DNA of 64,000 nt, from positions 62,001 through 126,000 of the IMG/VR virus record IMGVR_UViG_3300048924_000191; one strand, written 5' to 3'. Position 1 is the stretch's first letter. Each line of letters begins with the position of its first letter. The translations under genes and the position numbers were made by a program. The notes under the pieces were generated by a model, which had not been told where the DNA came from, did not search any database, and saw only the letters and a list, made by a program, of their open reading frames with translations. Of this stretch, positions 1-64,000 are shown piece after piece.

Positions 1-1
1 T

Positions 2-292
2 TACGCCGCTCAGAAGAAGAATGGTCTCATCACCATGTTTGTGGACGGTAAAGCTACCAACATGGCCAATGGTACCGGTTCGACCTACAACAGTAAATCG
101 TTTTCCGCAGGCGCCGGTGTTGCAGCGTGTGACCGGATTACCCTGGGACTTCTGGCGCAAAACATCAGTCATGTTCGTCTCAGTAAGTTCGCTCGGTATC
201 CGATCGACTACACGCCGAAACCGTTCAAGTCTGCTCCAACGCTTGCGCAAGCTGCACCGAACACCGATCTCTCTGGATTCGATCCAGCATAA
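2..292 (+). CDS. 3' end of a virion/tail-associated protein with a LamG/concanavalin-like C-terminal region (5'-truncated by window edge)
   Basis: Frame open from nt 2 (YAAQKKNGLITMFVDGK...RITLG...RLSKFARY) resembles LamG jelly-roll strands; ends in TDLSGFDPA, shared with the convergent neighbour. Confidence 0.55.
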   Translation, partial: YAAQKKNGLITMFVDGKATNMANGTGSTYNSKSFSAGAGVAACDRITLGLLAQNISHVRLSKFARYPIDYTPKPFKSAPTLAQAAPNTDLSGFDPA

Positions 293-297
293 AGCAG

Positions 298-330
298 CAT
301 ACAGCCGGGGCGCAATGCCCCGGCTGTATG
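298..330. terminator. Bidirectional hairpin terminator, CATACAG...CTGTATG family
   Basis: CATACAGCCGGGGC-GCAAT-GCCCCGGCTGTATG perfect stem between convergent genes. Confidence 0.85.
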
Positions 331-345
331 TCGTTGCCGTAAGGA

Positions 346-870
346 TTAAGCCTCGGCGTCGAAACCACTCAGGTCAGTGGTAGTCGCCGCTTCATCCAAA
401 GGGACGTCAGCGTCCGGGATGTCCAGGACGGCGGCGTAGGTGCCGGTGTACAGCAAGCTGGACACGTTGGCGACCACGTCGGCCGAACCCGGGGTATCTT
501 CGTTCACTGGGCGAACGATGTTCGACAGAGTGAATTCGGATTCCAGCAGACCCAGAGCGGTAGCGATCTTGGTCTTGACCTGTGGGTCGGTGTCGGAAGC
601 TGCGATCACCACCGGAATATCTTTGGCGGCAGCGATTGCCTGGCCGGAAGCCAGAGCCAGACGGGTGTAGGAGAAAGTCTGCGAACCAGAGAAACCCTGG
701 TTGGCGATTGCGGTGAAGGTCACCGAGGTGTTACGACCGCCAGTACCGGCAGCGGCCGAAGGCGCACCGACGGTAACTTTGGCCAGAGTGGCGTTCAGAC
801 CGGCGTTCGCACTGTTGACCAGTGCCAGGACGTTCTCCTGAGCCGTGATGGACGGGTTGATCTTTGCCAT
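346..870 (-). CDS. Putative virion structural protein (174 aa, MAKINPSIT...)
   Basis: Ala/Thr/Ser-rich beta-type sequence with F.Y.RL motif and C-terminal DLSGFD; upstream GAGA RBS and CCTATGTAG motif. Confidence 0.65.
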   Translation of the reverse strand: MAKINPSITAQENVLALVNSANAGLNATLAKVTVGAPSAAAGTGGRNTSVTFTAIANQGFSGSQTFSYTRLALASGQAIAAAKDIPVVIAASDTDPQVKTKIATALGLLESEFTLSNIVRPVNEDTPGSADVVANVSSLLYTGTYAAVLDIPDADVPLDEAATTTDLSGFDAEA

Positions 871-905
871 GGTATCGATCTCTCGAAAAGTAGCGAGGGA
901 TTTCG

Positions 906-916
906 CTACATAGGAT
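906..916 (-). promoter_or_regulatory. Putative late promoter (TATG core, ATCCTATGTAG)
   Basis: TATG is the phiKZ late start motif; the identical 11-mer recurs at 2882-2892. Confidence 0.45.
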
Positions 917-922
917 TCACGG

Positions 923-958
923 CATAGAGCCCACCTGAGGGCGCAAACCCTCAGGTGG
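923..958 (-). terminator. Hairpin terminator followed by TATGCC
   Basis: CCACCTGAGGG/CCCTCAGGTGG stem just downstream of the 965-1978 stop. Confidence 0.75.
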
Positions 959-964
959 TGAAGA

Positions 965-1978
965 TTACTCTTCTTGCTTAACGCCCAGCAGACCAGCCTG
1001 CTGGCGACGCAGAGCGCGAGACTTGAGCGCTTCCATGGCCTGATACATACCGGCCAGAGCAACGTCATTCTCTTCGCAGTGCATCTCGCCTTGGTTGAAG
1101 TGCTCCAGGCGATGGATCTGTACAGCCAGCAGACTTTCGAAGGTCACGCCGGTGTGGCCGATCTGGTCAACTGGACCGGACTGGAATTGAATCAGGTTGC
1201 CGGTCTGAGGACGGATACCGCCAACGCCTTCAGTGGCGAAACCGTTGATCAGGTAGAAGTCGTACGAGTCAGGGAAGTCGGTAGGAACCATCCGACGGAC
1301 CTGGATGCTGGTATCGATACCCTCGACCTTGTGGGTCGTGATCGGCGCATCTTCCGAGAACTTCGGTGCAGGCTTACCTTCAGCCGGGAAGTCGAACAGA
1401 GTCGACAGCTCATGCTGGAAGCCGTTGGTGTGGTCAGCGATATAAACCGGCACACCGCCCTTACCTGCGTGTTCGACCATCCAGACGTTATCGATCAGGA
1501 TTTCGAACTTGTCGCCGTAGGTGTCGGTGGCGAACTTCACCAGACCGGCCTTGAGCGTTTCCAGCAGCGCAGGACGATCGAAGTCGGCCTTCAGGTCAGC
1601 TTCGGTAACCAGACGAGTCACTTCGGTTTGAAACGCAGCGAAGAATTCTTTCTCTTGCGCTTTCTCACGCTCTACGAACTCAGGGTCCAGGCGTGGATCG
1701 GCCGGTGCCGGGATGTGGTCGTAGCGCTCGGTGTCTTCGATCTCCGCTTGACTGCGGAACCAGATCGGACTATCAACGCTTACGGCAGTGCCAGCAGCAG
1801 CGTAACCGTAGGCCAGTTCACCGGTAGCTTCCAGTCTGACGAATTCATCCGGGGTGATCTGGATGAAGTACTCGACGCCAGTCTTGCGATGACGAACCTT
1901 GTCGCCGCGCGAGTACTTGCTGAGCTTCACAGGAGCTTGTGGTTCCTGGGTTTGTTCTTGCGGTTGGGCTTGTTCCAT
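965..1978 (-). CDS. Multidomain protein: N-terminal DUF1653/SH3-like domain plus C-terminal Tad1-like (signal-sponge) domain
   Basis: C-term IQFQSGP..G.TGVT.E.LL...IHRL..F..G...CEEN..AL.....A...L..R...R...GLLG follows the Tad1 pattern; N-term RGDKVRHRKTG..Y...IWFRS. Confidence 0.65.
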   Translation of the reverse strand: MEQAQPQEQTQEPQAPVKLSKYSRGDKVRHRKTGVEYFIQITPDEFVRLEATGELAYGYAAAGTAVSVDSPIWFRSQAEIEDTERYDHIPAPADPRLDPEFVEREKAQEKEFFAAFQTEVTRLVTEADLKADFDRPALLETLKAGLVKFATDTYGDKFEILIDNVWMVEHAGKGGVPVYIADHTNGFQHELSTLFDFPAEGKPAPKFSEDAPITTHKVEGIDTSIQVRRMVPTDFPDSYDFYLINGFATEGVGGIRPQTGNLIQFQSGPVDQIGHTGVTFESLLAVQIHRLEHFNQGEMHCEENDVALAGMYQAMEALKSRALRRQQAGLLGVKQEE

Positions 1979-2008
1979 GGGAACGATTTCCTTTGGTGGA
2001 TGTGAGGG

Positions 2009-2602
2009 TTAGTACGTCAGGATCAGATTGAGGGCAGTCGGACCTTCGAGCCCAGTGCCTCGAACCTTGGCTTGGCCGATCAGTTCAAGCGACTTAATCG
2101 TACCGGTAATGCTGGTAGCGAACAACGTGCCTGATAGACCAACGTCTTCCAGAACAAATTGCGGCTCGTAGAAACCTGCTTTTGGCGCGCACAACAGATG
2201 AATGATTTCTTGTAACTTGAACTCATCGCCATGCAGACACAAGATAACTGCAGGTTCACTGCCGTGTTTGTTGACCGTAGCGGAGACAATCGTCTCTTCG
2301 ATGGTTTCGATCAACAGGCGATAAGAACGAGAAGCTCCCTCAGGTTCGACGAGCGCGAACTTGTAGCGCTGCTTCTGGAGCTGACCTTCAGTCATTTCAT
2401 GAAGCGTGATCGTCTCACAGTTGGGCCGTTGCCAACCGTTGATATCCTCACCGACATGATGTCGCTCTTGAGCGAGGTCCTCGGATTCGATCTGGATCAA
2501 CTCGCCGTATTCTTCGACCAGTGCTTTCTCGATCGTGTGCATGACGTGACTCTTACCACGTCCGACAGGACCGATGACAGCCACACGGAGGTTGTTATTC
2601 AT
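2009..2602 (-). CDS. Hypothetical protein with N-terminal Walker A-like motif
   Basis: VAVIGPVGRGKS; GGTGAG RBS. Confidence 0.6.
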   Translation of the reverse strand: MNNNLRVAVIGPVGRGKSHVMHTIEKALVEEYGELIQIESEDLAQERHHVGEDINGWQRPNCETITLHEMTEGQLQKQRYKFALVEPEGASRSYRLLIETIEETIVSATVNKHGSEPAVILCLHGDEFKLQEIIHLLCAPKAGFYEPQFVLEDVGLSGTLFATSITGTIKSLELIGQAKVRGTGLEGPTALNLILTY

Positions 2603-2659
2603 GACTCACCTGCATTGAGTATTGGACATCAAATACAGGTCGGATTTAACAAGTTACAG

Positions 2660-2690
2660 CATAGAACGCCGAGGGACGTCTCCCTCGGCT
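2660..2690 (-). terminator. Hairpin terminator plus TATGC
   Basis: GCCGAGGGA/TCCCTCGGC stem, then GTTCTATGC on minus strand. Confidence 0.75.
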
Positions 2691-2888
2691 ATTGACTCTT
2701 TTATCAATACCAAAGCACCGGTGATGAGTCGATACTAAGGTCTACGCTAAACTTCCAGGAAAGCGTATCTAAGGCGGTCTTACCGCGCGTTGCTCAAATC
2801 AGGGAGCTGGACGAGCGCACTCTGCCCTTACTGTGATTCTTGCGATCTTCAAATTGTGAATGAGCTGCGGAACAACATTCTCTACATA
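2690..2888 (-). ncRNA. Candidate structured ncRNA 1 (~200 nt)
   Basis: No plausible ORF; starts at ATCCTATGTAG and ends at a terminator; stems GAATG/CATTC, GCGGT/ACCGC, TACGCT/AGCGTA, GACTC/GAGTC. Confidence 0.45.
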
Positions 2889-2923
2889 GGATATAACAAA
2901 AAAAAAGAAAGAGGCGGTGAGGC

Positions 2924-3274
2924 TCACGCCCCACCAGTCCTCGTGATCGAACAGACTCTTTCGAGCACTCGATCCATGTCCACCTGAGGTACGGATTCCT
3001 CCGTGTGTAGCAGATGGATTTTACCCTCTGTCAAAACGGACTCCGCGTTCTTTAAGCGTACATCTGCAAAGCTCTGCAGTGCGCTGTAGATAAGCGGATT
3101 CGCTACCTCGTAGTACGAGTCCAAAACAACTGCAACTGCTTCCAGATCGCCTCCGGAAGCGTGCAGGGACTGTACATGATCGACGATGCGACAATTGTGT
3201 TTACCCAGCTTAGAGAAGACATCATTCTTCTTCATCGCTGGACTCTTCTCCATCGTCATCTTCAACTCCTTCAT
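2924..3274 (-). CDS. Hypothetical protein (start uncertain, possibly 3235)
   Basis: ORF in operon orientation; followed by hairpin and T-run. Confidence 0.55.
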   Translation of the reverse strand: MKELKMTMEKSPAMKKNDVFSKLGKHNCRIVDHVQSLHASGGDLEAVAVVLDSYYEVANPLIYSALQSFADVRLKNAESVLTEGKIHLLHTEESVPQVDMDRVLERVCSITRTGGA

Positions 3275-3374
3275 TGTTGCTGTCGTCTTCCTGACGCGTG
3301 TTGTAATTCACGAACAACTCTTCAGCAACGTCTGCCGGGTCGAGCGGTTTGGGGTCATCAGGAAGGCGAGACAT
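3222..3374 (-). CDS. 50-aa very acidic protein (not in ORF track)
   Basis: MSRLPDDPKPLDPADVAEELFVNYNTRQEDDSNNEGVEDDDGEESSDEEE; GAGG RBS; fills the gap between neighbours. Confidence 0.65.
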   Translation of the reverse strand: MSRLPDDPKPLDPADVAEELFVNYNTRQEDDSNNEGVEDDDGEESSDEEE

Positions 3375-3386
3375 TTTGAATACCTC

Positions 3387-4208
3387 TTACAGGGCGAAGT
3401 GGTAGAGCTGTCCTACGTCACCGACGTCGAGGAGCGGGTACGAGGTAGCTGATACCGAGAGGACCGGAACGTTAGCCCGCCCGACGTATGCGGAGCGCGA
3501 GAAGGTCATAGTTACGGTGAAGGTCTTTTCACGGCATGGGGTTACCTTGATCGGCAGCCCAATTCCGAAACGATGTAGCACTTCATCTACCGACAATAGA
3601 TACAACTGGTGTTGTTCGATCAGATACAGGTCGTTCTGATGCTTAACGTGGAAGAGACGATTGATTTCGTCTTGCAGATCTTTACGCAGTGCGATTCCGA
3701 AACCTGCTTCGAACCCGTCATTGATTGCTGCATTACGCAGGACGTTGTGCGGGGTGTTCGGGGTGTGGACGTGGTAGGCATGGCCGTAATCCGGGAGTTG
3801 GAAGACCACCTTCCGGAAGTCTCGCAACCACTCCAGAGCACTGACGATGGAAGTTTCCTTCACGCCACTCAGCGCCAGGCCCATGATCCCGTCAACAGGA
3901 GGGTTGTTGAGCACGTCATGGAATTCGACGTGAGGGTATTTACCGATCAACTCCTTCAACTTGCCATCATCGTCGATCGCCGCCCGTGCCAGCTCACGTA
4001 CCTGGTAGTTGCTGGTCGCAGCGTCCAGGTCGGCGATGACTTGCTTGATAGCTTCCGCACGACCTACGGCAATGGTACCGATACCACGGTAACCGATCAC
4101 TAAGTTGCTGATGTTGCGCACCGCTGTTTCTACAGCGTTGAGAGGACGGCGCGGCCAGTTACTTACGGCGTTAACGACACGGCGTTCTTCAGGGGACAGA
4201 TAGTTCAT
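3387..4208 (-). CDS. Hypothetical protein
   Basis: 273-aa ORF, AGGAG RBS, early-type promoter upstream. Confidence 0.75.
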   Translation of the reverse strand: MNYLSPEERRVVNAVSNWPRRPLNAVETAVRNISNLVIGYRGIGTIAVGRAEAIKQVIADLDAATSNYQVRELARAAIDDDGKLKELIGKYPHVEFHDVLNNPPVDGIMGLALSGVKETSIVSALEWLRDFRKVVFQLPDYGHAYHVHTPNTPHNVLRNAAINDGFEAGFGIALRKDLQDEINRLFHVKHQNDLYLIEQHQLYLLSVDEVLHRFGIGLPIKVTPCREKTFTVTMTFSRSAYVGRANVPVLSVSATSYPLLDVGDVGQLYHFAL

Positions 4209-4244
4209 TTGTCTTGCTCCTAATGGATGATGGTTAATCAAGAC

Positions 4245-4277
4245 TACAATGTATTACCAGCATATTTTTAAAGTTAC
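4245..4277 (-). promoter_or_regulatory. Putative early promoter
   Basis: GTAACTTTAAAAAT...TAATACATTGT matches the recurring intergenic motif. Confidence 0.55.
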
Positions 4278-4279
4278 AG

Positions 4280-4316
4280 CATACAGACCTCCTAGGACCG
4301 AAGCCCTAGGAGGTCT
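4280..4316 (-). terminator. Hairpin terminator plus GTATGC
   Basis: AGACCTCCTAGG/CCTAGGAGGTCT 12-bp stem. Confidence 0.8.
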
Positions 4317-4324
4317 ACACACCT

Positions 4325-4553
4325 TTTCTGACCGATACTTCATCCGTTAGCACATTCCCGCCCCGGCCACGAGAGAATATGCTAACGGCTGAGCGCTCAG
4401 TCTCCAGCTAGCCCCGCCGCTCCCCTTATAAGCGACGTGACTGAAGGTCGTCCGGGGGAACGACCTGCGGCGGCTCTACCCCGGGAGAGTCGGGACCCTG
4501 GGAGAGCTTGAATCGTACGGTTTGCCCAGAACCGTCCGAAGCATCCACGCATA
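4325..4553 (-). ncRNA. Candidate structured ncRNA 2 (~225 nt, closed multi-stem)
   Basis: 5' GAUGCUUC pairs with 3' GAAGUAUC; long internal stems; G-U wobbles valid on the minus strand; ATTATATG upstream, terminator downstream. Confidence 0.6.
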
Positions 4554-4586
4554 TAATAGTAAACGCTCAGTAAAAGTTTACTGCGA

Positions 4587-4994
4587 CTACCAGCCCATGG
4601 TTCTTGGGCGATTGAGCCACTCTTCGTAGACCTTTCCGTTAGCGGTGGTCTTACGTCCGCTCTTGTAGAACCCACTGGTCAGAAAGGCAGTTTGACTCGG
4701 TTTGTTCTCAGGTCTGATCCATGCCTGCCCTGCCTTGTTTGAAAAGTATTGACGGATGAACTGTGCCGCGTATCGCTTACCGCGGTGTTTTGGATCGATG
4801 TAGATAGACCCTACGCGATAATATCCGCCATCGCCTTTCATCGGCATGATGAACCCGATCGTCTCTCCAGTCGGGAGGAAGATGAGTTCCATGCCGTCAA
4901 GTCCAGCCTTGAGAGATTCTGGTCCAAGGAACGGGTCTTTCATGGCCAGATCAAAGAGTCTCTGTTTGGCGCCTTCTACTGTTTCTTTGTTCAT
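4587..4994 (-). CDS. GNAT-family acetyltransferase
   Basis: IYIDPKHRGKRYA (motif A), N..SQ..F...GF (motif B). Confidence 0.8.
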   Translation of the reverse strand: MNKETVEGAKQRLFDLAMKDPFLGPESLKAGLDGMELIFLPTGETIGFIMPMKGDGGYYRVGSIYIDPKHRGKRYAAQFIRQYFSNKAGQAWIRPENKPSQTAFLTSGFYKSGRKTTANGKVYEEWLNRPRTMGW

Positions 4995-5083
4995 GATTGG
5001 AGAACCGGGGAGGTGGTGACATAGCAGTCAAGACAAAAAAAAAGAAAGCCCAGTATAACCTTGCGGCTATACTGGGCGATTGC

Positions 5084-6409
5084 TTAGAGACCGTACTTCG
5101 AGGAAACCATCCATTTGACCGTTTGGCAGATGTTGTCCAGACTGCGTTCATCACCAATCAAACCAGAGCACACTGGTAGAGCATACGCAGGCATGACGAA
5201 CACTTCGACTGGATGTTCGTTGAGTTGCACCATACCCACGATTCTACCGGCCAAGTCCATATCGATCTTGACACGGTACTTGCTCACACCGTAGTACTCT
5301 CGCAGATCCGCCGAAGTTGGTTTCTTGGCACGGACTTCCAGTTCTGCTTCTTCTGGAGTCAGGAAGTCTTCAAAGTCCGAGCTATGCCACGACAACTCAG
5401 GATAGATCGCGCGGACAGTGCCGTTGACCTTGACCACTTCCCCATTGTCGTTGAACCATTCGGCCCATATGTGTTCCATCCCGAGGGATGCGGCTTCTGG
5501 AACCAGCTTCTTCAGATGGTCGTGGAAGATACGACGGGCTGCAGACGAGTGTCCGGTTTCTTCGACTACTTTGAGGTACTTGCGCTCCACAGAAATCTTG
5601 GAGTCTTCGGCGAGCATGTCGTTGAGTTCCTCGTAGGTGAAGAAGCCGTCGTACACCCAGTTGGTTCTGGCTGACAGTACGTCATACACCCGAGTGTGTT
5701 CGAACCTGACTGGCTCGAGTCGGTCCTCGACTTCCGAATAAATCTCGGCTTCTTCTCGGAAGATAGTCGGCCCCCCGCCGGTGGAGATCACGTTGTCGAT
5801 CGCTTTCTCAAGCCTGTCACAATAGAGTTCGGTATCGATATCAGCTATGTTCGCCGATACCGCGCGGTTGTTGATGACCCCGGTCAAGTTGCGGACATCG
5901 TGGTCATCCGGCACGAGGCTGCCGAACGTCAAGACTGAGTTGATGCGGCGCACTACCGAAGACGGGTCTTGACGGAATCCAGGGATGTCTCCTCGACCAC
6001 CCTTCGGTAACATGAGGGTGTCGTAGCGACTCGACAAGATCTCAGTAGCCTCGCTAAGCGGCATGCGATACATCGCCGAACGTAGTCCAACTACTCGGTC
6101 GATATAAAGCTTCGTTTCTGGGGTGAGTTCTTCGGTAGCCTCGCTGTGGCCGTAGACAACGCAGTGATCGCCACCTCGCATCGCATTATTCGGAAACGTG
6201 ACGGCGATCTTGAACGAGAACCGCTGCTTGTCCCAACCGCTCGCTACTTCGATCAGCGTTGCCGAATCGCGAGTGCGGGTATTACGCAAGGCGTTGAGTA
6301 AACCGACATCTGGACTGATGGGTGGGATACTGCCATCGACGACCGGATAAGCCACCTGAGGAGGCATTGGTTGGATAGCGTTGAACTGTACGTTAGCGGT
6401 AAGTTTCAT
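5084..6409 (-). CDS. Jumbo-phage protein, possible divergent paralogue of a Chimalliviridae core family (phiKZ gp69/Imp1/PicA-like)
   Basis: 441 aa, GGAG RBS; motif order GW...RF.F...V, VYG, F.Y.EL, DL.G....V...F..PAY recalled from that family; family call tentative. Confidence 0.35.
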   Translation of the reverse strand: MKLTANVQFNAIQPMPPQVAYPVVDGSIPPISPDVGLLNALRNTRTRDSATLIEVASGWDKQRFSFKIAVTFPNNAMRGGDHCVVYGHSEATEELTPETKLYIDRVVGLRSAMYRMPLSEATEILSSRYDTLMLPKGGRGDIPGFRQDPSSVVRRINSVLTFGSLVPDDHDVRNLTGVINNRAVSANIADIDTELYCDRLEKAIDNVISTGGGPTIFREEAEIYSEVEDRLEPVRFEHTRVYDVLSARTNWVYDGFFTYEELNDMLAEDSKISVERKYLKVVEETGHSSAARRIFHDHLKKLVPEAASLGMEHIWAEWFNDNGEVVKVNGTVRAIYPELSWHSSDFEDFLTPEEAELEVRAKKPTSADLREYYGVSKYRVKIDMDLAGRIVGMVQLNEHPVEVFVMPAYALPVCSGLIGDERSLDNICQTVKWMVSSKYGL

Positions 6410-6440
6410 GCGGACATCTCCAATGGATTGAATACATGTG

Positions 6441-6465
6441 GACAATGTATCAATGGAATTTGTTT
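6441..6465 (-). promoter_or_regulatory. Putative early promoter
   Basis: TTGATACATTGTC in divergent intergenic region. Confidence 0.45.
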
Positions 6466-6535
6466 CAGTGCGTAATTCTATGATTACCGTGCCTTTATCG
6501 GCGCTACATGCCAACACGATACCGGGGAGTGAGCC

Positions 6536-9500
6536 ATGTTCAGTGGCCTTCGATCAAAGTTAGGAATGGTGCGAGTCAGCACCAGTCCAAAGTACGTCAG
6601 CGTGGAAGGGATCGCATCCCACCAACTGCTGCGTGACATGCAACGCGTCTGGGGTTCGAAGGCGCTAGCCAACAACATGTTCAGTTTGATCCGCAGTGGT
6701 GAAGTGAAGTTCTTGCACTTCTTCGCACTGGACTTTCTGTACATCATGGAAACACTCTACGCCGACACCCAGACCCGTCTCCCCAAACGTGTCCTGCGTA
6801 AGGTCATCGACGAACTCAAGGCCAACACCTGGCTGGGTGACATCGATAAGGACGTGAAGTCCATCGTCGACATGAGCGTGGTGGATCACGTCGTCTCCTT
6901 CCCGCTCAAGCCGTTCCAGAAAGCGTTTGCCCAACACTTCGGTGTGATGGTGCCGACCTATCGTCTGCGTGGCTACATGCTCGACGCAGGCCCTGGTACT
7001 GGCAAGACCGTTACCGACCTTGTGGTGGCTGCTGGTCTACATGCTGGCAAGGTAGTGATCATCTCGCCGAAGAACGCCGTGGAGCGTGTGTGGGAAGACA
7101 CTCTCAAGGATATCGTTACGCACAAGCGTCCGTACTGGACCAGTGCGCAGAACGCGCCCCTCACCACCGACTCGCACTACTACGTGGTGCACTACGAAGC
7201 CCTCTCGACGCTGGTCGACTTCATCAAGGCGAATTGGAAGGACTTCAAGAACACGTTCGTTATTCTGGACGAGTCTCACAACTTCAACCGTTTGGCTGCC
7301 GATCGGACTCAGACCCTGATCGAGCTCTGCCAGATGCCGTGCGTGGATTACTGCCTCTGGGCATCGGGGACTCCGATTCTGGCGCTGGGTATCGAGTGTA
7401 TCCCGTTCATGCGTTGTGTCGACACCCTCTTCACTCCAGAAGCAGAAGAACGCTTCCGCAAGATCTACGGTCGCGACGCCAAGCGTGCTAACGACATCCT
7501 GCGTAACCGTATCGGTCACTTGAAGTTCCACGTACCGAAACAGGACGTGGTCGACATTCCCGTGAAGACTCACCAGATCAAGGTGAAGATGCCGGACGGT
7601 GAGAAGTACACGCTGGAGAACATCGGTAACATCCTTCGTAAGTTCATCGATGAGCGCTTGGCGTACTACGATAAGAACTTCAAGCACTACGAGGGACAAT
7701 ACCTCTCGGCTCTGAAGCTGTTCGAAGGACACTTGAGGACAGATGTCGACCGTCGCCAGTACAAAGAGTACCAGGCTGCGATCAAAGTGATCTCTTCGGG
7801 CTTCGATCCGAAGTTGATGAAAGCTGAGGCGATGCTTTGCAACAAGTACGAGCTGAAGACGATTATCCCGCTTCTGCCTAACCACATGAAGCCGGAATTC
7901 AAATCGGCTCGCAGTGTGGTCAAGTACGTCAAACTTAAGGTCATGGGCGAAGCCTTGGGTCGTATCGTTGGCGGTATGCGTTCGAAGTGCCATCTGGACA
8001 TGATTGCGCACATCGACTTCGAACACTACATCGACCGGGCTGAGAAGAAGACGTTGATCTTCACCTCCTACGTCGAGGTGCTGGAAGCAACAGCAGATCT
8101 GCTGTTCCACAAAGGCTACTCGCCTGCCAAGGTCTACGGGGCAACCAACAAGGATCTGGCCGGTATCGTCAAGAAGTTCTACGACGATCCTGATCTGAAC
8201 CCTCTGGCTGCGACCTACCAGTCGTTGTCTACCGCTGTACCGCTCACCGTGGCGACGGACTTGCTGATGTTGAACCAGCCGTTCCGTGAAGCTATCCGTA
8301 CTCAGACAATCGCACGAGCTGCGCGACTGGGTCAGGACTGCACTGTCAACGTGTGGGACTTCCTGCTCGACACTGGTGATAAGCCAAACATCTCCACTCG
8401 CAGTAACGACATCCTTGAATGGTCGGCTGCGATGGTGTCCTCGATCGTTGGCGTGAATAACGTCGACCTCGAAACCCTGACGCTGGAAGCGAAAATGGGT
8501 GAGGACGGGATGTGGGAATGCCTCAGCATGGAAGCCGAAAGCTTTAAGAAGAACTTCATCGACATTCGTGATGAAGAGGACCTGGCCCTTGAATCTGCAG
8601 AGACTGAAATGGAACACATCGACCTGCCGAACTACCTGTATCACGGCTCGGCATTCCGCCAGACGGAACTGAAGCCTGGCTTCCAACACACTGGCGAGCT
8701 GGTCCAGTGGGATAACACCGAAGACAACACTTGGCTGTACGCGTCTGACGACAAAGACAGTGCGGTGATGTTGGGAATCTCCTCGGCGATTGAGAAGAAG
8801 TTCCAGCTCAATCGTTATCAGTGCGATAACAAAACCAAGAAGATGATCATCCACGTCGCCGAACCATTGTCGATCAAAGACATCCACAATCTACATGTCG
8901 TGGTGTACTCGATCAAGGCGGATGCAGCGGACGGCTGGATGGCCAACCACAACCCTGCGAATGGAATCAAAGGCGAGTACAAAACTCAGCGCACCATCAC
9001 GTCCAACATCCTGCGGTGTGAGGATGTGCGGATTGCTGACGCGTTGCGTGGCTGGCATGTGCAGATCGTCGTGCAGGAAGCGTCGATGGAAAGTCTCTCC
9101 ACCATCGTCGCCGGCATCAAGAAAGCATTCGGCATCAAGACTCCCGCTGAGAAGCGTAAGTTCGAACACAACCAGGTCATGCAGAACGACATGCGTCGTA
9201 ACGCAGCGGCGGTGAAGGAGTATCTGAGCAAGTACTTCGGTAACCAATCCTGGCTGGCCAAACAGACCTTCAACGAAGAAGTCTCTACCGGCGGCATGTC
9301 TCCAGCTCTTTCGGTCAACGGGAAGTTCCTGCCGACCTTGAGTGAAGTGACTCACGCCGTTGAGCAGACCAAATCGCTGGTCAAAGAGGCTGACGGCTTG
9401 CTGTCCGGAATGGAACATCAGGTCGAATCGATCCGAGACAAGTACGAAGCCAAGATCAGTCCTGAGATCGACAAGGACAATCACGACGAAGTACAGAAGT

Positions 9501-9970
9501 TGGTTGAAGCTGCAGAGAAGGAATTCGCTGCCGTTAAACCGACTGTCTTTGGTCTTAAAGGTCGAGCCAGTCTGTGTGGTCACGTCATCACGACTGAGAA
9601 GGTGGATGCCCGCTCTCACGAGATCTGGTTGGGTCGCAAGATCATTCCAGCTCGAGCTCCTGAGAAGATCAAAGCGCTGACGTCGGCTGAGATCTTGCAG
9701 GCAGTCAAGATCGTTGAGGACTTGCTCACTTGGGCCGATGGGAAGTGGTACTGGCAGGGTTGGTTGGACTTCTCTGGCGGCGATGACTTCATCAGCAAGC
9801 TGCACGAGTACAACGAGCCTCTGTACATGGACTTCATCGATCTCTGGGATTACCAGACCGGTGATCAAGTGTTCACGTCCAGCTTACCATACCCGGCAGA
9901 AGTGGCCGAGGAAGTCAGTATTGCGTTGCTGCACTGGATGGACCGTTCCATCAAGGGCGATACCGACTAA
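6536..9970 (+). CDS. SNF2/DEAD-like helicase fused to two additional C-terminal domains (probable virion protein)
   Basis: Walker A DAGPGTGKT, DESH, ASGTP, QTIARAARLGQ; linker motifs TLEA, SMEA, ALES, SMES; TATG at 6479-6482; only complete plus-strand gene. Confidence 0.9.
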   Translation: MFSGLRSKLGMVRVSTSPKYVSVEGIASHQLLRDMQRVWGSKALANNMFSLIRSGEVKFLHFFALDFLYIMETLYADTQTRLPKRVLRKVIDELKANTWLGDIDKDVKSIVDMSVVDHVVSFPLKPFQKAFAQHFGVMVPTYRLRGYMLDAGPGTGKTVTDLVVAAGLHAGKVVIISPKNAVERVWEDTLKDIVTHKRPYWTSAQNAPLTTDSHYYVVHYEALSTLVDFIKANWKDFKNTFVILDESHNFNRLAADRTQTLIELCQMPCVDYCLWASGTPILALGIECIPFMRCVDTLFTPEAEERFRKIYGRDAKRANDILRNRIGHLKFHVPKQDVVDIPVKTHQIKVKMPDGEKYTLENIGNILRKFIDERLAYYDKNFKHYEGQYLSALKLFEGHLRTDVDRRQYKEYQAAIKVISSGFDPKLMKAEAMLCNKYELKTIIPLLPNHMKPEFKSARSVVKYVKLKVMGEALGRIVGGMRSKCHLDMIAHIDFEHYIDRAEKKTLIFTSYVEVLEATADLLFHKGYSPAKVYGATNKDLAGIVKKFYDDPDLNPLAATYQSLSTAVPLTVATDLLMLNQPFREAIRTQTIARAARLGQDCTVNVWDFLLDTGDKPNISTRSNDILEWSAAMVSSIVGVNNVDLETLTLEAKMGEDGMWECLSMEAESFKKNFIDIRDEEDLALESAETEMEHIDLPNYLYHGSAFRQTELKPGFQHTGELVQWDNTEDNTWLYASDDKDSAVMLGISSAIEKKFQLNRYQCDNKTKKMIIHVAEPLSIKDIHNLHVVVYSIKADAADGWMANHNPANGIKGEYKTQRTITSNILRCEDVRIADALRGWHVQIVVQEASMESLSTIVAGIKKAFGIKTPAEKRKFEHNQVMQNDMRRNAAAVKEYLSKYFGNQSWLAKQTFNEEVSTGGMSPALSVNGKFLPTLSEVTHAVEQTKSLVKEADGLLSGMEHQVESIRDKYEAKISPEIDKDNHDEVQKLVEAAEKEFAAVKPTVFGLKGRASLCGHVITTEKVDARSHEIWLGRKIIPARAPEKIKALTSAEILQAVKIVEDLLTWADGKWYWQGWLDFSGGDDFISKLHEYNEPLYMDFIDLWDYQTGDQVFTSSLPYPAEVAEEVSIALLHWMDRSIKGDTD

Positions 9971-9974
9971 CAGC

Positions 9975-10022
9975 AAAAAAAAGAAAGCTACAGCACGGGC
10001 GCGATGCCCGTGCTGTATGCCG
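9975..10022. terminator. Bidirectional terminator
   Basis: TACAGCACGGGC/GCCCGTGCTGTA stem; TATGCCG on plus side, T-run on minus side. Confidence 0.85.
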
Positions 10023-10322
10023 TCAATTGACAAATAGGTAACTGGACGTAACACCACGGAATCCAATCAGGTCTTTCTTAGCCCCACGCATTCCATCGGC
10101 CGAGACCTTAGTCAATACTTCAAACTTAGGTCCAGCCTTGTAGAGTCTTTGCAACAACACGTTGGGACATTTGCCTGCATCGAGTTGTGCGATGAGTTCA
10201 CCCAGCTCTTTGTGGATGTCGACCGCGGTAGTTGCGTAGATACGTCCAGTGTCCTCATGAATCAGAACAAACATCCCTCGTTTGTTGAGGTCTGTTTTCT
10301 TCAATGTGTTTTCGACATTCAC
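10023..10322 (-). CDS. Small degenerate GIY-YIG-like protein
   Basis: GMFVLIHEDTGRIY...L..GK.PN.LLQ pattern; canonical Tyr/Arg residues altered. Confidence 0.45.
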   Translation of the reverse strand: MNVENTLKKTDLNKRGMFVLIHEDTGRIYATTAVDIHKELGELIAQLDAGKCPNVLLQRLYKAGPKFEVLTKVSADGMRGAKKDLIGFRGVTSSYLFVN

Positions 10323-10406
10323 CGGTAATTCCCCTAACCATCTATACCGTTAAGTCGCCCGGTAACAAAAAAAAGAGCAGGGGACGAATCCACCTGCTCT
10401 CACGCG

Positions 10407-11018
10407 TTACCGCGGACGCCGCCGCAATGGCGACGAGTTACTGGTCTTGAGATACCGTGCACGTTGCTCGAGCTTGCCGAGCACGCCGTCCAGTTCCTTA
10501 ACCACGTCACCGCGCTCGTTGCGGTCGTTGAGTTGGATCACGATGTCGCGCACAGCTTCACCGATGCACTGAATGGCCCGTACCAGATCGAACTCAAACT
10601 CTTCGGCAGTGACGTCGTCAGGACCATCGTCGCGCCCGTTATTACGAATGCCTAATCCTTTATCGATGACTCGGTTGAAGGCTGTCCATTGTTGACCACC
10701 GAAGCCTAGGTCGTTCTGCGCTTGAATCATTGTGCGTAGGACGATACGACGGACATCGCTGGAGAACGGTTTGAGTTCTTCACCTTCTTCTTCCATGAGT
10801 CGAAGATCACGCAGGCGGAAGATCCCAGCCACAGGAAACGCCACGTAGGCATTTTCCAATTCAGCCCACACCGAAGTGGAGAGTTGGGATGCCTCCAGAC
10901 CGTTGGTCTTGAGGTAGGTTTCGATATGTTCGGCGGTTAGCTGATAGCCATCGAGCTCGGTGAGTGGGAAGATGTCTTTAGGACCACCGTGCTCATTTAC
11001 GAAGATAGAGAAACGCAT
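10407..11018 (-). CDS. Hypothetical protein
   Basis: AAGGA RBS before MRFSIF; terminator downstream (10375-10400). Confidence 0.7.
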   Translation of the reverse strand: MRFSIFVNEHGGPKDIFPLTELDGYQLTAEHIETYLKTNGLEASQLSTSVWAELENAYVAFPVAGIFRLRDLRLMEEEGEELKPFSSDVRRIVLRTMIQAQNDLGFGGQQWTAFNRVIDKGLGIRNNGRDDGPDDVTAEEFEFDLVRAIQCIGEAVRDIVIQLNDRNERGDVVKELDGVLGKLEQRARYLKTSNSSPLRRRPR

Positions 11019-11028
11019 GTCGATTTCC

Positions 11029-11304
11029 TTACGCCGTAAAGGCGCTGCGAACGTGGGAGGAGTAACGAGCGAGGATTTCGTCGATCTGACGGATGACCCC
11101 TTCACGTTCTTCGGTTACCTGAGCGATCTGGTGGTTGACGACCACCAGGCTACGGCGAGTCAGCTGAAGTTCCATCCGACGAACGGACAGTGCGCTCAGC
11201 TGTTGACGCAGACCTTCACGCCACATCCGCAGATGTTTGAGTTCCTTGCTCAGAGCAACGGAGGCAGAAGCGAATTCTTGATTGTAATCGAAAACCAAGT
11301 TCAT
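11029..11304 (-). CDS. Hypothetical coiled-coil protein
   Basis: Heptad-like pattern, AAGGA RBS. Confidence 0.65.
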   Translation of the reverse strand: MNLVFDYNQEFASASVALSKELKHLRMWREGLRQQLSALSVRRMELQLTRRSLVVVNHQIAQVTEEREGVIRQIDEILARYSSHVRSAFTA

Positions 11305-11319
11305 TTAACGAATTCCTTT

Positions 11320-11904
11320 TCAGTGTTTGTGTGCGTAAATACGCAGGATAGCAGCGATGACGTGAGGGTTTTCAAACAGCTCTGGGCCGACGGGCGGGAG
11401 CTCACTGCTGCCTTCAGTGGCCCAACGGTGGATGAGGTCGCGTGTCGTCTGGGTGACTTGCGCATCGCTGTCCAAATCGCATGCCAAAAACATGGCATGG
11501 CGGTGGACTTCGTCAGCTTCGTCACTAACTCTCGTTACCCAATCGTCAAGTGTGATCCGACCAATGCCGTTCAACACACCCAGATAAGCTTTCGCTTGCC
11601 GCTTACTGTTCTCGATCTCGTTGAGAATCTTCTCAAACTCACCTGGTTTGTCGGCGAGGTGGTTCGAGAAACTGTAACCGAGAACACCGAGTACGGCGTC
11701 AAGCTCTTCCGGTTCGTTACCTGCGATGAAGCCTGTGTTAACGTAGACCTTTTTCAGATCAGGTTGGTTGTCCAGCAGGTAGTAGGTAGGGCCGAACTCG
11801 CGAATACCCACGAACGATTCCATCCGAGACCACGTTTCGCTGTATACAGCCAGACGGTCGTGCGTGATTATGGTGGGGTTAACGATCACATTGCGGGCTG
11901 CCAT
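11320..11904 (-). CDS. Hypothetical protein
   Basis: CCTAGGAGGACA RBS. Confidence 0.75.
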   Translation of the reverse strand: MAARNVIVNPTIITHDRLAVYSETWSRMESFVGIREFGPTYYLLDNQPDLKKVYVNTGFIAGNEPEELDAVLGVLGYSFSNHLADKPGEFEKILNEIENSKRQAKAYLGVLNGIGRITLDDWVTRVSDEADEVHRHAMFLACDLDSDAQVTQTTRDLIHRWATEGSSELPPVGPELFENPHVIAAILRIYAHKH

Positions 11905-11975
11905 GTAGATGTCCTCCTAGGACGGTGAGTGGCAAAGAAAGGTAGGTGGGAAACCCCACCTACCGAGACGCCCAA

Positions 11976-12311
11976 TCAGGCGTCTGTTTCTGGCTCAGCT
12001 TGCACGCCGATCACAGCAGCGATGGCGTTGTCGAGTTGGCTGAGAACCAGTTCCAGCTCCGGAAGGAAGGGCTTGAGCAGTGCCTTCTCAGCTTCGGAGA
12101 TGGTCTTGAGCTCGCCTTCGGTGAGCTCGTGCTTCAGGCGGGTCGATACAGTCTTGAGCGTGGTGATACGCTCTTCGACACGTTTGGTCGCCACTTGGGT
12201 ATCATGTTTGAAGCGCTCGTAGGAACGCGTCAGACGGGTACCCAACCACCAGGCGCCACCGACGGCGACGCCAACGTACACAACACCTTTAACGACATTT
12301 GCGACAGACAT
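11976..12311 (-). CDS. N-terminal membrane-anchored helical protein, paralogue 3
   Basis: MSVANVVKGVVYVGVAVGG; AAGGAG RBS. Confidence 0.75.
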   Translation of the reverse strand: MSVANVVKGVVYVGVAVGGAWWLGTRLTRSYERFKHDTQVATKRVEERITTLKTVSTRLKHELTEGELKTISEAEKALLKPFLPELELVLSQLDNAIAAVIGVQAEPETDA

Positions 12312-12325
12312 TTGACTCTCCTTGG

Positions 12326-12646
12326 TTACAGGGTGACGTAGCTTTTGAAACGACGGCCGATTGCCCGGACTTCGTCCAGGAGTTCATTGACCGCAGCAGA
12401 ACTTTCTTCTTGAGCGAGTGCTACACGACCAGCACGTTCGAGGATGATTTGCTCTTCCTCATTCAACGTGTAGTTTGCCAACGCCGCATTAGCGCGGACG
12501 CTGGCGGCAGTGCAGATCAACTCACCACACAGTGCGTTACGCTTTTCCTTCTCCTTTTTATCGGAGATGGCTTTGTTGACGATACAACCTACAACAGCCA
12601 GGCCGACCACAGCACCGGCGAGTTTCAGAACGTTTGCGATGCTCAT
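12326..12646 (-). CDS. N-terminal membrane-anchored helical protein, paralogue 2
   Basis: MSIANVLKLAGAVVGLAVVG. Confidence 0.75.
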   Translation of the reverse strand: MSIANVLKLAGAVVGLAVVGCIVNKAISDKKEKEKRNALCGELICTAASVRANAALANYTLNEEEQIILERAGRVALAQEESSAAVNELLDEVRAIGRRFKSYVTL

Positions 12647-12657
12647 GGTCTTTCCCC

Positions 12658-12975
12658 TTAAGCTGCTTTGGATTGGTCTTTGAAACGTTGGATTTTGGTT
12701 TGCAGGATATTGATGGCGCTAGTCAGACCTTCCGGCGTTGCTGCGACAGTCAGTGCTGCGAAAGCCCGCACGTCGGTACGGTCTTCTTCTTCCATCTCCT
12801 GCTCGGTGGTCTTGAGTACTTCCATCAGCTCAGCGATGAGGTCGCTGATTTTGTTGATGGATTGTTGGGCTTCTACTGCAGCCTTGCGAGCTTGACCGCG
12901 ACGGTGGACGTAGTAGAAGGTACCGCCGACAACAGCGAGAGAAGCACCCAGTTTGACGATGTTCATTAAGCTCAT
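12658..12975 (-). CDS. N-terminal membrane-anchored helical protein, paralogue 1
   Basis: MSLMNIVKLGASLAVVGG; TAGGAGG RBS. Confidence 0.75.
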   Translation of the reverse strand: MSLMNIVKLGASLAVVGGTFYYVHRRGQARKAAVEAQQSINKISDLIAELMEVLKTTEQEMEEEDRTDVRAFAALTVAATPEGLTSAINILQTKIQRFKDQSKAA

Positions 12976-13024
12976 GTTGACCTCCTAGGTCGGTGTGTTG
13001 ATCCGGGATGGATCGGGTTCGTGA

Positions 13025-13053
13025 TGACAATGTATCATCATAAAAAAGTTAAT
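13025..13053 (-). promoter_or_regulatory. Putative strong early promoter
   Basis: TAACTTTTTTATGATGATACATTGTCA; near-identical at 40001-40028 and 61027-61055. Confidence 0.7.
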
Positions 13054-13058
13054 TACAG

Positions 13059-13092
13059 CATACAGCCGGTGGGGAGACCCACCGGCTGTATG
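13059..13092. terminator. CATACAG...CTGTATG hairpin terminator
   Basis: Perfect stem after spanin genes. Confidence 0.85.
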
Positions 13093-13096
13093 TCGT

Positions 13097-13423
13097 TTAC
13101 TCACACGGAGCGCCGTCGCACATGATTTTCACTTCGGCTTTCTTCTTGCGGTTGTAGTCGTAAGCCTTCTGCAACCTGAGATTGTCTTTCTCAAGTCCGT
13201 TAGCCTGATCGATGTAGGTTTGTGCCCACATGTCCAACTTCTGTCGTGGAGTCGCCGTGTCGTACACGAAACGATTCGGTGGAGGAACCAGCGTGCACGA
13301 AGTCAGCCATTGATCATCCACCCCGGAATAGCGAATCGTGTTGCGATCCACATACACCGTCACCGTACGCGTACACCCAGCCAACACCAACGCCATCACA
13401 AGGACGGCGACTGTACGGATCAT
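13097..13423 (-). CDS. Putative o-spanin (Rz1-like lipoprotein)
   Basis: Lipobox LAGC, C.L.PPP; ATGA overlap with upstream i-spanin. Confidence 0.7.
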   Translation of the reverse strand: MIRTVAVLVMALVLAGCTRTVTVYVDRNTIRYSGVDDQWLTSCTLVPPPNRFVYDTATPRQKLDMWAQTYIDQANGLEKDNLRLQKAYDYNRKKKAEVKIMCDGAPCE

Positions 13424-13857
13424 GGTTTTGCTCCTTCGGGACAACCGCCCGGAACGGCCTTGCAGTAGGCCCTCCATGCGAGATCGACTTCCAGGGTATC
13501 GAGGGCTTGACCTGGAACCGGTTGAACCTCAGGCGCCGTTGGGTGCGTCTTACGGTAGTCTTCCAATTCCTTCTTGAGCTCAGCGTAGGACTTATCGATC
13601 TGACCGTTCTGATACCGCAGGTCGTCATTGATGTCATCCTTCGCCTTCTGATCATTGCTGGCGTCGAGTAGCTGTTGGTTGAGCTCATTCTTCTCAGCCG
13701 TCAGCTTACTCTTCTCGCCTTGCAGTTGCTCAATGGTCGTAGCCTGCTCCGACAACGTGTCGAAGATCTTGTTCACTTGATAGACGCAGTACGTGATCAT
13801 AGCGATGATGAACACTGCGCTCAGGCCGTAAGCCAGTAGCTTTGCTTTCAGAGACAT
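13420..13857 (-). CDS. Putative i-spanin (Rz-like)
   Basis: N-terminal TM helix, coiled coil, C-terminal W.AYC.....C. Confidence 0.7.
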   Translation of the reverse strand: MSLKAKLLAYGLSAVFIIAMITYCVYQVNKIFDTLSEQATTIEQLQGEKSKLTAEKNELNQQLLDASNDQKAKDDINDDLRYQNGQIDKSYAELKKELEDYRKTHPTAPEVQPVPGQALDTLEVDLAWRAYCKAVPGGCPEGAKP

Positions 13858-13866
13858 GAGGCCACC

Positions 13867-14562
13867 TTACAATGGAGTGATGATCTTTCCATACAAGATG
13901 ACCTGGATGCGAGAACTTACATCCGTGTACTCGGCGTGGTGGTAGACGTTCGCTTCTTCGTCGTACAGAAATCCCATACCCTTGAGCTTAGCGTCCAAAG
14001 AAGCTGGCAGTAGTGGTGCGTCACCGAAGTACTGGAGGTGTTCATCCTCGCTATCGCACGTCCAGCTGCGCAACTTATAGCAGGCGTCACGACGAGTTGG
14101 AGCGATGACGTCAATGACCACAGGGCGGGAATCGCGAATAACGTTGGACTTCACGTCGTTCTTGATCAGCCACAGAAACCCATCGATTTCACGGATGAGT
14201 TCTACCGCGGCATAGAACGCATTACGACCTCGCAACTGTCTGCTGCCGAATGGAGAGATCGTGATGTGTCCCATCCATGGCAAGTCAGTAGACCCCATGT
14301 CCTCCAGATTCACCATATCGGCCGAGGGAGGGTTGATCTCGTTTGGAGCCAGCGGACTCTTCATGACAACAACACGACGTTTGAAGACATCGTCATGCGC
14401 GTCAGGTAGGGCGGTCATATCCAGCTCAGCCTTCGTGGCTTTGGCCAGACGTTTGACCAGGACGAAGTTGCCTTCAGCGAGATCCTGGTAAGTGACAGTG
14501 CCTGGGTGTGCAACTCGCACCACGCGACCTGGTTCTTTGGCTACGGTGTTAGCGGACATCAT
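13867..14562 (-). CDS. Hypothetical protein
   Basis: AAGGAG RBS; operon context. Confidence 0.7.
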   Translation of the reverse strand: MMSANTVAKEPGRVVRVAHPGTVTYQDLAEGNFVLVKRLAKATKAELDMTALPDAHDDVFKRRVVVMKSPLAPNEINPPSADMVNLEDMGSTDLPWMGHITISPFGSRQLRGRNAFYAAVELIREIDGFLWLIKNDVKSNVIRDSRPVVIDVIAPTRRDACYKLRSWTCDSEDEHLQYFGDAPLLPASLDAKLKGMGFLYDEEANVYHHAEYTDVSSRIQVILYGKIITPL

Positions 14563-14975
14563 GTACTCCTTTTCTCTTTTCCTAATGGTTCGCATTTCTC
14601 TGCGGGGAAAGTGTCAGTCCACTCACCCCTCAAAATGCAGTTCCGCCCAGTCTTGAGACAGACGGCTTTAAACATGTCGGCCAGTAAGTGTCGATGGCAG
14701 AACTTACCGGGTGGACACATACATGCGATTGCAACAGTCGGCATGTCTGCGACCTCGAGCCACGCTGCTCTATAACGCTTGTAGCTTTCGCGCATGAGTT
14801 GCGTGTATCGTTCAGTATAAGTTTCCTGGGAGATGCGTCCATGCTTGACATCCATGACGATCTCCCAGGTGGGTGCGAAGGTAAGGTCTCCGCACTTCAC
14901 TGTGGTGTTCAGTACGGGTACTCCCAACTTCGCGGCAGCTTTAGCTCTTGCTAATTGGATCGTCCATACTTGCAC
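14559..14975 (-). CDS. DUF488-like protein
   Basis: FAPTW...Y.ERY...AC.C....CHRHLLA. Confidence 0.65.
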   Translation of the reverse strand: MQVWTIQLARAKAAAKLGVPVLNTTVKCGDLTFAPTWEIVMDVKHGRISQETYTERYTQLMRESYKRYRAAWLEVADMPTVAIACMCPPGKFCHRHLLADMFKAVCLKTGRNCILRGEWTDTFPAEKCEPLGKEKRST

Positions 14976-14984
14976 AGTGTTACC

Positions 14985-15596
14985 TCACGGAGTCCAGGTT
15001 TTGAAAAGCTCGTCCAACTGCATGCGGTGGTCGAGCGTATTGAACGCGATCAGCAAGCCGTTCTTGGTGTCGTGCTCCATCACCGCAACCCGAAGGTTGA
15101 GCGATAGGCCAATCTCCCGGATTACTCGCATAGCACCATCGGTAGGTCCACCGAAGATCGGGCAGGTCGGGAACGTTCCATCCGGCAGCTCTTCGTCCCC
15201 TGGCATGTAGAGGAACACGAGCCGAGGGCCGGCGTACTCGATACCCAGTTCTTGGACAGTCGATTGAGCTCGAACGAAGTAACGGCGGTTTGCGATACCG
15301 ATACGGTAAGCAATCACCCCTTGCGCTCTGTTAGGCAGCATTGATTTAGACAACGCTGCGTACACTTGCGCCAGAGAGGCGGAATCAACACCCTTACACC
15401 AACCGTAGTTGATGAACTGGTTATTGGACTCGACCTCTGCTTCGTTGGATTGCTCATAACGCCGCAGGATGATCGGCGGACGGAGGAGTACCGTAGGAGT
15501 CATGGGTGTTGGTTGCTGAATCTCGACCGCTTCAACGACCGGCGGGTCTACCCAGTCAGCGAACCGGCGTAGGGTCTTTTTCAGAGCTTCCTTCAT
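14985..15596 (-). CDS. Hypothetical protein
   Basis: GAGGG RBS; operon context. Confidence 0.65.
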   Translation of the reverse strand: MKEALKKTLRRFADWVDPPVVEAVEIQQPTPMTPTVLLRPPIILRRYEQSNEAEVESNNQFINYGWCKGVDSASLAQVYAALSKSMLPNRAQGVIAYRIGIANRRYFVRAQSTVQELGIEYAGPRLVFLYMPGDEELPDGTFPTCPIFGGPTDGAMRVIREIGLSLNLRVAVMEHDTKNGLLIAFNTLDHRMQLDELFKTWTP

Positions 15597-16092
15597 GAGT
15601 CCCTCTCGTCCATTGTTGGAAGTAGTCACGGCCCTGTGTCCCAGAACCCTCAGCGGTCAACTTGTCGTGCAACCATCCATCGAGCGCCGGACTTGGTTGT
15701 AAGTCCCAGCCGATCAGACGAACCAACTTACGACGCAGTACCAACGCCCGTGGTCGGAACGAGTAAGTTGGGGTCTCTTTCAGAGCGTGTTGAAAGACTT
15801 CGCGATATGGGCCGTACGCACGAACATCGCCGATCACCACATGATTGTCGAAGTCGATGTCGACATTTGACAAATGGCCCGTTACGCGATTCTCATCCAC
15901 GTAACTGTAGCGGACGATCCAGTCTTCCTGGGACATCATGGGCGGGCGTTGTGGACAACCCAACTCCATGAAGATACCGTGACTACGTGCTCGACGCAGG
16001 AATTCTTGAATCGCCGGTTCGTTCTCTTCTTCCTGAAGCATCCCTCGCAGCGAATGCGGGAGGGGTATGGAAATCCGTTGTACTTGAGTCAT
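15556..16092 (-). CDS. Hypothetical protein, weakly resembling a prohead-protease-type fold
   Basis: ELGCP...RY..VDE.RV..H...FRPRAL...LIGWD pattern; catalytic residues not intact. Confidence 0.4.
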   Translation of the reverse strand: MTQVQRISIPLPHSLRGMLQEEENEPAIQEFLRRARSHGIFMELGCPQRPPMMSQEDWIVRYSYVDENRVTGHLSNVDIDFDNHVVIGDVRAYGPYREVFQHALKETPTYSFRPRALVLRRKLVRLIGWDLQPSPALDGWLHDKLTAEGSGTQGRDYFQQWTRGTHEGSSEKDPTPVR

Positions 16093-16094
16093 TG

Positions 16095-16391
16095 TTAATT
16101 ACCTGCGAGGAAGCTGGCGAATTGTAGGAGTATGTCGTGGAACCAACGTCCGAAGGCACCCTGTTCTTCAATATAGGCGATAAGCATCGCCACCAGGGCA
16201 CCGACCATAGCGACGAAGACCAACGTCATGTATTTGGTCAAGTTGTGTTCTTTCTGCCTGAAGTGTTGTTTTTCTACAACGTCAGAACAAGCTTCGGCCT
16301 GACGGGTAGCTTTGTGGCGGAACGCATTCATGACGAGGATCGCCAGAACGGCGATCAGAGACACGATGTAGCAAATCATCGAGACTCTCAT
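16095..16391 (-). CDS. Two-TM membrane protein
   Basis: Two hydrophobic segments. Confidence 0.65.
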   Translation of the reverse strand: MRVSMICYIVSLIAVLAILVMNAFRHKATRQAEACSDVVEKQHFRQKEHNLTKYMTLVFVAMVGALVAMLIAYIEEQGAFGRWFHDILLQFASFLAGN

Positions 16392-16393
16392 GG

Positions 16394-17239
16394 TTAGGTC
16401 CTCGCCAGCGTGGTACCTGTCTGACCTTGGTACTTCCCACCCTTGTCCTTGTAGCTGACCTCACACTCTTCATCACCCAACAGGAAGACGAGTTGTGCGA
16501 TACCGCATTCAAGGTAGACACGAGTCGGCAGGTTGGTCATCGAAGCGATCTCAAGGACCAGCTCACCTTCCCACTCAGGCTCCAGCGGCGTCATCAGCTG
16601 GGTCAGACCTACGCGAGCATAGGTCGACTTGCCGAGACAGATCACCAGCAGGTCGCGTGAGATGTTGAACCACTCGACCGTGTGCGCCAGCGCTACGCTG
16701 TTTGGCGGTAGTAAGAAGTAGTGCAGACCGAACTCTTCATCAAAGTGAATGATCGGATCAGCCAACTGTTTCCCGTAAGGACGCATCGGGTCGATCGCTT
16801 CACCGGAGAGGTTGGTGAAGAGCTTAACACCATCGGCCTTGATGCGGACATCATAGCCGTACGACGAAAGACCGTAGCTGATGATCTTCTGCTGTTCGAT
16901 CAACTCGCCAGTATGGACGAATGGATGTCCTTCACCGTCTGTCGCCAGAGCGTGTTTCTTGGACGTCTTGTCGATGAACCGAGTCGGTTCTGGTACAAAC
17001 GGAGTGATCAGCGGTTTCCAGTCCATGAATCGCCGCAGATCGGTGAGACGTTCCTCATCGTTCTTCCCGCGTAGTCTGTGGAACCGAGGGAAGCTTCGAT
17101 CATCCCAGTTCTTGACCAGTTCTTGAGGGTGTGTGACGTCAGGAATGACGACACTCCACTCTCGCGAATCTCCGTTCATCACCACACCGATCGGCATGAT
17201 GGATCTTTCTTTGATCTGACGATCAGATAAAACTCCCAT
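16394..17239 (-). CDS. dcd: dCTP deaminase with N-proximal insertion
   Basis: LSDRQI, ISYGLSSYGYDVR, CLGKSTYARVG, TPLEPEWEG, GKYQGQTG. Confidence 0.92.
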   Translation of the reverse strand: MGVLSDRQIKERSIMPIGVVMNGDSREWSVVIPDVTHPQELVKNWDDRSFPRFHRLRGKNDEERLTDLRRFMDWKPLITPFVPEPTRFIDKTSKKHALATDGEGHPFVHTGELIEQQKIISYGLSSYGYDVRIKADGVKLFTNLSGEAIDPMRPYGKQLADPIIHFDEEFGLHYFLLPPNSVALAHTVEWFNISRDLLVICLGKSTYARVGLTQLMTPLEPEWEGELVLEIASMTNLPTRVYLECGIAQLVFLLGDEECEVSYKDKGGKYQGQTGTTLART

Positions 17240-17248
17240 GGATGCCTC

Positions 17249-17548
17249 CTAGGCAGACAGAACACTCACCTTCCCTTCACGGAAGATGACATTCCTCAAT
17301 TGTTCTTTTAGCGCTGGATGTTTCATCAACGCCTTTTCGAATTCAATAGCCAGACGTTCAACGTCCTCACGTTCACCGTACAACTCGTCGAGAAGGACGG
17401 AGACGGCGCCGCAAACTTCCAACGACTGTTGGTACTCTCGATCCTCACGACTGACCGAATTAGGTAACCTGGCGATACGCTGGAGCCGTACGTGACCGAC
17501 CCCATTGCTTACGTCAACCTGCAGATCGAAGTACATTGCCGCCACCAT
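17249..17548 (-). CDS. Hypothetical protein
   Basis: Operon context; start uncertain. Confidence 0.55.
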   Translation of the reverse strand: MVAAMYFDLQVDVSNGVGHVRLQRIARLPNSVSREDREYQQSLEVCGAVSVLLDELYGEREDVERLAIEFEKALMKHPALKEQLRNVIFREGKVSVLSA

Positions 17549-17822
17549 ACAGCACCGATACCGACTCGATGAGATTCTTGAGTTCAGGTACGGCGCAGAT
17601 ACCTACATCGAGTGCCTCGGACAAAGCTGCCGGAGACAGGATGACGTCATCGGCATAACGCTCGAGGATCGATTCAACATGACCCATCACGAAGTCGTCG
17701 ACAGCTGCACCGTCAGTGCGATCAACAATCGTCAGGTTGGTACGACGCAGACGAGGAATCAGACCTGACTGCACCATCTCTACCTGAACGACATACCGCT
17801 TATTAAAGTTAGCGAGATTCAT
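17514..17822 (-). CDS. Hypothetical protein
   Basis: GGAGG RBS before MNLANF. Confidence 0.6.
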   Translation of the reverse strand: MNLANFNKRYVVQVEMVQSGLIPRLRRTNLTIVDRTDGAAVDDFVMGHVESILERYADDVILSPAALSEALDVGICAVPELKNLIESVSVLYGGGNVLRSAG

Positions 17823-18921
17823 GTCTGCCTCCAACTGCGCCATACCACCCATTGACACCATGCAAACTGGTCCATACATCCGCAACCGGCTCGTCATGCC
17901 ACTCATGCATTTTCATCACGATGAACTGCAGATGTAAAGCCCGTGCAATATCGGCAGGTACGCCGGAGATACCGAACTGATTGCAGTATTCGAAGATCCC
18001 CCAGCGTCCACCGATCGTGAAGAAGAGATCGATGGAAGACATTGGCCCGATCACCTCAGAGCAGAGTCGCTCGAAGTATTCACGATCAACCTCCGGGTGG
18101 TCGACGAACCATTTATCCGCATCGTCACAGATGTTCGAATGTTCGATCCGCACACCACCTCCGGTGGCTTGAGTGTACTTACTGCCGGTTGGCTCATCGT
18201 CGGTCTTTCTGACTTGACGTTCCTGGAAGTAGACTGGTTTACCTTCAAAGTCGGTCAGTACGCGAAACTCTTTCTCGACGAACTGCACACGACTCTGCAC
18301 CAAGTACCCTTGTTGGTGTAGTGCGACAAGACCCTCGTATTTCTCTCGGTCCCCGCTCGAGTGGTATTCTACATGTTCACCGAAGTCCTCGAGGAACTTG
18401 TTGAACGCGTCATCTTCCAACTTCTTGTTAGCCGCCTGTTCGACAATCCAGTCAAGGCGCTTGAGGAAGAAGTCGAGGTTGATGTAATGGCTATCCAACA
18501 CGAAGTGACCAATACCCCGTGCGCCATCAAGTGGTTTAATAACCAACCAACCGGTGGCATCGGGATAGTTGCGTTTACCCCAACCAACTGCCCAGGCAGG
18601 TACGTTCTCGAAATTGGTTTTACTGCCGTAGTTCTTATTGAACCGACGGAGCAACACACCCTGAACGTCTTTCGGGTATCGCTTCAAACCGATGTACTGA
18701 CCGGGTTCCAGTAGATCACTCCACGGCGTCTTACTGTACCCACCGTCGATCAACAGATCGAAGTTAGGGACGCTCCCATGGAAGGTGTGGGACAGTCTTG
18801 GATCGTTGTGGATGAGGACCCGAACACGAGAATCGTCAGACAGCGGGAATTCCAGAGCGGTACCCAGCGTGGCGAAGTTATCCATCTTCGGATCGATGGC
18901 AATGACGACGGTTTTCGACAT
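17809..18921 (-). CDS. ATP-grasp ligase (RimK/glutathione-synthetase-like)
   Basis: VIKPLDGARGIG, YLVQ, EFRV, IDLF...IFEYCNQFG. Confidence 0.75.
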   Translation of the reverse strand: MSKTVVIAIDPKMDNFATLGTALEFPLSDDSRVRVLIHNDPRLSHTFHGSVPNFDLLIDGGYSKTPWSDLLEPGQYIGLKRYPKDVQGVLLRRFNKNYGSKTNFENVPAWAVGWGKRNYPDATGWLVIKPLDGARGIGHFVLDSHYINLDFFLKRLDWIVEQAANKKLEDDAFNKFLEDFGEHVEYHSSGDREKYEGLVALHQQGYLVQSRVQFVEKEFRVLTDFEGKPVYFQERQVRKTDDEPTGSKYTQATGGGVRIEHSNICDDADKWFVDHPEVDREYFERLCSEVIGPMSSIDLFFTIGGRWGIFEYCNQFGISGVPADIARALHLQFIVMKMHEWHDEPVADVWTSLHGVNGWYGAVGGRHESR

Positions 18922-18985
18922 AAAAAGAATCCTTGCAAAAGAAAGAGAGCAATGCAGTCATACCTGCATTGCTCAGGGTAAAGTC

Positions 18986-19768
18986 TTACAGCTCCGTGAT
19001 GTCTTCCTCTTTCACGCGGTAAGCTTCAGCGGGTGGTTGTTCTTTCGCGAGTTGAACGCCGAAAGCGGCCCTACGTTCGTCATGAACGGTAGGAGGGAGA
19101 TACCGCGGACTGGACTGCAGCTCCAGCCGCATCTTTTCAACCTTGCGATTCACGCACGCTGGACAATTACCACATTCCAGATAGACCTTTCGTTCGTCCA
19201 ATGTCTTCTCTACCGGAAGCTCACATACCCAGCAAAGTTTGTAGAGCTCGCGATCGAGTGCCTCCAGGACATGAGCTTTGGTACGATAGGCCTCCGCCAA
19301 AGGGAACTCCAAAGGTACGAGCTCTCCGAGTTTGAAGACCGGCCACAGAAGTTCCCACGCCTGTTTCAAACGCCATAACGCTGGTGTGATCTGGTCACCG
19401 GATATATAGCCAATCTGCACCGACGAATGTCGACTTGGATCAGCAGCAGACATCGCACCAAAGAACCAGGCATACGCTTGAGTGAAGCCAGCACCCGGGA
19501 AAAGTGCGTGGTTGTGATATTCGTATTCTGTGATGGCCTCCCTCATGACGCAGGAGTACTGCAAGTCCTGCCGGCGTTCCGCCAACATACCGTCGAGCTT
19601 ACTGACGATGTCGGCGATAGCCATTTTCTCGGCACGAATCTTGTCCGTACCCTGACCACCACGAATATAGAGGCGATCAAAACCATAACCAGTCTCTACA
19701 GCTTTCTGGGCCAGGTAGGTGGAATCAACACCGCCGGAAAGGAGAATCAATGGGCGTTTCTGACTCAT
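18986..19768 (-). CDS. QueC-like PP-loop ATPase
   Basis: LLSGGVDST; CWVCE.P...CGNCPAC zinc site. Confidence 0.8.
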   Translation of the reverse strand: MSQKRPLILLSGGVDSTYLAQKAVETGYGFDRLYIRGGQGTDKIRAEKMAIADIVSKLDGMLAERRQDLQYSCVMREAITEYEYHNHALFPGAGFTQAYAWFFGAMSAADPSRHSSVQIGYISGDQITPALWRLKQAWELLWPVFKLGELVPLEFPLAEAYRTKAHVLEALDRELYKLCWVCELPVEKTLDERKVYLECGNCPACVNRKVEKMRLELQSSPRYLPPTVHDERRAAFGVQLAKEQPPAEAYRVKEEDITEL

Positions 19769-20184
19769 TGACCCACCTCCTTCGAGTTACCAACGAGTTC
19801 CAGTTCTGCTTCGCTATAGACGAAGCTCGTCACGTCACCTTCTGGGTGGCGGTAGAGGGTGTGGAACCAGTCGTTGAGTTTGGCGATCGAGACAAAGGCC
19901 GCGGTCATGCGCAAAGTGCCGTACGATTTTATTTGAGGGCGTTTAAGCAAAGCTTGAGACAAACCCACAGCCGTGCAGTTGAGTACGTCAGGGAGATGCT
20001 TACGCTTCTCAGCGCGGCTCTGCCAGCACTCCAGACGCACCGCCGATTCGATTGGGACGATACTCCCCAGAGTGTCGACAGGCAGGTAGAGACACACTCC
20101 AACCTCGTGAAGGATTTCCCCGGTCTTTGCGCGAGGGTTGACCACGACTTCAGGTTTGTTGAAGGTAGCGGTTTCGGTGATCAT
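19765..20184 (-). CDS. Hypothetical protein
   Basis: AAGGAG RBS, coupled to QueC-like gene. Confidence 0.65.
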   Translation of the reverse strand: MITETATFNKPEVVVNPRAKTGEILHEVGVCLYLPVDTLGSIVPIESAVRLECWQSRAEKRKHLPDVLNCTAVGLSQALLKRPQIKSYGTLRMTAAFVSIAKLNDWFHTLYRHPEGDVTSFVYSEAELELVGNSKEVGQ

Positions 20185-20232
20185 GCTGAACTCCTTGTTT
20201 GTCAGCTGATGTTGAAGATAGGCAGTGTTGAC

Positions 20233-20601
20233 TTAAGACGTCTGGTGTACGGACTCAGAAGGGCTTCCAGGATCAGGTTGTTTGTTTCTCTGTCCGCTAC
20301 GAACGCCCCCGTAAATTCTTCCATGGAGTTTCATTGAGAGGACAACACCCAATGACCCACCAAACCCGGTGCTGAGTAATGCCCACCATCCGCCTGCTAC
20401 GATGAGCGTGACGTTGGTGACCTCAAGTGCGGTGACAGTCCAGGACATGAAGTAGGCGGACTTCGTGTGTCCGGCTACGATGTTCTTGGTCTGGAACGTT
20501 TTGGCAAATGCCAGAAGGAACGTCGCCAGGGCGCTGCCGGTGTAGGTCACCATCGGAGGCAACCAGAGTAATTGCTGATAGATCTCAAAGAGCTGGTCCA
20601 T
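20233..20601 (-). CDS. Small multi-TM membrane protein
   Basis: Three hydrophobic segments, GFGGSLG. Confidence 0.7.
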   Translation of the reverse strand: MDQLFEIYQQLLWLPPMVTYTGSALATFLLAFAKTFQTKNIVAGHTKSAYFMSWTVTALEVTNVTLIVAGGWWALLSTGFGGSLGVVLSMKLHGRIYGGVRSGQRNKQPDPGSPSESVHQTS

Positions 20602-21137
20602 CAGTTTTCCTTACCAAAACGTTCTTGTAGTTCGTTCCGGTACTCGTCCGTAGGAGCAAACGCATGGAGATGCTCGATGCCATAAGCTTTAGCTACGACA
20701 ACGACAAACCAATTCGGCTTGGTGTAGAAGACCTCCATGGTTCGTTCGCCGACTACGTGTGGTCGATATTCGTATAGATCGAAGAATACTTCCTGAGCTT
20801 CTTCGGTCATCCCGCGGTCACCCATATTGCAGAGTTCGGCGTATACGTTATCCCACTGTGTTTGCTCCTCGATGAGGAGGACTTCCTGTTCATGTGTCGC
20901 GATATGATCGGCCGAGGTATCGAGAGGGCGGAACATCCGGACGTAGTTCTCAGCGTTCACGACCTCCATGATTAGATCTAGAGCTTCTGGTCGCCCCAAT
21001 TTCTCGGCGATCTCTTTAACAAAAGTCCGCTTAAGCTCTAACATTTCTGCAGTCGGGACGTACAGACTCATGACGTGCTTTTGGATGTTAGAAAGAGCCG
21101 CCGAAGCGGCCTGTACTTCGGCACGAATGACCTTCAT
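20601..21137 (-). CDS. Hypothetical protein
   Basis: Operon context. Confidence 0.7.
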   Translation of the reverse strand: MKVIRAEVQAASAALSNIQKHVMSLYVPTAEMLELKRTFVKEIAEKLGRPEALDLIMEVVNAENYVRMFRPLDTSADHIATHEQEVLLIEEQTQWDNVYAELCNMGDRGMTEEAQEVFFDLYEYRPHVVGERTMEVFYTKPNWFVVVVAKAYGIEHLHAFAPTDEYRNELQERFGKEN

Positions 21138-21139
21138 GT

Positions 21140-21934
21140 TTAGGCACCCCTAGGGTAGATGCGCAACACTTCGACGAGGCGTTGGAGATTACGCTCTTTG
21201 AGATTGGTGAGTTGAGTCTCGTGACTGTTCTCGATCACCGTTGGGTGTACATCAAGAACCAGCTCTAATCGGGGAGCGTTGGAGATGAACGTTTCAACCA
21301 CGACCTTAACCAACTTCTTGCGAAGCGTAGCCCCCAACCAATCCTGGAGCTTGCCGAGCGTCTGGATCGTAAGGCCGGCCGGCATGCACAGGAATGCCAC
21401 GTCATGCAGCTCAGCTTCTTCGTATTCGCTGTTGTCGCCGATGAAGAATTGCTCTTCGCCTTCTTCGTATACGAGGCGAATGCGGAAGAAGTTGTCCGTA
21501 GTGAGCCCTTCCCAATTGCGTGCGACCTCACCCCAATTACCTTCGGTGGAACGACCAGACACTTCCTTTTCGTCGACGTACTCGTACTTCTCCAGTCGAG
21601 GAAGCGTGGAGAGGTTATAAAAATCGAGGTCTTGCGAACCACGGTACGGACTACCCTGCACTGCGGTTATCCGGCAAAAGCTCGAACCGTTTATATCGAC
21701 GCCAGCCATCGTGACGGATGTTGGATCAACAGAATGTTCGGTTCGGTTCTCAAGCTTCATCGCCCCCAACACATGTTCGATCGACAGCGCGGTCTTCGAG
21801 ATCGTAACCCCTTCCGGGATGTCGAACCGATTGATGACGTAATCGATGAGGCTTTTGGTGTATTCGAACGTCAGGCCGTTTTGCACCATCAGGCGACGGT
21901 GCACTTCTTCGTAAAGCGGGTCTTTGAGAGACAT
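21140..21934 (-). CDS. Hypothetical protein
   Basis: AAGGAGG RBS. Confidence 0.7.
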   Translation of the reverse strand: MSLKDPLYEEVHRRLMVQNGLTFEYTKSLIDYVINRFDIPEGVTISKTALSIEHVLGAMKLENRTEHSVDPTSVTMAGVDINGSSFCRITAVQGSPYRGSQDLDFYNLSTLPRLEKYEYVDEKEVSGRSTEGNWGEVARNWEGLTTDNFFRIRLVYEEGEEQFFIGDNSEYEEAELHDVAFLCMPAGLTIQTLGKLQDWLGATLRKKLVKVVVETFISNAPRLELVLDVHPTVIENSHETQLTNLKERNLQRLVEVLRIYPRGA

Positions 21935-21948
21935 GTTTATCATCCTCC

Positions 21949-22185
21949 TTAAAGTTCTGAGCAACGCAAATAGAAGTACGCGTTCGGCGTCCAGGTATTT
22001 TTGCCACGGATGTAGTTCGTTCCTTTGGATAGAACTTCGACATTGGCGGCCGGCGCCATATCCGTCACGTATTCCATCATGCCTTTACGGCATTGTTCTA
22101 CGGAGGAGTACTCGATGTGATCAATCGTCGAGCCTCCTTGCTGACTTACCGTGACAATCAATACAGCTTTCGCTAAGAGACCCAT
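21949..22185 (-). CDS. Small, possibly exported protein
   Basis: Hydrophobic N-terminus, two Cys, AAGGAG RBS. Confidence 0.6.
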   Translation of the reverse strand: MGLLAKAVLIVTVSQQGGSTIDHIEYSSVEQCRKGMMEYVTDMAPAANVEVLSKGTNYIRGKNTWTPNAYFYLRCSEL

Positions 22186-22195
22186 GTGCTACTCC

Positions 22196-22804
22196 TTAAC
22201 GATACTGGTAGGTGGTATCGAGGGTGAGACGGACCAGTTGACGATTGGTGTCTTGGCTGACGACGTGGCCTTCGTGGATGAAGGTAGAGTTGCCGAGGTA
22301 CGTGATGTTCTCCTCGAGCCAGAAGTTTTCCATCTTGCTGAATTGATCACGCAGGTGTTCGCAATCACCGCCACGCCCTGCTGCGCCGTCTACCGTACCG
22401 ACGAATGCTTCGCACGCCATGAAGGTGCTGGCCATGACCACACCGCCCAGATCCGAGTGGTATTGCAGGCGCTGTTGTTCTTCAGTCAGAAGGCGGCCCG
22501 GAGTACCGTTCAGCCAGCCGCCTGAGCTACCCCAACCAAACAGGTAGTTACCGTCGATGTGTACGCCGCCACGGCGCAGTTTGTTGCTCTTCTTCAGGAA
22601 CTGTTCGTCGATGGTGACGTAGAACCCGGTGTGCGCTGGGATACCTGCGTCCTGGAGCATCTTGTCGATCACGGAGTGGTATTGTTCAGGTACGCCTTGC
22701 AGCGGATGACCCACCAGATTGCGAGCCATGTAAACCTGCGCACCGGTGAATTCTGGGAAAGTAACTTGACCTACAGCGCGTGCTTTGGAATGAAGTTGCG
22801 ACAT
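22196..22804 (-). CDS. Putative 2OG-Fe(II) oxygenase-like protein
   Basis: RRGGVHIDG (HxD), distal HE, RQLVRL. Confidence 0.6.
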   Translation of the reverse strand: MSQLHSKARAVGQVTFPEFTGAQVYMARNLVGHPLQGVPEQYHSVIDKMLQDAGIPAHTGFYVTIDEQFLKKSNKLRRGGVHIDGNYLFGWGSSGGWLNGTPGRLLTEEQQRLQYHSDLGGVVMASTFMACEAFVGTVDGAAGRGGDCEHLRDQFSKMENFWLEENITYLGNSTFIHEGHVVSQDTNRQLVRLTLDTTYQYR

Positions 22805-22849
22805 GTTTTGTATCTCCATTTAGAAAAGTTGCGGCATAAAGAAAAGAAA

Positions 22850-23504
22850 TACCGCCCCTGTCCTTCGCTTGGTCGAGAACTCAGGCGCACGCCCTGGCTG
22901 TTCAACTCAATTTATGAATTGAACAGTGGCGAACGGCTGGAACTCCGGCCGGAAGGCATTTACTTCGGGGCGGTGGGTGCTTCTATACTCGACGGTCTGT
23001 AGGTGCTTAGTCAGCATGTTGCTTAAGCCCGCTACCCAGGCAGATTGTCGTCGTGGTATTGCGACATCACACAGATGTCTGGTTTTGGCCGGTCATCCCG
23101 TACCTGAGGTGTGACTATCTACGCTCATCAGTGAACTGTCGTCTGCCAGAAGTTCAAAGGCGTCAGGGAGTCTGGTCCGTGCCTAACCAGGTTCCAATGA
23201 CCTGTGGCTCGGGGGCGAGGGGCGCGAAGCGAGCGCTGTGATTTACGCTGAGTCAAAAGTATCGCGGAGCTGGCGCCCTTGCCTGACAGTACCCGGAGTA
23301 CTGGGACAACGAACAGCGGCTTTCGCAAAACCTTCGGAGAGAGCCGGGCCGTCAACGAATATACGAAGACGGGCCGAGTGTCGTCCCAAAGGATCATCCA
23401 GACCGAGCGGATCTTAACAGCGAAGCTTCGGAGTAACTGAACCAAACGATCCATGGCTCTCCTTAGCGTGCGGCGGTGGTTTTACATATAATGGCACATC
23501 GCCG
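22850..23504. ncRNA. Candidate large structured RNA region (~650 nt)
   Basis: Dense nested inverted repeats; 22850-23127 has no convincing ORF; overlapping ORF 23128-23454 is doubtful. Confidence 0.45.
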
Positions 23505-23511
23505 TAAGTAG

Positions 23512-23757
23512 TTACAAGAACGAGGTCTTCTTGACCGTTACGAAGTCTTTGTGGAACTCCACGGTCTTGCCCGGGTAGAGCTTCTTGACCAGTTTCATTG
23601 CCAGCTTGTCCTTGGTAGCCGCTGGGAGAACGCCTACCAGCACGACACGATTGTCGTGTTCTTCCACCACGAAGGATGGATTGCGAATCGGATCGACGTG
23701 CGTCCACGAGAACACGTTGTTGCCGGCATGTTGTTTCTTGTACTGCGTCTTGTCCAT
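23512..23757 (-). CDS. Hypothetical protein
   Basis: AGGA RBS, operon context. Confidence 0.7.
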   Translation of the reverse strand: MDKTQYKKQHAGNNVFSWTHVDPIRNPSFVVEEHDNRVVLVGVLPAATKDKLAMKLVKKLYPGKTVEFHKDFVTVKKTSFL

Positions 23758-23761
23758 GGAG

Positions 23762-23959
23762 TTACGTCCTGATGAGTTTGGTTTGTTCTACCCGTGCGGG
23801 CGGTGTGAGTGACTTGTCTTCCGCCCTACAGCTTTTGTAGGCAAGGAACGAGACCAGACAAACGAACAGGCCTACCAGCACCCAGTTAGCTTGTTCGTCT
23901 TTCTTGGCGCAGACACAAGACTTGCCGTGAGTCTTCCAGCAATCGCAGGATGACATCAC
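23762..23959 (-). CDS. Small Cys-rich membrane protein
   Basis: C.C.....SC.C plus TM segment. Confidence 0.55.
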   Translation of the reverse strand: MMSSCDCWKTHGKSCVCAKKDEQANWVLVGLFVCLVSFLAYKSCRAEDKSLTPPARVEQTKLIRT

Positions 23960-24309
23960 GCCACCTTCTTGCGTTGCTGTTTACGCACAGTCCATACGAT
24001 GGTCGTAGGTCGTGCTGCTGAGATCCAGCGATGAGCCATACGGTTCGTTGCCTGGCACCAAGCAGTCACGAGCTCATACCCCTGACCTGTGGCGTCAGTG
24101 AACGCACAACGACCGACGAAGATGTTCTTACCGTCAGTGTGGAGGTTGAAGACCTGCTCAACGAGGAGCATGTGCGGGATATCCAACACGGGGGTTGGTT
24201 TGGTGATGTAATCGATGTAACCTTCTTTCCCGATCACCCGCGGGAAGGACTTGGGGCTGTGCGTGAACTTAGACAAAGCCCCAAGTAAAGGATCGTCTAA
24301 TACCGACAT
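23956..24309 (-). CDS. Hypothetical protein
   Basis: AGGAGG RBS. Confidence 0.65.
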   Translation of the reverse strand: MSVLDDPLLGALSKFTHSPKSFPRVIGKEGYIDYITKPTPVLDIPHMLLVEQVFNLHTDGKNIFVGRCAFTDATGQGYELVTAWCQATNRMAHRWISAARPTTIVWTVRKQQRKKVA

Positions 24310-24318
24310 CCTGACCTC

Positions 24319-24798
24319 CTAGGTTTTGTTGCTGGCGGCATTCTGCTTGGCGATCAGATGGGTCACCGACATACCGGCAAAGATCCCATTTATCTCGCAT
24401 CTGAGCGCCGTCTCTTCAGCCAGTAGGGAATTGCATTTATCTTTGATCTCAACGATCTTGGCTTGACGAGACATCAGGTTATCGACACATTCGTCGTAAT
24501 ACTCGTCGTCATGGTTGCGCAACCATGTCAACTCACGAATGAAGTGCTCTTCCCGCAGTCTGACGTAACGTTTGTTGAGATACGCCACGGTCGATTTGAA
24601 TATTCGGGACAGGCAGAAACTGACCAGTACCGCATAGAACATCACCAACTCAACTTTCCCGGGTAATGCGTGGAGAAAGAGGAGAGTGGTTGCGATCACA
24701 ACAGCGGTGAAGATGAGGAATAAGATCAGTTCCCGCAACATCTGACGCAACTTCCAGTTGGAGTGTGTGCCAGCATGGGCGAATTCGTATGGAGTCAT
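24319..24798 (-). CDS. Two-TM membrane protein with coiled-coil tail
   Basis: AAGGAA RBS before MTPYEF. Confidence 0.65.
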   Translation of the reverse strand: MTPYEFAHAGTHSNWKLRQMLRELILFLIFTAVVIATTLLFLHALPGKVELVMFYAVLVSFCLSRIFKSTVAYLNKRYVRLREEHFIRELTWLRNHDDEYYDECVDNLMSRQAKIVEIKDKCNSLLAEETALRCEINGIFAGMSVTHLIAKQNAASNKT

Positions 24799-24818
24799 CA
24801 ATAACTTCCTTTGTAAGT

Positions 24819-24848
24819 AGGGCGGGGAAATCCCCGCCCTGTATGCCG
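24819..24848. terminator. Hairpin terminator
   Basis: AGGGCGGGGA/TCCCCGCCCT then GTATGCCG. Confidence 0.75.
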
Positions 24849-25982
24849 TTAACGTCCGCCGAAGCCTGCGCGCTGGCGACCTTTGCGGAATTCGAGGTTC
24901 TCGTGCCAGTTCAGAGCTTCTGCGAGGGTGAACTTGTTGCGACCTTCTGGGAAGACCACCTCGTGTTCGCAGTGCATCATTTCGCGAACCGCGATCGCCT
25001 GCTCCAGATCCAGGTGTTTGAACTCCAGGATGTCGAAGCAACGACCACCACGGGTGAGCGCCTCGTCGACCTTGTGGAGACTTTCCAGGTTGGTCGAGAT
25101 GATGATCTTGGTATCACGAGAAACGATACCGTTTGCCGCGCTGAGCATCGCCTGCATGTTGGAGTTACCCAGATCACGAGCTTCGACCAACTTGTCGGAG
25201 TCTTCGGTAACGAAGATTGCACCAGAACGCAGACCGCGGATGTAGTCAGCCAGAGATGGGTTCAGGAGAACGTCTTCACGGTCAGCCATGTGGGCGTTAT
25301 CGTCAGCGAAGTTTGCGACGTGCAGAAGCTCGGTAATCCAGTTGGACTTGCCGGTGCCTGGCGGACCGATCAGCAGGACGACGTTGGAGTTGGACGCCTT
25401 GAACTCCTGCCAGAAAGCGGCCGGTAATTGACGCGGTTCGAAGTACGGGTACATCTTCTGGATATCGGAGATCGCTTGCCGTGGAGCAATCGGTTCCCAG
25501 CCCGGGATGATACCGCCGTTACCGTTCAGGGTCAGACGGGTCATGACCGGCACTTTATCCGACTTGGCCAGTTCGGCGAATTGACCGGTGACGTAGTCCA
25601 CCAGCTTCTTACCGCCCAGCAGGTCGTAGAACGCTTTGGTGTTCTCGTTCTTGACGTTCACCAGGGCACCGAACACTTCATCGTCAGAAACGATCAGGCG
25701 GCCCATGATGACGCGAACGAAGCGCAGACCTGCGGGCTTGAGGATCTCTTCTTCGAAGATCCGCAAGATGACCGTGTCGTTGTCTTCCGGTTTGATATTC
25801 AGCGGAACGTTGGTCTCCAGCTTCTTCTGCACGCAGTTGATACCACGGCCTGCAAAGAACAGGCGAGATACGTCGTACAGGTTGTCGCCGCGCAGCAGCG
25901 CCAGACGCTCGGAGAAGAAGTGGATCTCTTCCAGCAGTTTCTGGGAGGCTTGTGGTTCACGGAAAATATTCAGATTAGTCAT
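24849..25982 (-). CDS. AAA+ ATPase
   Basis: GPPGTGKS, FVTEDSD (Walker B), IISTN...DEALTRGGRCFD (second region of homology). Confidence 0.88.
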   Translation of the reverse strand: MTNLNIFREPQASQKLLEEIHFFSERLALLRGDNLYDVSRLFFAGRGINCVQKKLETNVPLNIKPEDNDTVILRIFEEEILKPAGLRFVRVIMGRLIVSDDEVFGALVNVKNENTKAFYDLLGGKKLVDYVTGQFAELAKSDKVPVMTRLTLNGNGGIIPGWEPIAPRQAISDIQKMYPYFEPRQLPAAFWQEFKASNSNVVLLIGPPGTGKSNWITELLHVANFADDNAHMADREDVLLNPSLADYIRGLRSGAIFVTEDSDKLVEARDLGNSNMQAMLSAANGIVSRDTKIIISTNLESLHKVDEALTRGGRCFDILEFKHLDLEQAIAVREMMHCEHEVVFPEGRNKFTLAEALNWHENLEFRKGRQRAGFGGR

Positions 25983-25991
25983 GCTGCTTCC

Positions 25992-26294
25992 TTACTTACG
26001 GTCTAGTGGTAGTGGTTGAACATTATGTTGCAAAAAGCGATCGGTCTCGTCGTAGTCCGGACCACCCAACTGGTCCTCGAGGTCATGGAACTCAGCGCGA
26101 GTTAACCGAGTACGGCAGGATGAAGCGTTGTCGCGGTACTGTACACGCATACCGCCGGTACGTACCTCTTCGCCGAGACTCTCTCCGTCCTGCACGCGAT
26201 GGGGTATGTCGTGATCGTCTGCTCCCAGGGATGCGCGGATAGATGATGTTGAAGTGCGGTCTTTCTTGCGGTTGGTTAGGTCGGTAAATTTCAT
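25992..26294 (-). CDS. RKK-motif small acidic protein 7
   Basis: MKFTDLTNRKKDR. Confidence 0.7.
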   Translation of the reverse strand: MKFTDLTNRKKDRTSTSSIRASLGADDHDIPHRVQDGESLGEEVRTGGMRVQYRDNASSCRTRLTRAEFHDLEDQLGGPDYDETDRFLQHNVQPLPLDRK

Positions 26295-26304
26295 GATCAG
26301 TCGT

Positions 26305-26562
26305 CTACCTACTCACGTAAGGATTGAAGTAACCCGAATTCCACGACTGATGCATGCGGATAGGATCTTCATCGATACTCACCGATCGTTCGGTTCCAGC
26401 TCGTCGAGATTTCGGCGATCTGTAAACAACAGCACCGCCAAACTTAGGATCAGTCCTCGTACCGTCCATATCGACAGGCTCATCTCTGGTGTCATCCGTT
26501 CCCCAGAATTGGCGGTCGTACGACGGGCGGTCGACACACTTCTTACGGTTAATGTCAGACAT
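26305..26562 (-). CDS. RKK-motif small protein 6
   Basis: MSDINRKKCVD; start 26562 or 26571. Confidence 0.7.
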   Translation of the reverse strand: MSDINRKKCVDRPSYDRQFWGTDDTRDEPVDMDGTRTDPKFGGAVVYRSPKSRRAGTERSVSIDEDPIRMHQSWNSGYFNPYVSR

Positions 26563-26893
26563 CGGCCTCATCCCTCATCCCCGGCCACGGTTCAGGGAAC
26601 TTGCCTGGCGGACATGCTTGTATCGGAATCATCATCTCCTTAGGCATTTCTCGCCAGTTGGTAGCCAAGTCGAAGTGCCCGTCTTCAGCGCAGTGTTCGC
26701 GAAGCTGGTCCTGATCCCATACGCCGCATTCAGGTTCTGCATACTCGTGGTCATCATCGGCGTTGTGCTGATGGGTGTCGGCATGTACGTCGGGATCGTA
26801 AGGAACTTCCCCAACGAATTCCTCAACCACGCAGGACCCACGAAAGACCTGTTGTAACGGCACGCGTTTCTTTCGGAACACACTCCTGTTCAT
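26555..26893 (-). CDS. RKK-motif small acidic protein 5
   Basis: MNRSVFRKKRV...PYDPD. Confidence 0.75.
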   Translation of the reverse strand: MNRSVFRKKRVPLQQVFRGSCVVEEFVGEVPYDPDVHADTHQHNADDDHEYAEPECGVWDQDQLREHCAEDGHFDLATNWREMPKEMMIPIQACPPGKFPEPWPGMRDEADV

Positions 26894-27240
26894 TTGTCCC
26901 TCCCTTCCCCGTCGTGATATCCATACGCGGCGTTGATGTCTGGCTCATCATCACCTATTCCTTCCGGAAACCAGGGAACGTGACTAACTTCCCTGAGCTG
27001 GTTTGAATTGTGCCAACCACCGTCACCATCGCCATCGCGATTGGTATCCATGTCTAGCCCCATGTCGTAGTCGTCAGGGTCTCCAGGACCGAAGTCGTCC
27101 ATTTGGAAAATGCACGAGTCAGGTCTCTCTTCGATGTCGATGACGACAGCCTCATGGAACTCCGGAATATAGCCGGAACCTCTGACGAAAGCTTCCAGCG
27201 TCAACTCCTTCTTGCGGTAGAGCTTATGCCTGGCCATCAT
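26890..27240 (-). CDS. RKK-motif small acidic protein 4
   Basis: MMARHKLYRKKEL...GYIPE. Confidence 0.75.
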   Translation of the reverse strand: MMARHKLYRKKELTLEAFVRGSGYIPEFHEAVVIDIEERPDSCIFQMDDFGPGDPDDYDMGLDMDTNRDGDGDGGWHNSNQLREVSHVPWFPEGIGDDEPDINAAYGYHDGEGRDK

Positions 27241-27500
27241 CCACCTCTAGCGAAGTCACACACCAAGTCACGGTTCTGACCGCGGAGTAGACTGGTACCG
27301 TGCCCATAATCGGGATCTCGAACCCGACCGCCGTCACCCTCATGTTGGAACATTCGGCTTTCGACCGAATGTGAGGACATCGTGTGGTTCACCATCTCAG
27401 GATCGAAGGGGAGATCGGTCAACGTCTCGCCGTCATGTAGACCGCGTTCGTTGATAGTGGTTGCAACACCGTCGTATTTCTTTCTTTCAAATCGTGGCAT
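27237..27500 (-). CDS. RKK-motif small acidic protein 3
   Basis: MPRFERKKYD...PFDPE. Confidence 0.75.
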   Translation of the reverse strand: MPRFERKKYDGVATTINERGLHDGETLTDLPFDPEMVNHTMSSHSVESRMFQHEGDGGRVRDPDYGHGTSLLRGQNRDLVCDFARGG

Positions 27501-27503
27501 GGT

Positions 27504-27758
27504 CTAATCCCAGTTAAGTCCTCGGCACAACCACCGACCTTCGTATTCTTCGGCGAAGTGCTCATCACGGATCACATCTCCATCGACGTCACGGAACACG
27601 GATGTAGAATCGAGGTCGCTGCGGTTATCTACCGTACGGTTAGAAGTCGCGGCGTCACCCACAGTCTCAGGATCGAATGGAGGTTCGCAAGACAACCCTA
27701 AGACCGCTGCGTTTTCGTCGATGAGCTTCTTTCTATCGTACGGGAATTTAGTCGACAT
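27504..27758 (-). CDS. RKK-motif small acidic protein 2
   Basis: MSTKFPYDRKKLI...PFDPE. Confidence 0.75.
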   Translation of the reverse strand: MSTKFPYDRKKLIDENAAVLGLSCEPPFDPETVGDAATSNRTVDNRSDLDSTSVFRDVDGDVIRDEHFAEEYEGRWLCRGLNWD

Positions 27759-27979
27759 CAGCGCTCTCCTTCGTCACCGTCGTCCTGATCGCAATCCGGT
27801 CCTAGTTGTTCGAAGTCACCGTCACCCGGTGGCGTACGGTATTCATCTACAGACATTTCCGTCTCATCGCCGGTTGATTGACTGTCGTCATAAAGGTCAG
27901 CTGGAGAATCGGCAGAGCCGACCCTCCATAGCTGCTCCCGACACCCTGCTTTCTTACGGTTGACGTCAACCACGGTCAT
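27758..27979 (-). CDS. RKK-motif small acidic protein 1
   Basis: MTVVDVNRKKAGCRE. Confidence 0.75.
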   Translation of the reverse strand: MTVVDVNRKKAGCREQLWRVGSADSPADLYDDSQSTGDETEMSVDEYRTPPGDGDFEQLGPDCDQDDGDEGER

Positions 27980-28184
27980 CGAAAATCACCTCGTTACGGT
28001 GCTCCGTTCGAGCAGGTATTTCGTCGTTCTGATCGTCATGGTAAACTTCCGACCGCACGCCGAAATAACCGGTCCCATCCATGTCTATTAACGGGATGTC
28101 GTCCAACCGGTACATTTCGCGACAGGATTTGAACGGACAACTGACCGGCTTAGCGTCCAATAGATCTACTGATCGCCTGGCCAT
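27966..28184 (-). CDS. Small acidic protein heading the RKK array (no RKK)
   Basis: Shares CRE and DMDGT with array members. Confidence 0.6.
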   Translation of the reverse strand: MARRSVDLLDAKPVSCPFKSCREMYRLDDIPLIDMDGTGYFGVRSEVYHDDQNDEIPARTEHRNEVIFDDRG

Positions 28185-28666
28185 ACGAGCGCATCCGCTT
28201 TACCAGTGAAGACCAGCCATGCGCACTTGAAGCGCTGACGAAGAGTGGCGTAACCAATACCACGCGCTGGAATAAAGATGTCGCCGTGACGTATGGTGGT
28301 TATTGGTTGGTCACCATCGTGATCACCTTTACGGTTCCAGTGACCGGTGGGGAACTGTACGCTCGACAGATTGACGACGTTCGGATACTTGGCTTCGTAA
28401 CGACGGTCGCAGAGGTATTCGACGACCAGTGCGATTACCAGCAGCCCGCAGTACACTGCCAGACAGCAGACTACCAATGGCCAGAGTGCGTAGCACCAGT
28501 AGCGCTGCTCATCGCTGAGGGAGATCAGGCCGGCATGTCGATTCTGCCATGCGTACGGGCGCTTCTTGTAGTACGCTCGTTCCTTGAGAAACAGGATCAC
28601 GGCACCGAACCCCCAGATTGTAAACATCGCCAACGTGGCGAGGATAGCGTTAGTGCTGAACTCCAT
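28166..28666 (-). CDS. Two-TM protein with phage-type C-terminal domain
   Basis: TM segments; PAR...R.K.AW.VFTGKADAL.WP. Confidence 0.65.
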   Translation of the reverse strand: MEFSTNAILATLAMFTIWGFGAVILFLKERAYYKKRPYAWQNRHAGLISLSDEQRYWCYALWPLVVCCLAVYCGLLVIALVVEYLCDRRYEAKYPNVVNLSSVQFPTGHWNRKGDHDGDQPITTIRHGDIFIPARGIGYATLRQRFKCAWLVFTGKADALVWPGDQ

Positions 28667-29350
28667 TTAGAAGATCTCCAATGTTTCGAGGTTGATGAGG
28701 GTGAGGTCGCGATCTTCCTTACCGCCTGTGGTGTCGATGTAATACGTATTGCCGAGCACGGTGACTTCGTCAACCGGTATATGCCCAACGATCACCGCAC
28801 GGATATTCTTGACCGGTTCGGTATTTGACAGCGCATAGCGATCTTGAGACCAGAGGCAGCAATGCAACTGCTGTTTGAGTTTCTTCCCCTTGGCGTTGTT
28901 GAGGTTGTCGATCATGTCGTTCCAGTCGAGGTTGACGCACTCGGCGTGAACGATGCCGACTTTCCCTTTGGAGGTCTCGACTTCGATGACGGCGGGGAGT
29001 TCCTTGAACGCTTCGGCATACTCACGGCGTTGCGCTTGGGTCAGGTCGTAGAACCATTCCGTACCGTGTCTACCCCACCGATGTGGCGGGATGTTCGCAT
29101 AGCCGATCAGCAGTTCTTCGTGGTTGCCTTTGATGGCGTTGAACCACAGATACCTCAGATACTGAAGAATCAAGTAACTCTCAGGTCCGCGGTCCACCAG
29201 ATCACCGGCTGGGAAGAGTCTGTCCACTTCAGGATCAAACCCAACCTTGTCCAGCTTGTGGGCTAGACGCGTGAACCAGCCGTGAATGTCCCCCACTCCG
29301 AAGTCACGACCCTTCGTATTACGCTTGAAGGTCCTGACTAACTTGCTCAT
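28667..29350 (-). CDS. Ser/Thr protein phosphatase (lambda NinI/PrpA-like metallophosphoesterase)
   Basis: GDIHG, GDLVDRGP, GNHE, VHA, VGH, IDT. Confidence 0.92.
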   Translation of the reverse strand: MSKLVRTFKRNTKGRDFGVGDIHGWFTRLAHKLDKVGFDPEVDRLFPAGDLVDRGPESYLILQYLRYLWFNAIKGNHEELLIGYANIPPHRWGRHGTEWFYDLTQAQRREYAEAFKELPAVIEVETSKGKVGIVHAECVNLDWNDMIDNLNNAKGKKLKQQLHCCLWSQDRYALSNTEPVKNIRAVIVGHIPVDEVTVLGNTYYIDTTGGKEDRDLTLINLETLEIF

Positions 29351-29913
29351 CAGCTTTCACTCTCAGGTGGGGTGTACAGAGTGGTAAAGCCCAGAGCGGT
29401 GAGTTGCTCGTGGAGGTGAAGAATCAGTGCCGGCTCGAGCAAACCTTTGCAGGTGCTGAGCATGTAGACAACCGATTCGTGCCGATTCGGATCGACCAGT
29501 TTGGCGTAACAGTCTTCGGTATGAAATCCGACCACCTGTTGGGCCAATTCGATCCCTTCAACTACTGACTTGTAGATGCCGAGATCGACGACGTGGAGCA
29601 TCGGTTGCTTGGTCACTTGTGGGATCGATGCTTTCACCGAGTAGCTAGAACCGGCGGTTAGGTCCGCAACCTCATTTAGGTGTGCTTCGGCCAAACGGAA
29701 ATGAGGTTGCGGATCGTTACGCTGAAATGCGTAATTACGCAGCAACCATTCGCGGAAGCCGATACCTTCTTCAGCAACGTGGTGGACTTGAGACCCAGGA
29801 GTGGTCAGCGAGTAGTCTAGCGGATTACGTTTGTTGGGTTCGTGCACCACCAAACGTACGTGAGCTTCACTGTGCTCATTGGCTTCGCGCTTCGACAGAT
29901 GGACAATAATCAT
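29350..29913 (-). CDS. Hypothetical protein
   Basis: AAGGA RBS before MIIVH. Confidence 0.65.
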   Translation of the reverse strand: MIIVHLSKREANEHSEAHVRLVVHEPNKRNPLDYSLTTPGSQVHHVAEEGIGFREWLLRNYAFQRNDPQPHFRLAEAHLNEVADLTAGSSYSVKASIPQVTKQPMLHVVDLGIYKSVVEGIELAQQVVGFHTEDCYAKLVDPNRHESVVYMLSTCKGLLEPALILHLHEQLTALGFTTLYTPPESES

Positions 29914-29923
29914 GCTGGTTTCC

Positions 29924-30505
29924 TTACACGAGAAAGTAGTTGGAATTTCCGACGCGTTGACCGCCCATGCGTTCAGGACCACGGGCAATCTTCAATAGTT
30001 CGAGCATACCGCTGAAACCACGGTTGGTGAAGAGCATCACTTCACACTCCAGCTCATGGAGGTTGAGGTGGTTCATCACAGCGTGAGCCATGGCGAGTTT
30101 CATCTCGTCTTCGTTGGCGCGAATCCAGTCCATCTCCTCGTCCCGCTCTTTGATGAGTATAGACTTCGGTTTGGTAGGCTCCTGCTCCATCCGCACTTTG
30201 AGACCTTCGATTTCGATCTGTACGCCGTAGGCTTCGCCGTTGTACAGGACCATGCCTGGGAAGCCTTCATCCGAAAGCTCTGTAGCGACCTGCGACAACT
30301 CACTGTCTTGAATGGCTACGTTCCAGATGGCTTCCTTATAGGTCTTGTATTTGGTTTGCAGGATGTCCATTTGCACGCCTTGCTTGGCGTGGGGTTGGCA
30401 GCGCTTCAGCACCTTGAGAATGAGTTTCTTCATCTCTTTTTCAGGATGGAAAGTCGCCATCAGGACCAGCGTGTCGATTGCTTCAGCTCCGGTGTAATTG
30501 TACAT
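29924..30505 (-). CDS. Hypothetical protein
   Basis: First gene after promoter at 30541. Confidence 0.7.
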   Translation of the reverse strand: MYNYTGAEAIDTLVLMATFHPEKEMKKLILKVLKRCQPHAKQGVQMDILQTKYKTYKEAIWNVAIQDSELSQVATELSDEGFPGMVLYNGEAYGVQIEIEGLKVRMEQEPTKPKSILIKERDEEMDWIRANEDEMKLAMAHAVMNHLNLHELECEVMLFTNRGFSGMLELLKIARGPERMGGQRVGNSNYFLV

Positions 30506-30540
30506 CGCCTAAGTTCCAAGTGTTATCCATATGACAGGCT

Positions 30541-30568
30541 AGTAATGTAGGATCATACAAAAATAAAA
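30541..30568 (-). promoter_or_regulatory. Putative early promoter of the phosphatase-RKK array-AAA unit
   Basis: TTTTATTTTTGTATGATCCTACATTAC. Confidence 0.6.
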
Positions 30569-30570
30569 GA

Positions 30571-30602
30571 CATACAGCCCGGGGTTTCCCCCGGGCTGTA
30601 TG
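30571..30602. terminator. CATACAG...CTGTATG hairpin terminator
   Basis: Perfect stem. Confidence 0.85.
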
Positions 30603-30609
30603 CTGCTAG

Positions 30610-30702
30610 TTACTGCTTCAGCTTCTTCAGATCCTGAGCAAACGCGACAAGGCCGCGAATGGACAGAACCGCCACTACGATAAAGCCAATGGTTGAGAGC
30701 AT
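30610..30702 (-). CDS. 30-aa membrane peptide (not in ORF track)
   Basis: MLSTIGFIVVAVLSIRGLVAFAQDLKKLKQ; AAGGAG RBS. Confidence 0.55.
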   Translation of the reverse strand: MLSTIGFIVVAVLSIRGLVAFAQDLKKLKQ

Positions 30703-30705
30703 GAT

Positions 30706-32757
30706 TTACTCCTTGGATTGATCCTCACTCGAAGGCGCATCGGTCTGGGACGCTTCGAGGTGTTGGAAGTGAGGGGTTTGACCACGACCGTAACTGGCGA
30801 CCTCGGTTTCGGGTTCGGCGCTTACCGCTCCAGGCTGGAAGCCGAGTTCCTGACCTGGGCCATCGACGAATTCCTTCAGCTGTGACGCTACCGAAGGACC
30901 TTTCGGGCGAACGGCATTCGCCACCAGGCTGTCAGCGGTGGTACCAGGCTCGTCGAAGAGGTCGGTGCCATCAGCCTCGATGAACTGACCTGGAGTGTAA
31001 GCTCCGAGATCACGCGCCGCTTGAGCCGCTTCGATCAGGTCATCCCACGAAGTTTCCGGAGACGTGAACACGCTCTGGAAGTGCAGGAGTGCCTGTTCTT
31101 TCTCGTGTTCAGAACCTTCTTCCAGCTCGTCAGGTTCCGGCGGGGTGAAACCAGCCTCTTTCAGGAGGAACGCGACCGTACCGTGCGGGTCCTTGTCTTC
31201 AGGATCGAGAGTCAGATTGATAACTCGTTTGACCGGACGGTCGTTGAGTTCCCAAATAACTTCTTCCAGACGCACGAATTCGTTATTGAATTCATCCGGG
31301 GTAGTGACTCGTAAGATGCCGGCGGCATCGTCCAATTGAGGTCTGATGTACGCCCAGGCGCCGTGTTGAATCAACTGCGCGCCTTCCCCGTGTTTGGAAA
31401 CCACTGCGGCAACACCATCAACCAGAACATCGTAGCGGTAATGTTTGCAGAGAGCGACGAATCGACCCGGATCTTCCTGAAGGAATTGTTCGGCCTCGAA
31501 TACCCCACCGACCTTATACCGCCCTTCGAGAGGGGTATTGCGAGCCATGTTTATGTACTGAGTAGGCGTGAACTCGACCTCATCGGAGTTAAGGTCCGGC
31601 CATCCGGCAAGACTTTCAGCCAACTCGCGCAGTTCTTCGAAGTCGCTACCTGGGTCAGAGTGGGTCGCAACCACCTTGCGGAAAGCTTCGGTGTAGCACA
31701 TGCCCTGATCCAGATATTCCTGGTACAGGCGACGAGCTTCGGTTACCGGTGCGTTACTGGTGGTCTTGGTCTGGAACTTCGACGGATCAACAGTGGTTAC
31801 ACCAGGGATGTCGTTCAAGTCGAGAACAACTTCCGGCTTACGCTCGTCAGCGGTTTTGAAATCACGCAGGCGCAGGCTTTCGAACGGATTAGTCTTACCG
31901 GCCGCATCAACCACCCGCACACTACCCAGCCACCAGTGACCCACTTGCACGACTGAGATCAGCCTGAGGTAAGCGCTGTTGTCTTCGTCACGGCGGTTCT
32001 CGAAAGCCAACTCAACGAAGTCTGGCTTGGAGGTCCAGTCTTTGATGAACGGATGATCGAACAGCTCTTCACGAGTGGAGAACTGGAACTTCTGCAACAT
32101 CGTTTCCGGAATACCTTGACCACCTTCGCGGAACTCGAAGACCGTTTTCGGTTCGACCCAGGTAGGTAGATCCAGCAAGTCGAAGTCGTGGGCGGCGGCT
32201 TCGATGCGCGCCACGACGAAGAACTTACCGTTTTTCATCTCTGCCATCAGATGACTGATGTCGTCGTGGCGCCACAGGGAGAAACGGTTGAACCCGTCAG
32301 TCTTCCAGTCAGCGACGAATGGAAGGACTTCGATCTCGGCCCAGGAATCGACGTAAACGTCAACCGATGGCTCAGTGCGATCGACGAAACTAGGAAGGTG
32401 TTGAATCACACGGAATGGTTTCACGGGAGTTTCCTCGGTGGTCAGAACGGGGAGGTCGGTGATCACAGGCAGACCGAGCGCTGCGAGCGGCTGATCGCCG
32501 AGTGCGCTGACGGTCGCGATGGTGCGAATTTCGTTATCAAGCCCGAAAATTCCAACCAACGATGCTTTGGTTGGATTGACATCAGCGGGATCGAAGTACT
32601 TGATCGCGAAGTGACGGAAGCTGAAATAGCCGACCGCGTTCATGATGAACGTGGCATTGAGTGCCGACTGCCAGTTGTCGACGGTGACTTCGTCCGGCAC
32701 TGGGCCGCCGTTCTGACCTTCTATTTCTGGCGAGAAATATTCTACGAACTTGTACAT
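30706..32757 (-). CDS. 683-aa acidic multidomain protein with three N-terminal repeats
   Basis: Repeats V.VD.W/F.F.T..EL...PF(I/V)..W.....F. Confidence 0.8.
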   Translation of the reverse strand: MYKFVEYFSPEIEGQNGGPVPDEVTVDNWQSALNATFIMNAVGYFSFRHFAIKYFDPADVNPTKASLVGIFGLDNEIRTIATVSALGDQPLAALGLPVITDLPVLTTEETPVKPFRVIQHLPSFVDRTEPSVDVYVDSWAEIEVLPFVADWKTDGFNRFSLWRHDDISHLMAEMKNGKFFVVARIEAAAHDFDLLDLPTWVEPKTVFEFREGGQGIPETMLQKFQFSTREELFDHPFIKDWTSKPDFVELAFENRRDEDNSAYLRLISVVQVGHWWLGSVRVVDAAGKTNPFESLRLRDFKTADERKPEVVLDLNDIPGVTTVDPSKFQTKTTSNAPVTEARRLYQEYLDQGMCYTEAFRKVVATHSDPGSDFEELRELAESLAGWPDLNSDEVEFTPTQYINMARNTPLEGRYKVGGVFEAEQFLQEDPGRFVALCKHYRYDVLVDGVAAVVSKHGEGAQLIQHGAWAYIRPQLDDAAGILRVTTPDEFNNEFVRLEEVIWELNDRPVKRVINLTLDPEDKDPHGTVAFLLKEAGFTPPEPDELEEGSEHEKEQALLHFQSVFTSPETSWDDLIEAAQAARDLGAYTPGQFIEADGTDLFDEPGTTADSLVANAVRPKGPSVASQLKEFVDGPGQELGFQPGAVSAEPETEVASYGRGQTPHFQHLEASQTDAPSSEDQSKE

Positions 32758-32760
32758 GTG

Positions 32761-33333
32761 TCAGTGATCCTTCTGTTCAGAGGTGGTTTCGCGAGGATGT
32801 TGCGTACAGAACGCTTCGTACTCGAAGGCCCCGTAGTTCTTGCCGGAGACAATCACGTAGGTATCGGCCCGTTGCAGTTTCATGGTACCTGCTGGACCTT
32901 CCATCTGCTGATCGCCTGTCCACTTCTTGCCCTGGGAGACCCCAACGACAGTAGTGGCTTCACGCGGGAGATTGATGATGGTGCTTTCAGACACGCGATC
33001 AACCTCCAGGAACCGATGTCCGAAAACCTCGGTGTAGGGGTAGGTGTAACTCCGACGGCCTGTGATCTCCAGCTTACCGACCTGCCAGCTGCATTCACGA
33101 TAATCGGTGACTGTGGCTTTGGTCATGGTCTTCATGGCCATCGCGTACGTGATAACGCCAGTCCCCACCAAGGCCACCAAGACCATCAGGAAGATCCGGA
33201 AGAGGATACGACGGACCGCATACGCGAGGCTGCGCTTTTGCACACGCTCTCTCGCCATGGCTCCTTTATCGATCTCGACTTCATTACGAGTGGGTGTAGC
33301 GGGCGACTGGTCGTTGGTTTCGATGGCTAGCAT
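32761..33333 (-). CDS. Single-TM membrane protein with periplasmic domain
   Basis: TM helix, two Cys. Confidence 0.7.
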   Translation of the reverse strand: MLAIETNDQSPATPTRNEVEIDKGAMARERVQKRSLAYAVRRILFRIFLMVLVALVGTGVITYAMAMKTMTKATVTDYRECSWQVGKLEITGRRSYTYPYTEVFGHRFLEVDRVSESTIINLPREATTVVGVSQGKKWTGDQQMEGPAGTMKLQRADTYVIVSGKNYGAFEYEAFCTQHPRETTSEQKDH

Positions 33334-33609
33334 TTATTGGTTTCCTACCAGATATTTGCAATTACGCACAGCGTTGATGATGGCGGTGCGGCGAGGATGT
33401 TTGATCTTGCACGAGAGTATCATTTCCTCTACTCTTATTCGGAAGATCCGTAAGTCGATACCACGGTAATCCGCCGTAACGTCTACATGGGGAAGTTTGA
33501 ACAAACCGACTGTAACCAACTCGGCAAAACCGTCAGTGGTAAAGTCGACACTGAGTTCTGGACGTTCAGGTACGTCCGCTTCAGCTCTATAGAAAGAAAG
33601 CGAGAGCAT
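33334..33609 (-). CDS. Hypothetical protein
   Basis: AGGAGG RBS. Confidence 0.65.
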   Translation of the reverse strand: MLSLSFYRAEADVPERPELSVDFTTDGFAELVTVGLFKLPHVDVTADYRGIDLRIFRIRVEEMILSCKIKHPRRTAIINAVRNCKYLVGNQ

Positions 33610-33657
33610 CCTACCTCCTAAAGCGGTGATCTCCAGACCACCGCTGGTTCCGATGAG

Positions 33658-34395
33658 TTATTGTTCTTTGGTGCGTTCGAGCGACCAGGCGTAAAACTTC
33701 TGCACGTTGAGGACCAGCGGGAACAGATGCTCCCACATCCGCTTGCCGGCCTCGGTGTTGAGTTCGACCGAAGTCATGAACTGCTCTTGGCCGTTAGCCA
33801 TTTCCGCTGGAGTCAGCAACTTGCCCAGCCTGTGTTCCAGTTCATGCGGCAGACCATCGATCGGCATAAACGTACCGACGAGTTCGAGTTGAACGAGGAT
33901 ATCCGCATCACGCAGGATACCTTGCAGGTAATGGAACTCTTCTTTCTTCCACGGCCATTCCGTAGAGCGGATGAGCGCCATGACCATTTCTTCGTTGATG
34001 GCGATGCGGGACGGACTACGGAACTGAGTCATGAAGACGCAGAACGCTTCCAGGGCGTAATGGATGTTGACGTAGTCTTCATCCTTACCACCGGTGTGGT
34101 TGTAGTCGTGGAACAGACCGGCCACAAACAACGCTACAGCTTCTTCGCGGTCGAAGTTGTCCAGCCCCAGGCTGACGCGCGGAGTCACCGTGTAGAGGCG
34201 TACAGCCGTTACGGCCATGAGTAGCTGGTGGATGTTGTTGTGATACGGCAGGTCCTTGGAAGGGTTGTTCTGCATCACGTAGTCGAGTACTTCGTTAACG
34301 CCGAGATGGTCAGCGAGCACGCGTGCTTCTACGATGATTTTCTCACGGGAGAGGTTTTCCATCGCGAGAGCCAAACGGTTGTTCACATCAATCAT
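33658..34395 (-). CDS. HD-domain phosphohydrolase, class I PDE-like motif spacing
   Basis: PYHN..H, LFHDYNHTG, LRDADIL. Confidence 0.8.
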   Translation of the reverse strand: MIDVNNRLALAMENLSREKIIVEARVLADHLGVNEVLDYVMQNNPSKDLPYHNNIHQLLMAVTAVRLYTVTPRVSLGLDNFDREEAVALFVAGLFHDYNHTGGKDEDYVNIHYALEAFCVFMTQFRSPSRIAINEEMVMALIRSTEWPWKKEEFHYLQGILRDADILVQLELVGTFMPIDGLPHELEHRLGKLLTPAEMANGQEQFMTSVELNTEAGKRMWEHLFPLVLNVQKFYAWSLERTKEQ

Positions 34396-34405
34396 GGGAA
34401 ACTCC

Positions 34406-34957
34406 TTAATTGCTGATTTGAAGAAACTCACCGAAGCGAGCGCGGTTGGGACATTCGATCACTCGAATTTCGATATCGAGTTCTTTGTGCAATCGAGCGA
34501 CGCAGTCGGGAGACAATCCCTGGAACCCGAAGGTGCCTGGAAGTCGGTCTTCAATGATCTCCCCTCGCACCAAGTTGGAGTGGCGCAGCATTTCGTTGAT
34601 GATGTGGATCAGATAACTTTTACCTGAGTTGATGTGACCGACCACGGCAACGCCGGTGACCCCTTGATAGTTGACCATGGTGATCGGAGGCTGTACCACC
34701 ATATCCGCATCCCCCGTTATTACGACGTCTTTGACAGCGTCCGGCCCGTAGCGAAGAGGAACGGCGAGATAATGTTCGGACAATACGAACTTGTCTTCTT
34801 CTCGGTATCCGAAAGGACCGGCGTGGCGGCTGTAGACGTGCTCACAACTCACCTTGGTAAAACCGTGATCGTGTAGGCGATTGTTGATGCTACCAGCCAG
34901 AGGGCTCAGCGTACGGTTCTGTCGGTTACCGATGACGAGGATGTAGACCTTACTCAT
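34406..34957 (-). CDS. Hypothetical protein with Walker A-like motif
   Basis: VAVVGHINSGKS. Confidence 0.6.
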   Translation of the reverse strand: MSKVYILVIGNRQNRTLSPLAGSINNRLHDHGFTKVSCEHVYSRHAGPFGYREEDKFVLSEHYLAVPLRYGPDAVKDVVITGDADMVVQPPITMVNYQGVTGVAVVGHINSGKSYLIHIINEMLRHSNLVRGEIIEDRLPGTFGFQGLSPDCVARLHKELDIEIRVIECPNRARFGEFLQISN

Positions 34958-34967
34958 TACGGTGTCC

Positions 34968-35471
34968 TTAAATCAGGGAAAGGGCTTCTTCACGGGTAGC
35001 TTCGCCATCGGCGATCAAACCCAGGACTGAGGTGATGTCGTCAAGACCGAGGGCGGATACTCGACCCAATCCCTCCAGTCCTGGCAGTTCACCCAAGAGT
35101 GAGATGGCAGCGACTTTCGTCGCGCCAGTGTTGGCAGCCAGCGCGTTGGCCAGGCGATGGATATCACCTTTGGTACCGTCGTCAGCAGGGCGGGACGGTT
35201 GATTACGCAGCTGTCGTACTTCCTGAGTCGCTGTAGCCATCTCGACCAACAAGCGCATCTCTTCCTCGGTGCCTTCGAAGACCGACTGATCGACACAACC
35301 CATCACGACAGTGCGAGTTTCCACGCGAGTGGGTTCGATACTGACGATGTGACCGCCGAACGCGAGTTCGCAATTGGTGAGGATGTCGAGCGCCTTGGAA
35401 GGTTTGACTGTACGAGAGGACGGATAAACACCGCCCTCAGGTTTGGTACGACAATCGGAGAATGTGATCAC
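34968..35471 (-). CDS. Hypothetical protein
   Basis: AAGGA RBS, GTG start. Confidence 0.7.
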   Translation of the reverse strand: MITFSDCRTKPEGGVYPSSRTVKPSKALDILTNCELAFGGHIVSIEPTRVETRTVVMGCVDQSVFEGTEEEMRLLVEMATATQEVRQLRNQPSRPADDGTKGDIHRLANALAANTGATKVAAISLLGELPGLEGLGRVSALGLDDITSVLGLIADGEATREEALSLI

Positions 35472-35481
35472 GTTGGTTTCC

Positions 35482-36327
35482 TTACTTACGGTTGCCTTTA
35501 TAACCGCCGCGCTTCATGTGCGGGATGCGGTCTTTGCGTTCTGGTACAGAGGACTTCGTACCGAGGTGAGGATCGCTCCAATGCTTGAGCGGCAGGATTG
35601 GCGAAATCGAATCGATATCACCTAGCTTGGAGAACACGTCACCGCCGATGGTCGGGTAACTGATCGGCTGGTCGCCCTCCCAGACAGGATCTACGAAGTC
35701 ACCGCTGTGGAGGGCGTAGTAGTGCTTCGTAGATCCCAAGGCTCCAGAAACGCTATTACGTGCCCACCACTCGCCCTGGTTGAACTCGTATTTCTGAGCC
35801 AATCTCCGAACCGGGGTCGGACTGCCATCCCAGCATTTGACCGACAGTACATCCTGCGTAACCGATGTGTTCTGGAGTTGGTGTTCGCGCGGAGACCACG
35901 TCCCCAGCGATCCCATCAGGTCGTCGGCTAACGACTTGAAGACGATCTGCTTAGCAGGTGGGATACCGTAGGTGTTCTTGATGGCACGACTCAACCAGCT
36001 TTCTTTGGCTTGACCGTAGGCGAGTGCCTCGATGTAGTGCTTCTCCAACTCCCACTTACCGAGGATGCTGTCGATCTTCTTCTTGTCTAGGAATTGGCCT
36101 TCGAAATCCCATTCGGTGAAGATGATGTTCTTCGGATCGATCTTGCCGGACAGGATGCCTTCACGGATGAATCGACCTTTTAGATCAGACTTCGGCAAGT
36201 CCCAACCTGGGATGGGAGAGTGGATCATAGCCAACTCGCCTTGTTTGAAACCTCCAGTTAGAACATCGAACAGAGGACCGGTACCCGAGAATCTGCCAAA
36301 CAACTTATCGCGCAATTCTTGATTCAT
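35482..36327 (-). CDS. Hypothetical protein with DnaB-like N-terminal remnant
   Basis: FDVLTGGFKQGELAMI; Walker A not intact. Confidence 0.6.
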   Translation of the reverse strand: MNQELRDKLFGRFSGTGPLFDVLTGGFKQGELAMIHSPIPGWDLPKSDLKGRFIREGILSGKIDPKNIIFTEWDFEGQFLDKKKIDSILGKWELEKHYIEALAYGQAKESWLSRAIKNTYGIPPAKQIVFKSLADDLMGSLGTWSPREHQLQNTSVTQDVLSVKCWDGSPTPVRRLAQKYEFNQGEWWARNSVSGALGSTKHYYALHSGDFVDPVWEGDQPISYPTIGGDVFSKLGDIDSISPILPLKHWSDPHLGTKSSVPERKDRIPHMKRGGYKGNRK

Positions 36328-36342
36328 TTAACTCTCCTTAAT

Positions 36343-36375
36343 GGCATAAACCACCTACCGGTTAGGGTAGGTGGT
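36343..36375 (-). terminator. Hairpin terminator plus TTTATGCC
   Basis: ACCACCTACC/GGTAGGTGGT. Confidence 0.8.
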
Positions 36376-36381
36376 CATCTA

Positions 36382-36657
36382 TCAATACTTACCTTTACCG
36401 CGCTTACGCGGCACACCACTACCACGCAAATCTGCACGGTGCGGATGAGGCGCTGTGTTCTTACGAGCTTCTGCCGTGAGTTCAACGACAACGTTCTTGA
36501 TGGCACTCTGGATACCGTTGTAGATGTCCCGGCAGCCGTTCTTTGCAATCACCACTGCCTGCACCGCGACCTGTTGTGCTTTGTGCTCACAGATCGAATA
36601 GAGGAGTTCATCAGCTTCGGACGATGCGTTCGCTTTATCGTTCATCACTTCATCCAT
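36382..36657 (-). CDS. Hypothetical protein
   Basis: Operon context. Confidence 0.6.
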   Translation of the reverse strand: MDEVMNDKANASSEADELLYSICEHKAQQVAVQAVVIAKNGCRDIYNGIQSAIKNVVVELTAEARKNTAPHPHRADLRGSGVPRKRGKGKY

Positions 36658-36974
36658 TTCTTGGGTTTTATGGAACCCTTCTTTTTACGGGAGGGTTTTC
36701 CATGACGATCAACATCGTTGCGCGTGGGATGAAGTCCCTCACTACGACGATCGTGCTCCAGAGGGAAGTTCCACCAAGAAGCACCGCGACTGCGCAGAGT
36801 CGAATTGCGTTTGGCGACTTCCACCGCCTCCTTCGGAGACAGTTGTTTCACCGACTGCTCTTCCTCCAACAATCGAGCGGCTCCCAGGATCTCGGTCACC
36901 TCATCAGGCGTCAGTTTGGTTTCGATGGTCGCGCTGGCGCTGATATACGACTTTGAATCAATCGAGTTCGACAT
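36645..36974 (-). CDS. Hypothetical basic protein
   Basis: GAAGG RBS before MSNSID. Confidence 0.6.
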   Translation of the reverse strand: MSNSIDSKSYISASATIETKLTPDEVTEILGAARLLEEEQSVKQLSPKEAVEVAKRNSTLRSRGASWWNFPLEHDRRSEGLHPTRNDVDRHGKPSRKKKGSIKPKKWMK

Positions 36975-37653
36975 CACCTTCTCCCGGAGTGGTGGCCTTC
37001 TCCAAATCACGCCAGTCCTGAAGGATTCGGCGGTAGTGGTAGGTGATGGTCGCATGACCAAACCCAGGTTTGGCGACTTTCAAGATCAGGCCATTACCTT
37101 CCTGGTTCTTGAGGTTGTGTTCGAGGACAATCCACTCGCACTGGTCGAGTTGATTCGCCACCTCCATCGCAAACAGGCCGATCGGAGGATGAGTATCCGT
37201 CACCATGTTCATGGCCGCTAAGGTGATCTCAGCAGCCTTGTACGCCCACGGTGTCTGCGCAGGGATCTCGATGTCCTGGTCGATGAACGCCATCGTGTAG
37301 AACGGCTCTGGAGCCGTATCCTCGAGTTCGGCATAGCCGCGCTTCACGATCATCTCACGAATGCGTGAGCACATGATGAACGTCGCACGGTCTTGATGTT
37401 CAGGGTCCATGACCGGTTCAGGGAGGAGTGCCTCCATGACGATCTTGTTACCTGGACAGACGTGTTGCGGGAACGCATCAGCGATCAACGAGAACGGTTC
37501 CCCAACCGACCACATCAGGTCGTAGTGTTCAGCCCACCAAGCCGTCAGGTCTTGATCGAACTTCTTGTTGTCTTTGAACTGACTCAAGTTAACGACGTTA
37601 TCCACAAACCACCTCAGCTTCTTTGCGTTTCTTCTTCCGCTCTTTACGGGCAT
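36958..37653 (-). CDS. Hypothetical protein
   Basis: 231-aa ORF in operon. Confidence 0.7.
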   Translation of the reverse strand: MPVKSGRRNAKKLRWFVDNVVNLSQFKDNKKFDQDLTAWWAEHYDLMWSVGEPFSLIADAFPQHVCPGNKIVMEALLPEPVMDPEHQDRATFIMCSRIREMIVKRGYAELEDTAPEPFYTMAFIDQDIEIPAQTPWAYKAAEITLAAMNMVTDTHPPIGLFAMEVANQLDQCEWIVLEHNLKNQEGNGLILKVAKPGFGHATITYHYRRILQDWRDLEKATTPGEGDVELD

Positions 37654-37966
37654 TGATAAACGAACCGTCTACCTTTGCCTTCCAAGCACTCTTGTACGAC
37701 GTATGACCCAGCGCGTGCGCCAGGATTTCCAACGCACCCCCGTACGTCAAGTTACCTTCGGACAATTCCATCACTGTCCTTGCCAGGCCTTTGAAACGGT
37801 TGTGGGTCACGAAGTCCACCGTGGTCAGCCGATGAAGGAGACCGACGACGTCTGTGTGTTTACCGCTTTCCTCGTAAGGAACCCTATCCCGCAGTCTTTC
37901 TCCGACCGCGTTCATTACCCCACGAGAATAGGCTCGAAAACCATTCTTCAACGATTCGGATTCCAT
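37598..37966 (-). CDS. Protein with Glyoxalase_8-like HTH motif
   Basis: K.LAR......LTY..ALEILAHALGH.SY. Confidence 0.5.
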   Translation of the reverse strand: MESESLKNGFRAYSRGVMNAVGERLRDRVPYEESGKHTDVVGLLHRLTTVDFVTHNRFKGLARTVMELSEGNLTYGGALEILAHALGHTSYKSAWKAKVDGSFINARKERKKKRKEAEVVCG

Positions 37967-37979
37967 AAGTCCCCCATGA

Positions 37980-38120
37980 CTACTTGGTCGAATTAACGAC
38001 CTTACTTCCGTTGGATTGGTTTGCGTTTTGTTGTTTCTCCGCGATCTTCGGCAGCATACAAAGTACCAGCGCGAAGATCGCCAACATTACAATCTGTGGT
38101 CCAATTCCGTTGAACTTCAT
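37980..38120 (-). CDS. 46-aa membrane peptide (not in ORF track)
   Basis: MKFNGIGPQIVMLAIFALVLCMLPKIAEK...; fills gap. Confidence 0.5.
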   Translation of the reverse strand: MKFNGIGPQIVMLAIFALVLCMLPKIAEKQQNANQSNGSKVVNSTK

Positions 38121-38123
38121 AGA

Positions 38124-38639
38124 TCACCCGAACGAAATGTGAGGGGCGTGGACTTTGACGGCGGATACCAGATGTCGGGTCAGCTCGCACGGGATCGGGT
38201 CGTGGCTGATGCGGTAGTGCTGAGGTAGCAACGATACCCGGCGACTCAGCACGCCGATGTCCAGGCCGTTGGCAACGACCAGGTACATCTCAGCTGGTTT
38301 ACCGTCATGCAGCTCGGCACGACCGATGTTCAGCACTTCGAGCGAAGGCTTGACCGCTGGTTGTTTGAATTCGAACTTGAAGTTCAGCATTGCTGGCTCA
38401 CCCACTGCCTTGGCAAAGAACTTCTCATCGAACTTGCTGTCAGCGTTCGTCATGGTTGGACGATAGACGAACGTTTCAGCCAGCACGTAAGCAAGGCCCG
38501 GCGCGTGACGCACTACCATGAAAGGAGCGGTACTCGAACTCAGGAAATCCTGCTCCGACTCTTGTTGCAAGAAACGCAACATGTACGCGCCATTGACCAT
38601 CGTGGCTATGGCGAGAACGTAATTCTTCTTTTGTTCCAT
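38124..38639 (-). CDS. Hypothetical protein
   Basis: AGGA RBS, promoter upstream. Confidence 0.7.
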   Translation of the reverse strand: MEQKKNYVLAIATMVNGAYMLRFLQQESEQDFLSSSTAPFMVVRHAPGLAYVLAETFVYRPTMTNADSKFDEKFFAKAVGEPAMLNFKFEFKQPAVKPSLEVLNIGRAELHDGKPAEMYLVVANGLDIGVLSRRVSLLPQHYRISHDPIPCELTRHLVSAVKVHAPHISFG

Positions 38640-38668
38640 TGGATGAATTCCTAGTGGTGATTCATTCG

Positions 38669-38694
38669 GATAATGTATCGTCTAAAAAAGTTAC
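38669..38694 (-). promoter_or_regulatory. Putative early promoter
   Basis: GTAACTTTTTTAGACGATACATTAT. Confidence 0.6.
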
Positions 38695-38731
38695 GACATT
38701 CATACAAACAGTTGTTTCAGTAACTTTAAAC

Positions 38732-38780
38732 AAAAAAAAGAAGCGCTATCCAGCAGGCACATGCCTGCTGGATAGCTATG
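38732..38780 (-). terminator. Hairpin terminator with T-run
   Basis: GCTATCCAGCAGGCA/TGCCTGCTGGATAGC. Confidence 0.85.
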
Positions 38781-38784
38781 TTCT

Positions 38785-39258
38785 TTACTCAGGTTGCAAG
38801 GCATCGAGGCCATCGTTGATTGCGCCTCTGAGGTTCATCCACAGGGCGGTAGCCTTCGCGTTATCACGCACAGCGACGTCGAGCAGTTTGGCGAACGTTA
38901 CACCTGGGAGACCCGCCAGGAGCACACGGCGCAATTGCTCGTTGAACTCATCGTCGTTGTACAACTCAGTGCCCGACCACTTGGTGGACACGCCCAGCAC
39001 GTTGCCAGACTGATCGATCGCCATCCAGCCGATCATGGTCGGCAAGATAATGCCGGTCAGGTCGGCGCCGCGTTTGAACTGCTGGCTGTAGGTGAATGCC
39101 ATTTTGGCACCGATCTTGCTTTGGTCCAATGCGCAGAGTGCGCGTGCAAGAGCGCCAGACTTCTGTACGCTGGCGCATACGGTGCTCAGGTATTCCAGGC
39201 CTTTCACTGGGTTTACCGTTGCGATGGCCAGGTTCTTTTCCTTGACGCTGCTTGACAT
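38785..39258 (-). CDS. Hypothetical protein
   Basis: AGGAG RBS before MSSSVK. Confidence 0.7.
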   Translation of the reverse strand: MSSSVKEKNLAIATVNPVKGLEYLSTVCASVQKSGALARALCALDQSKIGAKMAFTYSQQFKRGADLTGIILPTMIGWMAIDQSGNVLGVSTKWSGTELYNDDEFNEQLRRVLLAGLPGVTFAKLLDVAVRDNAKATALWMNLRGAINDGLDALQPE

Positions 39259-39271
39259 GTTGAATCTCCTA

Positions 39272-39601
39272 TCAGTGTTGTGGCGGTTTGCCGATGTAAC
39301 GCTCGCAGTGCGCGAGCTGGTTTGCCGACGATGCATCGGCTGATACTGTGCTAACGAATGATTCATTTACAGCCTCCTGGACCATCGGGTACATTGCTTT
39401 GTAACCGGGGTCTTCCATGCGCTTGGGGTCACTGACACGCCCCAAGAAATGCTCAAGGGGGACTCCAGCGTCACGACTCATTACCGCAGCCTTCGCAATA
39501 AGTGCGATGCCTTGGCAGTCAGAGCGAGTGACGAGGAATTGATCAGCAGCGTTTACAGCAAAGGTGGATACGGCCAACATAAGGGCAATTGCGGTTTTCA
39601 T
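39272..39601 (-). CDS. Exported protein with signal peptide
   Basis: MKTAIALMLAVSTFAVNA-A; two Cys. Confidence 0.7.
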   Translation of the reverse strand: MKTAIALMLAVSTFAVNAADQFLVTRSDCQGIALIAKAAVMSRDAGVPLEHFLGRVSDPKRMEDPGYKAMYPMVQEAVNESFVSTVSADASSANQLAHCERYIGKPPQH

Positions 39602-39657
39602 GGGTGGTCCTTGCAGATGAAAAGAGATGAGCCAGGACACCTGGCTCATCTGGCACG

Positions 39658-39966
39658 TCAGCCTACGATCTCGGCGATCAGGCTGCGCATGTCCCGGCTC
39701 AGAGCTTCGAGCAGTTCGGGTCGGGTGATGCTGGTGTCGAATCGTTCGAGCAGTTGTTCGTAACCTGCTTTGGACTTCTTCTTCACTTCAGCACTGGCCT
39801 TATCGAACACAGCCTTCAGCTCTTTGACGTCGTCTTTCACCAGGTCAACAGCGGCCTGATAGTTCGACAGCGCTTTTCGTTTCTGCTGCCAGTCGCGGAA
39901 TCGCCAGCCTGCGTAGAACCCTACGCCTGCGGCTACCACAACCCCCGTTACTTGTGCGGCTTGCAT
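39658..39966 (-). CDS. N-terminal membrane-anchored helical protein (similar in design to the 11976-12975 trio)
   Basis: GVVVAAGVGFYAGWR plus helical tail. Confidence 0.7.
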   Translation of the reverse strand: MQAAQVTGVVVAAGVGFYAGWRFRDWQQKRKALSNYQAAVDLVKDDVKELKAVFDKASAEVKKKSKAGYEQLLERFDTSITRPELLEALSRDMRSLIAEIVG

Positions 39967-40000
39967 AGGCAATACCTCGTTGGTGGTTGATGTTGCATGA

Positions 40001-40028
40001 CGACTATGTATCATCATAAAAAAGTTAA
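40001..40028 (-). promoter_or_regulatory. Putative strong early promoter
   Basis: TAACTTTTTTATGATGATACATAGTCG. Confidence 0.7.
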
Positions 40029-40031
40029 ATA

Positions 40032-40075
40032 GCATAAAACACCACCACTACCTGGGATGTCCCAGGTAGTGGTGG
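40032..40075 (-). terminator. Hairpin terminator plus TTTTATGC
   Basis: CCACCACTACCTGGGA/TCCCAGGTAGTGGTGG. Confidence 0.85.
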
Positions 40076-40083
40076 GTAGTACG

Positions 40084-40824
40084 TCAGAAGTTCTCGGTGG
40101 AGTAGTGCGGCTGGCCTTGTTTGATGATGGTCTTGCCGAGGCGGATGAACGCATCGGTAGGCATCAACACCGGCTTATCTGCATACATCTTGCGCACGAC
40201 AGTACGCACGATCTCCAGCGAAAGCACGGAGTCAGGAGTGAAATGTTTGTGCAAGCTTTCGAAGGAGACTTCCCAACTGCCTTTCTTGTCCTTCGTAGGG
40301 CCGGCCGTCAAGCCGTGGTAGACCTGGAGGAACATGGCTTGCGCTGGATCGATCGACGGGCACCAAGCCTCATGGAAGAAGCTGACACCGAATCCTTCAC
40401 GCTGGATGATTTCGCGCAGACTGTCGTCGTAGTTCTGGATGTTGATGTGCTGTTGGTCATCCACTTCGAGGTACTCACGAGCGATGAACAACGCGCAGGT
40501 CAGGTAATCGAGTACCAGGAAGCGATTCATCAAATCGTGGAGTTTGAGCTCTACCATTTCGGTACCGTCGCTGGAGACAGTTGAGCTGGTCACATTGCCG
40601 ATCGAGCCTTCGTGACGCTGTTCGATCCGTTCGGCGGTTTCTTGCACGCGTTTGAGGAAGTCCGGGGTTGGTTCGACGGACCACTCGTCGTCGCGACAGA
40701 TGCGGCGTTGAGTGACGATGGTCTTACCGTTCTCCAGGTGGAGGTGTACACGCTTGAGTTTGACTTCAGGTAGGACAAAGGCTTCTTCCATACCTTTGAG
40801 TGTTTCAGTGAGAGCTTTAGACAT
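40084..40824 (-). CDS. Hypothetical protein
   Basis: 246-aa ORF coupled to DHH gene. Confidence 0.7.
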   Translation of the reverse strand: MSKALTETLKGMEEAFVLPEVKLKRVHLHLENGKTIVTQRRICRDDEWSVEPTPDFLKRVQETAERIEQRHEGSIGNVTSSTVSSDGTEMVELKLHDLMNRFLVLDYLTCALFIAREYLEVDDQQHINIQNYDDSLREIIQREGFGVSFFHEAWCPSIDPAQAMFLQVYHGLTAGPTKDKKGSWEVSFESLHKHFTPDSVLSLEIVRTVVRKMYADKPVLMPTDAFIRLGKTIIKQGQPHYSTENF

Positions 40825-41774
40825 TATTGACCTTCCTTAGGGACGGATGGATTGACGGTGAGGAGCTTGCTGATGAAAGCTGGATTACCGAGCAGTTGTG
40901 CGATGGTCGACTTGTCCTTGGAGAACGAACAACCGGCAGCTTTCGGGTTACCGGCGCCGTTGAACATGGCGGCGAATTCAGCTGCGTTAAGACCCCGGTT
41001 ACCGTTCGTACGGAAACTGCCTTTACGGTAGCCGGCGTAGTCCTCGTACATGACGACGAGACAGTAGCGATCAGTCAGACGATCTGCCACCTTGTTAGCA
41101 ATGTAACGTGGGGCGTTTACCACTGGGATCAGCAGACCTGGATAGAAGAAGTCCAGGTCGAGGTATTCGACCATCTTGAGGTGCCAGTCAACCATCTGGT
41201 TATCTTTCTTGACCAGCAGCTGACCGCCCTTCACTGCGCTATCCCAGTTCTCGTGGATCGCATCGACCGAGGAGAACGACAGACCCAGCATGCCGAGATA
41301 GGCCATGATCGGTTCAGTGGTCTCATGTTCGAACTTCCACAGGTCATGGTCCTGAGCTGCCTGAACGATAGGCGGCATCTCGTGGTTAGCCCACAGTTGA
41401 TGCCATGCGATACCTGCACCAGAACGACTGTGGTCGAACACAACGTTGGTCGGACAGCAATCTTCGCTGAAGTCGATACCGATGAAGTTCTTCTCAGCCG
41501 ACTCGTGGTGGTCGAACACGCACAGCTGTTTCGCCACCGATGCGATTTTGAGCATGTAGTCAACCGGCCAGCTGAAGTCGGTGATGATCACGATCCGGTC
41601 ATGGAACAGTTCTACATCAGGCAAGTAGTCGCGATAGTCCCAGTACAGCACTTCGTACGAGTACCCACACTCGATTGCCCAACGGTGTACGACCCAGGCT
41701 GACACGAGCCCGTCAAAACAATCCTTGTGGCTGATGTTCAGCACTGAGCCAAGGGGTGCAGTTGCATTGCTCAT
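40824..41774 (-). CDS. DHH/DHHA1 phosphoesterase
   Basis: H.DC.DG, TDFS, FDHH, D.DLWKF, C-terminal G.G.P.AAG. Confidence 0.85.
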   Translation of the reverse strand: MSNATAPLGSVLNISHKDCFDGLVSAWVVHRWAIECGYSYEVLYWDYRDYLPDVELFHDRIVIITDFSWPVDYMLKIASVAKQLCVFDHHESAEKNFIGIDFSEDCCPTNVVFDHSRSGAGIAWHQLWANHEMPPIVQAAQDHDLWKFEHETTEPIMAYLGMLGLSFSSVDAIHENWDSAVKGGQLLVKKDNQMVDWHLKMVEYLDLDFFYPGLLIPVVNAPRYIANKVADRLTDRYCLVVMYEDYAGYRKGSFRTNGNRGLNAAEFAAMFNGAGNPKAAGCSFSKDKSTIAQLLGNPAFISKLLTVNPSVPKEGQ

Positions 41775-41785
41775 TGACGCTCTTC

Positions 41786-42538
41786 CTATTTGTATTCTGA
41801 ATCGGGTGTGTGGTTGGTGATGAACGCACTCGCCAACAACTCCATCTCTCGCATGGCATCTGCAATTGTAGGGGCGATGTGAATCAACGCAAAGCTGGTT
41901 AGCGATGTACCGAACCTTCCATTTACAGGGAGTTCAATATCCAAGACTACCGAGGCGACGTGCTTGCTGTCCTGACAACGCTTGAATTGTTCGTCCAACA
42001 GTTTAGTCAGCACTACTGGCGCGATGTAGTTAGACCGCAAGAACATGAGGATTTGTTCAACCCTTAAGTTCTTGTCCATAGGTCGCGAATCGATCGTCAG
42101 ATGACCACGACTTTCAAGGATGGTGGGTGTCGAGGCTTTACCGGCCTTGAGCTTACCCTCAGGAGACAACTCAATCACAGCACGCTCATAGAGCGCCCAG
42201 TCACGTTTGGAGATGACCGTACTGCAGAGGAGTTTGTCCGTCCCCAGCGTGACGGCAAGAGCTCTGGCAACCTCTATTGCGTTGTGGCGATGACGGTGTT
42301 CGCCCTCTTCAAGCGTTACCGTAAACTCGGTATTGAGAAACGGCCCGAACTTGCGCACGAACCATAAGAGAGGTGCATTCTGATACTTTTTATCAGGACC
42401 CCATTTGGTCATGTCGTTGAGTCGTTCGACGAACGCCATGAGACTGTATTCGCGGGACACCGTGATGGTCAGGTAAAAGAAGCCTGACTTGATGTGGGTG
42501 ATCCGGAAGATTCTGAAATACCTTTGTGGACTGTACAC
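41786..42538 (-). CDS. Protein with degenerate GIY-YIG-like N-terminus
   Basis: IFRITHIKSGFFY; GGAGG RBS, GTG start. Confidence 0.5.
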   Translation of the reverse strand: MYSPQRYFRIFRITHIKSGFFYLTITVSREYSLMAFVERLNDMTKWGPDKKYQNAPLLWFVRKFGPFLNTEFTVTLEEGEHRHRHNAIEVARALAVTLGTDKLLCSTVISKRDWALYERAVIELSPEGKLKAGKASTPTILESRGHLTIDSRPMDKNLRVEQILMFLRSNYIAPVVLTKLLDEQFKRCQDSKHVASVVLDIELPVNGRFGTSLTSFALIHIAPTIADAMREMELLASAFITNHTPDSEYK

Positions 42539-42596
42539 ATGACCTCCCTGACAAAAAGAAGAAAAGAACCGGGAGCCTACGCCCCCGGTCTTCGAG

Positions 42597-43280
42597 TTAC
42601 TCAGTCGCTCGAATCGATTTGAGAACGTGCGACCAGGCAAATGCTGCGCTGGATGGACCCCCGTTGTTCCCTTCCATGATCTCAGCGATCCGGTCGTGGA
42701 TGATTTCCACCGACAGTACCGATTGACCGCGTTTCAACATACCGCGGACGTGTTCGGGGAGATCAGCGAACCCAGGGATCGACTCAAGGATTTCAATAAT
42801 GCGTTTGAGATCACTCTGGATCTCCCAAGGATTGGGAAATTCCGAACCGACCGAGAGGGTCTGGATCGCCGAAGCGTTGGTTCTTGGCTTCAGATCAGCG
42901 AAGTAGTTCCAGACCTTGACGATAAAGAACTGACCGATACCCGCATAATCGGTATCGTCGAGCGTAGCGTTCGCCAGTTCGATGCCGTGACGATTGAGCA
43001 GTCCGCTATCTTCAGCGACCTTCCAGAAACCCTGACCGTGTTGTCCTTTGAACTTGCCGGACTTACGCACGACCAAAGCGGTGAGAGGCGGGAGGCCTTT
43101 ATGGTCGCACCAGTGGAAGATCTCCAGCAAGAGCTTGGTGACAGCCATGGACAGAGCGTTACCTTGCGTGGGAAGGCCGCACTCGATAGCCAGGGCTTCG
43201 TAATAGGTGGTTTCCCGACGGCAGGCTACGCCCATCAGGAATTGTACTGCTTTCTGGTTTACGTTCATTTCTTGAGTCAT
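42597..43280 (-). CDS. Putative DNA-binding protein (ATase-like HTH motif)
   Basis: TYY..LA...GL...LPPLTALVV.K....G.GF. Confidence 0.55.
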   Translation of the reverse strand: MTQEMNVNQKAVQFLMGVACRRETTYYEALAIECGLPTQGNALSMAVTKLLLEIFHWCDHKGLPPLTALVVRKSGKFKGQHGQGFWKVAEDSGLLNRHGIELANATLDDTDYAGIGQFFIVKVWNYFADLKPRTNASAIQTLSVGSEFPNPWEIQSDLKRIIEILESIPGFADLPEHVRGMLKRGQSVLSVEIIHDRIAEIMEGNNGGPSSAAFAWSHVLKSIRATE

Positions 43281-43333
43281 GTGACTTTCCTATACGTCGT
43301 GTGACGTTGGGTGGTTTTGGCAGAATTGCCGTG

Positions 43334-43600
43334 TTACAGTGTTGCTCGGTACTCCGCAACCTTCTTGCGGATCATGTTGCGGTATTGTTCGGAATCACAG
43401 CCTGCGCGAGCGATGCAGCTGTAAATGTATTGATCGGCGCAGACCCAGAAGTGGTCGTCCGTAGGTTTGAATGGTCCGGTATAGGTTTTCCGATAGAAAC
43501 TATCTTTTTCCACCATATCCTCGAGGAGTTCTTCTACTTTAATCTCATCGAGTTGGAAGTGAAGTTCGTCCTTACGCTCTTTACGAGTTTTCGTGCTCAT
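43334..43600 (-). CDS. Hypothetical protein
   Basis: Operon context. Confidence 0.6.
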   Translation of the reverse strand: MSTKTRKERKDELHFQLDEIKVEELLEDMVEKDSFYRKTYTGPFKPTDDHFWVCADQYIYSCIARAGCDSEQYRNMIRKKVAEYRATL

Positions 43601-43610
43601 TTCTTTATAC

Positions 43611-43976
43611 CTACCCTAGTCTGATGCGTTTAAGGTGTTTTGGGTCGATGTAGCGGATCTCAGCCAGCCACTCGTTAACCCGTTTCTTCGACAGTACGAC
43701 CTCGAGCGATTTCTCGTGCCGTACGTCACCAATGCGAGTGACCCAGGCGCCCTCACCATCGCGCATCGCCACCGAGAAATTAGGACCATACGTCACGGTC
43801 ATCTGCACATCTACTCGACCAAGCGAATCGAAGAATGTGTAACCTTCTTCGGCTTGATTCGCCATGCGGTTGTAATGCCTACACGCATAGACAGTAGCCC
43901 GATAAGAACGTGTGTCATTGAACCAGGCTGGATCGATCTCATCGAGATCGACTGTTACTACAGACTTCTTGGACAT
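43611..43976 (-). CDS. Hypothetical protein
   Basis: GGAG RBS before MSKKS. Confidence 0.65.
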   Translation of the reverse strand: MSKKSVVTVDLDEIDPAWFNDTRSYRATVYACRHYNRMANQAEEGYTFFDSLGRVDVQMTVTYGPNFSVAMRDGEGAWVTRIGDVRHEKSLEVVLSKKRVNEWLAEIRYIDPKHLKRIRLG

Positions 43977-44023
43977 AAAGACTCCAACAGGTGCAGCGGC
44001 CTGAGCCGCCACACCCATACGCG

Positions 44024-44566
44024 TTACTGAACGGCTTTGACCGTGATCGGATCAGACTTGACCGACAGCGGCTGGTCAGACACGAAGTAGTTCAGGCCGT
44101 TGACTTCGATGTAGGTGTCGGTCGCCGCGTCGAAGAAGAAGACAGCGCGGCAATCACCGCCGCCGTAGGTACCGCCCAGCCCAGGTGCTTTCATCAGCTG
44201 ACTGGAGTGACCGTAGCTGGTGGATACGTGCCAGAGATCATCCGGTGGCGTCAGGAGAGCGCAGACCGATACGGGGCGAGTGTTCGATACGTAGTAGCCC
44301 ATCTGCTGACCGTTGTCGGCGAGGATGTAGACGTAGAAGAGTTTACCCTTCTCGTCCAGGCGCTTGACTTGCTTCGCTACCGCTTCACGCGACAGGAAGT
44401 TGCTGACCCGAGGAACTGGTACCGTAGCGGTGGCGCGATCCATCACGCTTTTCTGCGCAGCGACGTTGGTGTCGCGGGCGGTTGGTGCTTCTGACGAACA
44501 GCTGGTGTTACCCATCATGGCTGCAGCCAGGAACAGACCGCATACTCCGTAGATCAGTTTACGCAT
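44024..44566 (-). CDS. Putative lipoprotein
   Basis: Signal peptide ending GNTSC. Confidence 0.7.
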   Translation of the reverse strand: MRKLIYGVCGLFLAAAMMGNTSCSSEAPTARDTNVAAQKSVMDRATATVPVPRVSNFLSREAVAKQVKRLDEKGKLFYVYILADNGQQMGYYVSNTRPVSVCALLTPPDDLWHVSTSYGHSSQLMKAPGLGGTYGGGDCRAVFFFDAATDTYIEVNGLNYFVSDQPLSVKSDPITVKAVQ

Positions 44567-45000
44567 TGCGTTTTACCCCCAGTGATGGAATCGTCGAGTT
44601 GTTGCGGCAGGCTGGAATCCTTGAAGCGTGCCTGCGTGTAGACCTTGCGCACGTCAGCATTGTACTGCGCGATGGCGCGACTACGCTGAGCCTTGATGCC
44701 GGCGATGACCGTTTGCAGACGGCTCTTATCTTCCGGAGTGGTGGCTGCTTTCAAGGCCGCTTCTTGCACCTCGATCGAGCCTTCGTAGCCCTGGATCGCA
44801 GCGCACTGGTCGAAGTACTTCTCGTAGTTACCGATGCGGCTGTCGGCACTTTCGATCTTCCACTCGGCGTCTGCCTTACCGGCGACTGGCGCCATGTAGT
44901 ACTTCCAGGCGAAACCGCCCAGAGTCAGGAGGATCAGCACCAGAACGGCGAAGATGATCCACCGACCGGTGTAGGTGAACTCGTTGTCATACTTGGCCAT
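44554..45000 (-). CDS. Membrane-anchored helical protein
   Basis: TM helix then I.QYNA motif; overlaps lipoprotein gene. Confidence 0.7.
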   Translation of the reverse strand: MAKYDNEFTYTGRWIIFAVLVLILLTLGGFAWKYYMAPVAGKADAEWKIESADSRIGNYEKYFDQCAAIQGYEGSIEVQEAALKAATTPEDKSRLQTVIAGIKAQRSRAIAQYNADVRKVYTQARFKDSSLPQQLDDSITGGKTQCVN

Positions 45001-45139
45001 ACGTGCGTTCCTTTTGACGATGTTTGTCGTACGCCGCTACTCGTTCCATGTATTTCTTGGCACGGTCACCGGTCACGTACAGCGGGAAGATATACTCACC
45101 CGCCAGTGGGTTTTGCTTAGTACGCTGTCCGTCGGACAT
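44987..45139 (-). CDS. 50-aa hypothetical protein (not in ORF track)
   Basis: MSDGQRTKQNPLAGEYIFPLY...; AGGAG RBS. Confidence 0.5.
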   Translation of the reverse strand: MSDGQRTKQNPLAGEYIFPLYVTGDRAKKYMERVAAYDKHRQKERTYGQV

Positions 45140-45193
45140 GTTGCGCTCCTAATGGTTGGATGGACCTCTTATCCCGGAGGTCCTTCGGGTAAA

Positions 45194-45517
45194 TCAGGAG
45201 TTAAAGCTGATCGCCACTTGCTGCGGATGGACGAGTTCAACGATACCACGACTCTCCAACTCAGCACCGATCCGCTCTTTGAGCGTGGCGAGGTTCTTCG
45301 CCATCAACTCTTCACGGTTCAGCGGGCTGACAACAACACCGGTGTCATCCGGCGTAACGCGAACGGCTGGGACGCGCAGAGAGAACTCGCCTTGGAAAAT
45401 ACTTCCCTGACCGTCCACCATGGCCCCCAGATCGACATGAGTCGTGAGGTAGGTAAGATGGTCGGCGCCGTTAGAGAAGCGGTGCTCTACACGAGCGATG
45501 AGATGGCTGAGATCCAT
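45194..45517 (-). CDS. Hypothetical protein
   Basis: AAGGAGG RBS. Confidence 0.7.
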   Translation of the reverse strand: MDLSHLIARVEHRFSNGADHLTYLTTHVDLGAMVDGQGSIFQGEFSLRVPAVRVTPDDTGVVVSPLNREELMAKNLATLKERIGAELESRGIVELVHPQQVAISFNS

Positions 45518-45526
45518 TGATCCTCC

Positions 45527-45913
45527 TTAACCTTCGCCGCGAAGCGGACTGACATCAATAGCCACACCGCCTGCGCTGACGACCGATTCCGATTCGTCGT
45601 TGCTGGCGAGTAGCGCCTGTTCGATTTCCTGGAGCAGCAGGTTCTGGTTCTTGGTCATCAGGAAGACGCGGTTGATTGGCGTCGCTTCCAGACCCTGGTC
45701 CGGCACCAGAGGTTTGACCGGTTCGGCCGATACCGTGGTGGTGAACTCACCGTGACGTTTCTCGCCGTCAGCGTAGATGACTTCGCCGATGCTGATCTTG
45801 GTTTCCAGGATGTGGTCGCCGTGAGTATCGAGCTTGAAGACGTGGTGGACGTCTTGGAACAGACGAGTCAGGTCGGAACGGTTGGTGATGATGATCGGAT
45901 CGGGAATGCTCAT
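45527..45913 (-). CDS. Hypothetical protein
   Basis: GGAG RBS. Confidence 0.7.
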   Translation of the reverse strand: MSIPDPIIITNRSDLTRLFQDVHHVFKLDTHGDHILETKISIGEVIYADGEKRHGEFTTTVSAEPVKPLVPDQGLEATPINRVFLMTKNQNLLLQEIEQALLASNDESESVVSAGGVAIDVSPLRGEG

Positions 45914-45977
45914 GGAATAATCTCCGTTGATTGGGTGAGTTTTGTTGTTCTACAGCAGTGGGTGATTCGGTAGGCTT

Positions 45978-46250
45978 TTACTCGCGGTACCGTACCTGGA
46001 TGCGACCTTCTTTACCTTCGCACGGCTTGTATTTGCGGTGGAAGGCCGCAGGCGTCATGCTGGACGAGTCGGCCGCGTCCATGTGGCGCTTGACGAAGAT
46101 CGAACCGTTCTTGACCTTGTCGACGATCACGTACTCAACACCGCGTTTGTCGTCTTTCCAGATAGTCCCTTTCTTGACTTCTGGGTATTCGACATCGCGC
46201 AAGTCGTTGCGCAGTTTCAACAGTTCTGTGTTGGTGGCTTGTTTACGCAC
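45978..46250 (-). CDS. Hypothetical protein (small beta-barrel-like)
   Basis: AAGGAG RBS; KKGTIW.D.KRG..Y.I. Confidence 0.65.
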   Translation of the reverse strand: MRKQATNTELLKLRNDLRDVEYPEVKKGTIWKDDKRGVEYVIVDKVKNGSIFVKRHMDAADSSSMTPAAFHRKYKPCEGKEGRIQVRYRE

Positions 46251-46262
46251 TGGTAGTTCTCC

Positions 46263-46595
46263 TTACTTGGCGAAGCGCTGTTTGTAGATAATGCGGTCGA
46301 TCATCTGCTCGAACGTGTAACCGCTCGGCTCAGTCGGCGTGTGATTGAACGTCACCAGAGAGGCGTGGTCGACGTAGGCCTGGAAGTTGAAGAAGTAGCG
46401 GCCTTGCTGCAACGACACCACCTCACACACCGTGTTACGGTCAGCTCTCTCCGACCACGGAACACAACCGTAGACGGAAACGCCATCTGGAGCCTGACCG
46501 GTTACGCCGAGGATGATGGTGCCGTCCTTACGAACGACACGATGATTCTCATCGATGGCGGCGATGAAGTTACGTATGATTTCTTCGCGGTTCAT
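46263..46595 (-). CDS. Hypothetical protein
   Basis: Coupled start/stop. Confidence 0.65.
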   Translation of the reverse strand: MNREEIIRNFIAAIDENHRVVRKDGTIILGVTGQAPDGVSVYGCVPWSERADRNTVCEVVSLQQGRYFFNFQAYVDHASLVTFNHTPTEPSGYTFEQMIDRIIYKQRFAK

Positions 46596-47167
46596 TAAAG
46601 ACCTCGTTCGGACATGGTCCCGAAAGCATCCGGGAATTTCTTGTTGACGTTATCGAGCAAAGCAAACATCGGTTCTGCTCGATGACCGATTTTGTTCAAC
46701 GACTTGATTGGGTCGAAGTACGGGCTGGTGCGTTTACCGCTCTGCTTGCGCGTCATGGTGTCGAACCACTGAATGAGTAGGTCCACAGGCACTTGCAGAC
46801 GCATGCAGGTGTACATCAACCGCACGGCTTTGGCACCAAGGATATCGCCGTCCTGAATCGCCCAGGACTCACTGAGAAAGAGCGTCGCTGCGTTCTCCAT
46901 GCCGTTGGAGATCAACATGGCGTAACCGTATTCACCATGGATGTGAATCGAATCACAACCTGCATGACCATGGTTGGCCAGATAGAGGTTACGCCACTTC
47001 GGCTGGAGGGCACACAGACCGGTGTAGAAGTCAGCGGCCTGGAACGGAGCGGTGAAATCACTTCCTGGGTTCTTCAGCGTCGCATTGCAGAACAGTTGAC
47101 CAAAGTCGGTCACGGTGATCGGCAAAGCGTTCTCGATTACAGGTACAGCTACGGCAGAAAGAGCCAT
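46595..47167 (-). CDS. Hypothetical protein
   Basis: AAGGA RBS. Confidence 0.7.
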   Translation of the reverse strand: MALSAVAVPVIENALPITVTDFGQLFCNATLKNPGSDFTAPFQAADFYTGLCALQPKWRNLYLANHGHAGCDSIHIHGEYGYAMLISNGMENAATLFLSESWAIQDGDILGAKAVRLMYTCMRLQVPVDLLIQWFDTMTRKQSGKRTSPYFDPIKSLNKIGHRAEPMFALLDNVNKKFPDAFGTMSERGL

Positions 47168-47185
47168 CCTTGAAGTCCTTGTTTA

Positions 47186-48052
47186 TTAATTAGCGGCGTA
47201 GATACGCATCTTGCGATTGAAGTACTCGGTCTCACGCAGGCCACTGCTGGCAAAGACCAGAGAACGACTGGCGGAGGTCGGTTCAGGGAAACGGAGGTTG
47301 TGGTTACACAGACTCACACCGATCTCCAAATCGAGATTGTGTTCCGGTAGCGTCCCCACTCCGATTGCCAGACGTTCCAGATCGACGAGTAAGTCGAACT
47401 TATCACCGTCTTCCAACGTGACCGCGATCTTCTTGACGGAAAGTATCGAGGTGTTGTAAGCCGGTGTAGATTTCACTGCGACTTCGTTACCGGACAACCG
47501 GGTAGCACCTACAACCGTGACGTTACGGACCGAGTCTGTCTGATCGAACAGGGCCTTCGTCATGAGCGACTGCGGCTGGCGCATCTGCACTTCATCACGA
47601 GGGGCTGAGGTCGGCGATGTCGGGCGCTTAACTCCAGCATGACGTCTCTCGTACATCTGCTGGACCAAGTTATTGTCTGCGATGTTCTTGATGAAGTCAC
47701 CGAACTTAACCCCGCCGTTGACCACTTCGGCATGACTCATGTCCTTGTAGCCAAGTGCTTGCATGACCACATGTCGAGCCAAGCGTTCAGACATCTGACG
47801 ATTCGACATCACGCGCAGTTGTTTGACCAGATTGACGATCTCACGGACAGTCATCCCTGGACCAAACGCCACTTCCAGCAGAACACCACCGATGGTGTCT
47901 GGAGAAAGCTCGTTATCCTCATCGGCAATGAAACCGCCGGCGTTGTTCTTGTTCATGAACGCACGCATGTGTTCGCCCAAGGATTCTGGACGTACCTGCG
48001 CTGTGGGTTTAGAGGGTTCTTTCTGTGGCGGTAGTATCGTGATTTCAGCCAT
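47186..48052 (-). CDS. Protein with Glyoxalase_8-like HTH motif
   Basis: VKQLR......MS...A..VV.QALGYKD; AGGAG RBS. Confidence 0.55.
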   Translation of the reverse strand: MAEITILPPQKEPSKPTAQVRPESLGEHMRAFMNKNNAGGFIADEDNELSPDTIGGVLLEVAFGPGMTVREIVNLVKQLRVMSNRQMSERLARHVVMQALGYKDMSHAEVVNGGVKFGDFIKNIADNNLVQQMYERRHAGVKRPTSPTSAPRDEVQMRQPQSLMTKALFDQTDSVRNVTVVGATRLSGNEVAVKSTPAYNTSILSVKKIAVTLEDGDKFDLLVDLERLAIGVGTLPEHNLDLEIGVSLCNHNLRFPEPTSASRSLVFASSGLRETEYFNRKMRIYAAN

Positions 48053-48122
48053 GCTGGCTCCTGTATAGATGACCCGCCGAAACATCCGGCGGGAGTCTGG
48101 ATTCAATCCGGTAATGTGTGAT

Positions 48123-48656
48123 TCAATCCCGCTTGAACCTCGGCGAGAGGTGCGGGTGGAGTTCGATCACATGGTCGTACATGAAGTGTTTCTGCTCGAC
48201 CTGCTCCAGTCGCGCCAGGATGTCGTCCCACTTCACATCCTCATCCGCCGGAACAACCTGCCAGAAGTAAAACAACTTCTCGATACACGACTGGATCTCG
48301 CTCCTGAAGTCCATTGACTCCATGTGGTCCAGCGCTTCGATAACTTTGCACAGCTTGGACGTTTCGATGATGATCTCATCGTACGAGAAGCCGTTCACTA
48401 CTGGCGCATAACTACCGGTGATCTGGTAGTTGATCACGTTGGCCATCGACATCAAAACAATGATGGCGTCTACCTTGACGGCAAACTTACCTTCATCATT
48501 CTTGGCTGCTTGCTGGACCAGGTATTTGCCTTGGTACTTGGCCAGATGCAACGTCAAGTGCTTGAGCCGGTTGTGTTTGCTCAGACAGTAGATGTCCCAG
48601 TGGAAGAGCCTGTCGTGCTCCTCCTGTCGATACTGCATGTCGGCACGAATCTTCAT
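48123..48656 (-). CDS. Hypothetical all-helical protein, possibly MazG-like
   Basis: HLTLHLAKYQGK...VDAII; weak. Confidence 0.45.
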   Translation of the reverse strand: MKIRADMQYRQEEHDRLFHWDIYCLSKHNRLKHLTLHLAKYQGKYLVQQAAKNDEGKFAVKVDAIIVLMSMANVINYQITGSYAPVVNGFSYDEIIIETSKLCKVIEALDHMESMDFRSEIQSCIEKLFYFWQVVPADEDVKWDDILARLEQVEQKHFMYDHVIELHPHLSPRFKRD

Positions 48657-48919
48657 TCTTCAGGTTCCTCGGGGTGCTGTGGCGGTGGTGGCTTGACGGT
48701 CAGATCGTAATACGTGTCGGCATGTCCGCGTTGAGGATTGGTCAATTCGAAGTCGCCTGGAATGTAGACCATGCTCTCACTACAGCTGACACCGGCGGAA
48801 TTACCGCAGTGGTCCGTCTTACGGCTGCGGATGATTACTCCGCTCGGCACAATCATGGCTTCGGTTCTGTCGCGTTTCCCCTCACCGCTAGATGGGTACG
48901 TGATGTAATACCAGCGCAT
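48653..48919 (-). CDS. Hypothetical protein
   Basis: Coupled start/stop. Confidence 0.6.
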   Translation of the reverse strand: MRWYYITYPSSGEGKRDRTEAMIVPSGVIIRSRKTDHCGNSAGVSCSESMVYIPGDFELTNPQRGHADTYYDLTVKPPPPQHPEEPEE

Positions 48920-49563
48920 TATTCCACCACTTCGGTTGGTGTTGGCGATGTGTCAGCTTTGAGATTGTTGAGGACCTTCTCGACCTCTTCCTTAACGAAC
49001 ACACGGTTACCTTCGATCTTGTACCACTGGATCAGCGAGTACAGTTGACGCCATTCGACGCCAGCCTCTTCGCCAAGCTTACTCGCTTCGTCCACCGATA
49101 TCAGCGTCTTACCTTCCGTCAGCTTCTTGGCGTGGTACTCGACGCAGGTATGGAGCGTATGGCGGCACATGTGGTGATCATGACCGCGGTGGTCGAGGTA
49201 AGTGCCGGACGGCATGTACGTCTTGGCACCTTCCATGTACTCAGCCATGCGGTGGATGAAGTAAGCAATTGCCGGAGATCGCACACTACCTTCACCGCAA
49301 TGGACGATGATGTCTTCGCCCTTCTCCACGATCGGCGTTACGAAGTCGATGATCCGCTGGATATCTTCTTCCTGGATCAGGTGCTTTAAGCTGTGCTCCT
49401 GGATACCTGAGTAGTGGTTGATGAAGCCCACCTTCAACAGGTTGTGCTTAACGCTGAATTCAGCCCAAGAGCCGTACGGGTCGTTGATCGAGATCAGGTT
49501 GACCGGTGTACGAATCGATTGGGCAGTTTTCTTTGGAACGAAATAAACCTTTGGCATGTCCAT
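48919..49563 (-). CDS. Cys-based (PTP/dual-specificity-like) phosphatase
   Basis: IIVHCGEGSVRSPAIA (HCx5R). Confidence 0.8.
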   Translation of the reverse strand: MDMPKVYFVPKKTAQSIRTPVNLISINDPYGSWAEFSVKHNLLKVGFINHYSGIQEHSLKHLIQEEDIQRIIDFVTPIVEKGEDIIVHCGEGSVRSPAIAYFIHRMAEYMEGAKTYMPSGTYLDHRGHDHHMCRHTLHTCVEYHAKKLTEGKTLISVDEASKLGEEAGVEWRQLYSLIQWYKIEGNRVFVKEEVEKVLNNLKADTSPTPTEVVE

Positions 49564-49568
49564 TACTC

Positions 49569-49874
49569 CTATTTTAATAGTCCGATAACGTAGGCGATCA
49601 GGAGAGTCAGCGTACCGCCAACGATGATGTCAAGAGCAATCACCGCTCCTCTCCCCATGACGAACGACTTCTTGGTACGTTTACCGTACTTGCGTTCGTT
49701 CACCCCTTTCTTGTATCCGGCGCGATAGTCCCACCACAGTCGCCATTGACTGCGGCGGTATCGGCCAGACTGTCCGTACTTACCACTCAACCCGTCTTGA
49801 TATCCGAGCTGAATGGCGGAACGGATGCGTTGCTTGGTCTTACTCACCACTGCACCCCGATCAGTTCTTGCCAA
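49569..49874 (-). CDS. Basic protein with C-terminal TM helix
   Basis: GY.DG...Y.AGY..G pattern plus TM. Confidence 0.6.
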   Translation of the reverse strand: MARTDRGAVVSKTKQRIRSAIQLGYQDGLSGKYGQSGRYRRSQWRLWWDYRAGYKKGVNERKYGKRTKKSFVMGRGAVIALDIIVGGTLTLLIAYVIGLLK

Positions 49875-50599
49875 CGCGCTGAGATCATGTTCCAGTAGTT
49901 GGCCTCAATGCCGTCACCATAAGCTCCGACGGCATAACCGTCGTTCACCTCAACGACTGCTGTCCGGCCATCGGCCAGAACGCCAAAGTCAATGACGTAA
50001 CCGGCTGGCGCTGCGTGCTTACCGGAGAGGCGTACGACTTCAGACACTACCCCAAGATCAGGCGCTATCTTTGGGTCGCCGTCGTAAAACGACAGTGCCG
50101 TATGGCGATTATGAGTGATGTAGCAGCGCCATTCAGACACGAACTCAACCACCTCGCTCATGTACACCGGACATTGACCTGAAGCGCCGTTGAAGCGAGG
50201 ATCGTAGCTGTTGTCGGCTACGAATCCAGTGAAGCGTTTGGCAGCTTCCGGTTTGATGAAGAAGCGATGACCTTTGTCGAGGAGTTCTTTCGCACCGTTC
50301 AGTCTGAACCCAGGTGTGATCTTGCGCCGGTAATAATTCGTCAAGCAAGCCGGATAAGAAGGTTCCTCGACGTTAGCCAGCTCCTTACCGTAACGCCGGA
50401 GTGCGTGTTTGATGAACGAGATACTACCCGCCACCAAGTCATACGGTCCCAACTCGACGAAACCACGTGCCACGAGCTTCTCAGTCAATTCCTCGACCTT
50501 GATGTTGTTGCGAACGGCGTAGTCTGCGAGCAGTTGTTCTTCGCGCCCGAGTTTGCCGTTACGGCGTTCCAGGACCAGTCTGACCGGTAGTCCCTGCAT
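49844..50599 (-). CDS. ATP-grasp protein, R2K/DUF4343 type
   Basis: YP..L..Y..R, FFIKP..KRFTG, SEWR, VIDFG, VEVNDGYAVGAYG, ARW. Confidence 0.8.
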   Translation of the reverse strand: MQGLPVRLVLERRNGKLGREEQLLADYAVRNNIKVEELTEKLVARGFVELGPYDLVAGSISFIKHALRRYGKELANVEEPSYPACLTNYYRRKITPGFRLNGAKELLDKGHRFFIKPEAAKRFTGFVADNSYDPRFNGASGQCPVYMSEVVEFVSEWRCYITHNRHTALSFYDGDPKIAPDLGVVSEVVRLSGKHAAPAGYVIDFGVLADGRTAVVEVNDGYAVGAYGDGIEANYWNMISARWQELIGVQW

Positions 50600-51239
50600 T
50601 GTCGGCACCTCCTGTAATTGGCTTAGATGGGGTTTTGAAGATGTCGTTAAACACCTCACTGAAGACGCCGGAGAATATCGGCGGTGTGTACTTCCGTACG
50701 AACTCCAGATAGGTGTGTGAAGGTTTGCCCAGCTGCGTACCTTCGTCTTCGATGAAGACGGTTACGGACGTGGATTTGCGCCACTCTTCATTCGGGAAGC
50801 CGAAGTCCTTAATGAAGACGTCGCATTCGTAGGGTTCGTGCACCAGAGTGACTGCCACACGCTCGACGATTTTCATTGCGTTCTCGAACACCCAAGCGCC
50901 GCCGATGAACCACACCCACTCAGTGGCGAAGGACTTGGCAAGCGTCAGAGCTGTCTTCAGATCGAAAACGTAGTGCACTTCCGCATCAGGGTATTGTTCG
51001 CGCAGCCCTTCCCAGTATTCATAGTTGCTACCAGCGATGACGATGTTAACACGACCGTCCAGAGGCTTGCCAATCGACTCGAACGTGCGGCGACCCATGA
51101 TCACAACCTGACCCATGGTCAAGGTGCGGAAGTTCTTCAGATCGCCTTTGAGTGAGTTCCACGGCAGTTTATTGCCGAGACCGATACCACCTGCTGGAGT
51201 GGCGGCTACGATCATACCCAGTTTTGGTTCAGCCATCAC
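50559..51239 (-). CDS. folA: Dihydrofolate reductase
   Basis: GIG..NKLPW, DL..FR..T, IMGRRTFESI..PL.GR.NIV, FIGGA, CDVF. Confidence 0.92.
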   Translation of the reverse strand: MMAEPKLGMIVAATPAGGIGLGNKLPWNSLKGDLKNFRTLTMGQVVIMGRRTFESIGKPLDGRVNIVIAGSNYEYWEGLREQYPDAEVHYVFDLKTALTLAKSFATEWVWFIGGAWVFENAMKIVERVAVTLVHEPYECDVFIKDFGFPNEEWRKSTSVTVFIEDEGTQLGKPSHTYLEFVRKYTPPIFSGVFSEVFNDIFKTPSKPITGGADNAGTTGQTGPGTP

Positions 51240-51535
51240 TCAAGCTCCCGCAGAATGTAACGTTGACCAGATTTGAGCAACGGCAGCTCAATAGCAACTT
51301 CATTGAGTTTAACTTTGCCGGTCAAAGGCAGACCACCGATACTACCTTTCTCGAGATCCGACAACTCATGAACAGAGACGACGGTGGTCGGCTTTGTCGG
51401 GTGTTTGGTCGCTTCGACGCACCCTGGGAGAGCTTTCAGTCCAGCACAAACGCCGTCTGAGTCACGCCATTCGCTGGGGTCGTAGGTGGATTCCATCTCG
51501 ATGTAGATGCCGTAGAACTTCGAATTATCGCTCAT
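51236..51535 (-). CDS. Hypothetical protein
   Basis: Coupled start/stop. Confidence 0.65.
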   Translation of the reverse strand: MSDNSKFYGIYIEMESTYDPSEWRDSDGVCAGLKALPGCVEATKHPTKPTTVVSVHELSDLEKGSIGGLPLTGKVKLNEVAIELPLLKSGQRYILRELE

Positions 51536-52089
51536 GCTCTTCTCCTAGACTGTAGTGGTATTACATTTGCTGGTCTGACAATCTCGATTTCTTCTGGGAG
51601 ATACGCCCAGTAGCGGTTCCACTCGATTACCAGAATGAAATCAATCATCTTCGATCCGGTATTCAGTCCAGATCCGAAATTGAAGGCCGCGTTGACGCCG
51701 CGGACTTCCCGTGAAAGGTTTTTGATTTCCTTTAGTGCCGGACAGTCTGGGAATCGAACGAAGTAGAAGTCGTCCGACGATAGTCGTTTACGTGCAGCAA
51801 AGGACGTCAGGAGATAACGGCTGTTCTCCTCTCCCTCTCGGATACGGGTTACTTCCAGCACGTCGTGGAAGTCGTGGAACGACACCGCATAGTCAGAATG
51901 ACGAAGGTACAGGTGTTTGTCGGAGTATCCAACGATCAGTCCTGTAAACTCCTCGCCATTGTCTCGGATGACTTTGGCTTTGTGTGTCGCTGCGTTGTCT
52001 TTGACGATCTGCTCGTAGATCGCTTTGAATTCGCGGTATTGCTGACGACGAAACAAACGATTGACCATACGTCTAAAAAAGGTTTTCAT
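51532..52089 (-). CDS. Hypothetical protein with Sm/LSm-like motif, paralogue A
   Basis: NGEEFTGLIVGYSDKHLYLR. Confidence 0.6.
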   Translation of the reverse strand: MKTFFRRMVNRLFRRQQYREFKAIYEQIVKDNAATHKAKVIRDNGEEFTGLIVGYSDKHLYLRHSDYAVSFHDFHDVLEVTRIREGEENSRYLLTSFAARKRLSSDDFYFVRFPDCPALKEIKNLSREVRGVNAAFNFGSGLNTGSKMIDFILVIEWNRYWAYLPEEIEIVRPANVIPLQSRRRA

Positions 52090-52604
52090 ACTTCCTCCAG
52101 CTCCCTGCCGAACCAGGCGGTGAATTGATTTCTTGTCGAGGCATCCACAAACATCGTAAGCAGTCTGGGAATTTCCTCGCTGCGCCTGAACTTGAACAGT
52201 CGATTGGCCTCACGGCTAGCGGCGCTGTTGTGGATGATGAACGGCGCCAGATTCGTTGGGTTTTCACGTGGTGCAACTCTGTAGGTCGCGTGGTGCGAAA
52301 ACCCATAGACACTCAGTTTATCTAACGCCCTTACGTAAATTGTCTTTTGATGTTCTTTGGTCAACGTCACGAACGACAGTTCGGACTTTGGGAACTTCTG
52401 GATGGAGCGATCGTCACGACGGACATAGAGGCTATCAGAATCGTATCCCACCAATACCGCAGCGAGTCTACCTTCCCCTTTCGACGCGATGCATGCAGTG
52501 TACTCAGGGACATCTTCTTTGATGTAGGACTCCAACCACGCATCTAGTCTTCGGAACTTTCTCTTGGCGCGCCATCGCCTGAACTTACCCAGTAAGGTGA
52601 GCAT
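52086..52604 (-). CDS. Hypothetical protein with Sm/LSm-like motif, paralogue B
   Basis: LAAVLVGYDSDSLYVR. Confidence 0.6.
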   Translation of the reverse strand: MLTLLGKFRRWRAKRKFRRLDAWLESYIKEDVPEYTACIASKGEGRLAAVLVGYDSDSLYVRRDDRSIQKFPKSELSFVTLTKEHQKTIYVRALDKLSVYGFSHHATYRVAPRENPTNLAPFIIHNSAASREANRLFKFRRSEEIPRLLTMFVDASTRNQFTAWFGRELEEV

Positions 52605-52634
52605 AGACTTCCCCTGTAATTTAGGTTATTACGA

Positions 52635-52666
52635 CATACAGCGCGGGGATGTCCCCGCGCTGTATG
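52635..52666. terminator. CATACAG...CTGTATG hairpin terminator
   Basis: Perfect stem. Confidence 0.85.
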
Positions 52667-52894
52667 CTACTTCATGTGCGGTTGTTCGAAGAACGTCTTC
52701 ACGGCATGGTCTACGCCTTGCTGTTCGTAAGACTTGCCTTCTTTCGGCGGACGACCTTCCAATTTACGCCATTCTTTATCCAGATGATCGAGATGTTTGT
52801 TCAACTCGATGAACTCTTTCTTCCGATAAAGTTCCAGACCGTGAGAACCTGGCACCAGCCAAATGTCGCCGTACTTCACTGCGTCTCGGTACAT
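52667..52894 (-). CDS. Hypothetical protein
   Basis: AAGGGG RBS. Confidence 0.6.
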   Translation of the reverse strand: MYRDAVKYGDIWLVPGSHGLELYRKKEFIELNKHLDHLDKEWRKLEGRPPKEGKSYEQQGVDHAVKTFFEQPHMK

Positions 52895-52897
52895 GGG

Positions 52898-53329
52898 TTA
52901 CCCCTTGACGGTTATGAGGATATCCTCGTCCTTGTATTCATCAGCGTTCCACTTCTCGAGGAATTCGTGCAAGTCTGCCATGGTCTTCGGACGACTGACC
53001 AAGAAATACGCAGGAAGTTTTTTGGTCTGACTGAGAATGCTGATGGCGTACCCAACTGCGTTCAGATCGACATCCGTCCAAGAAGCGATCTTCTTACCGA
53101 GATTCTCGATTGCTTCGATGACAGTACTGCCGGAAGCAACAGGGAACCAGCTGTCGTCAGTCCACAGACCGTACAACTCCCATCGACTTTCACCGTTCAT
53201 GTCGTTCACGCTGTCGAGGATAGAATCGTCATCGATACCTTCAACACAGACGACATACCCGCAGCCGTAACGATGTTCTACGATACTGAGTTGCTTACCG
53301 TAGAGTTGTAGAAGTTCTTCGACTTTCAT
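52898..53329 (-). CDS. Hypothetical protein
   Basis: AAGGAG RBS before MKVEE. Confidence 0.65.
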   Translation of the reverse strand: MKVEELLQLYGKQLSIVEHRYGCGYVVCVEGIDDDSILDSVNDMNGESRWELYGLWTDDSWFPVASGSTVIEAIENLGKKIASWTDVDLNAVGYAISILSQTKKLPAYFLVSRPKTMADLHEFLEKWNADEYKDEDILITVKG

Positions 53330-53333
53330 GCCG

Positions 53334-53615
53334 TCACTCCTTCCAGCGAGTTTGGCGCTCCAGTAGAGCTTTGGTACCTTCTGCCATGTTCTTACGAATA
53401 CGACCAAGCGCTTCGGAAGTAGGTTTGGCTTGGAGCGCTTTGATCATCTCGTCAGACATCGGTCTGTCGCGCATGATGTATTTCTCGCCGACCTTGATGT
53501 CGTCACCGAGCATGAGTTTCATACCTTCGATGTTCTTCTTGGTGATGGTGAAGTACTTCTGCGAAGCGAAGTGATCGCGCAGATTACGGAACTTGCCTTT
53601 GCTAATACGTGCCAT
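53334..53615 (-). CDS. Hypothetical basic protein
   Basis: AGGAG RBS before MARISK. Confidence 0.65.
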   Translation of the reverse strand: MARISKGKFRNLRDHFASQKYFTITKKNIEGMKLMLGDDIKVGEKYIMRDRPMSDEMIKALQAKPTSEALGRIRKNMAEGTKALLERQTRWKE

Positions 53616-53685
53616 TTTTACTCCTAATCGTTGGTATCGAGGTTCGGCCATTCCGAACCTCTTCCGAATCAACTGTATCTTTGGG

Positions 53686-55296
53686 TCAAACGGCGATAGG
53701 GATGTGAATGTCCTTACCTGGGATGTAGCCATAGACCTCGACGCCGTCAGCGGTGATATCGTCGATGTTGGTGAATTGCTGCTTGAAGCGAATGCGTGGA
53801 TCACACTCGACGTCAGAACCGCAGTCCAACATCTCTTCCATCGCCTCCACCTGGTTGGCGTAGACGTGAGCATCCACACCTAGGGTCACCAGCTCGTCGG
53901 CTTCCATGTTTACGACATGGGCAATCGAGTGTAGCAGGTAGGCGTACTGGATGACGTTGAAAACTGCGCCAGCAGGGACGTCATTACTGCGCAGCAACAC
54001 GAAGCCGGAGATCGCCCGAGTCGGCAGGTTGTTGGCCTTGATGTACTCGAGGATCTTTTCCTTGGCTGTTTCTTTGTCGGAGAAGAGATCTTCGTTCAGA
54101 CGACCTTCCGCGTCTCGGTGCGTGTTGAGATACGCTTGGAACAGACCGCGGTTCTCGAGCATACCTTCGAGCTCCGAGAAGTCCATTTCCCACGACACCA
54201 CCTGGAAGTACAGATGGCAGGGCGGGAGAGCTGCTTGCCAGATACGTCCTGGGTTCCAGGCGATCATGAGCATGCGGCGATCGTCAGGGTTGGTTTTGAG
54301 CGCATTGACGATGTTCTGCAGTTGGTCGATCTCGCGGTGCATGACCATACGGCCGCTGTCCCAACCGATACCTTCCTGGAGCACACCAAGGTTTTCGTAA
54401 CCTTGATCGCGGTAAGCTTGCACCAGAGCCAGATCACTGCCATTCACCAGTTGTGTGTCTTGCCACTTCCGCCACTGGACACCGTAGCTACCTTCACCGA
54501 TGGAAGCATCGAGCAATCGGTACTTCGGCACTTCAAGCTGATCGAGGATGTGAACCACCGTCGATACCTTCTCAGGATCGATGAAGTGTTCTTCGAAGTC
54601 TTGCGCCTCCGGGTTCCAGACCGTGACCTTGACCGGGTTCTCCTCCGCAAACATCGCGGCAGCTTCGATGATGCGCGGATAGATGATGTTCCATTTCACG
54701 CCGTTGTTCTTCGATACGCGGGAGAGTCGCTTCTTGAGCGAGACTTCCTCACCACCACCGACCTTGACTTCGGTAGGTACGCCGAATTTGTCCAGGGCGG
54801 TGTGGAGCATTTCGATACCGGTTTGGGTAACGTTGTTCCACTCGAACTGTTCGCCACCCAGCGTGAAGACGAAGTGAGTCGAACCGATCATCGACTTCGA
54901 ACTCTCGTACATGTCGATAAGTGCACGGATGTTGCGGACCTGCTCAGGATCGGTCAGGTAACCAACGCGGTCTTCGAGACGCACTTTCTCGAAGCGTGGG
55001 ACGTCGTACACCGCAGTGCCTGGAATGAACCAGCTGTCCCAGATACCGATCTTGCGATCGCACAGTGGTTTGATCGACGGATTGCCGGTCTTGAACATGT
55101 CCATCTCAACGAGACTGTTCATGTAGCGAACCAGGCGGGTGGACAGGATCGGCATACGCAGGCCGCCGAGAGAGAAGCGCATCATTTGCGCAAACAGCAT
55201 GTGGGTGCCGTGACCGGTACGCGACGACTTCCAGTGGCCGTAGTTCATGACCGCTGCGGTCAGTTGATGCAGTTGCGAATCAGCAGGGTTCAGCAT
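53686..55296 (-). CDS. thyA: Thymidylate synthase with large insertions
   Basis: RTG.GT, IWDSW, YGVQWR.W, DQL, NPDDRR, AWNP, ALPPCH, RSND, FN, DAHVY. Confidence 0.92.
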   Translation of the reverse strand: MLNPADSQLHQLTAAVMNYGHWKSSRTGHGTHMLFAQMMRFSLGGLRMPILSTRLVRYMNSLVEMDMFKTGNPSIKPLCDRKIGIWDSWFIPGTAVYDVPRFEKVRLEDRVGYLTDPEQVRNIRALIDMYESSKSMIGSTHFVFTLGGEQFEWNNVTQTGIEMLHTALDKFGVPTEVKVGGGEEVSLKKRLSRVSKNNGVKWNIIYPRIIEAAAMFAEENPVKVTVWNPEAQDFEEHFIDPEKVSTVVHILDQLEVPKYRLLDASIGEGSYGVQWRKWQDTQLVNGSDLALVQAYRDQGYENLGVLQEGIGWDSGRMVMHREIDQLQNIVNALKTNPDDRRMLMIAWNPGRIWQAALPPCHLYFQVVSWEMDFSELEGMLENRGLFQAYLNTHRDAEGRLNEDLFSDKETAKEKILEYIKANNLPTRAISGFVLLRSNDVPAGAVFNVIQYAYLLHSIAHVVNMEADELVTLGVDAHVYANQVEAMEEMLDCGSDVECDPRIRFKQQFTNIDDITADGVEVYGYIPGKDIHIPIAV

Positions 55297-55342
55297 GGTG
55301 GAGACTCTCCTTTAAGGGTATCCTATTTTACGAAGTCGTAAC

Positions 55343-55382
55343 AAAATAAAGACAGCGTGGGCGGGGACTCCGGTCCCCGCTT
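55343..55382 (-). terminator. Hairpin terminator
   Basis: GCGGGGAC/GTCCCCGC followed by T-rich run. Confidence 0.7.
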
Positions 55383-55385
55383 CGC

Positions 55386-55562
55386 TCAGTAGCCGTTGTC
55401 TTCTTCGTCGGCTGCAGTTGGCCAGCGATAGCTGGGCATGGTGCGCAGATCAACACCGCCGTTACGCTCGGCAGCTTCATCCATAAGCTGCTGCGCTGCT
55501 GCGTCGACAGGATCGATGGCCTTCTCTTCTTCGTCGAAGAAAGGTTCGTTGTTACGGTTCAT
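55386..55562 (-). CDS. 58-aa acidic protein (not in ORF track)
   Basis: MNRNNEPFFDEEEKAIDPVDAAAQQLMDEAAERNGGVDLRTMPSYRWPTAADEEDNGY; AAGGAA RBS. Confidence 0.7.
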   Translation of the reverse strand: MNRNNEPFFDEEEKAIDPVDAAAQQLMDEAAERNGGVDLRTMPSYRWPTAADEEDNGY

Positions 55563-55633
55563 GGTGTACTTCCTTTATGTTGCGAGATAGGTGGATTACA
55601 TTTCACTCTCGTAATGTGTGAGTGAAAACCGTT

Positions 55634-56056
55634 TTACTTTGCGACCGAGTTGAAGAACCCGATGAGTTCCATGACCTCGAGGACGGTCAGTTCTTTGTAG
55701 ACCTCCAACACTGCAGCCGCTTCTTTGATCTTGCCCTCGCGGATGAGCTCCCTCCACGGATAAGTCTTACCATCGATCGATTCACGATCGCGGATGTACT
55801 GGACGTTGGCAAGTACCTCCATCATGCTACCGACGGAGTGAGCACGGATGCGCAGGTGGCGACCGACAGATCCCACGTTGTACGGCACACGCATCATGTC
55901 AGGTCGTGGGCCCTGACGGTTAAACAGATCGGTGAAACGAGTATCTGCATTGTTGGCGGCATCTATCGTCAACTTGGCCATTTCCTCCAAGGCATCGACA
56001 ATAGTGTTGGTAAGCTCGGTCATGCGGCCGGCAGCTTGGGTGGTGAAGTCTTGCAT
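55634..56056 (-). CDS. Hypothetical protein
   Basis: GGAG RBS. Confidence 0.7.
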   Translation of the reverse strand: MQDFTTQAAGRMTELTNTIVDALEEMAKLTIDAANNADTRFTDLFNRQGPRPDMMRVPYNVGSVGRHLRIRAHSVGSMMEVLANVQYIRDRESIDGKTYPWRELIREGKIKEAAAVLEVYKELTVLEVMELIGFFNSVAK

Positions 56057-56077
56057 GTTGTTTTACTCCCGTGTGCG

Positions 56078-56113
56078 GCATAAAGAACCAGGAGTAGCCG
56101 AAGCTACCCCTGG
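56078..56113 (-). terminator. Hairpin terminator plus TTTATGCCG
   Basis: CCAGG(A)GTAGC/GCTAC(C)CCTGG. Confidence 0.75.
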
Positions 56114-56120
56114 CGGAAAA

Positions 56121-56885
56121 TCAACCGTTATCAGCGCCATGGGCGATGAAGCGCTTACGGCGCTCACCGGCAACAGCGTGTTTGACCAACAGACGAGACC
56201 AGTTCTCGTACTGTCCTTCGTGGAACTTGGTATCGCGGACAATGTCGCCGATGTGTTCCCAATGCGGTTCGCGTACTTCGGTCGGCGAGTTCGGTACGAA
56301 GATCGCTTTGTCCGACACGGTGACTTCGAACAACACCGCGACGTGAGTCAGACCGACGTCGTCGCTTGGGTCATAGATGAAGCCCACCGACTTGAGATCC
56401 CCCACCGCTGTCTCGGTAATGTCGATGCTGTTACGACCTGTCCCGTCTTGGCTTGGTTCGCCAGGCATTTCGATACGGATCTCCTGAATGAACTCACTCC
56501 AGGCAGCGTTCCAGAGAGACTGCTCCAGAGTCAGCACATGGTTGTCGTACTGAAACGCTTTACTGTCTGGGTGTCCGCCCAGACCGATCGAGAACTGGCC
56601 GTCCAGGCGGGCTTCGCCGTCATCCCGAGCGGGACGTTGGTAGACCATCACTCGATCACCCGATCGGTTGGTAATCTTGATGTACGGGATGAAGTGAAGT
56701 TCAGTAGTTGACTTCTCCAACATGAACCGGGGTTTGATGGAGTAGTGACCGGAACAGATCACTTCATGCAACGCGGCGTAGACGTCTTGGATCGAAACGT
56801 CGCCGACGACTTTGAGTTGTTTGAGCATCGGGATAACCTCTACGCCGATGCAGGCTTCGGATTTCTTAGGGATAGTGCTAGCCAC
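56121..56885 (-). CDS. Nudix-fold phosphoesterase (COG4112-like)
   Basis: FIPY, YQR....GEARL....SIGLGGH, EF.QE, VG.THVAV, ENWS. Confidence 0.8.
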   Translation of the reverse strand: MASTIPKKSEACIGVEVIPMLKQLKVVGDVSIQDVYAALHEVICSGHYSIKPRFMLEKSTTELHFIPYIKITNRSGDRVMVYQRPARDDGEARLDGQFSIGLGGHPDSKAFQYDNHVLTLEQSLWNAAWSEFIQEIRIEMPGEPSQDGTGRNSIDITETAVGDLKSVGFIYDPSDDVGLTHVAVLFEVTVSDKAIFVPNSPTEVREPHWEHIGDIVRDTKFHEGQYENWSRLLVKHAVAGERRKRFIAHGADNG

Positions 56886-56901
56886 GGTACTTTCCTTTTT
56901 G

Positions 56902-57939
56902 TCAGATGCGAAAATCGCGTTCGGCTGAGATGGCGATTGGCTCGCCAGTATATGGAGTGCGTTCTACCCGCAGCTCTTTGATCCAGTCGCGTTGCTTGAT
57001 CGACAGGTTGTTGACCACACTCTCAACGATCTCGCCAAGGAGACGCGCTGGGAACTGATCGAACGAGGTCTTGCTCAGACCCACCATGTCTTCGGTCTCG
57101 TGATCGGAAGTGACGAACTCCACCCGCTCGTCTTGATATACGACGCCGATGCGGAACTGCTCATCGCCACTCACCACTTCGACCTCGACTCCCCGAACGT
57201 AGATGACCGAGTTGGTCTTCACTTCTGGAGTCGGTCGCTTCTTCATGCTGTTGATCGCGGTCATCAGGTGCGGCATCATCTGCGCGAAGACCTGCTCGCG
57301 ACTGACGTTGGCGTCGATCCGGACGAGCGCATCTTGTTCGCCAATACACAACAGGTTGCGGTTGTTGTACTGACCCCATGGACTTGCGATATCGCGATAA
57401 GCCCGGCAGATCGCTTGTTTGTACTCGGCAGGCTTATCGTCGTAGTAGTCCGCTGGCCGACCCGACTTCTCGCGTTCCAGACGCAGACGCTCTTCTGCGA
57501 CTTCATAGTCGACATCGAAAATGAACGTCAGGTCAATGTTGAAACAGTCTTTGCGAACCGCAGCGTCGATGTTGTGGAAGTCAAGCCAATCCACACCACC
57601 GACTACATGTTGATAAACGAACGACGAGTAGTGGTACCGATCGGACACCACCACCGCACCGCGAGTCAAGGCGGGGATGATGACTTCACGGATCAGTTGT
57701 GCTCGTGCGGCGTAGTTCAGCAACAGTTCGGTGATTGGGTGTTTGGTTTCACCTGTTTCGACCGGTTGTTTGTTGAGTTCGCGGATCTTCTCGGCGAACA
57801 TCGTACCACCTGGTTCACGGACTTCCACTACTTCCAGACCGTGGTCACGGAAGAGCTTTACCACATTACCGCGCTGTCCGGTTTTACCGGACATGTCCGG
57901 ACCATCGAGTACAACGAGCATACCTGGGTATTGTTTCAT
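56902..57939 (-). CDS. tmk: Thymidylate kinase with C-terminal extension
   Basis: DGPDMSGKT, REPGGT, AARAQ, SDRY..SS..YQ. Confidence 0.9.
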   Translation of the reverse strand: MKQYPGMLVVLDGPDMSGKTGQRGNVVKLFRDHGLEVVEVREPGGTMFAEKIRELNKQPVETGETKHPITELLLNYAARAQLIREVIIPALTRGAVVVSDRYHYSSFVYQHVVGGVDWLDFHNIDAAVRKDCFNIDLTFIFDVDYEVAEERLRLEREKSGRPADYYDDKPAEYKQAICRAYRDIASPWGQYNNRNLLCIGEQDALVRIDANVSREQVFAQMMPHLMTAINSMKKRPTPEVKTNSVIYVRGVEVEVVSGDEQFRIGVVYQDERVEFVTSDHETEDMVGLSKTSFDQFPARLLGEIVESVVNNLSIKQRDWIKELRVERTPYTGEPIAISAERDFRI

Positions 57940-57986
57940 GAGGACATCTCCTGGTTATCCAGAAGATTCCTCATGTCGGTAAGTGT

Positions 57987-58367
57987 TTACTTGACGATGA
58001 ACGGCATCAAGTCATTGAACTTGACGGCAGTATCGCCATTGGCCAGATTGGCGTGGAACCCACCCTTTCCATTACCGAGGATGGAGAGGATCTTGTCGGC
58101 CTTGCCTTTCTTTGGTCCGGAACGATACGCGACCATCATCCCTTCGATTGGGGTCCATGGATCGCAAGGCGCAACGACGGTTTCGTCATGTGGTTCGTCT
58201 TCTGGGGTATTCAGGGATACTTCCAGACGAGCGATGATTTCGGAGTTCATACTCCGGTGGTGGGTGCGGGCAGCTTCGGCGATACGTTCGCGCATGCCGT
58301 CAGGAAGCCTGACGACAAACTTGTCTGCAGTACGGGAAGAATAAATAGCTTGTTTGAGAGGACGCAT
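57987..58367 (-). CDS. amrZ: AmrZ-like Arc/ribbon-helix-helix protein with replaced C-terminal domain
   Basis: [49 protein letters not shown] matches the Pseudomonas AmrZ N-domain. Confidence 0.85.
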
Positions 58368-58401
58368 TCTAAAACTCCATTGGATTGTGGTTACACAGGG
58401 C

Positions 58402-58430
58402 AGTAATGTAGTATCAAAAGAATCTTTGAC
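58402..58430 (-). promoter_or_regulatory. Putative early promoter
   Basis: TTTTGATACTACATTAC. Confidence 0.6.
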
Positions 58431-58432
58431 AG

Positions 58433-58464
58433 CATACAGCCGGGGCGTTTGCCCCGGCTGTATG
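58433..58464. terminator. CATACAG...CTGTATG hairpin terminator
   Basis: Stem identical to 298-330, loop differs. Confidence 0.85.
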
Positions 58465-58470
58465 TCGTGA

Positions 58471-59478
58471 TCACTTGAGGGACTTGAACAGAATCTCGGC
58501 CAACCCCTTCTCCATGTCAGCGAGGATACGGTTCTCGCCGATCTCCATGCCGTGGAACTCACCTGCGACTGGGAAGAGATTCAGCAGATGTGCAATGTCT
58601 TCGTCATCGTCAGGGAACCTCGAGATCCACCAGCGGTAATCGTCGGTATCGTCAAGGTACCATTCACGGTCGCCGATGTCGAAGCATTGATCCAACAGCC
58701 CCGACAGCTTGAGCATCAGCTCACAACACTTCTTGGCTTCCGGCAGGGTGAGTGCCTGGATATAAGAATCCATGCCGCCGTAAAGGGGCTTACGCCTCTC
58801 CAGAACCTTCGAGTGAGGAAGCGTACCGATCTTCCCACAGACCAGCGTGAGGTTGGTGAACTTCACGGCACTGTGGTCGATCTTCAACGCGTAATCAGCG
58901 TACACGCCCTCGGCCAATGGCTTGGCATGACGGTAGGCTTCTTTAGGACTAGGTAACCGTTTAGCTTCTTCGTAGATCTTCTCAAGAGCCTGGGTCATGT
59001 TGGCACGTAGCTTGAGGTAGTTGATCAACCACCGACCGAACGCGCCAAAGTTCTCTTCAACGCTAGACAACCACCGATGGTTCGGCCAGTGCCAGAGATG
59101 CATCAGCGTTGCCGAGTTACCGAGGATGATGGTCTTCTTCTTGAGCATCTCTTCGGTGATCTTGGAAGAGTCGTGCTTGAGTTCAGAAATCATCTTCTCA
59201 GCAGCGGCTTTCTCTTCAGGCGTGGGGAAGCCGAGGATGCGTTTGAGGACATCACCAAAAGATTCGAAGGACTCTTCAGGGTCATTACCCTTGTCGTCTT
59301 TCTTCTCAGCACGGTCAGGAAGCTTCTCCCACCATTCGGGATCTTCCTTACGCTTCTTCTTGTCCTCGTCGTACCACTCCTTCGCTACCTGCTGAGAGAT
59401 ATTGCGAGATTTGGCGAACTCGGCGTCATGCGCGGCCATCCGCATGAAGCGAGCTTGGGACTTACTATTACTCGGCAT
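58471..59478 (-). CDS. Putative virion head protein with charged propeptide
   Basis: Charged N-terminus then EESFES (S-x-E site); mature part resembles helicase C-terminal domain; TATG upstream. Confidence 0.6.
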
Positions 59479-59543
59479 TTTCGCTCCCCAGAACAAAAAA
59501 AAAGAAGGAATGTGCGGGGTGTCGAGCACCCCGCTTCATATCC

Positions 59544-59882
59544 TTACCCGCAGACCTTGATCAGGTTCAGCTTACGGAAGACCACCACGATTGCCAAGCA
59601 TGCAGCCTGGTTAACCGTGATGTAGTAGAACGAGAACGAGAGGCCGAAGAAGTAGGTAACTCCCAGCACTATCAGCAGGATCGGAAAGCTGATCAGCAGG
59701 TAGGACTTGGGAGTGGTGGTGAAGCCGGTGAGTCCGGCCGCTACCGAATAGACCAACGCAGTCGGTCGGAACATACAGTACGTCGGGTCCTTATACGCCT
59801 TGAGATTGGCGTAGATCGTGAAGCCCGCAGTACCGAGCAACAGGACCAGGATGAACAGATCGATTGCGAGGGTGATGCTCAT
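59544..59882 (-). CDS. Multi-TM membrane protein
   Basis: Hydrophobic throughout; CCTAGGAGGACA RBS. Confidence 0.75.
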   Translation of the reverse strand: MSITLAIDLFILVLLLGTAGFTIYANLKAYKDPTYCMFRPTALVYSVAAGLTGFTTTPKSYLLISFPILLIVLGVTYFFGLSFSFYYITVNQAACLAIVVVFRKLNLIKVCG

Positions 59883-59921
59883 GGTGTCCTCCTAGGACAT
59901 TGGGTTGTGTTGCCTTGGTGA

Positions 59922-60026
59922 TTAAGCCGGCCGTTTAGCCAGCTCAGTATTGATCGCCTGGATGACGTAGTGTGCAGCTACTACGGAGACGGTCAAAATT
60001 GCTACGCTGCGGATGATACCGAACAT
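59922..60026 (-). CDS. 34-aa membrane peptide (not in ORF track)
   Basis: MFGIIRSVAILTVSVVAAHYVIQAINTELAKRPA; GGAG RBS. Confidence 0.55.
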   Translation of the reverse strand: MFGIIRSVAILTVSVVAAHYVIQAINTELAKRPA

Positions 60027-60099
60027 GGTTTTTAACTCCATAAAGTGGCGCCCACTCCCATTGGGAATGTATTACGATAGGTTTTTTAACTTCGATTTA

Positions 60100-60228
60100 T
60101 TACTTACCGCATACTTCGACGCACCAGCCTTTGCGGGCCAGTTGATAGTCGGCGGCTTCGTCGAACAGACCGCAGCCGAGAAGAACAGCCAACGACATAC
60201 CGCACAGAACGAGCTTGAAAGGTTTCAT
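60100..60228 (-). CDS. 42-aa putative lipopeptide (not in ORF track)
   Basis: MKPFKLVLCGMSLAVLLGC...; GAGGA RBS. Confidence 0.5.
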   Translation of the reverse strand: MKPFKLVLCGMSLAVLLGCGLFDEAADYQLARKGWCVEVCGK

Positions 60229-60596
60229 GGGTGATCCTCAGGAATGATGGTCATTTGCGCTGTGCCTCTGTGTGGGTCGAGGCCGTGGTAGAGCGCAATG
60301 AAGCGGCAACGTTTGTCCCGCTTGTTGTATTCGATCAGCGCATGTAGGCGATCCCCCAGCGCTACCTGCACATCACCGCCGATGGAGTGGCGGTCGAGGT
60401 AAACTTTCCCGTTGACCAAAGCGAACGGGTTGATCGTGAAATACGGAATATCGTAGAGCATCACGACGTGCTCAGTTCCGTTGGTGGATACGAACGTCGC
60501 AAACGCATTCGCTACGCCGTCTTCGCCGGTGTGGGTATCGTGGTACCGGCCGCCGCTGGAGATCAATGCCTGAACCAGCTGCTGAACTTTGTTCAT
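60225..60596 (-). CDS. Hypothetical protein
   Basis: GAGGA RBS before MNKVQ. Confidence 0.65.
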   Translation of the reverse strand: MNKVQQLVQALISSGGRYHDTHTGEDGVANAFATFVSTNGTEHVVMLYDIPYFTINPFALVNGKVYLDRHSIGGDVQVALGDRLHALIEYNKRDKRCRFIALYHGLDPHRGTAQMTIIPEDHP

Positions 60597-60653
60597 GTTG
60601 TCAATCCTCAAGAGGGGGAAAGTCGGATAGCCGCAACTATCCGACCGCGGCGG

Positions 60654-60965
60654 TTAGAAAGCTACTTCTTTAACGTGGTCTTGATACATGAAGAACACGG
60701 GCATAGCCAGAACCACGATTACGATCGAGCTCCACAGGCACCAGGTCATACCCAGCAGCCAAGTGATGACGATGGAGAAGACCCACAGACCGATCCACAC
60801 CTTCTTGGAGAAGGCGGGATGGGACCACAGGACCTGACCTGCCAGAGTGGCGAAGAACTCTTTGCTGGTCCAGCCGTCACGTCCAGCGCAGAACGAGGTA
60901 GAGTAGATGATGAACATCAGGCCGATCATGCCGACGATGTAGGATACGATATCGAAAGTTGCCAT
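60654..60965 (-). CDS. Multi-TM membrane protein
   Basis: Three hydrophobic segments; CCTAGGAGGACA RBS. Confidence 0.75.
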   Translation of the reverse strand: MATFDIVSYIVGMIGLMFIIYSTSFCAGRDGWTSKEFFATLAGQVLWSHPAFSKKVWIGLWVFSIVITWLLGMTWCLWSSIVIVVLAMPVFFMYQDHVKEVAF

Positions 60966-61026
60966 GGTGTTGTCCTCCTAGGACTATGATTGATCCGGAA
61001 TGGATCATGGTTGTGTTGATTCATGA

Positions 61027-61055
61027 CGACTATGTATCATCGTAAAAAGTTTAAC
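61027..61055 (-). promoter_or_regulatory. Putative strong early promoter
   Basis: AAACTTTTTACGATGATACATAGTCG. Confidence 0.7.
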
Positions 61056-61061
61056 TTCAGT

Positions 61062-61097
61062 CATACACACCTACCTGCTTACGCAGGTAGGTGTGTA
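61062..61097 (-). terminator. Hairpin terminator plus TATG
   Basis: TACACACCTACCTGC/GCAGGTAGGTGTGTA. Confidence 0.85.
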
Positions 61098-61102
61098 CAG
61101 TA

Positions 61103-61558
61103 TCAGTCCTTGGTAAATACGTAGACGGAGAGACCGCAGCCTTTTGGGAATACTTCCTCAAAGATAGGCTTGACTTCGGACTCCCAATCCAGTTGTCCTG
61201 TTTGCTTACCACACCCGACGCGCGGCATGCAGACCAACTCGATGTTCTTACTTTCCATGTACTCCTTCAAGCGATTAGCAGACTGACGGATGAGTTCAAC
61301 GTCAGATGGATTGGCCCAGTGGTACTTCGTCGGGAACATGGCCAGTAACCCATCTTTGGTTTCACACACGGTCATTTCAGCAGCGGTCATGTTTCCCCGT
61401 CTGCAGATTTTCCGATAGTGATTGAACGCGTCTGGATAACGCATCCTCATCCAACACGCCAACCCCTTCCCTGCAACACCGACCGTATTGACCGGTACCA
61501 CGAGGAGAGGTTTATTCTTCAGCGTCCCTAGCAAGTTCCCCTGCAGTTCTACTAACAT
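61103..61558 (-). CDS. Macrodomain, DarG/TARG1-like
   Basis: GNLL, PVNTVGVAGKGLA, FPTK.HW..PS, MPRVGCG..G.LDW..V. Confidence 0.85.
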   Translation of the reverse strand: MLVELQGNLLGTLKNKPLLVVPVNTVGVAGKGLACWMRMRYPDAFNHYRKICRRGNMTAAEMTVCETKDGLLAMFPTKYHWANPSDVELIRQSANRLKEYMESKNIELVCMPRVGCGKQTGQLDWESEVKPIFEEVFPKGCGLSVYVFTKD

Positions 61559-63317
61559 CGGCGGTGTCCTGTAAAAGTCGTCCCATTCTGACCAGCAACT
61601 CACTACCACGCTCTACCTTACAAAAATCAATGAATCGACGAGCATTCGTGCTACTCATGTAATCCTCAAGGATCGCCTGACCGCCTGTAGAGACTGCGAT
61701 CTCCTGGAGTCGACAGATATCCATCTCTTCCATCAAAAGGTTCGCATCTCGCAGCGTAAGGCCTGGTAGACCCATGTTACCCAAGTGCGCGGCAGGTAGG
61801 TAATGAAGTGCTTCCTGGATCTGTCTGATCCATTTCTCCGAACTGGCTTTGGCGAGCTTATAGTTGTCGAACACCTCGGCCTTAAGTTCATACAGATCGG
61901 GAATGGCTTTGAGATGTCCATCCCGGATCAGGGCCGGAATCACCACTTTGGGAATAGCGATACCCATACCCGTGTTGCTCAGGTACTGATAGAACCGTTC
62001 CGCAATCTGTCCTGGACATTCGAACGTATTGCAGCAACGTAGAGTCGGTCCTCGGCTGCTGTCGTAAAGAAGGAAGCTATTGCATGCCGGACAGTGTTCA
62101 GGAATCTCTACCGGACTAGCGTCCACGGCGCGGGGTTCATCTACACGTTTGCTGAACACGAAGTCGACACTACCGTGATGACGACGAACCAAGATCTTGT
62201 CGCCAATCCAGATCTTGGTTGCCTGTAGAAGACCCACACCACCCAACACCAGATCGTCTCTCTCCTTACCCATTACGGTAATCGGTTCGACCTCGACCCG
62301 TGTATTGATAGCTCCATCGATGGCAACTTCGAACTTGATGTCGGTGACTGTCGTGCAGTTCCTGTTCCCGTATCTCCAGACAACACCCCATCCTGCACCG
62401 AACCGAAAGTTTCTGCCGATCGGTCCCGGCTGATGAGATTGTCGATCCAACATGTCGTCGAGTTTAAGAAGAACGCCATCAACGGTGTACGGCTCCGTAT
62501 CGATAACCTTCTCAAACTTTTCGATCTTCGCTGCGACCTCGACGTAGTCAACGGAAGGTGTGGGTTTGTTTACGCCGATGTGGAGGTAGTGGGCTCGACG
62601 CAAGCGGTCAGTTGCCGTGAGATCGTTGGCAAACAGATTGGACTGTGGGCGATCGATCATCGGGACATCTTCAAGAATGAAGTCCAGCCGGTCTTCGCAA
62701 CCCTCTAACGTCCGATCGAAGATCGCTGACGACATGGAGAACGGGTTCTTAAATACCCGGACCATGGTACCGTTAGTTAACTGCTCGTTGACTGCACGGA
62801 ACTCCGAGATCGGCATGGTCACCGTGCCGTGGAACGTCCTGATGGCATCAAAGACCGGAATCTTCAACGGCACACCACGCACCTGACTGACGATATCGTA
62901 AACATCGCTACCGGTCATGCCGTTACCACGAGCACCCACCCAAACCAGATTGCCGTGGGCGTAGACCAGCTCTACTTCATGACCTACGTAACGAGGTTCA
63001 ACCCGGTACGTACTTCGACCCGTATGCGTCAGGTAACGGTCCAACTCCTCCACTTCGTCTGCTTGCCGGAAATCCCAGATGCGCGCGACGTGAGGTAGAG
63101 TTGGTTGATTGGTGTAAAGATTGGTGAGTGGTCGATCCTCACCCATCGCATCGGCTATAGTCCACTCAGGATGGCGGTTCTCGAGCGCTTGGAGACAGTT
63201 CAGTAACTGTTCGTAAACACCCTCGGAGATTGTATTCAATCCGACCTCTCGCAACTTACGGTGGTCGATCACCGTGCTAGCAAGTAGGTTGTAGGTTTTC
63301 AGCAATGAGTTTTCCAT
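61512..63317 (-). CDS. NAD+-dependent DNA ligase homologue, catalytic Lys absent
   Basis: LE..HPEW, EPRYVG (for EPKxDG), RGNG..G.DV, DGVLLK, OB fold, CPAC..C..C zinc finger, DLY.L HhH; no BRCT. Confidence 0.85.
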   Translation of the reverse strand: MENSLLKTYNLLASTVIDHRKLREVGLNTISEGVYEQLLNCLQALENRHPEWTIADAMGEDRPLTNLYTNQPTLPHVARIWDFRQADEVEELDRYLTHTGRSTYRVEPRYVGHEVELVYAHGNLVWVGARGNGMTGSDVYDIVSQVRGVPLKIPVFDAIRTFHGTVTMPISEFRAVNEQLTNGTMVRVFKNPFSMSSAIFDRTLEGCEDRLDFILEDVPMIDRPQSNLFANDLTATDRLRRAHYLHIGVNKPTPSVDYVEVAAKIEKFEKVIDTEPYTVDGVLLKLDDMLDRQSHQPGPIGRNFRFGAGWGVVWRYGNRNCTTVTDIKFEVAIDGAINTRVEVEPITVMGKERDDLVLGGVGLLQATKIWIGDKILVRRHHGSVDFVFSKRVDEPRAVDASPVEIPEHCPACNSFLLYDSSRGPTLRCCNTFECPGQIAERFYQYLSNTGMGIAIPKVVIPALIRDGHLKAIPDLYELKAEVFDNYKLAKASSEKWIRQIQEALHYLPAAHLGNMGLPGLTLRDANLLMEEMDICRLQEIAVSTGGQAILEDYMSSTNARRFIDFCKVERGSELLVRMGRLLQDTADVSRTAGELARDAEE

Positions 63318-63912
63318 CACGAAGGCACTTCTCTCGGTGTTGTGCGTGGACGACGTTGCAGAAGAACTCCAGTCGCGCTTCCAGATCAGGTTCAATTAGG
63401 TTGAATACCGGGATATCCCTTTCGAGGGCTATCTTGACAGCCGTAGCTGTTCCACCAGTCACCTGCGGGCCGTTGCTTTTATACGGAGCCCAAGTCAGAA
63501 CGAAATCAACGGGGGAGTTCAGATCATCGCCAAGCACCTGATACGGGTTTCTGGAGTGGTGTGCGACACTACCACGTCCAGCGTTATGCCATCCACCTCT
63601 GGCTTTCTCACCGAGGGCGGCAGCTTCTTTGTAATTCTCAAAATGGTCCTGAGGGCAGTAGAAGCCATTCTCAGGATCGTGACGCAGTCCAGACATTCCT
63701 TCCCAGGAAATGTAGATACGGTTCTTGGACTTGTCGGAGTTCTTGTGAGAGTACGCTCCACGCAGCCCTGCGTAGTCCATTCCTTTCGGACAGCCGCCAC
63801 TGTACATCGAGTAGCCGAGCTCTGCCAGAATGTTCGTGAACCTGAACGTGAGTTTGAGGATATGTTGCGGAGTCTCTCTCGATCCAATGCAAGCGTATCG
63901 TTTGGTGATCAT
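63277..63912 (-). CDS. DprA/Smf-like (SLOG) protein
   Basis: IGSRETP, SGG...G.D, RN.YQVLG.DL..PVDF, GGT..AV.IA....IPVFNL. Confidence 0.85.
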   Translation of the reverse strand: MITKRYACIGSRETPQHILKLTFRFTNILAELGYSMYSGGCPKGMDYAGLRGAYSHKNSDKSKNRIYISWEGMSGLRHDPENGFYCPQDHFENYKEAAALGEKARGGWHNAGRGSVAHHSRNPYQVLGDDLNSPVDFVLTWAPYKSNGPQVTGGTATAVKIALERDIPVFNLIEPDLEARLEFFCNVVHAQHREKCLRDGKLIAENLQPTC

Positions 63913-64000
63913 CCCTTCCTCCAACGTGATTCTATGTGACCTAAATGCGGTGGTCAGACGCTATATGACTAATACATTAGGTAAAGATTCACCGCGAACT

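What the first reader, a model, noticed from the sequence alone, without database searches (positions are those of the whole stretch)
57987..58367. Phage-captured AmrZ DNA-binding domain with a swapped C-terminus
Seen: the first ~52 aa match Pseudomonas AmrZ almost exactly, including the N-terminal extension; the remainder is an unrelated beta-rich segment; it has its own early-type promoter. Established: AmrZ controls alginate, Psl, flagella, pili and c-di-GMP genes and uses its C-domain to oligomerise. Inference: a dominant-negative or reprogramming mimic that changes surface receptors or biofilm during infection; also points to a Pseudomonas host.
Basis: partly seen in the sequence, partly recalled or inferred. 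Interest (0 to 1): 0.7.

Follow-up and report, generated by a model that had tools for sequence, protein, structure and literature searches.

The report
Jumbo-phage copy of host regulator AmrZ
A giant root-associated Pseudomonas phage encodes a small DNA-binding protein whose front half is almost identical to the host's master regulator AmrZ and whose back half is a different, phage-specific domain; such phage 'AmrZ look-alikes' are already known to rewire host gene expression, so this is a new member of a known kind.

Summary
Window 57987-58367 (minus strand) encodes a 126-aa protein. Residues 1-52 are an AmrZ-type ribbon-helix-helix (RHH) domain: PDB 3QOQ E 6e-22, and 92-94% identical to AmrZ of P. 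fluorescens-group species. The rest is unrelated to AmrZ: an acidic linker, then a confidently predicted small beta-barrel of KOW/SH3 type.

It is not a one-off swap or a recent capture:
- The same two-domain protein sits at the same position (hairpin, promoter-like motif, this gene, thymidylate kinase, then thymidylate synthase) in related ~250-kb phage contigs.
- The barrel also occurs in phage SM1 gp115 and probably in PaBG gp184.
- Nucleotide identity to any host amrZ is at most 78%, and about half of the same-amino-acid codons differ. This points to long purifying selection.

All AmrZ DNA-contact and on-DNA dimer-dimer residues are kept. A homotetramer model puts the barrels in contact (ipSAE 0.83, best control 0.00).

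Phage AmrZ homologues are published. Borges et al. showed complementation of an amrZ deletion and CRISPR-Cas repression. Li et al. 2026 showed that PhiPA1019 Gp53 represses fleQ, pslA, amrZ and ftsZ.

Verdict: a new member of a known kind, most likely a host-regulon hijacker. A dominant-negative mode and 'early' timing remain untested.

The parts
57987..58367 (-). Coding sequence of the 126-aa AmrZ-like two-domain protein (stop codon included)
   Evidence: ORF and translation; Pfam Arc E 1e-20; full-length homologues at 50-62% identity on 114-254 kb phage contigs
58212..58367 (-). [quoted passage not shown]
   Evidence: 3qoq AmrZ E 6e-22 over residues 1-52. 92-94% amino-acid identity to Pseudomonas AmrZ. 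K16/V18/R20/R12 and H36/H37/R38/E49 correspond to AmrZ K18/V20/R22/R14 and H38/H39/R40/E51 (PMC3325190). Most of these positions are invariant in 37 family members.
58173..58211 (-). Residues 53-65: acidic, proline-rich linker of variable length
   Evidence: pLDDT below 50 at residues 57-64; length and sequence vary among homologues
57990..58172 (-). Residues 66-126: small beta-barrel of KOW/SH3 type; predicted self-association module
   Evidence: pLDDT about 88-90. Foldseek top hits are KOW, SH3 and Tudor-like barrels, all with weak E-values. ESM Atlas structural TM 0.70-0.76 to KOW, L24, NusG and KIN17-SH3. No Pfam hit. Conserved W71, P73, G76, V79 and P122. Barrel-barrel contacts in the tetramer model.
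58375..58378 (-). Ribosome-binding site GGAG, 7 nt before the ATG
   Evidence: Read from the sequence; GGA(G) conserved in six orthologous loci
58404..58427 (-). Promoter-like element AAAGATT-N10-TACATTA (T-rich stretch plus a -10-like heptamer), about 37 nt upstream of the ATG
   Evidence: TACATTA is invariant in 4 of 6 orthologous loci and ACACATT in the other two. Four two-block sites in the genome, all on the minus strand, against 0.1-0.3 in shuffles. Similar T-rich + TACATT sites at window 13029, 30544 and 38672. Not a sigma-70 consensus. Timing not testable.
58429..58468 (-). Long G+C-rich hairpin directly after the upstream ORF: one copy of a genome-wide repeated hairpin, a likely transcript boundary
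   Evidence: MFE -31.7 kcal/mol, z -8.3. Eight copies in the 243-kb genome with covarying inner stems. Compensatory changes in orthologous loci.
56902..57939 (-). Downstream gene, probably co-transcribed: thymidylate kinase with an extra C-terminal part (345 aa)
   Evidence: PF02223 E 9e-29. A 47-nt gap with AGGAG and no hairpin. Same gene order in L005-L009 and L011.

Best explanation
The gene encodes a phage version of the Pseudomonas global regulator AmrZ.

Shown by sequence. The N-terminal ribbon-helix-helix domain keeps every residue that AmrZ uses to read GGC half-sites, and every residue used for the small on-DNA dimer-dimer contact.

Inferred: DNA binding. The domain should dimerise and bind the same A/T-flanked GGC/GCC operators as the host protein.

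Predicted: the C-terminal domain. AmrZ's helical tetramerisation tail is replaced by a flexible acidic linker and a KOW/SH3-like beta-barrel. The barrel is conserved only in phage proteins of this architecture. In a tetramer model the barrels contact each other, both within an RHH dimer and between two dimers. The barrel would then supply a phage-private way of building the dimer-of-dimers that AmrZ-type repression needs.

Inferred from characterised homologues and context: role. The protein is translated from its own transcription unit at the head of a nucleotide-metabolism operon. It most likely occupies AmrZ operators on the host chromosome and overrides the AmrZ regulon during infection. 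That regulon covers flagella via fleQ, exopolysaccharide, c-di-GMP enzymes and, where present, CRISPR-Cas.

The phage is phiKZ-like and probably nucleus-forming. The host chromosome is therefore the DNA most directly accessible to a protein made in the cytoplasm.
For: Domain identity:
- Pfam Arc E 1e-20.
- 3qoq E 6e-22 over residues 1-52.
- 92-94% identity to Pseudomonas AmrZ.

Contact residues. AmrZ K18, V20, R22 and R14, and dimer-dimer residues H38, H39, R40 and E51 (PMC3325190), correspond to K16, V18, R20, R12, H36, H37, R38 and E49 here. K16, V18, R20, R12, H37 and R38 are invariant across 37 family members.

Selection:
- 84-93% amino-acid identity in the 44-codon RHH core among the syntenic phage orthologues, and 93% (median) to host AmrZ.
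- Only 70-79% nucleotide identity to host amrZ, with about half of the same-amino-acid codons differing.
- The C-domains have drifted to 20-54% identity.

C-domain:
- pLDDT about 88-90.
- KOW/SH3-like by Foldseek and Atlas.
- Outside WD40 repeat artefacts, found only behind an Arc domain.

Self-association. The four-copy model scores ipSAE 0.83 against a best control of 0.00. On the tool's calibration this mark was reached by 20 of 30 proteins solved as pairs and 1 of 23 solved as single chains. The runs share at least 80% of contacts, and partner pLDDT is 75-76. The lowest-error contacts are barrel to barrel (residues 72-78 and 122-126).

Precedent:
- Borges et al. (10.1101/673095) found AmrZ homologues on 14 Pseudomonas phages and plasmids. 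Five of six complemented an amrZ deletion. Those of PaBG, phi3 and JBD68 repressed type I-F CRISPR-Cas. PaBG gp184 is a homologue of this protein.
- Li et al. 2026 (PMC13650114) showed that Gp53 of PhiPA1019 is an early gene. Gp53 binds and represses the fleQ, pslA, amrZ and ftsZ promoters.
- The essential Gp53 residues R15, R21, M35 and N36 fit SM1 gp115 exactly and correspond to R20, R26, M40 and N41 here. The C-domain of SM1 gp115 matches this family's C-domain profile (hhalign 97%, E 2e-11).

Phage type. PhuZ E 4e-19, non-virion RNA polymerase beta subunit E 3e-57, and a weak chimallin-like match in the adjacent ORF.
Against: - No experiment exists on this protein. DNA binding, targets and timing are all inferred.
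- The tetramer score may partly reflect memory of solved RHH dimers. The calibration was for two copies, not four.
- The fold matches for the barrel are individually weak (Foldseek E above 0.005) and no Pfam family matches.
- The gene heads a phage operon behind a conserved promoter-like element. That is the classical position of an autoregulating RHH protein, so phage DNA could be the real target.
- Nucleus formation is inferred from marker genes only, and the chimallin match is weak (E 0.007).
- The identity of Gp53 with the SM1 gp115 type is inferred from length, genome size and residue numbering, not from its sequence.
Confidence: 0.6

Rival explanations
1. It is a regulator of the phage's own genes, in the manner of P22 Arc and Mnt. 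It binds an operator at its own promoter or at other phage promoters. In this way it autoregulates the nucleotide-metabolism operon (this gene, tmk, then thyA) or helps time phage transcription. The likeness to AmrZ is then only shared ancestry within the Arc family.
For: - It is the first gene of a conserved transcription unit behind a hairpin and a conserved TACATTA element. RHH proteins are commonly autoregulators at the head of an operon.
- A GCC lies just downstream of TACATTA in 3 of 6 orthologous loci.
- GGC-N5-GCC sites with A/T-rich spacers are about twofold enriched in the genome (17 against 7.4 in simulations).
Against: - The GGC-N5-GCC enrichment comes largely from the stems of the repeated hairpin, and no conserved operator was found.
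- 93% (median) amino-acid identity to host AmrZ, maintained at saturated synonymous sites, is hard to explain if only a phage operator had to be recognised.
- In a nucleus-forming phage the protein would need import to reach phage DNA (inference).
- Characterised homologues act on host promoters.
Confidence: 0.2
2. It is a dominant-negative poison of host AmrZ. The near-identical RHH domain forms mixed dimers with host AmrZ monomers. Because the phage chain lacks AmrZ's tetramerisation tail, mixed dimers cannot assemble into functional AmrZ tetramers, and so the host regulator is inactivated rather than imitated.
For: - Only three substitutions separate residues 1-52 from P. fluorescens-group AmrZ: A32 for V, T35 for N and V50 for Q.
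- The strong conservation of the whole domain, not just the DNA-contact residues, fits a need to stay compatible with the host chain.
- AmrZ needs its C-terminal domain for tetramerisation and function (Xu et al. 2016, cited in PMC13650114).
Against: - Heterodimerisation was not tested here.
- Phage homologues complement an amrZ deletion, so they act as AmrZ rather than against it.
- Over-expressing amrZ did not rescue Gp53 phenotypes, and Gp53 activity required its own DNA binding.
- Host AmrZ dimers made before infection are intertwined obligate dimers, and subunit exchange may be slow (general knowledge of RHH dimers).
Confidence: 0.12
3. It is an RHH antitoxin, or a ParG-like centromere-binding protein of a partition system.
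For: - Weak sub-threshold Pfam hits to FitA, HicB and ParD-like RHH antitoxins.
- Two PHROG families that it matches carry the label 'partition protein ATPase'.
Against: - The neighbours are thymidylate kinase and an unknown 352-aa protein. There is no toxin and no ParA-type ATPase.
- No PADLOC match.
- The Pfam antitoxin hits are below their cut-offs and cover only the generic RHH.
- The PHROG label cannot describe a 126-aa RHH protein.
Confidence: 0.03

Closest known systems
AmrZ (AlgZ) of Pseudomonas, PDB 3QOQ (Pryor et al. 2012, PMC3325190)
   Same: - The N-terminal arm and RHH domain are 85% identical to the P. aeruginosa protein and 92-94% identical to P. fluorescens-group alleles.
- All base-contacting residues (K, V and R on the beta-strand, plus the arm arginine) are the same.
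- All on-DNA dimer-dimer residues are the same.
   Different: - It has no homologue of the helical C-terminal tetramerisation domain. A linker and a KOW/SH3-like barrel stand in its place.
- It is encoded by a jumbo phage, not by the AlgU-controlled chromosomal locus.
- Nucleotide identity is only 70-78%.
AmrZ homologues on Pseudomonas phages and plasmids (Borges et al., bioRxiv 10.1101/673095; published 2020), e.g. amrZ of PaBG, phi3 and JBD68
   Same: - It is phage-borne, and the DNA-contact residues are perfectly conserved.
- PaBG gp184 is a detectable homologue. It covers residues 9-81 at 59% identity, and its C-domain matches this family's profile at 70% probability.
- These homologues complement an amrZ deletion, and some repress type I-F CRISPR-Cas.
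   Different: - This copy is from an uncultivated phage of root metagenomes, and none of the tested functions has been shown for it.
- As far as the held text shows, that work did not address the C-terminal domain ('C-terminal' does not occur in it).
- For a nucleus-forming phage, relief from DNA-targeting CRISPR may matter less (inference).
Gp53 of Pseudomonas phage PhiPA1019 (Li et al. 2026, PMC13650114), taken to be the SM1 gp115 type
   Same: - It has the same length (126 aa) and the same two-domain plan.
- The essential residues R15, R21, M35 and N36 correspond to R20, R26, M40 and N41 here.
- The C-domain of SM1 gp115 is homologous (hhalign 97%).
- Gp53 is an early gene that binds AmrZ targets.
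   Different: - The RHH core of the SM1 type is only 57% identical to AmrZ and lacks the AmrZ N-terminal arm. This protein's core is 93% identical (median) to host AmrZ and has the arm.
- The phage lineages differ: a 94-kb Samunavirus-like phage against a 243-kb phiKZ-like phage.
- The equation of Gp53 with SM1 gp115 is my inference.
P22 Arc and Mnt repressors
   Same: - It has the same RHH fold family (PF03869).
- Mnt likewise adds a separate C-terminal tetramerisation module to an RHH dimer (weak match to 1mnt, E 0.12; general knowledge).
   Different: - Sequence similarity is low.
- Arc and Mnt regulate phage genes of a temperate phage.
- The oligomerisation module of Mnt is helical, not a beta-barrel.

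Membership tests
AmrZ orthologue (chromosomal Pseudomonas regulator) | Arc-type ribbon-helix-helix domain | tested here: met
   PF03869 E 1e-20 over residues 11-54; 3qoq E 6e-22
AmrZ orthologue (chromosomal Pseudomonas regulator) | Extended N-terminal arm preceding the beta-strand | tested here: met
   Residues 1-11 align without mismatch to P. fluorescens-group AmrZ, and to 3qoq with a 2-residue gap
AmrZ orthologue (chromosomal Pseudomonas regulator) | DNA-contact residues K18, V20, R22 (and R14) and dimer-dimer residues H38, H39, R40, E51 | tested here: met
   K16, V18, R20, R12, H36, H37, R38 and E49 are present (residue roles from PMC3325190)
AmrZ orthologue (chromosomal Pseudomonas regulator) | AmrZ C-terminal (helical) tetramerisation domain | tested here: not met
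   All matches to AmrZ end at residue 52 (one at 59). The C-terminal halves do not align. The predicted fold is a beta-barrel.
AmrZ orthologue (chromosomal Pseudomonas regulator) | Chromosomal locus of a Pseudomonas genome | tested here: not met
   The gene lies in a 243,378-bp virus record with terminal repeats, among phage genes
Mobile-element AmrZ homologues (Borges et al.) | Encoded on a Pseudomonas phage or plasmid, with the AmrZ DNA-contact residues conserved | tested here: met
   Phage record. Residues conserved. The Pseudomonas host is inferred, not shown.
Mobile-element AmrZ homologues (Borges et al.) | Complements an amrZ deletion or represses CRISPR-Cas expression | not testable with these tools
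   Needs genetics in a Pseudomonas host. Shown only for other members.
Gp53-type phage RHH regulators (PhiPA1019) | RHH with the residues shown essential in Gp53 (R15, R21, M35, N36) | tested here: met
   R20, R26, M40 and N41 are present and invariant in the family (PMC13650114)
Gp53-type phage RHH regulators (PhiPA1019) | Homologous C-terminal domain | tested here: met
   The C-domain profile against SM1 gp115 residues 56-126 gives hhalign probability 97.3%, E 2e-11. This holds for Gp53 only if Gp53 is of the SM1 gp115 type, which is inferred.
Gp53-type phage RHH regulators (PhiPA1019) | Early expression and binding to the fleQ, pslA, amrZ and ftsZ promoters | not testable with these tools
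   No RNA run holds this phage (the best RNA run shares 0.05 of the sampled words). Binding needs EMSA or DAP-seq.
KOW domain (PF00467) | Match to the family profile | tested here: not met
   None of 30 C-domains matches PF00467 at E up to 1
KOW domain (PF00467) | SH3-like five-stranded barrel superposable on KOW domains | tested here: inconclusive
   Atlas TM 0.70-0.76 to KOW, L24, NusG and KIN17-SH3 models. Foldseek probabilities are 0.9-1.0 but E-values are 0.005-0.2. Small barrels match many superfamilies.
Type II antitoxin with RHH domain | Adjacent cognate toxin gene | tested here: not met
   The neighbours are thymidylate kinase and an unknown protein with a virion-protein-like N-terminus. 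No PADLOC match.

The most novel reading that the evidence does not exclude
The KOW/SH3-like barrel may be more than a substitute oligomerisation tail. It could be a phage-private assembly or effector module that makes the mimic orthogonal to the host protein. The phage chain would then do three things:
- bind AmrZ operators with host-identical specificity;
- tetramerise only with itself;
- form dead-end mixed RHH dimers with newly made host AmrZ.

The host regulator would be both replaced and poisoned. In a nucleus-forming phage this would act only on the exposed host chromosome. The unusually strong purifying selection for host-identical RHH sequence would reflect this need to stay compatible with the host chain.
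Probability: 0.2. Interest if true: 0.6.

Novelty: new member of a known kind. Interest (0 to 1): 0.35.

Why it matters
Phage-encoded look-alikes of the host regulator AmrZ are a documented way for phages to override host programmes for motility, biofilm, cell division and CRISPR-Cas.

This copy extends the family in three ways:
- It places the family in uncultivated phiKZ-like jumbo phages of plant roots.
- It shows that the host-identical DNA-binding domain is an old feature held by selection, not a fresh capture.
- It defines the so far undescribed C-terminal barrel as a conserved partner domain with a testable role in oligomerisation.

It offers a clean pair of proteins (host AmrZ and the phage mimic, three substitutions apart in the DNA-binding domain) for asking how a swapped C-terminal module changes regulatory output. 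That question was left open in the Gp53 paper. The finding does not open a new category.

Tried and rejected
1. Recent capture from a host. Rejected: the best nucleotide identity to 79 host amrZ genes is 77.6%, while host-host identities have a median of 89.7%. Fewer than half of the same-amino-acid codons are identical.

2. A unique domain swap. Rejected: there is a whole family with the same architecture and synteny.

3. A sigma-70 promoter or an intrinsic terminator with a T-run. None was found by the consensus scan.

4. TACATTA as a general, abundant early-promoter motif. Not supported by numbers: 13 copies against about 20 expected from composition (my estimate). However, 11 of the 13 lie on one strand, and only about 4-5 sites show the fuller pattern. 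K-mer enrichment with a maximal-order Markov model was uninformative.

5. My own crude longest-ORF gene calling of the genome picked wrong-strand ORFs and was dropped.

6. The C-domain profile search returned many large WD40 proteins. These are summed weak repeat matches, not relatives.

7. An AmrZ-type operator in the phage. GGC-N5-GCC sites are modestly enriched, but mostly because the repeated hairpin stems contain them. The loop of the hairpin upstream of this gene (GGC-AAAC-GCC) resembles amrZ1 but has 4-nt spacing and is not conserved in orthologues.

8. Nucleotide search against GenBank phages found no close relative.

9. The Noxifer gp106 C-terminus could not be shown to be homologous (hhalign 11%).

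10. The supplements of the Gp53 paper are not held, so the Gp53 sequence itself could not be compared.

11. No usable RNA-seq run exists for this phage.

12. A tree of the RHH domain was not built. The 44-52 nearly invariant residues and saturated synonymous sites leave no signal.

Full report
**What is there**

On the minus strand, window 57987-58367 holds a 126-codon ORF. Its ATG at 58367 is preceded by GGAG, and all homologues begin at the same position. The longer 191-aa GTG reading, which overlaps the upstream gene, is therefore not the gene.
- Pfam finds an Arc-type ribbon-helix-helix (RHH) domain at residues 11-54 (E 1e-20).
- The only strong match among solved structures is AmrZ of P. 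aeruginosa (3qoq). It aligns to residues 1-52, N-terminal arm included (E 6e-22), and the match ends at residue 52.
- In 80 bacterial genomes, all Pseudomonas or Stutzerimonas but one, the match again covers residues 1-52 only. Identity is 90-94% in nearly all and highest in P. fluorescens-group species.

**The genome**

The window is part of a 243,378-bp virus record with direct terminal repeats.
- It has no close relative among GenBank phages at the nucleotide level.
- Its helicase is about 42% identical to those of phiKZ-like jumbo phages.
- It encodes a PhuZ tubulin homologue (E 4e-19) and a homologue of the phiKZ non-virion RNA polymerase beta subunit (E 3e-57). In the ORF next to the polymerase gene, as in phiKZ, there is a weak match to the nuclear-shell protein (E 0.007).
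- Near-identical DNA occurs in root, rhizosphere, plant and soil metagenomes.

I take it to be an uncultivated, probably nucleus-forming jumbo phage of a plant-associated Pseudomonas. The host is inferred, not shown.

**Not a one-off and not recent**

A search of 5.8 billion proteins found full-length relatives (50-62% identity, 99-100% coverage) on contigs of 114-254 kb.

In five such phages the gene order is the same: a gene for an unknown protein of about 330 aa, a 100-nt gap, this gene, thymidylate kinase, one to three small genes, then thymidylate synthase. A sixth (L010) lacks the kinase but keeps the rest.

The two halves have evolved at very different rates:
- Across the syntenic phage orthologues, the 44-codon RHH core is 84-93% identical in amino acids.
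- The C-terminal domain is only 20-54% identical.

At the nucleotide level the first 156 nt are at most 77.6% identical to any of 79 host amrZ genes (median 75%). Fewer than half of the codons that encode the same amino acid are identical. By contrast, host genes are 89.7% identical to one another at the median. Phage orthologues differ from each other to the same degree as from hosts.

So the host-like protein sequence has been held by purifying selection for long enough to saturate synonymous sites. 'Captured' in the sense of a recent theft is wrong. Which way the ancestral transfer went cannot be told from these data.

**The DNA-binding half**

The AmrZ-DNA structure paper (PMC3325190) names the functional residues:
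- K18, V20 and R22 read the 5'-GGC half-sites, which lie five base pairs apart.
- R14 is needed at algD.
- H38, H39, R40 and E51 form the small dimer-dimer contact on DNA.

With the two-residue offset, these are K16, V18, R20, R12, H36, H37, R38 and E49 here. All are present, and six of the eight are invariant across 37 family members. Only three positions in residues 1-52 differ from P. fluorescens-group AmrZ: 32, 35 and 50. The same DNA specificity as AmrZ is therefore the natural inference.

**The other half**

An acidic linker (pLDDT below 50) follows residue 52. Residues 66-126 are predicted with pLDDT of about 88-90 as a small barrel of four to five strands.

What the barrel resembles:
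- Foldseek returns KOW, SH3 and Tudor-like barrels: YorP, NusG/Spt5/RfaH KOW, L24 and L14e. Probabilities are high but E-values are weak.
- The ESM Atlas gives TM 0.70-0.76 to KOW, L24, NusG and KIN17-SH3 models.
- No Pfam family matches.

Where the barrel occurs:
- A profile of 30 C-domains searched against 1.84 billion representatives found, apart from WD40 proteins that are repeat artefacts, only proteins of 100-140 aa. Every one of these that I scanned carries an Arc domain in front. The exception is one 65-aa stand-alone or fragment.
- The barrel is also present in SM1 gp115 (hhalign 97%, E 2e-11) and probably in PaBG gp184 (70%). Noxifer gp106 is unresolved.

The most conserved residues are W71, P73, G76, V79 and P122.

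**What the barrel may do**

A four-copy complex prediction scored ipSAE 0.83, against 0.00 for the best of three controls.
- In the tool's calibration this mark was reached by 20 of 30 proteins solved as pairs and by 1 of 23 solved as single chains.
- The calibration held two copies, not four, and used the tool's own alignments rather than mine.
- The three runs share at least 80% of contacts, and partner pLDDT is 75-76.

The contacts with the least expected error are not in the RHH domain but between barrels (residues 72-78 with 72-78, and 122-126 with 70-73). One barrel also touches the barrel of a chain from the other RHH dimer. The conserved W71, P73 and G76 lie in that predicted interface.

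This supports, but does not show, that the barrel replaces AmrZ's helical tail as the module that joins two RHH dimers. The score cannot measure affinity, and RHH dimers are well represented among solved structures.

**Surroundings**

Directly after the stop codon of the upstream gene lies a 15-pair G+C-rich hairpin (-31.7 kcal/mol, z -8.3).
- It is one of eight copies of a hairpin repeated around the genome, whose inner stems covary.
- Orthologous loci keep it through compensatory changes.

After the hairpin comes AAAGATT-N10-TACATTA, about 37 nt before the ATG.
- TACATTA is invariant in four of six orthologous loci, and the other two have ACACATT.
- The two-block pattern occurs four times in the genome, all on the minus strand, against 0.1-0.3 expected.
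- T-rich + TACATT sites precede other genes at window 13029, 30544 and 38672.
- No sigma-70 consensus is present.

A review of jumbo-phage RNA polymerases states that each such phage has its own AT-rich motif of about 10 nt, centred near -10, upstream of early operons (PMC7598289). The phiKZ early motif combines an extended -10 with an upstream T-rich part (PMC8244752).

The element here fits that description. It is rare, though, and without transcript data I cannot say that it is an early promoter.

There is no hairpin between this gene and thymidylate kinase. The gene therefore probably heads the operon.

**What is known**

Two papers make this a known kind.

Borges et al. (bioRxiv 10.1101/673095):
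- They found AmrZ homologues on 14 Pseudomonas phages and plasmids, with the DNA-contact residues perfectly conserved.
- Five of six complemented an amrZ deletion.
- PaBG gp184 and the phi3 protein are among the hits for this protein.

Li et al. 2026 (PMC13650114):
- Gp53 of the 94-kb phage PhiPA1019 is a 126-aa RHH protein and the most strongly induced of the early genes tested.
- It binds the fleQ, pslA, amrZ and ftsZ promoters and represses those genes.
- It needs R15, R21, M35 and N36.
- It is not functionally interchangeable with AmrZ.

Those four residue numbers fit SM1 gp115 exactly (126 aa, 93-kb phage), so I take Gp53 to be of that type. As far as the held texts show, neither paper deals with the C-terminal domain.

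**Most likely mechanism, and rivals**

Best supported (about 0.6): an AmrZ mimic that binds AmrZ-type operators on the host chromosome as a dimer of dimers held together by its own barrel. It overrides the AmrZ regulon during infection.
- Shown: the domain identities, the residue conservation, the family and synteny, and the selection pattern.
- Predicted: the barrel fold and its self-contacts.
- Inferred from homologues and context: DNA binding, host targets and timing.

Rivals:
- A regulator of phage genes, for example autoregulation of the operon it heads (about 0.2). I found no conserved operator, and the fidelity to the host sequence argues against it.
- A dominant-negative partner of host AmrZ (about 0.12). 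This could coexist with mimicry. It is untested here and disfavoured as the main mode, because homologues complement an amrZ deletion and Gp53 needs its own DNA binding.
- An antitoxin or partition protein (about 0.03). It has no partner gene.

**Verdict**

This is a new member of a known kind.

The modest new points are:
- the definition of a conserved RHH + KOW-like-barrel family;
- a predicted oligomerisation role for the barrel;
- evidence that host-identical sequence is maintained by selection in a clade of phiKZ-like jumbo phages from plant roots.

Noticed in passing
window 293-335, 13054-13097 and 58429-58468 (also G000:C1 near 9.18, 13.27, 33.34, 199.13 and 215.06 kb): A long palindromic hairpin (core CATACAGCCGG ... 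CCGGCTGTATG) is repeated eight times around the phage genome. It always lies between genes. The inner stem pairs covary between copies. It looks like a phage-wide transcript boundary or RNA-stability element, and it lacks a T-run.
   Followed up: partly
window 13029, 30544, 38672 and 58405 (minus strand); also 63973 (plus strand): A T-rich stretch followed by TACATT(A) lies 30-55 nt upstream of ribosome-binding sites, three times directly after a copy of the hairpin. It is a candidate phage-specific promoter class of few members. 11 of 13 TACATTA copies in the genome are on one strand.
   Followed up: partly
window 56902-57939 (minus strand): Thymidylate kinase is 345 aa. The kinase domain occupies residues 11-158, followed by about 160 residues with no family match. 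Orthologues are 215-231 aa in some relatives and 482 aa in another (L011), so the C-terminal addition varies.
   Followed up: no
window 53686-55296 (minus strand): Thymidylate synthase is 536 aa, and the best ThyA match covers only the last ~310 residues. Relatives are 537-652 aa, so a long N-terminal extension of unknown function is conserved.
   Followed up: no
window 58471-59529 (minus strand): The upstream 352-aa protein has no Pfam match. Residues 18-63 match the N-terminal ~45 residues of PHROG families annotated as virion structural proteins. It is lysine- and glutamate-rich.
   Followed up: no
window 61103-63395 (minus strand): An NAD-dependent DNA ligase (627 aa) is followed by a macro-domain protein (168 aa). 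The same pair lies upstream of the AmrZ-like gene in related contigs (L005-L007, L011).
   Followed up: no
G000:C1 178520-181900 and 191562-192446 (outside the window): A homologue of the phiKZ gp055 RNA polymerase beta subunit lies next to a 686-aa ORF that weakly matches the phiKZ nuclear-shell protein (E 0.007). A PhuZ tubulin homologue is also present. Together these suggest a nucleus-forming phage.
   Followed up: partly
P0121-P0129 and similar: The profile of the C-terminal barrel draws apparently significant scores (E down to 5e-15) from large WD40-repeat proteins, by summing many weak repeat matches. These are a search artefact and not relatives.
   Followed up: yes
run X5, sample S5: A run labelled with a single coded organism rather than a metagenome holds 76% of the sampled words of this region. 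If that organism is a cultured bacterium, it could point to the host or to a cultivable relative of the phage.
   Followed up: no
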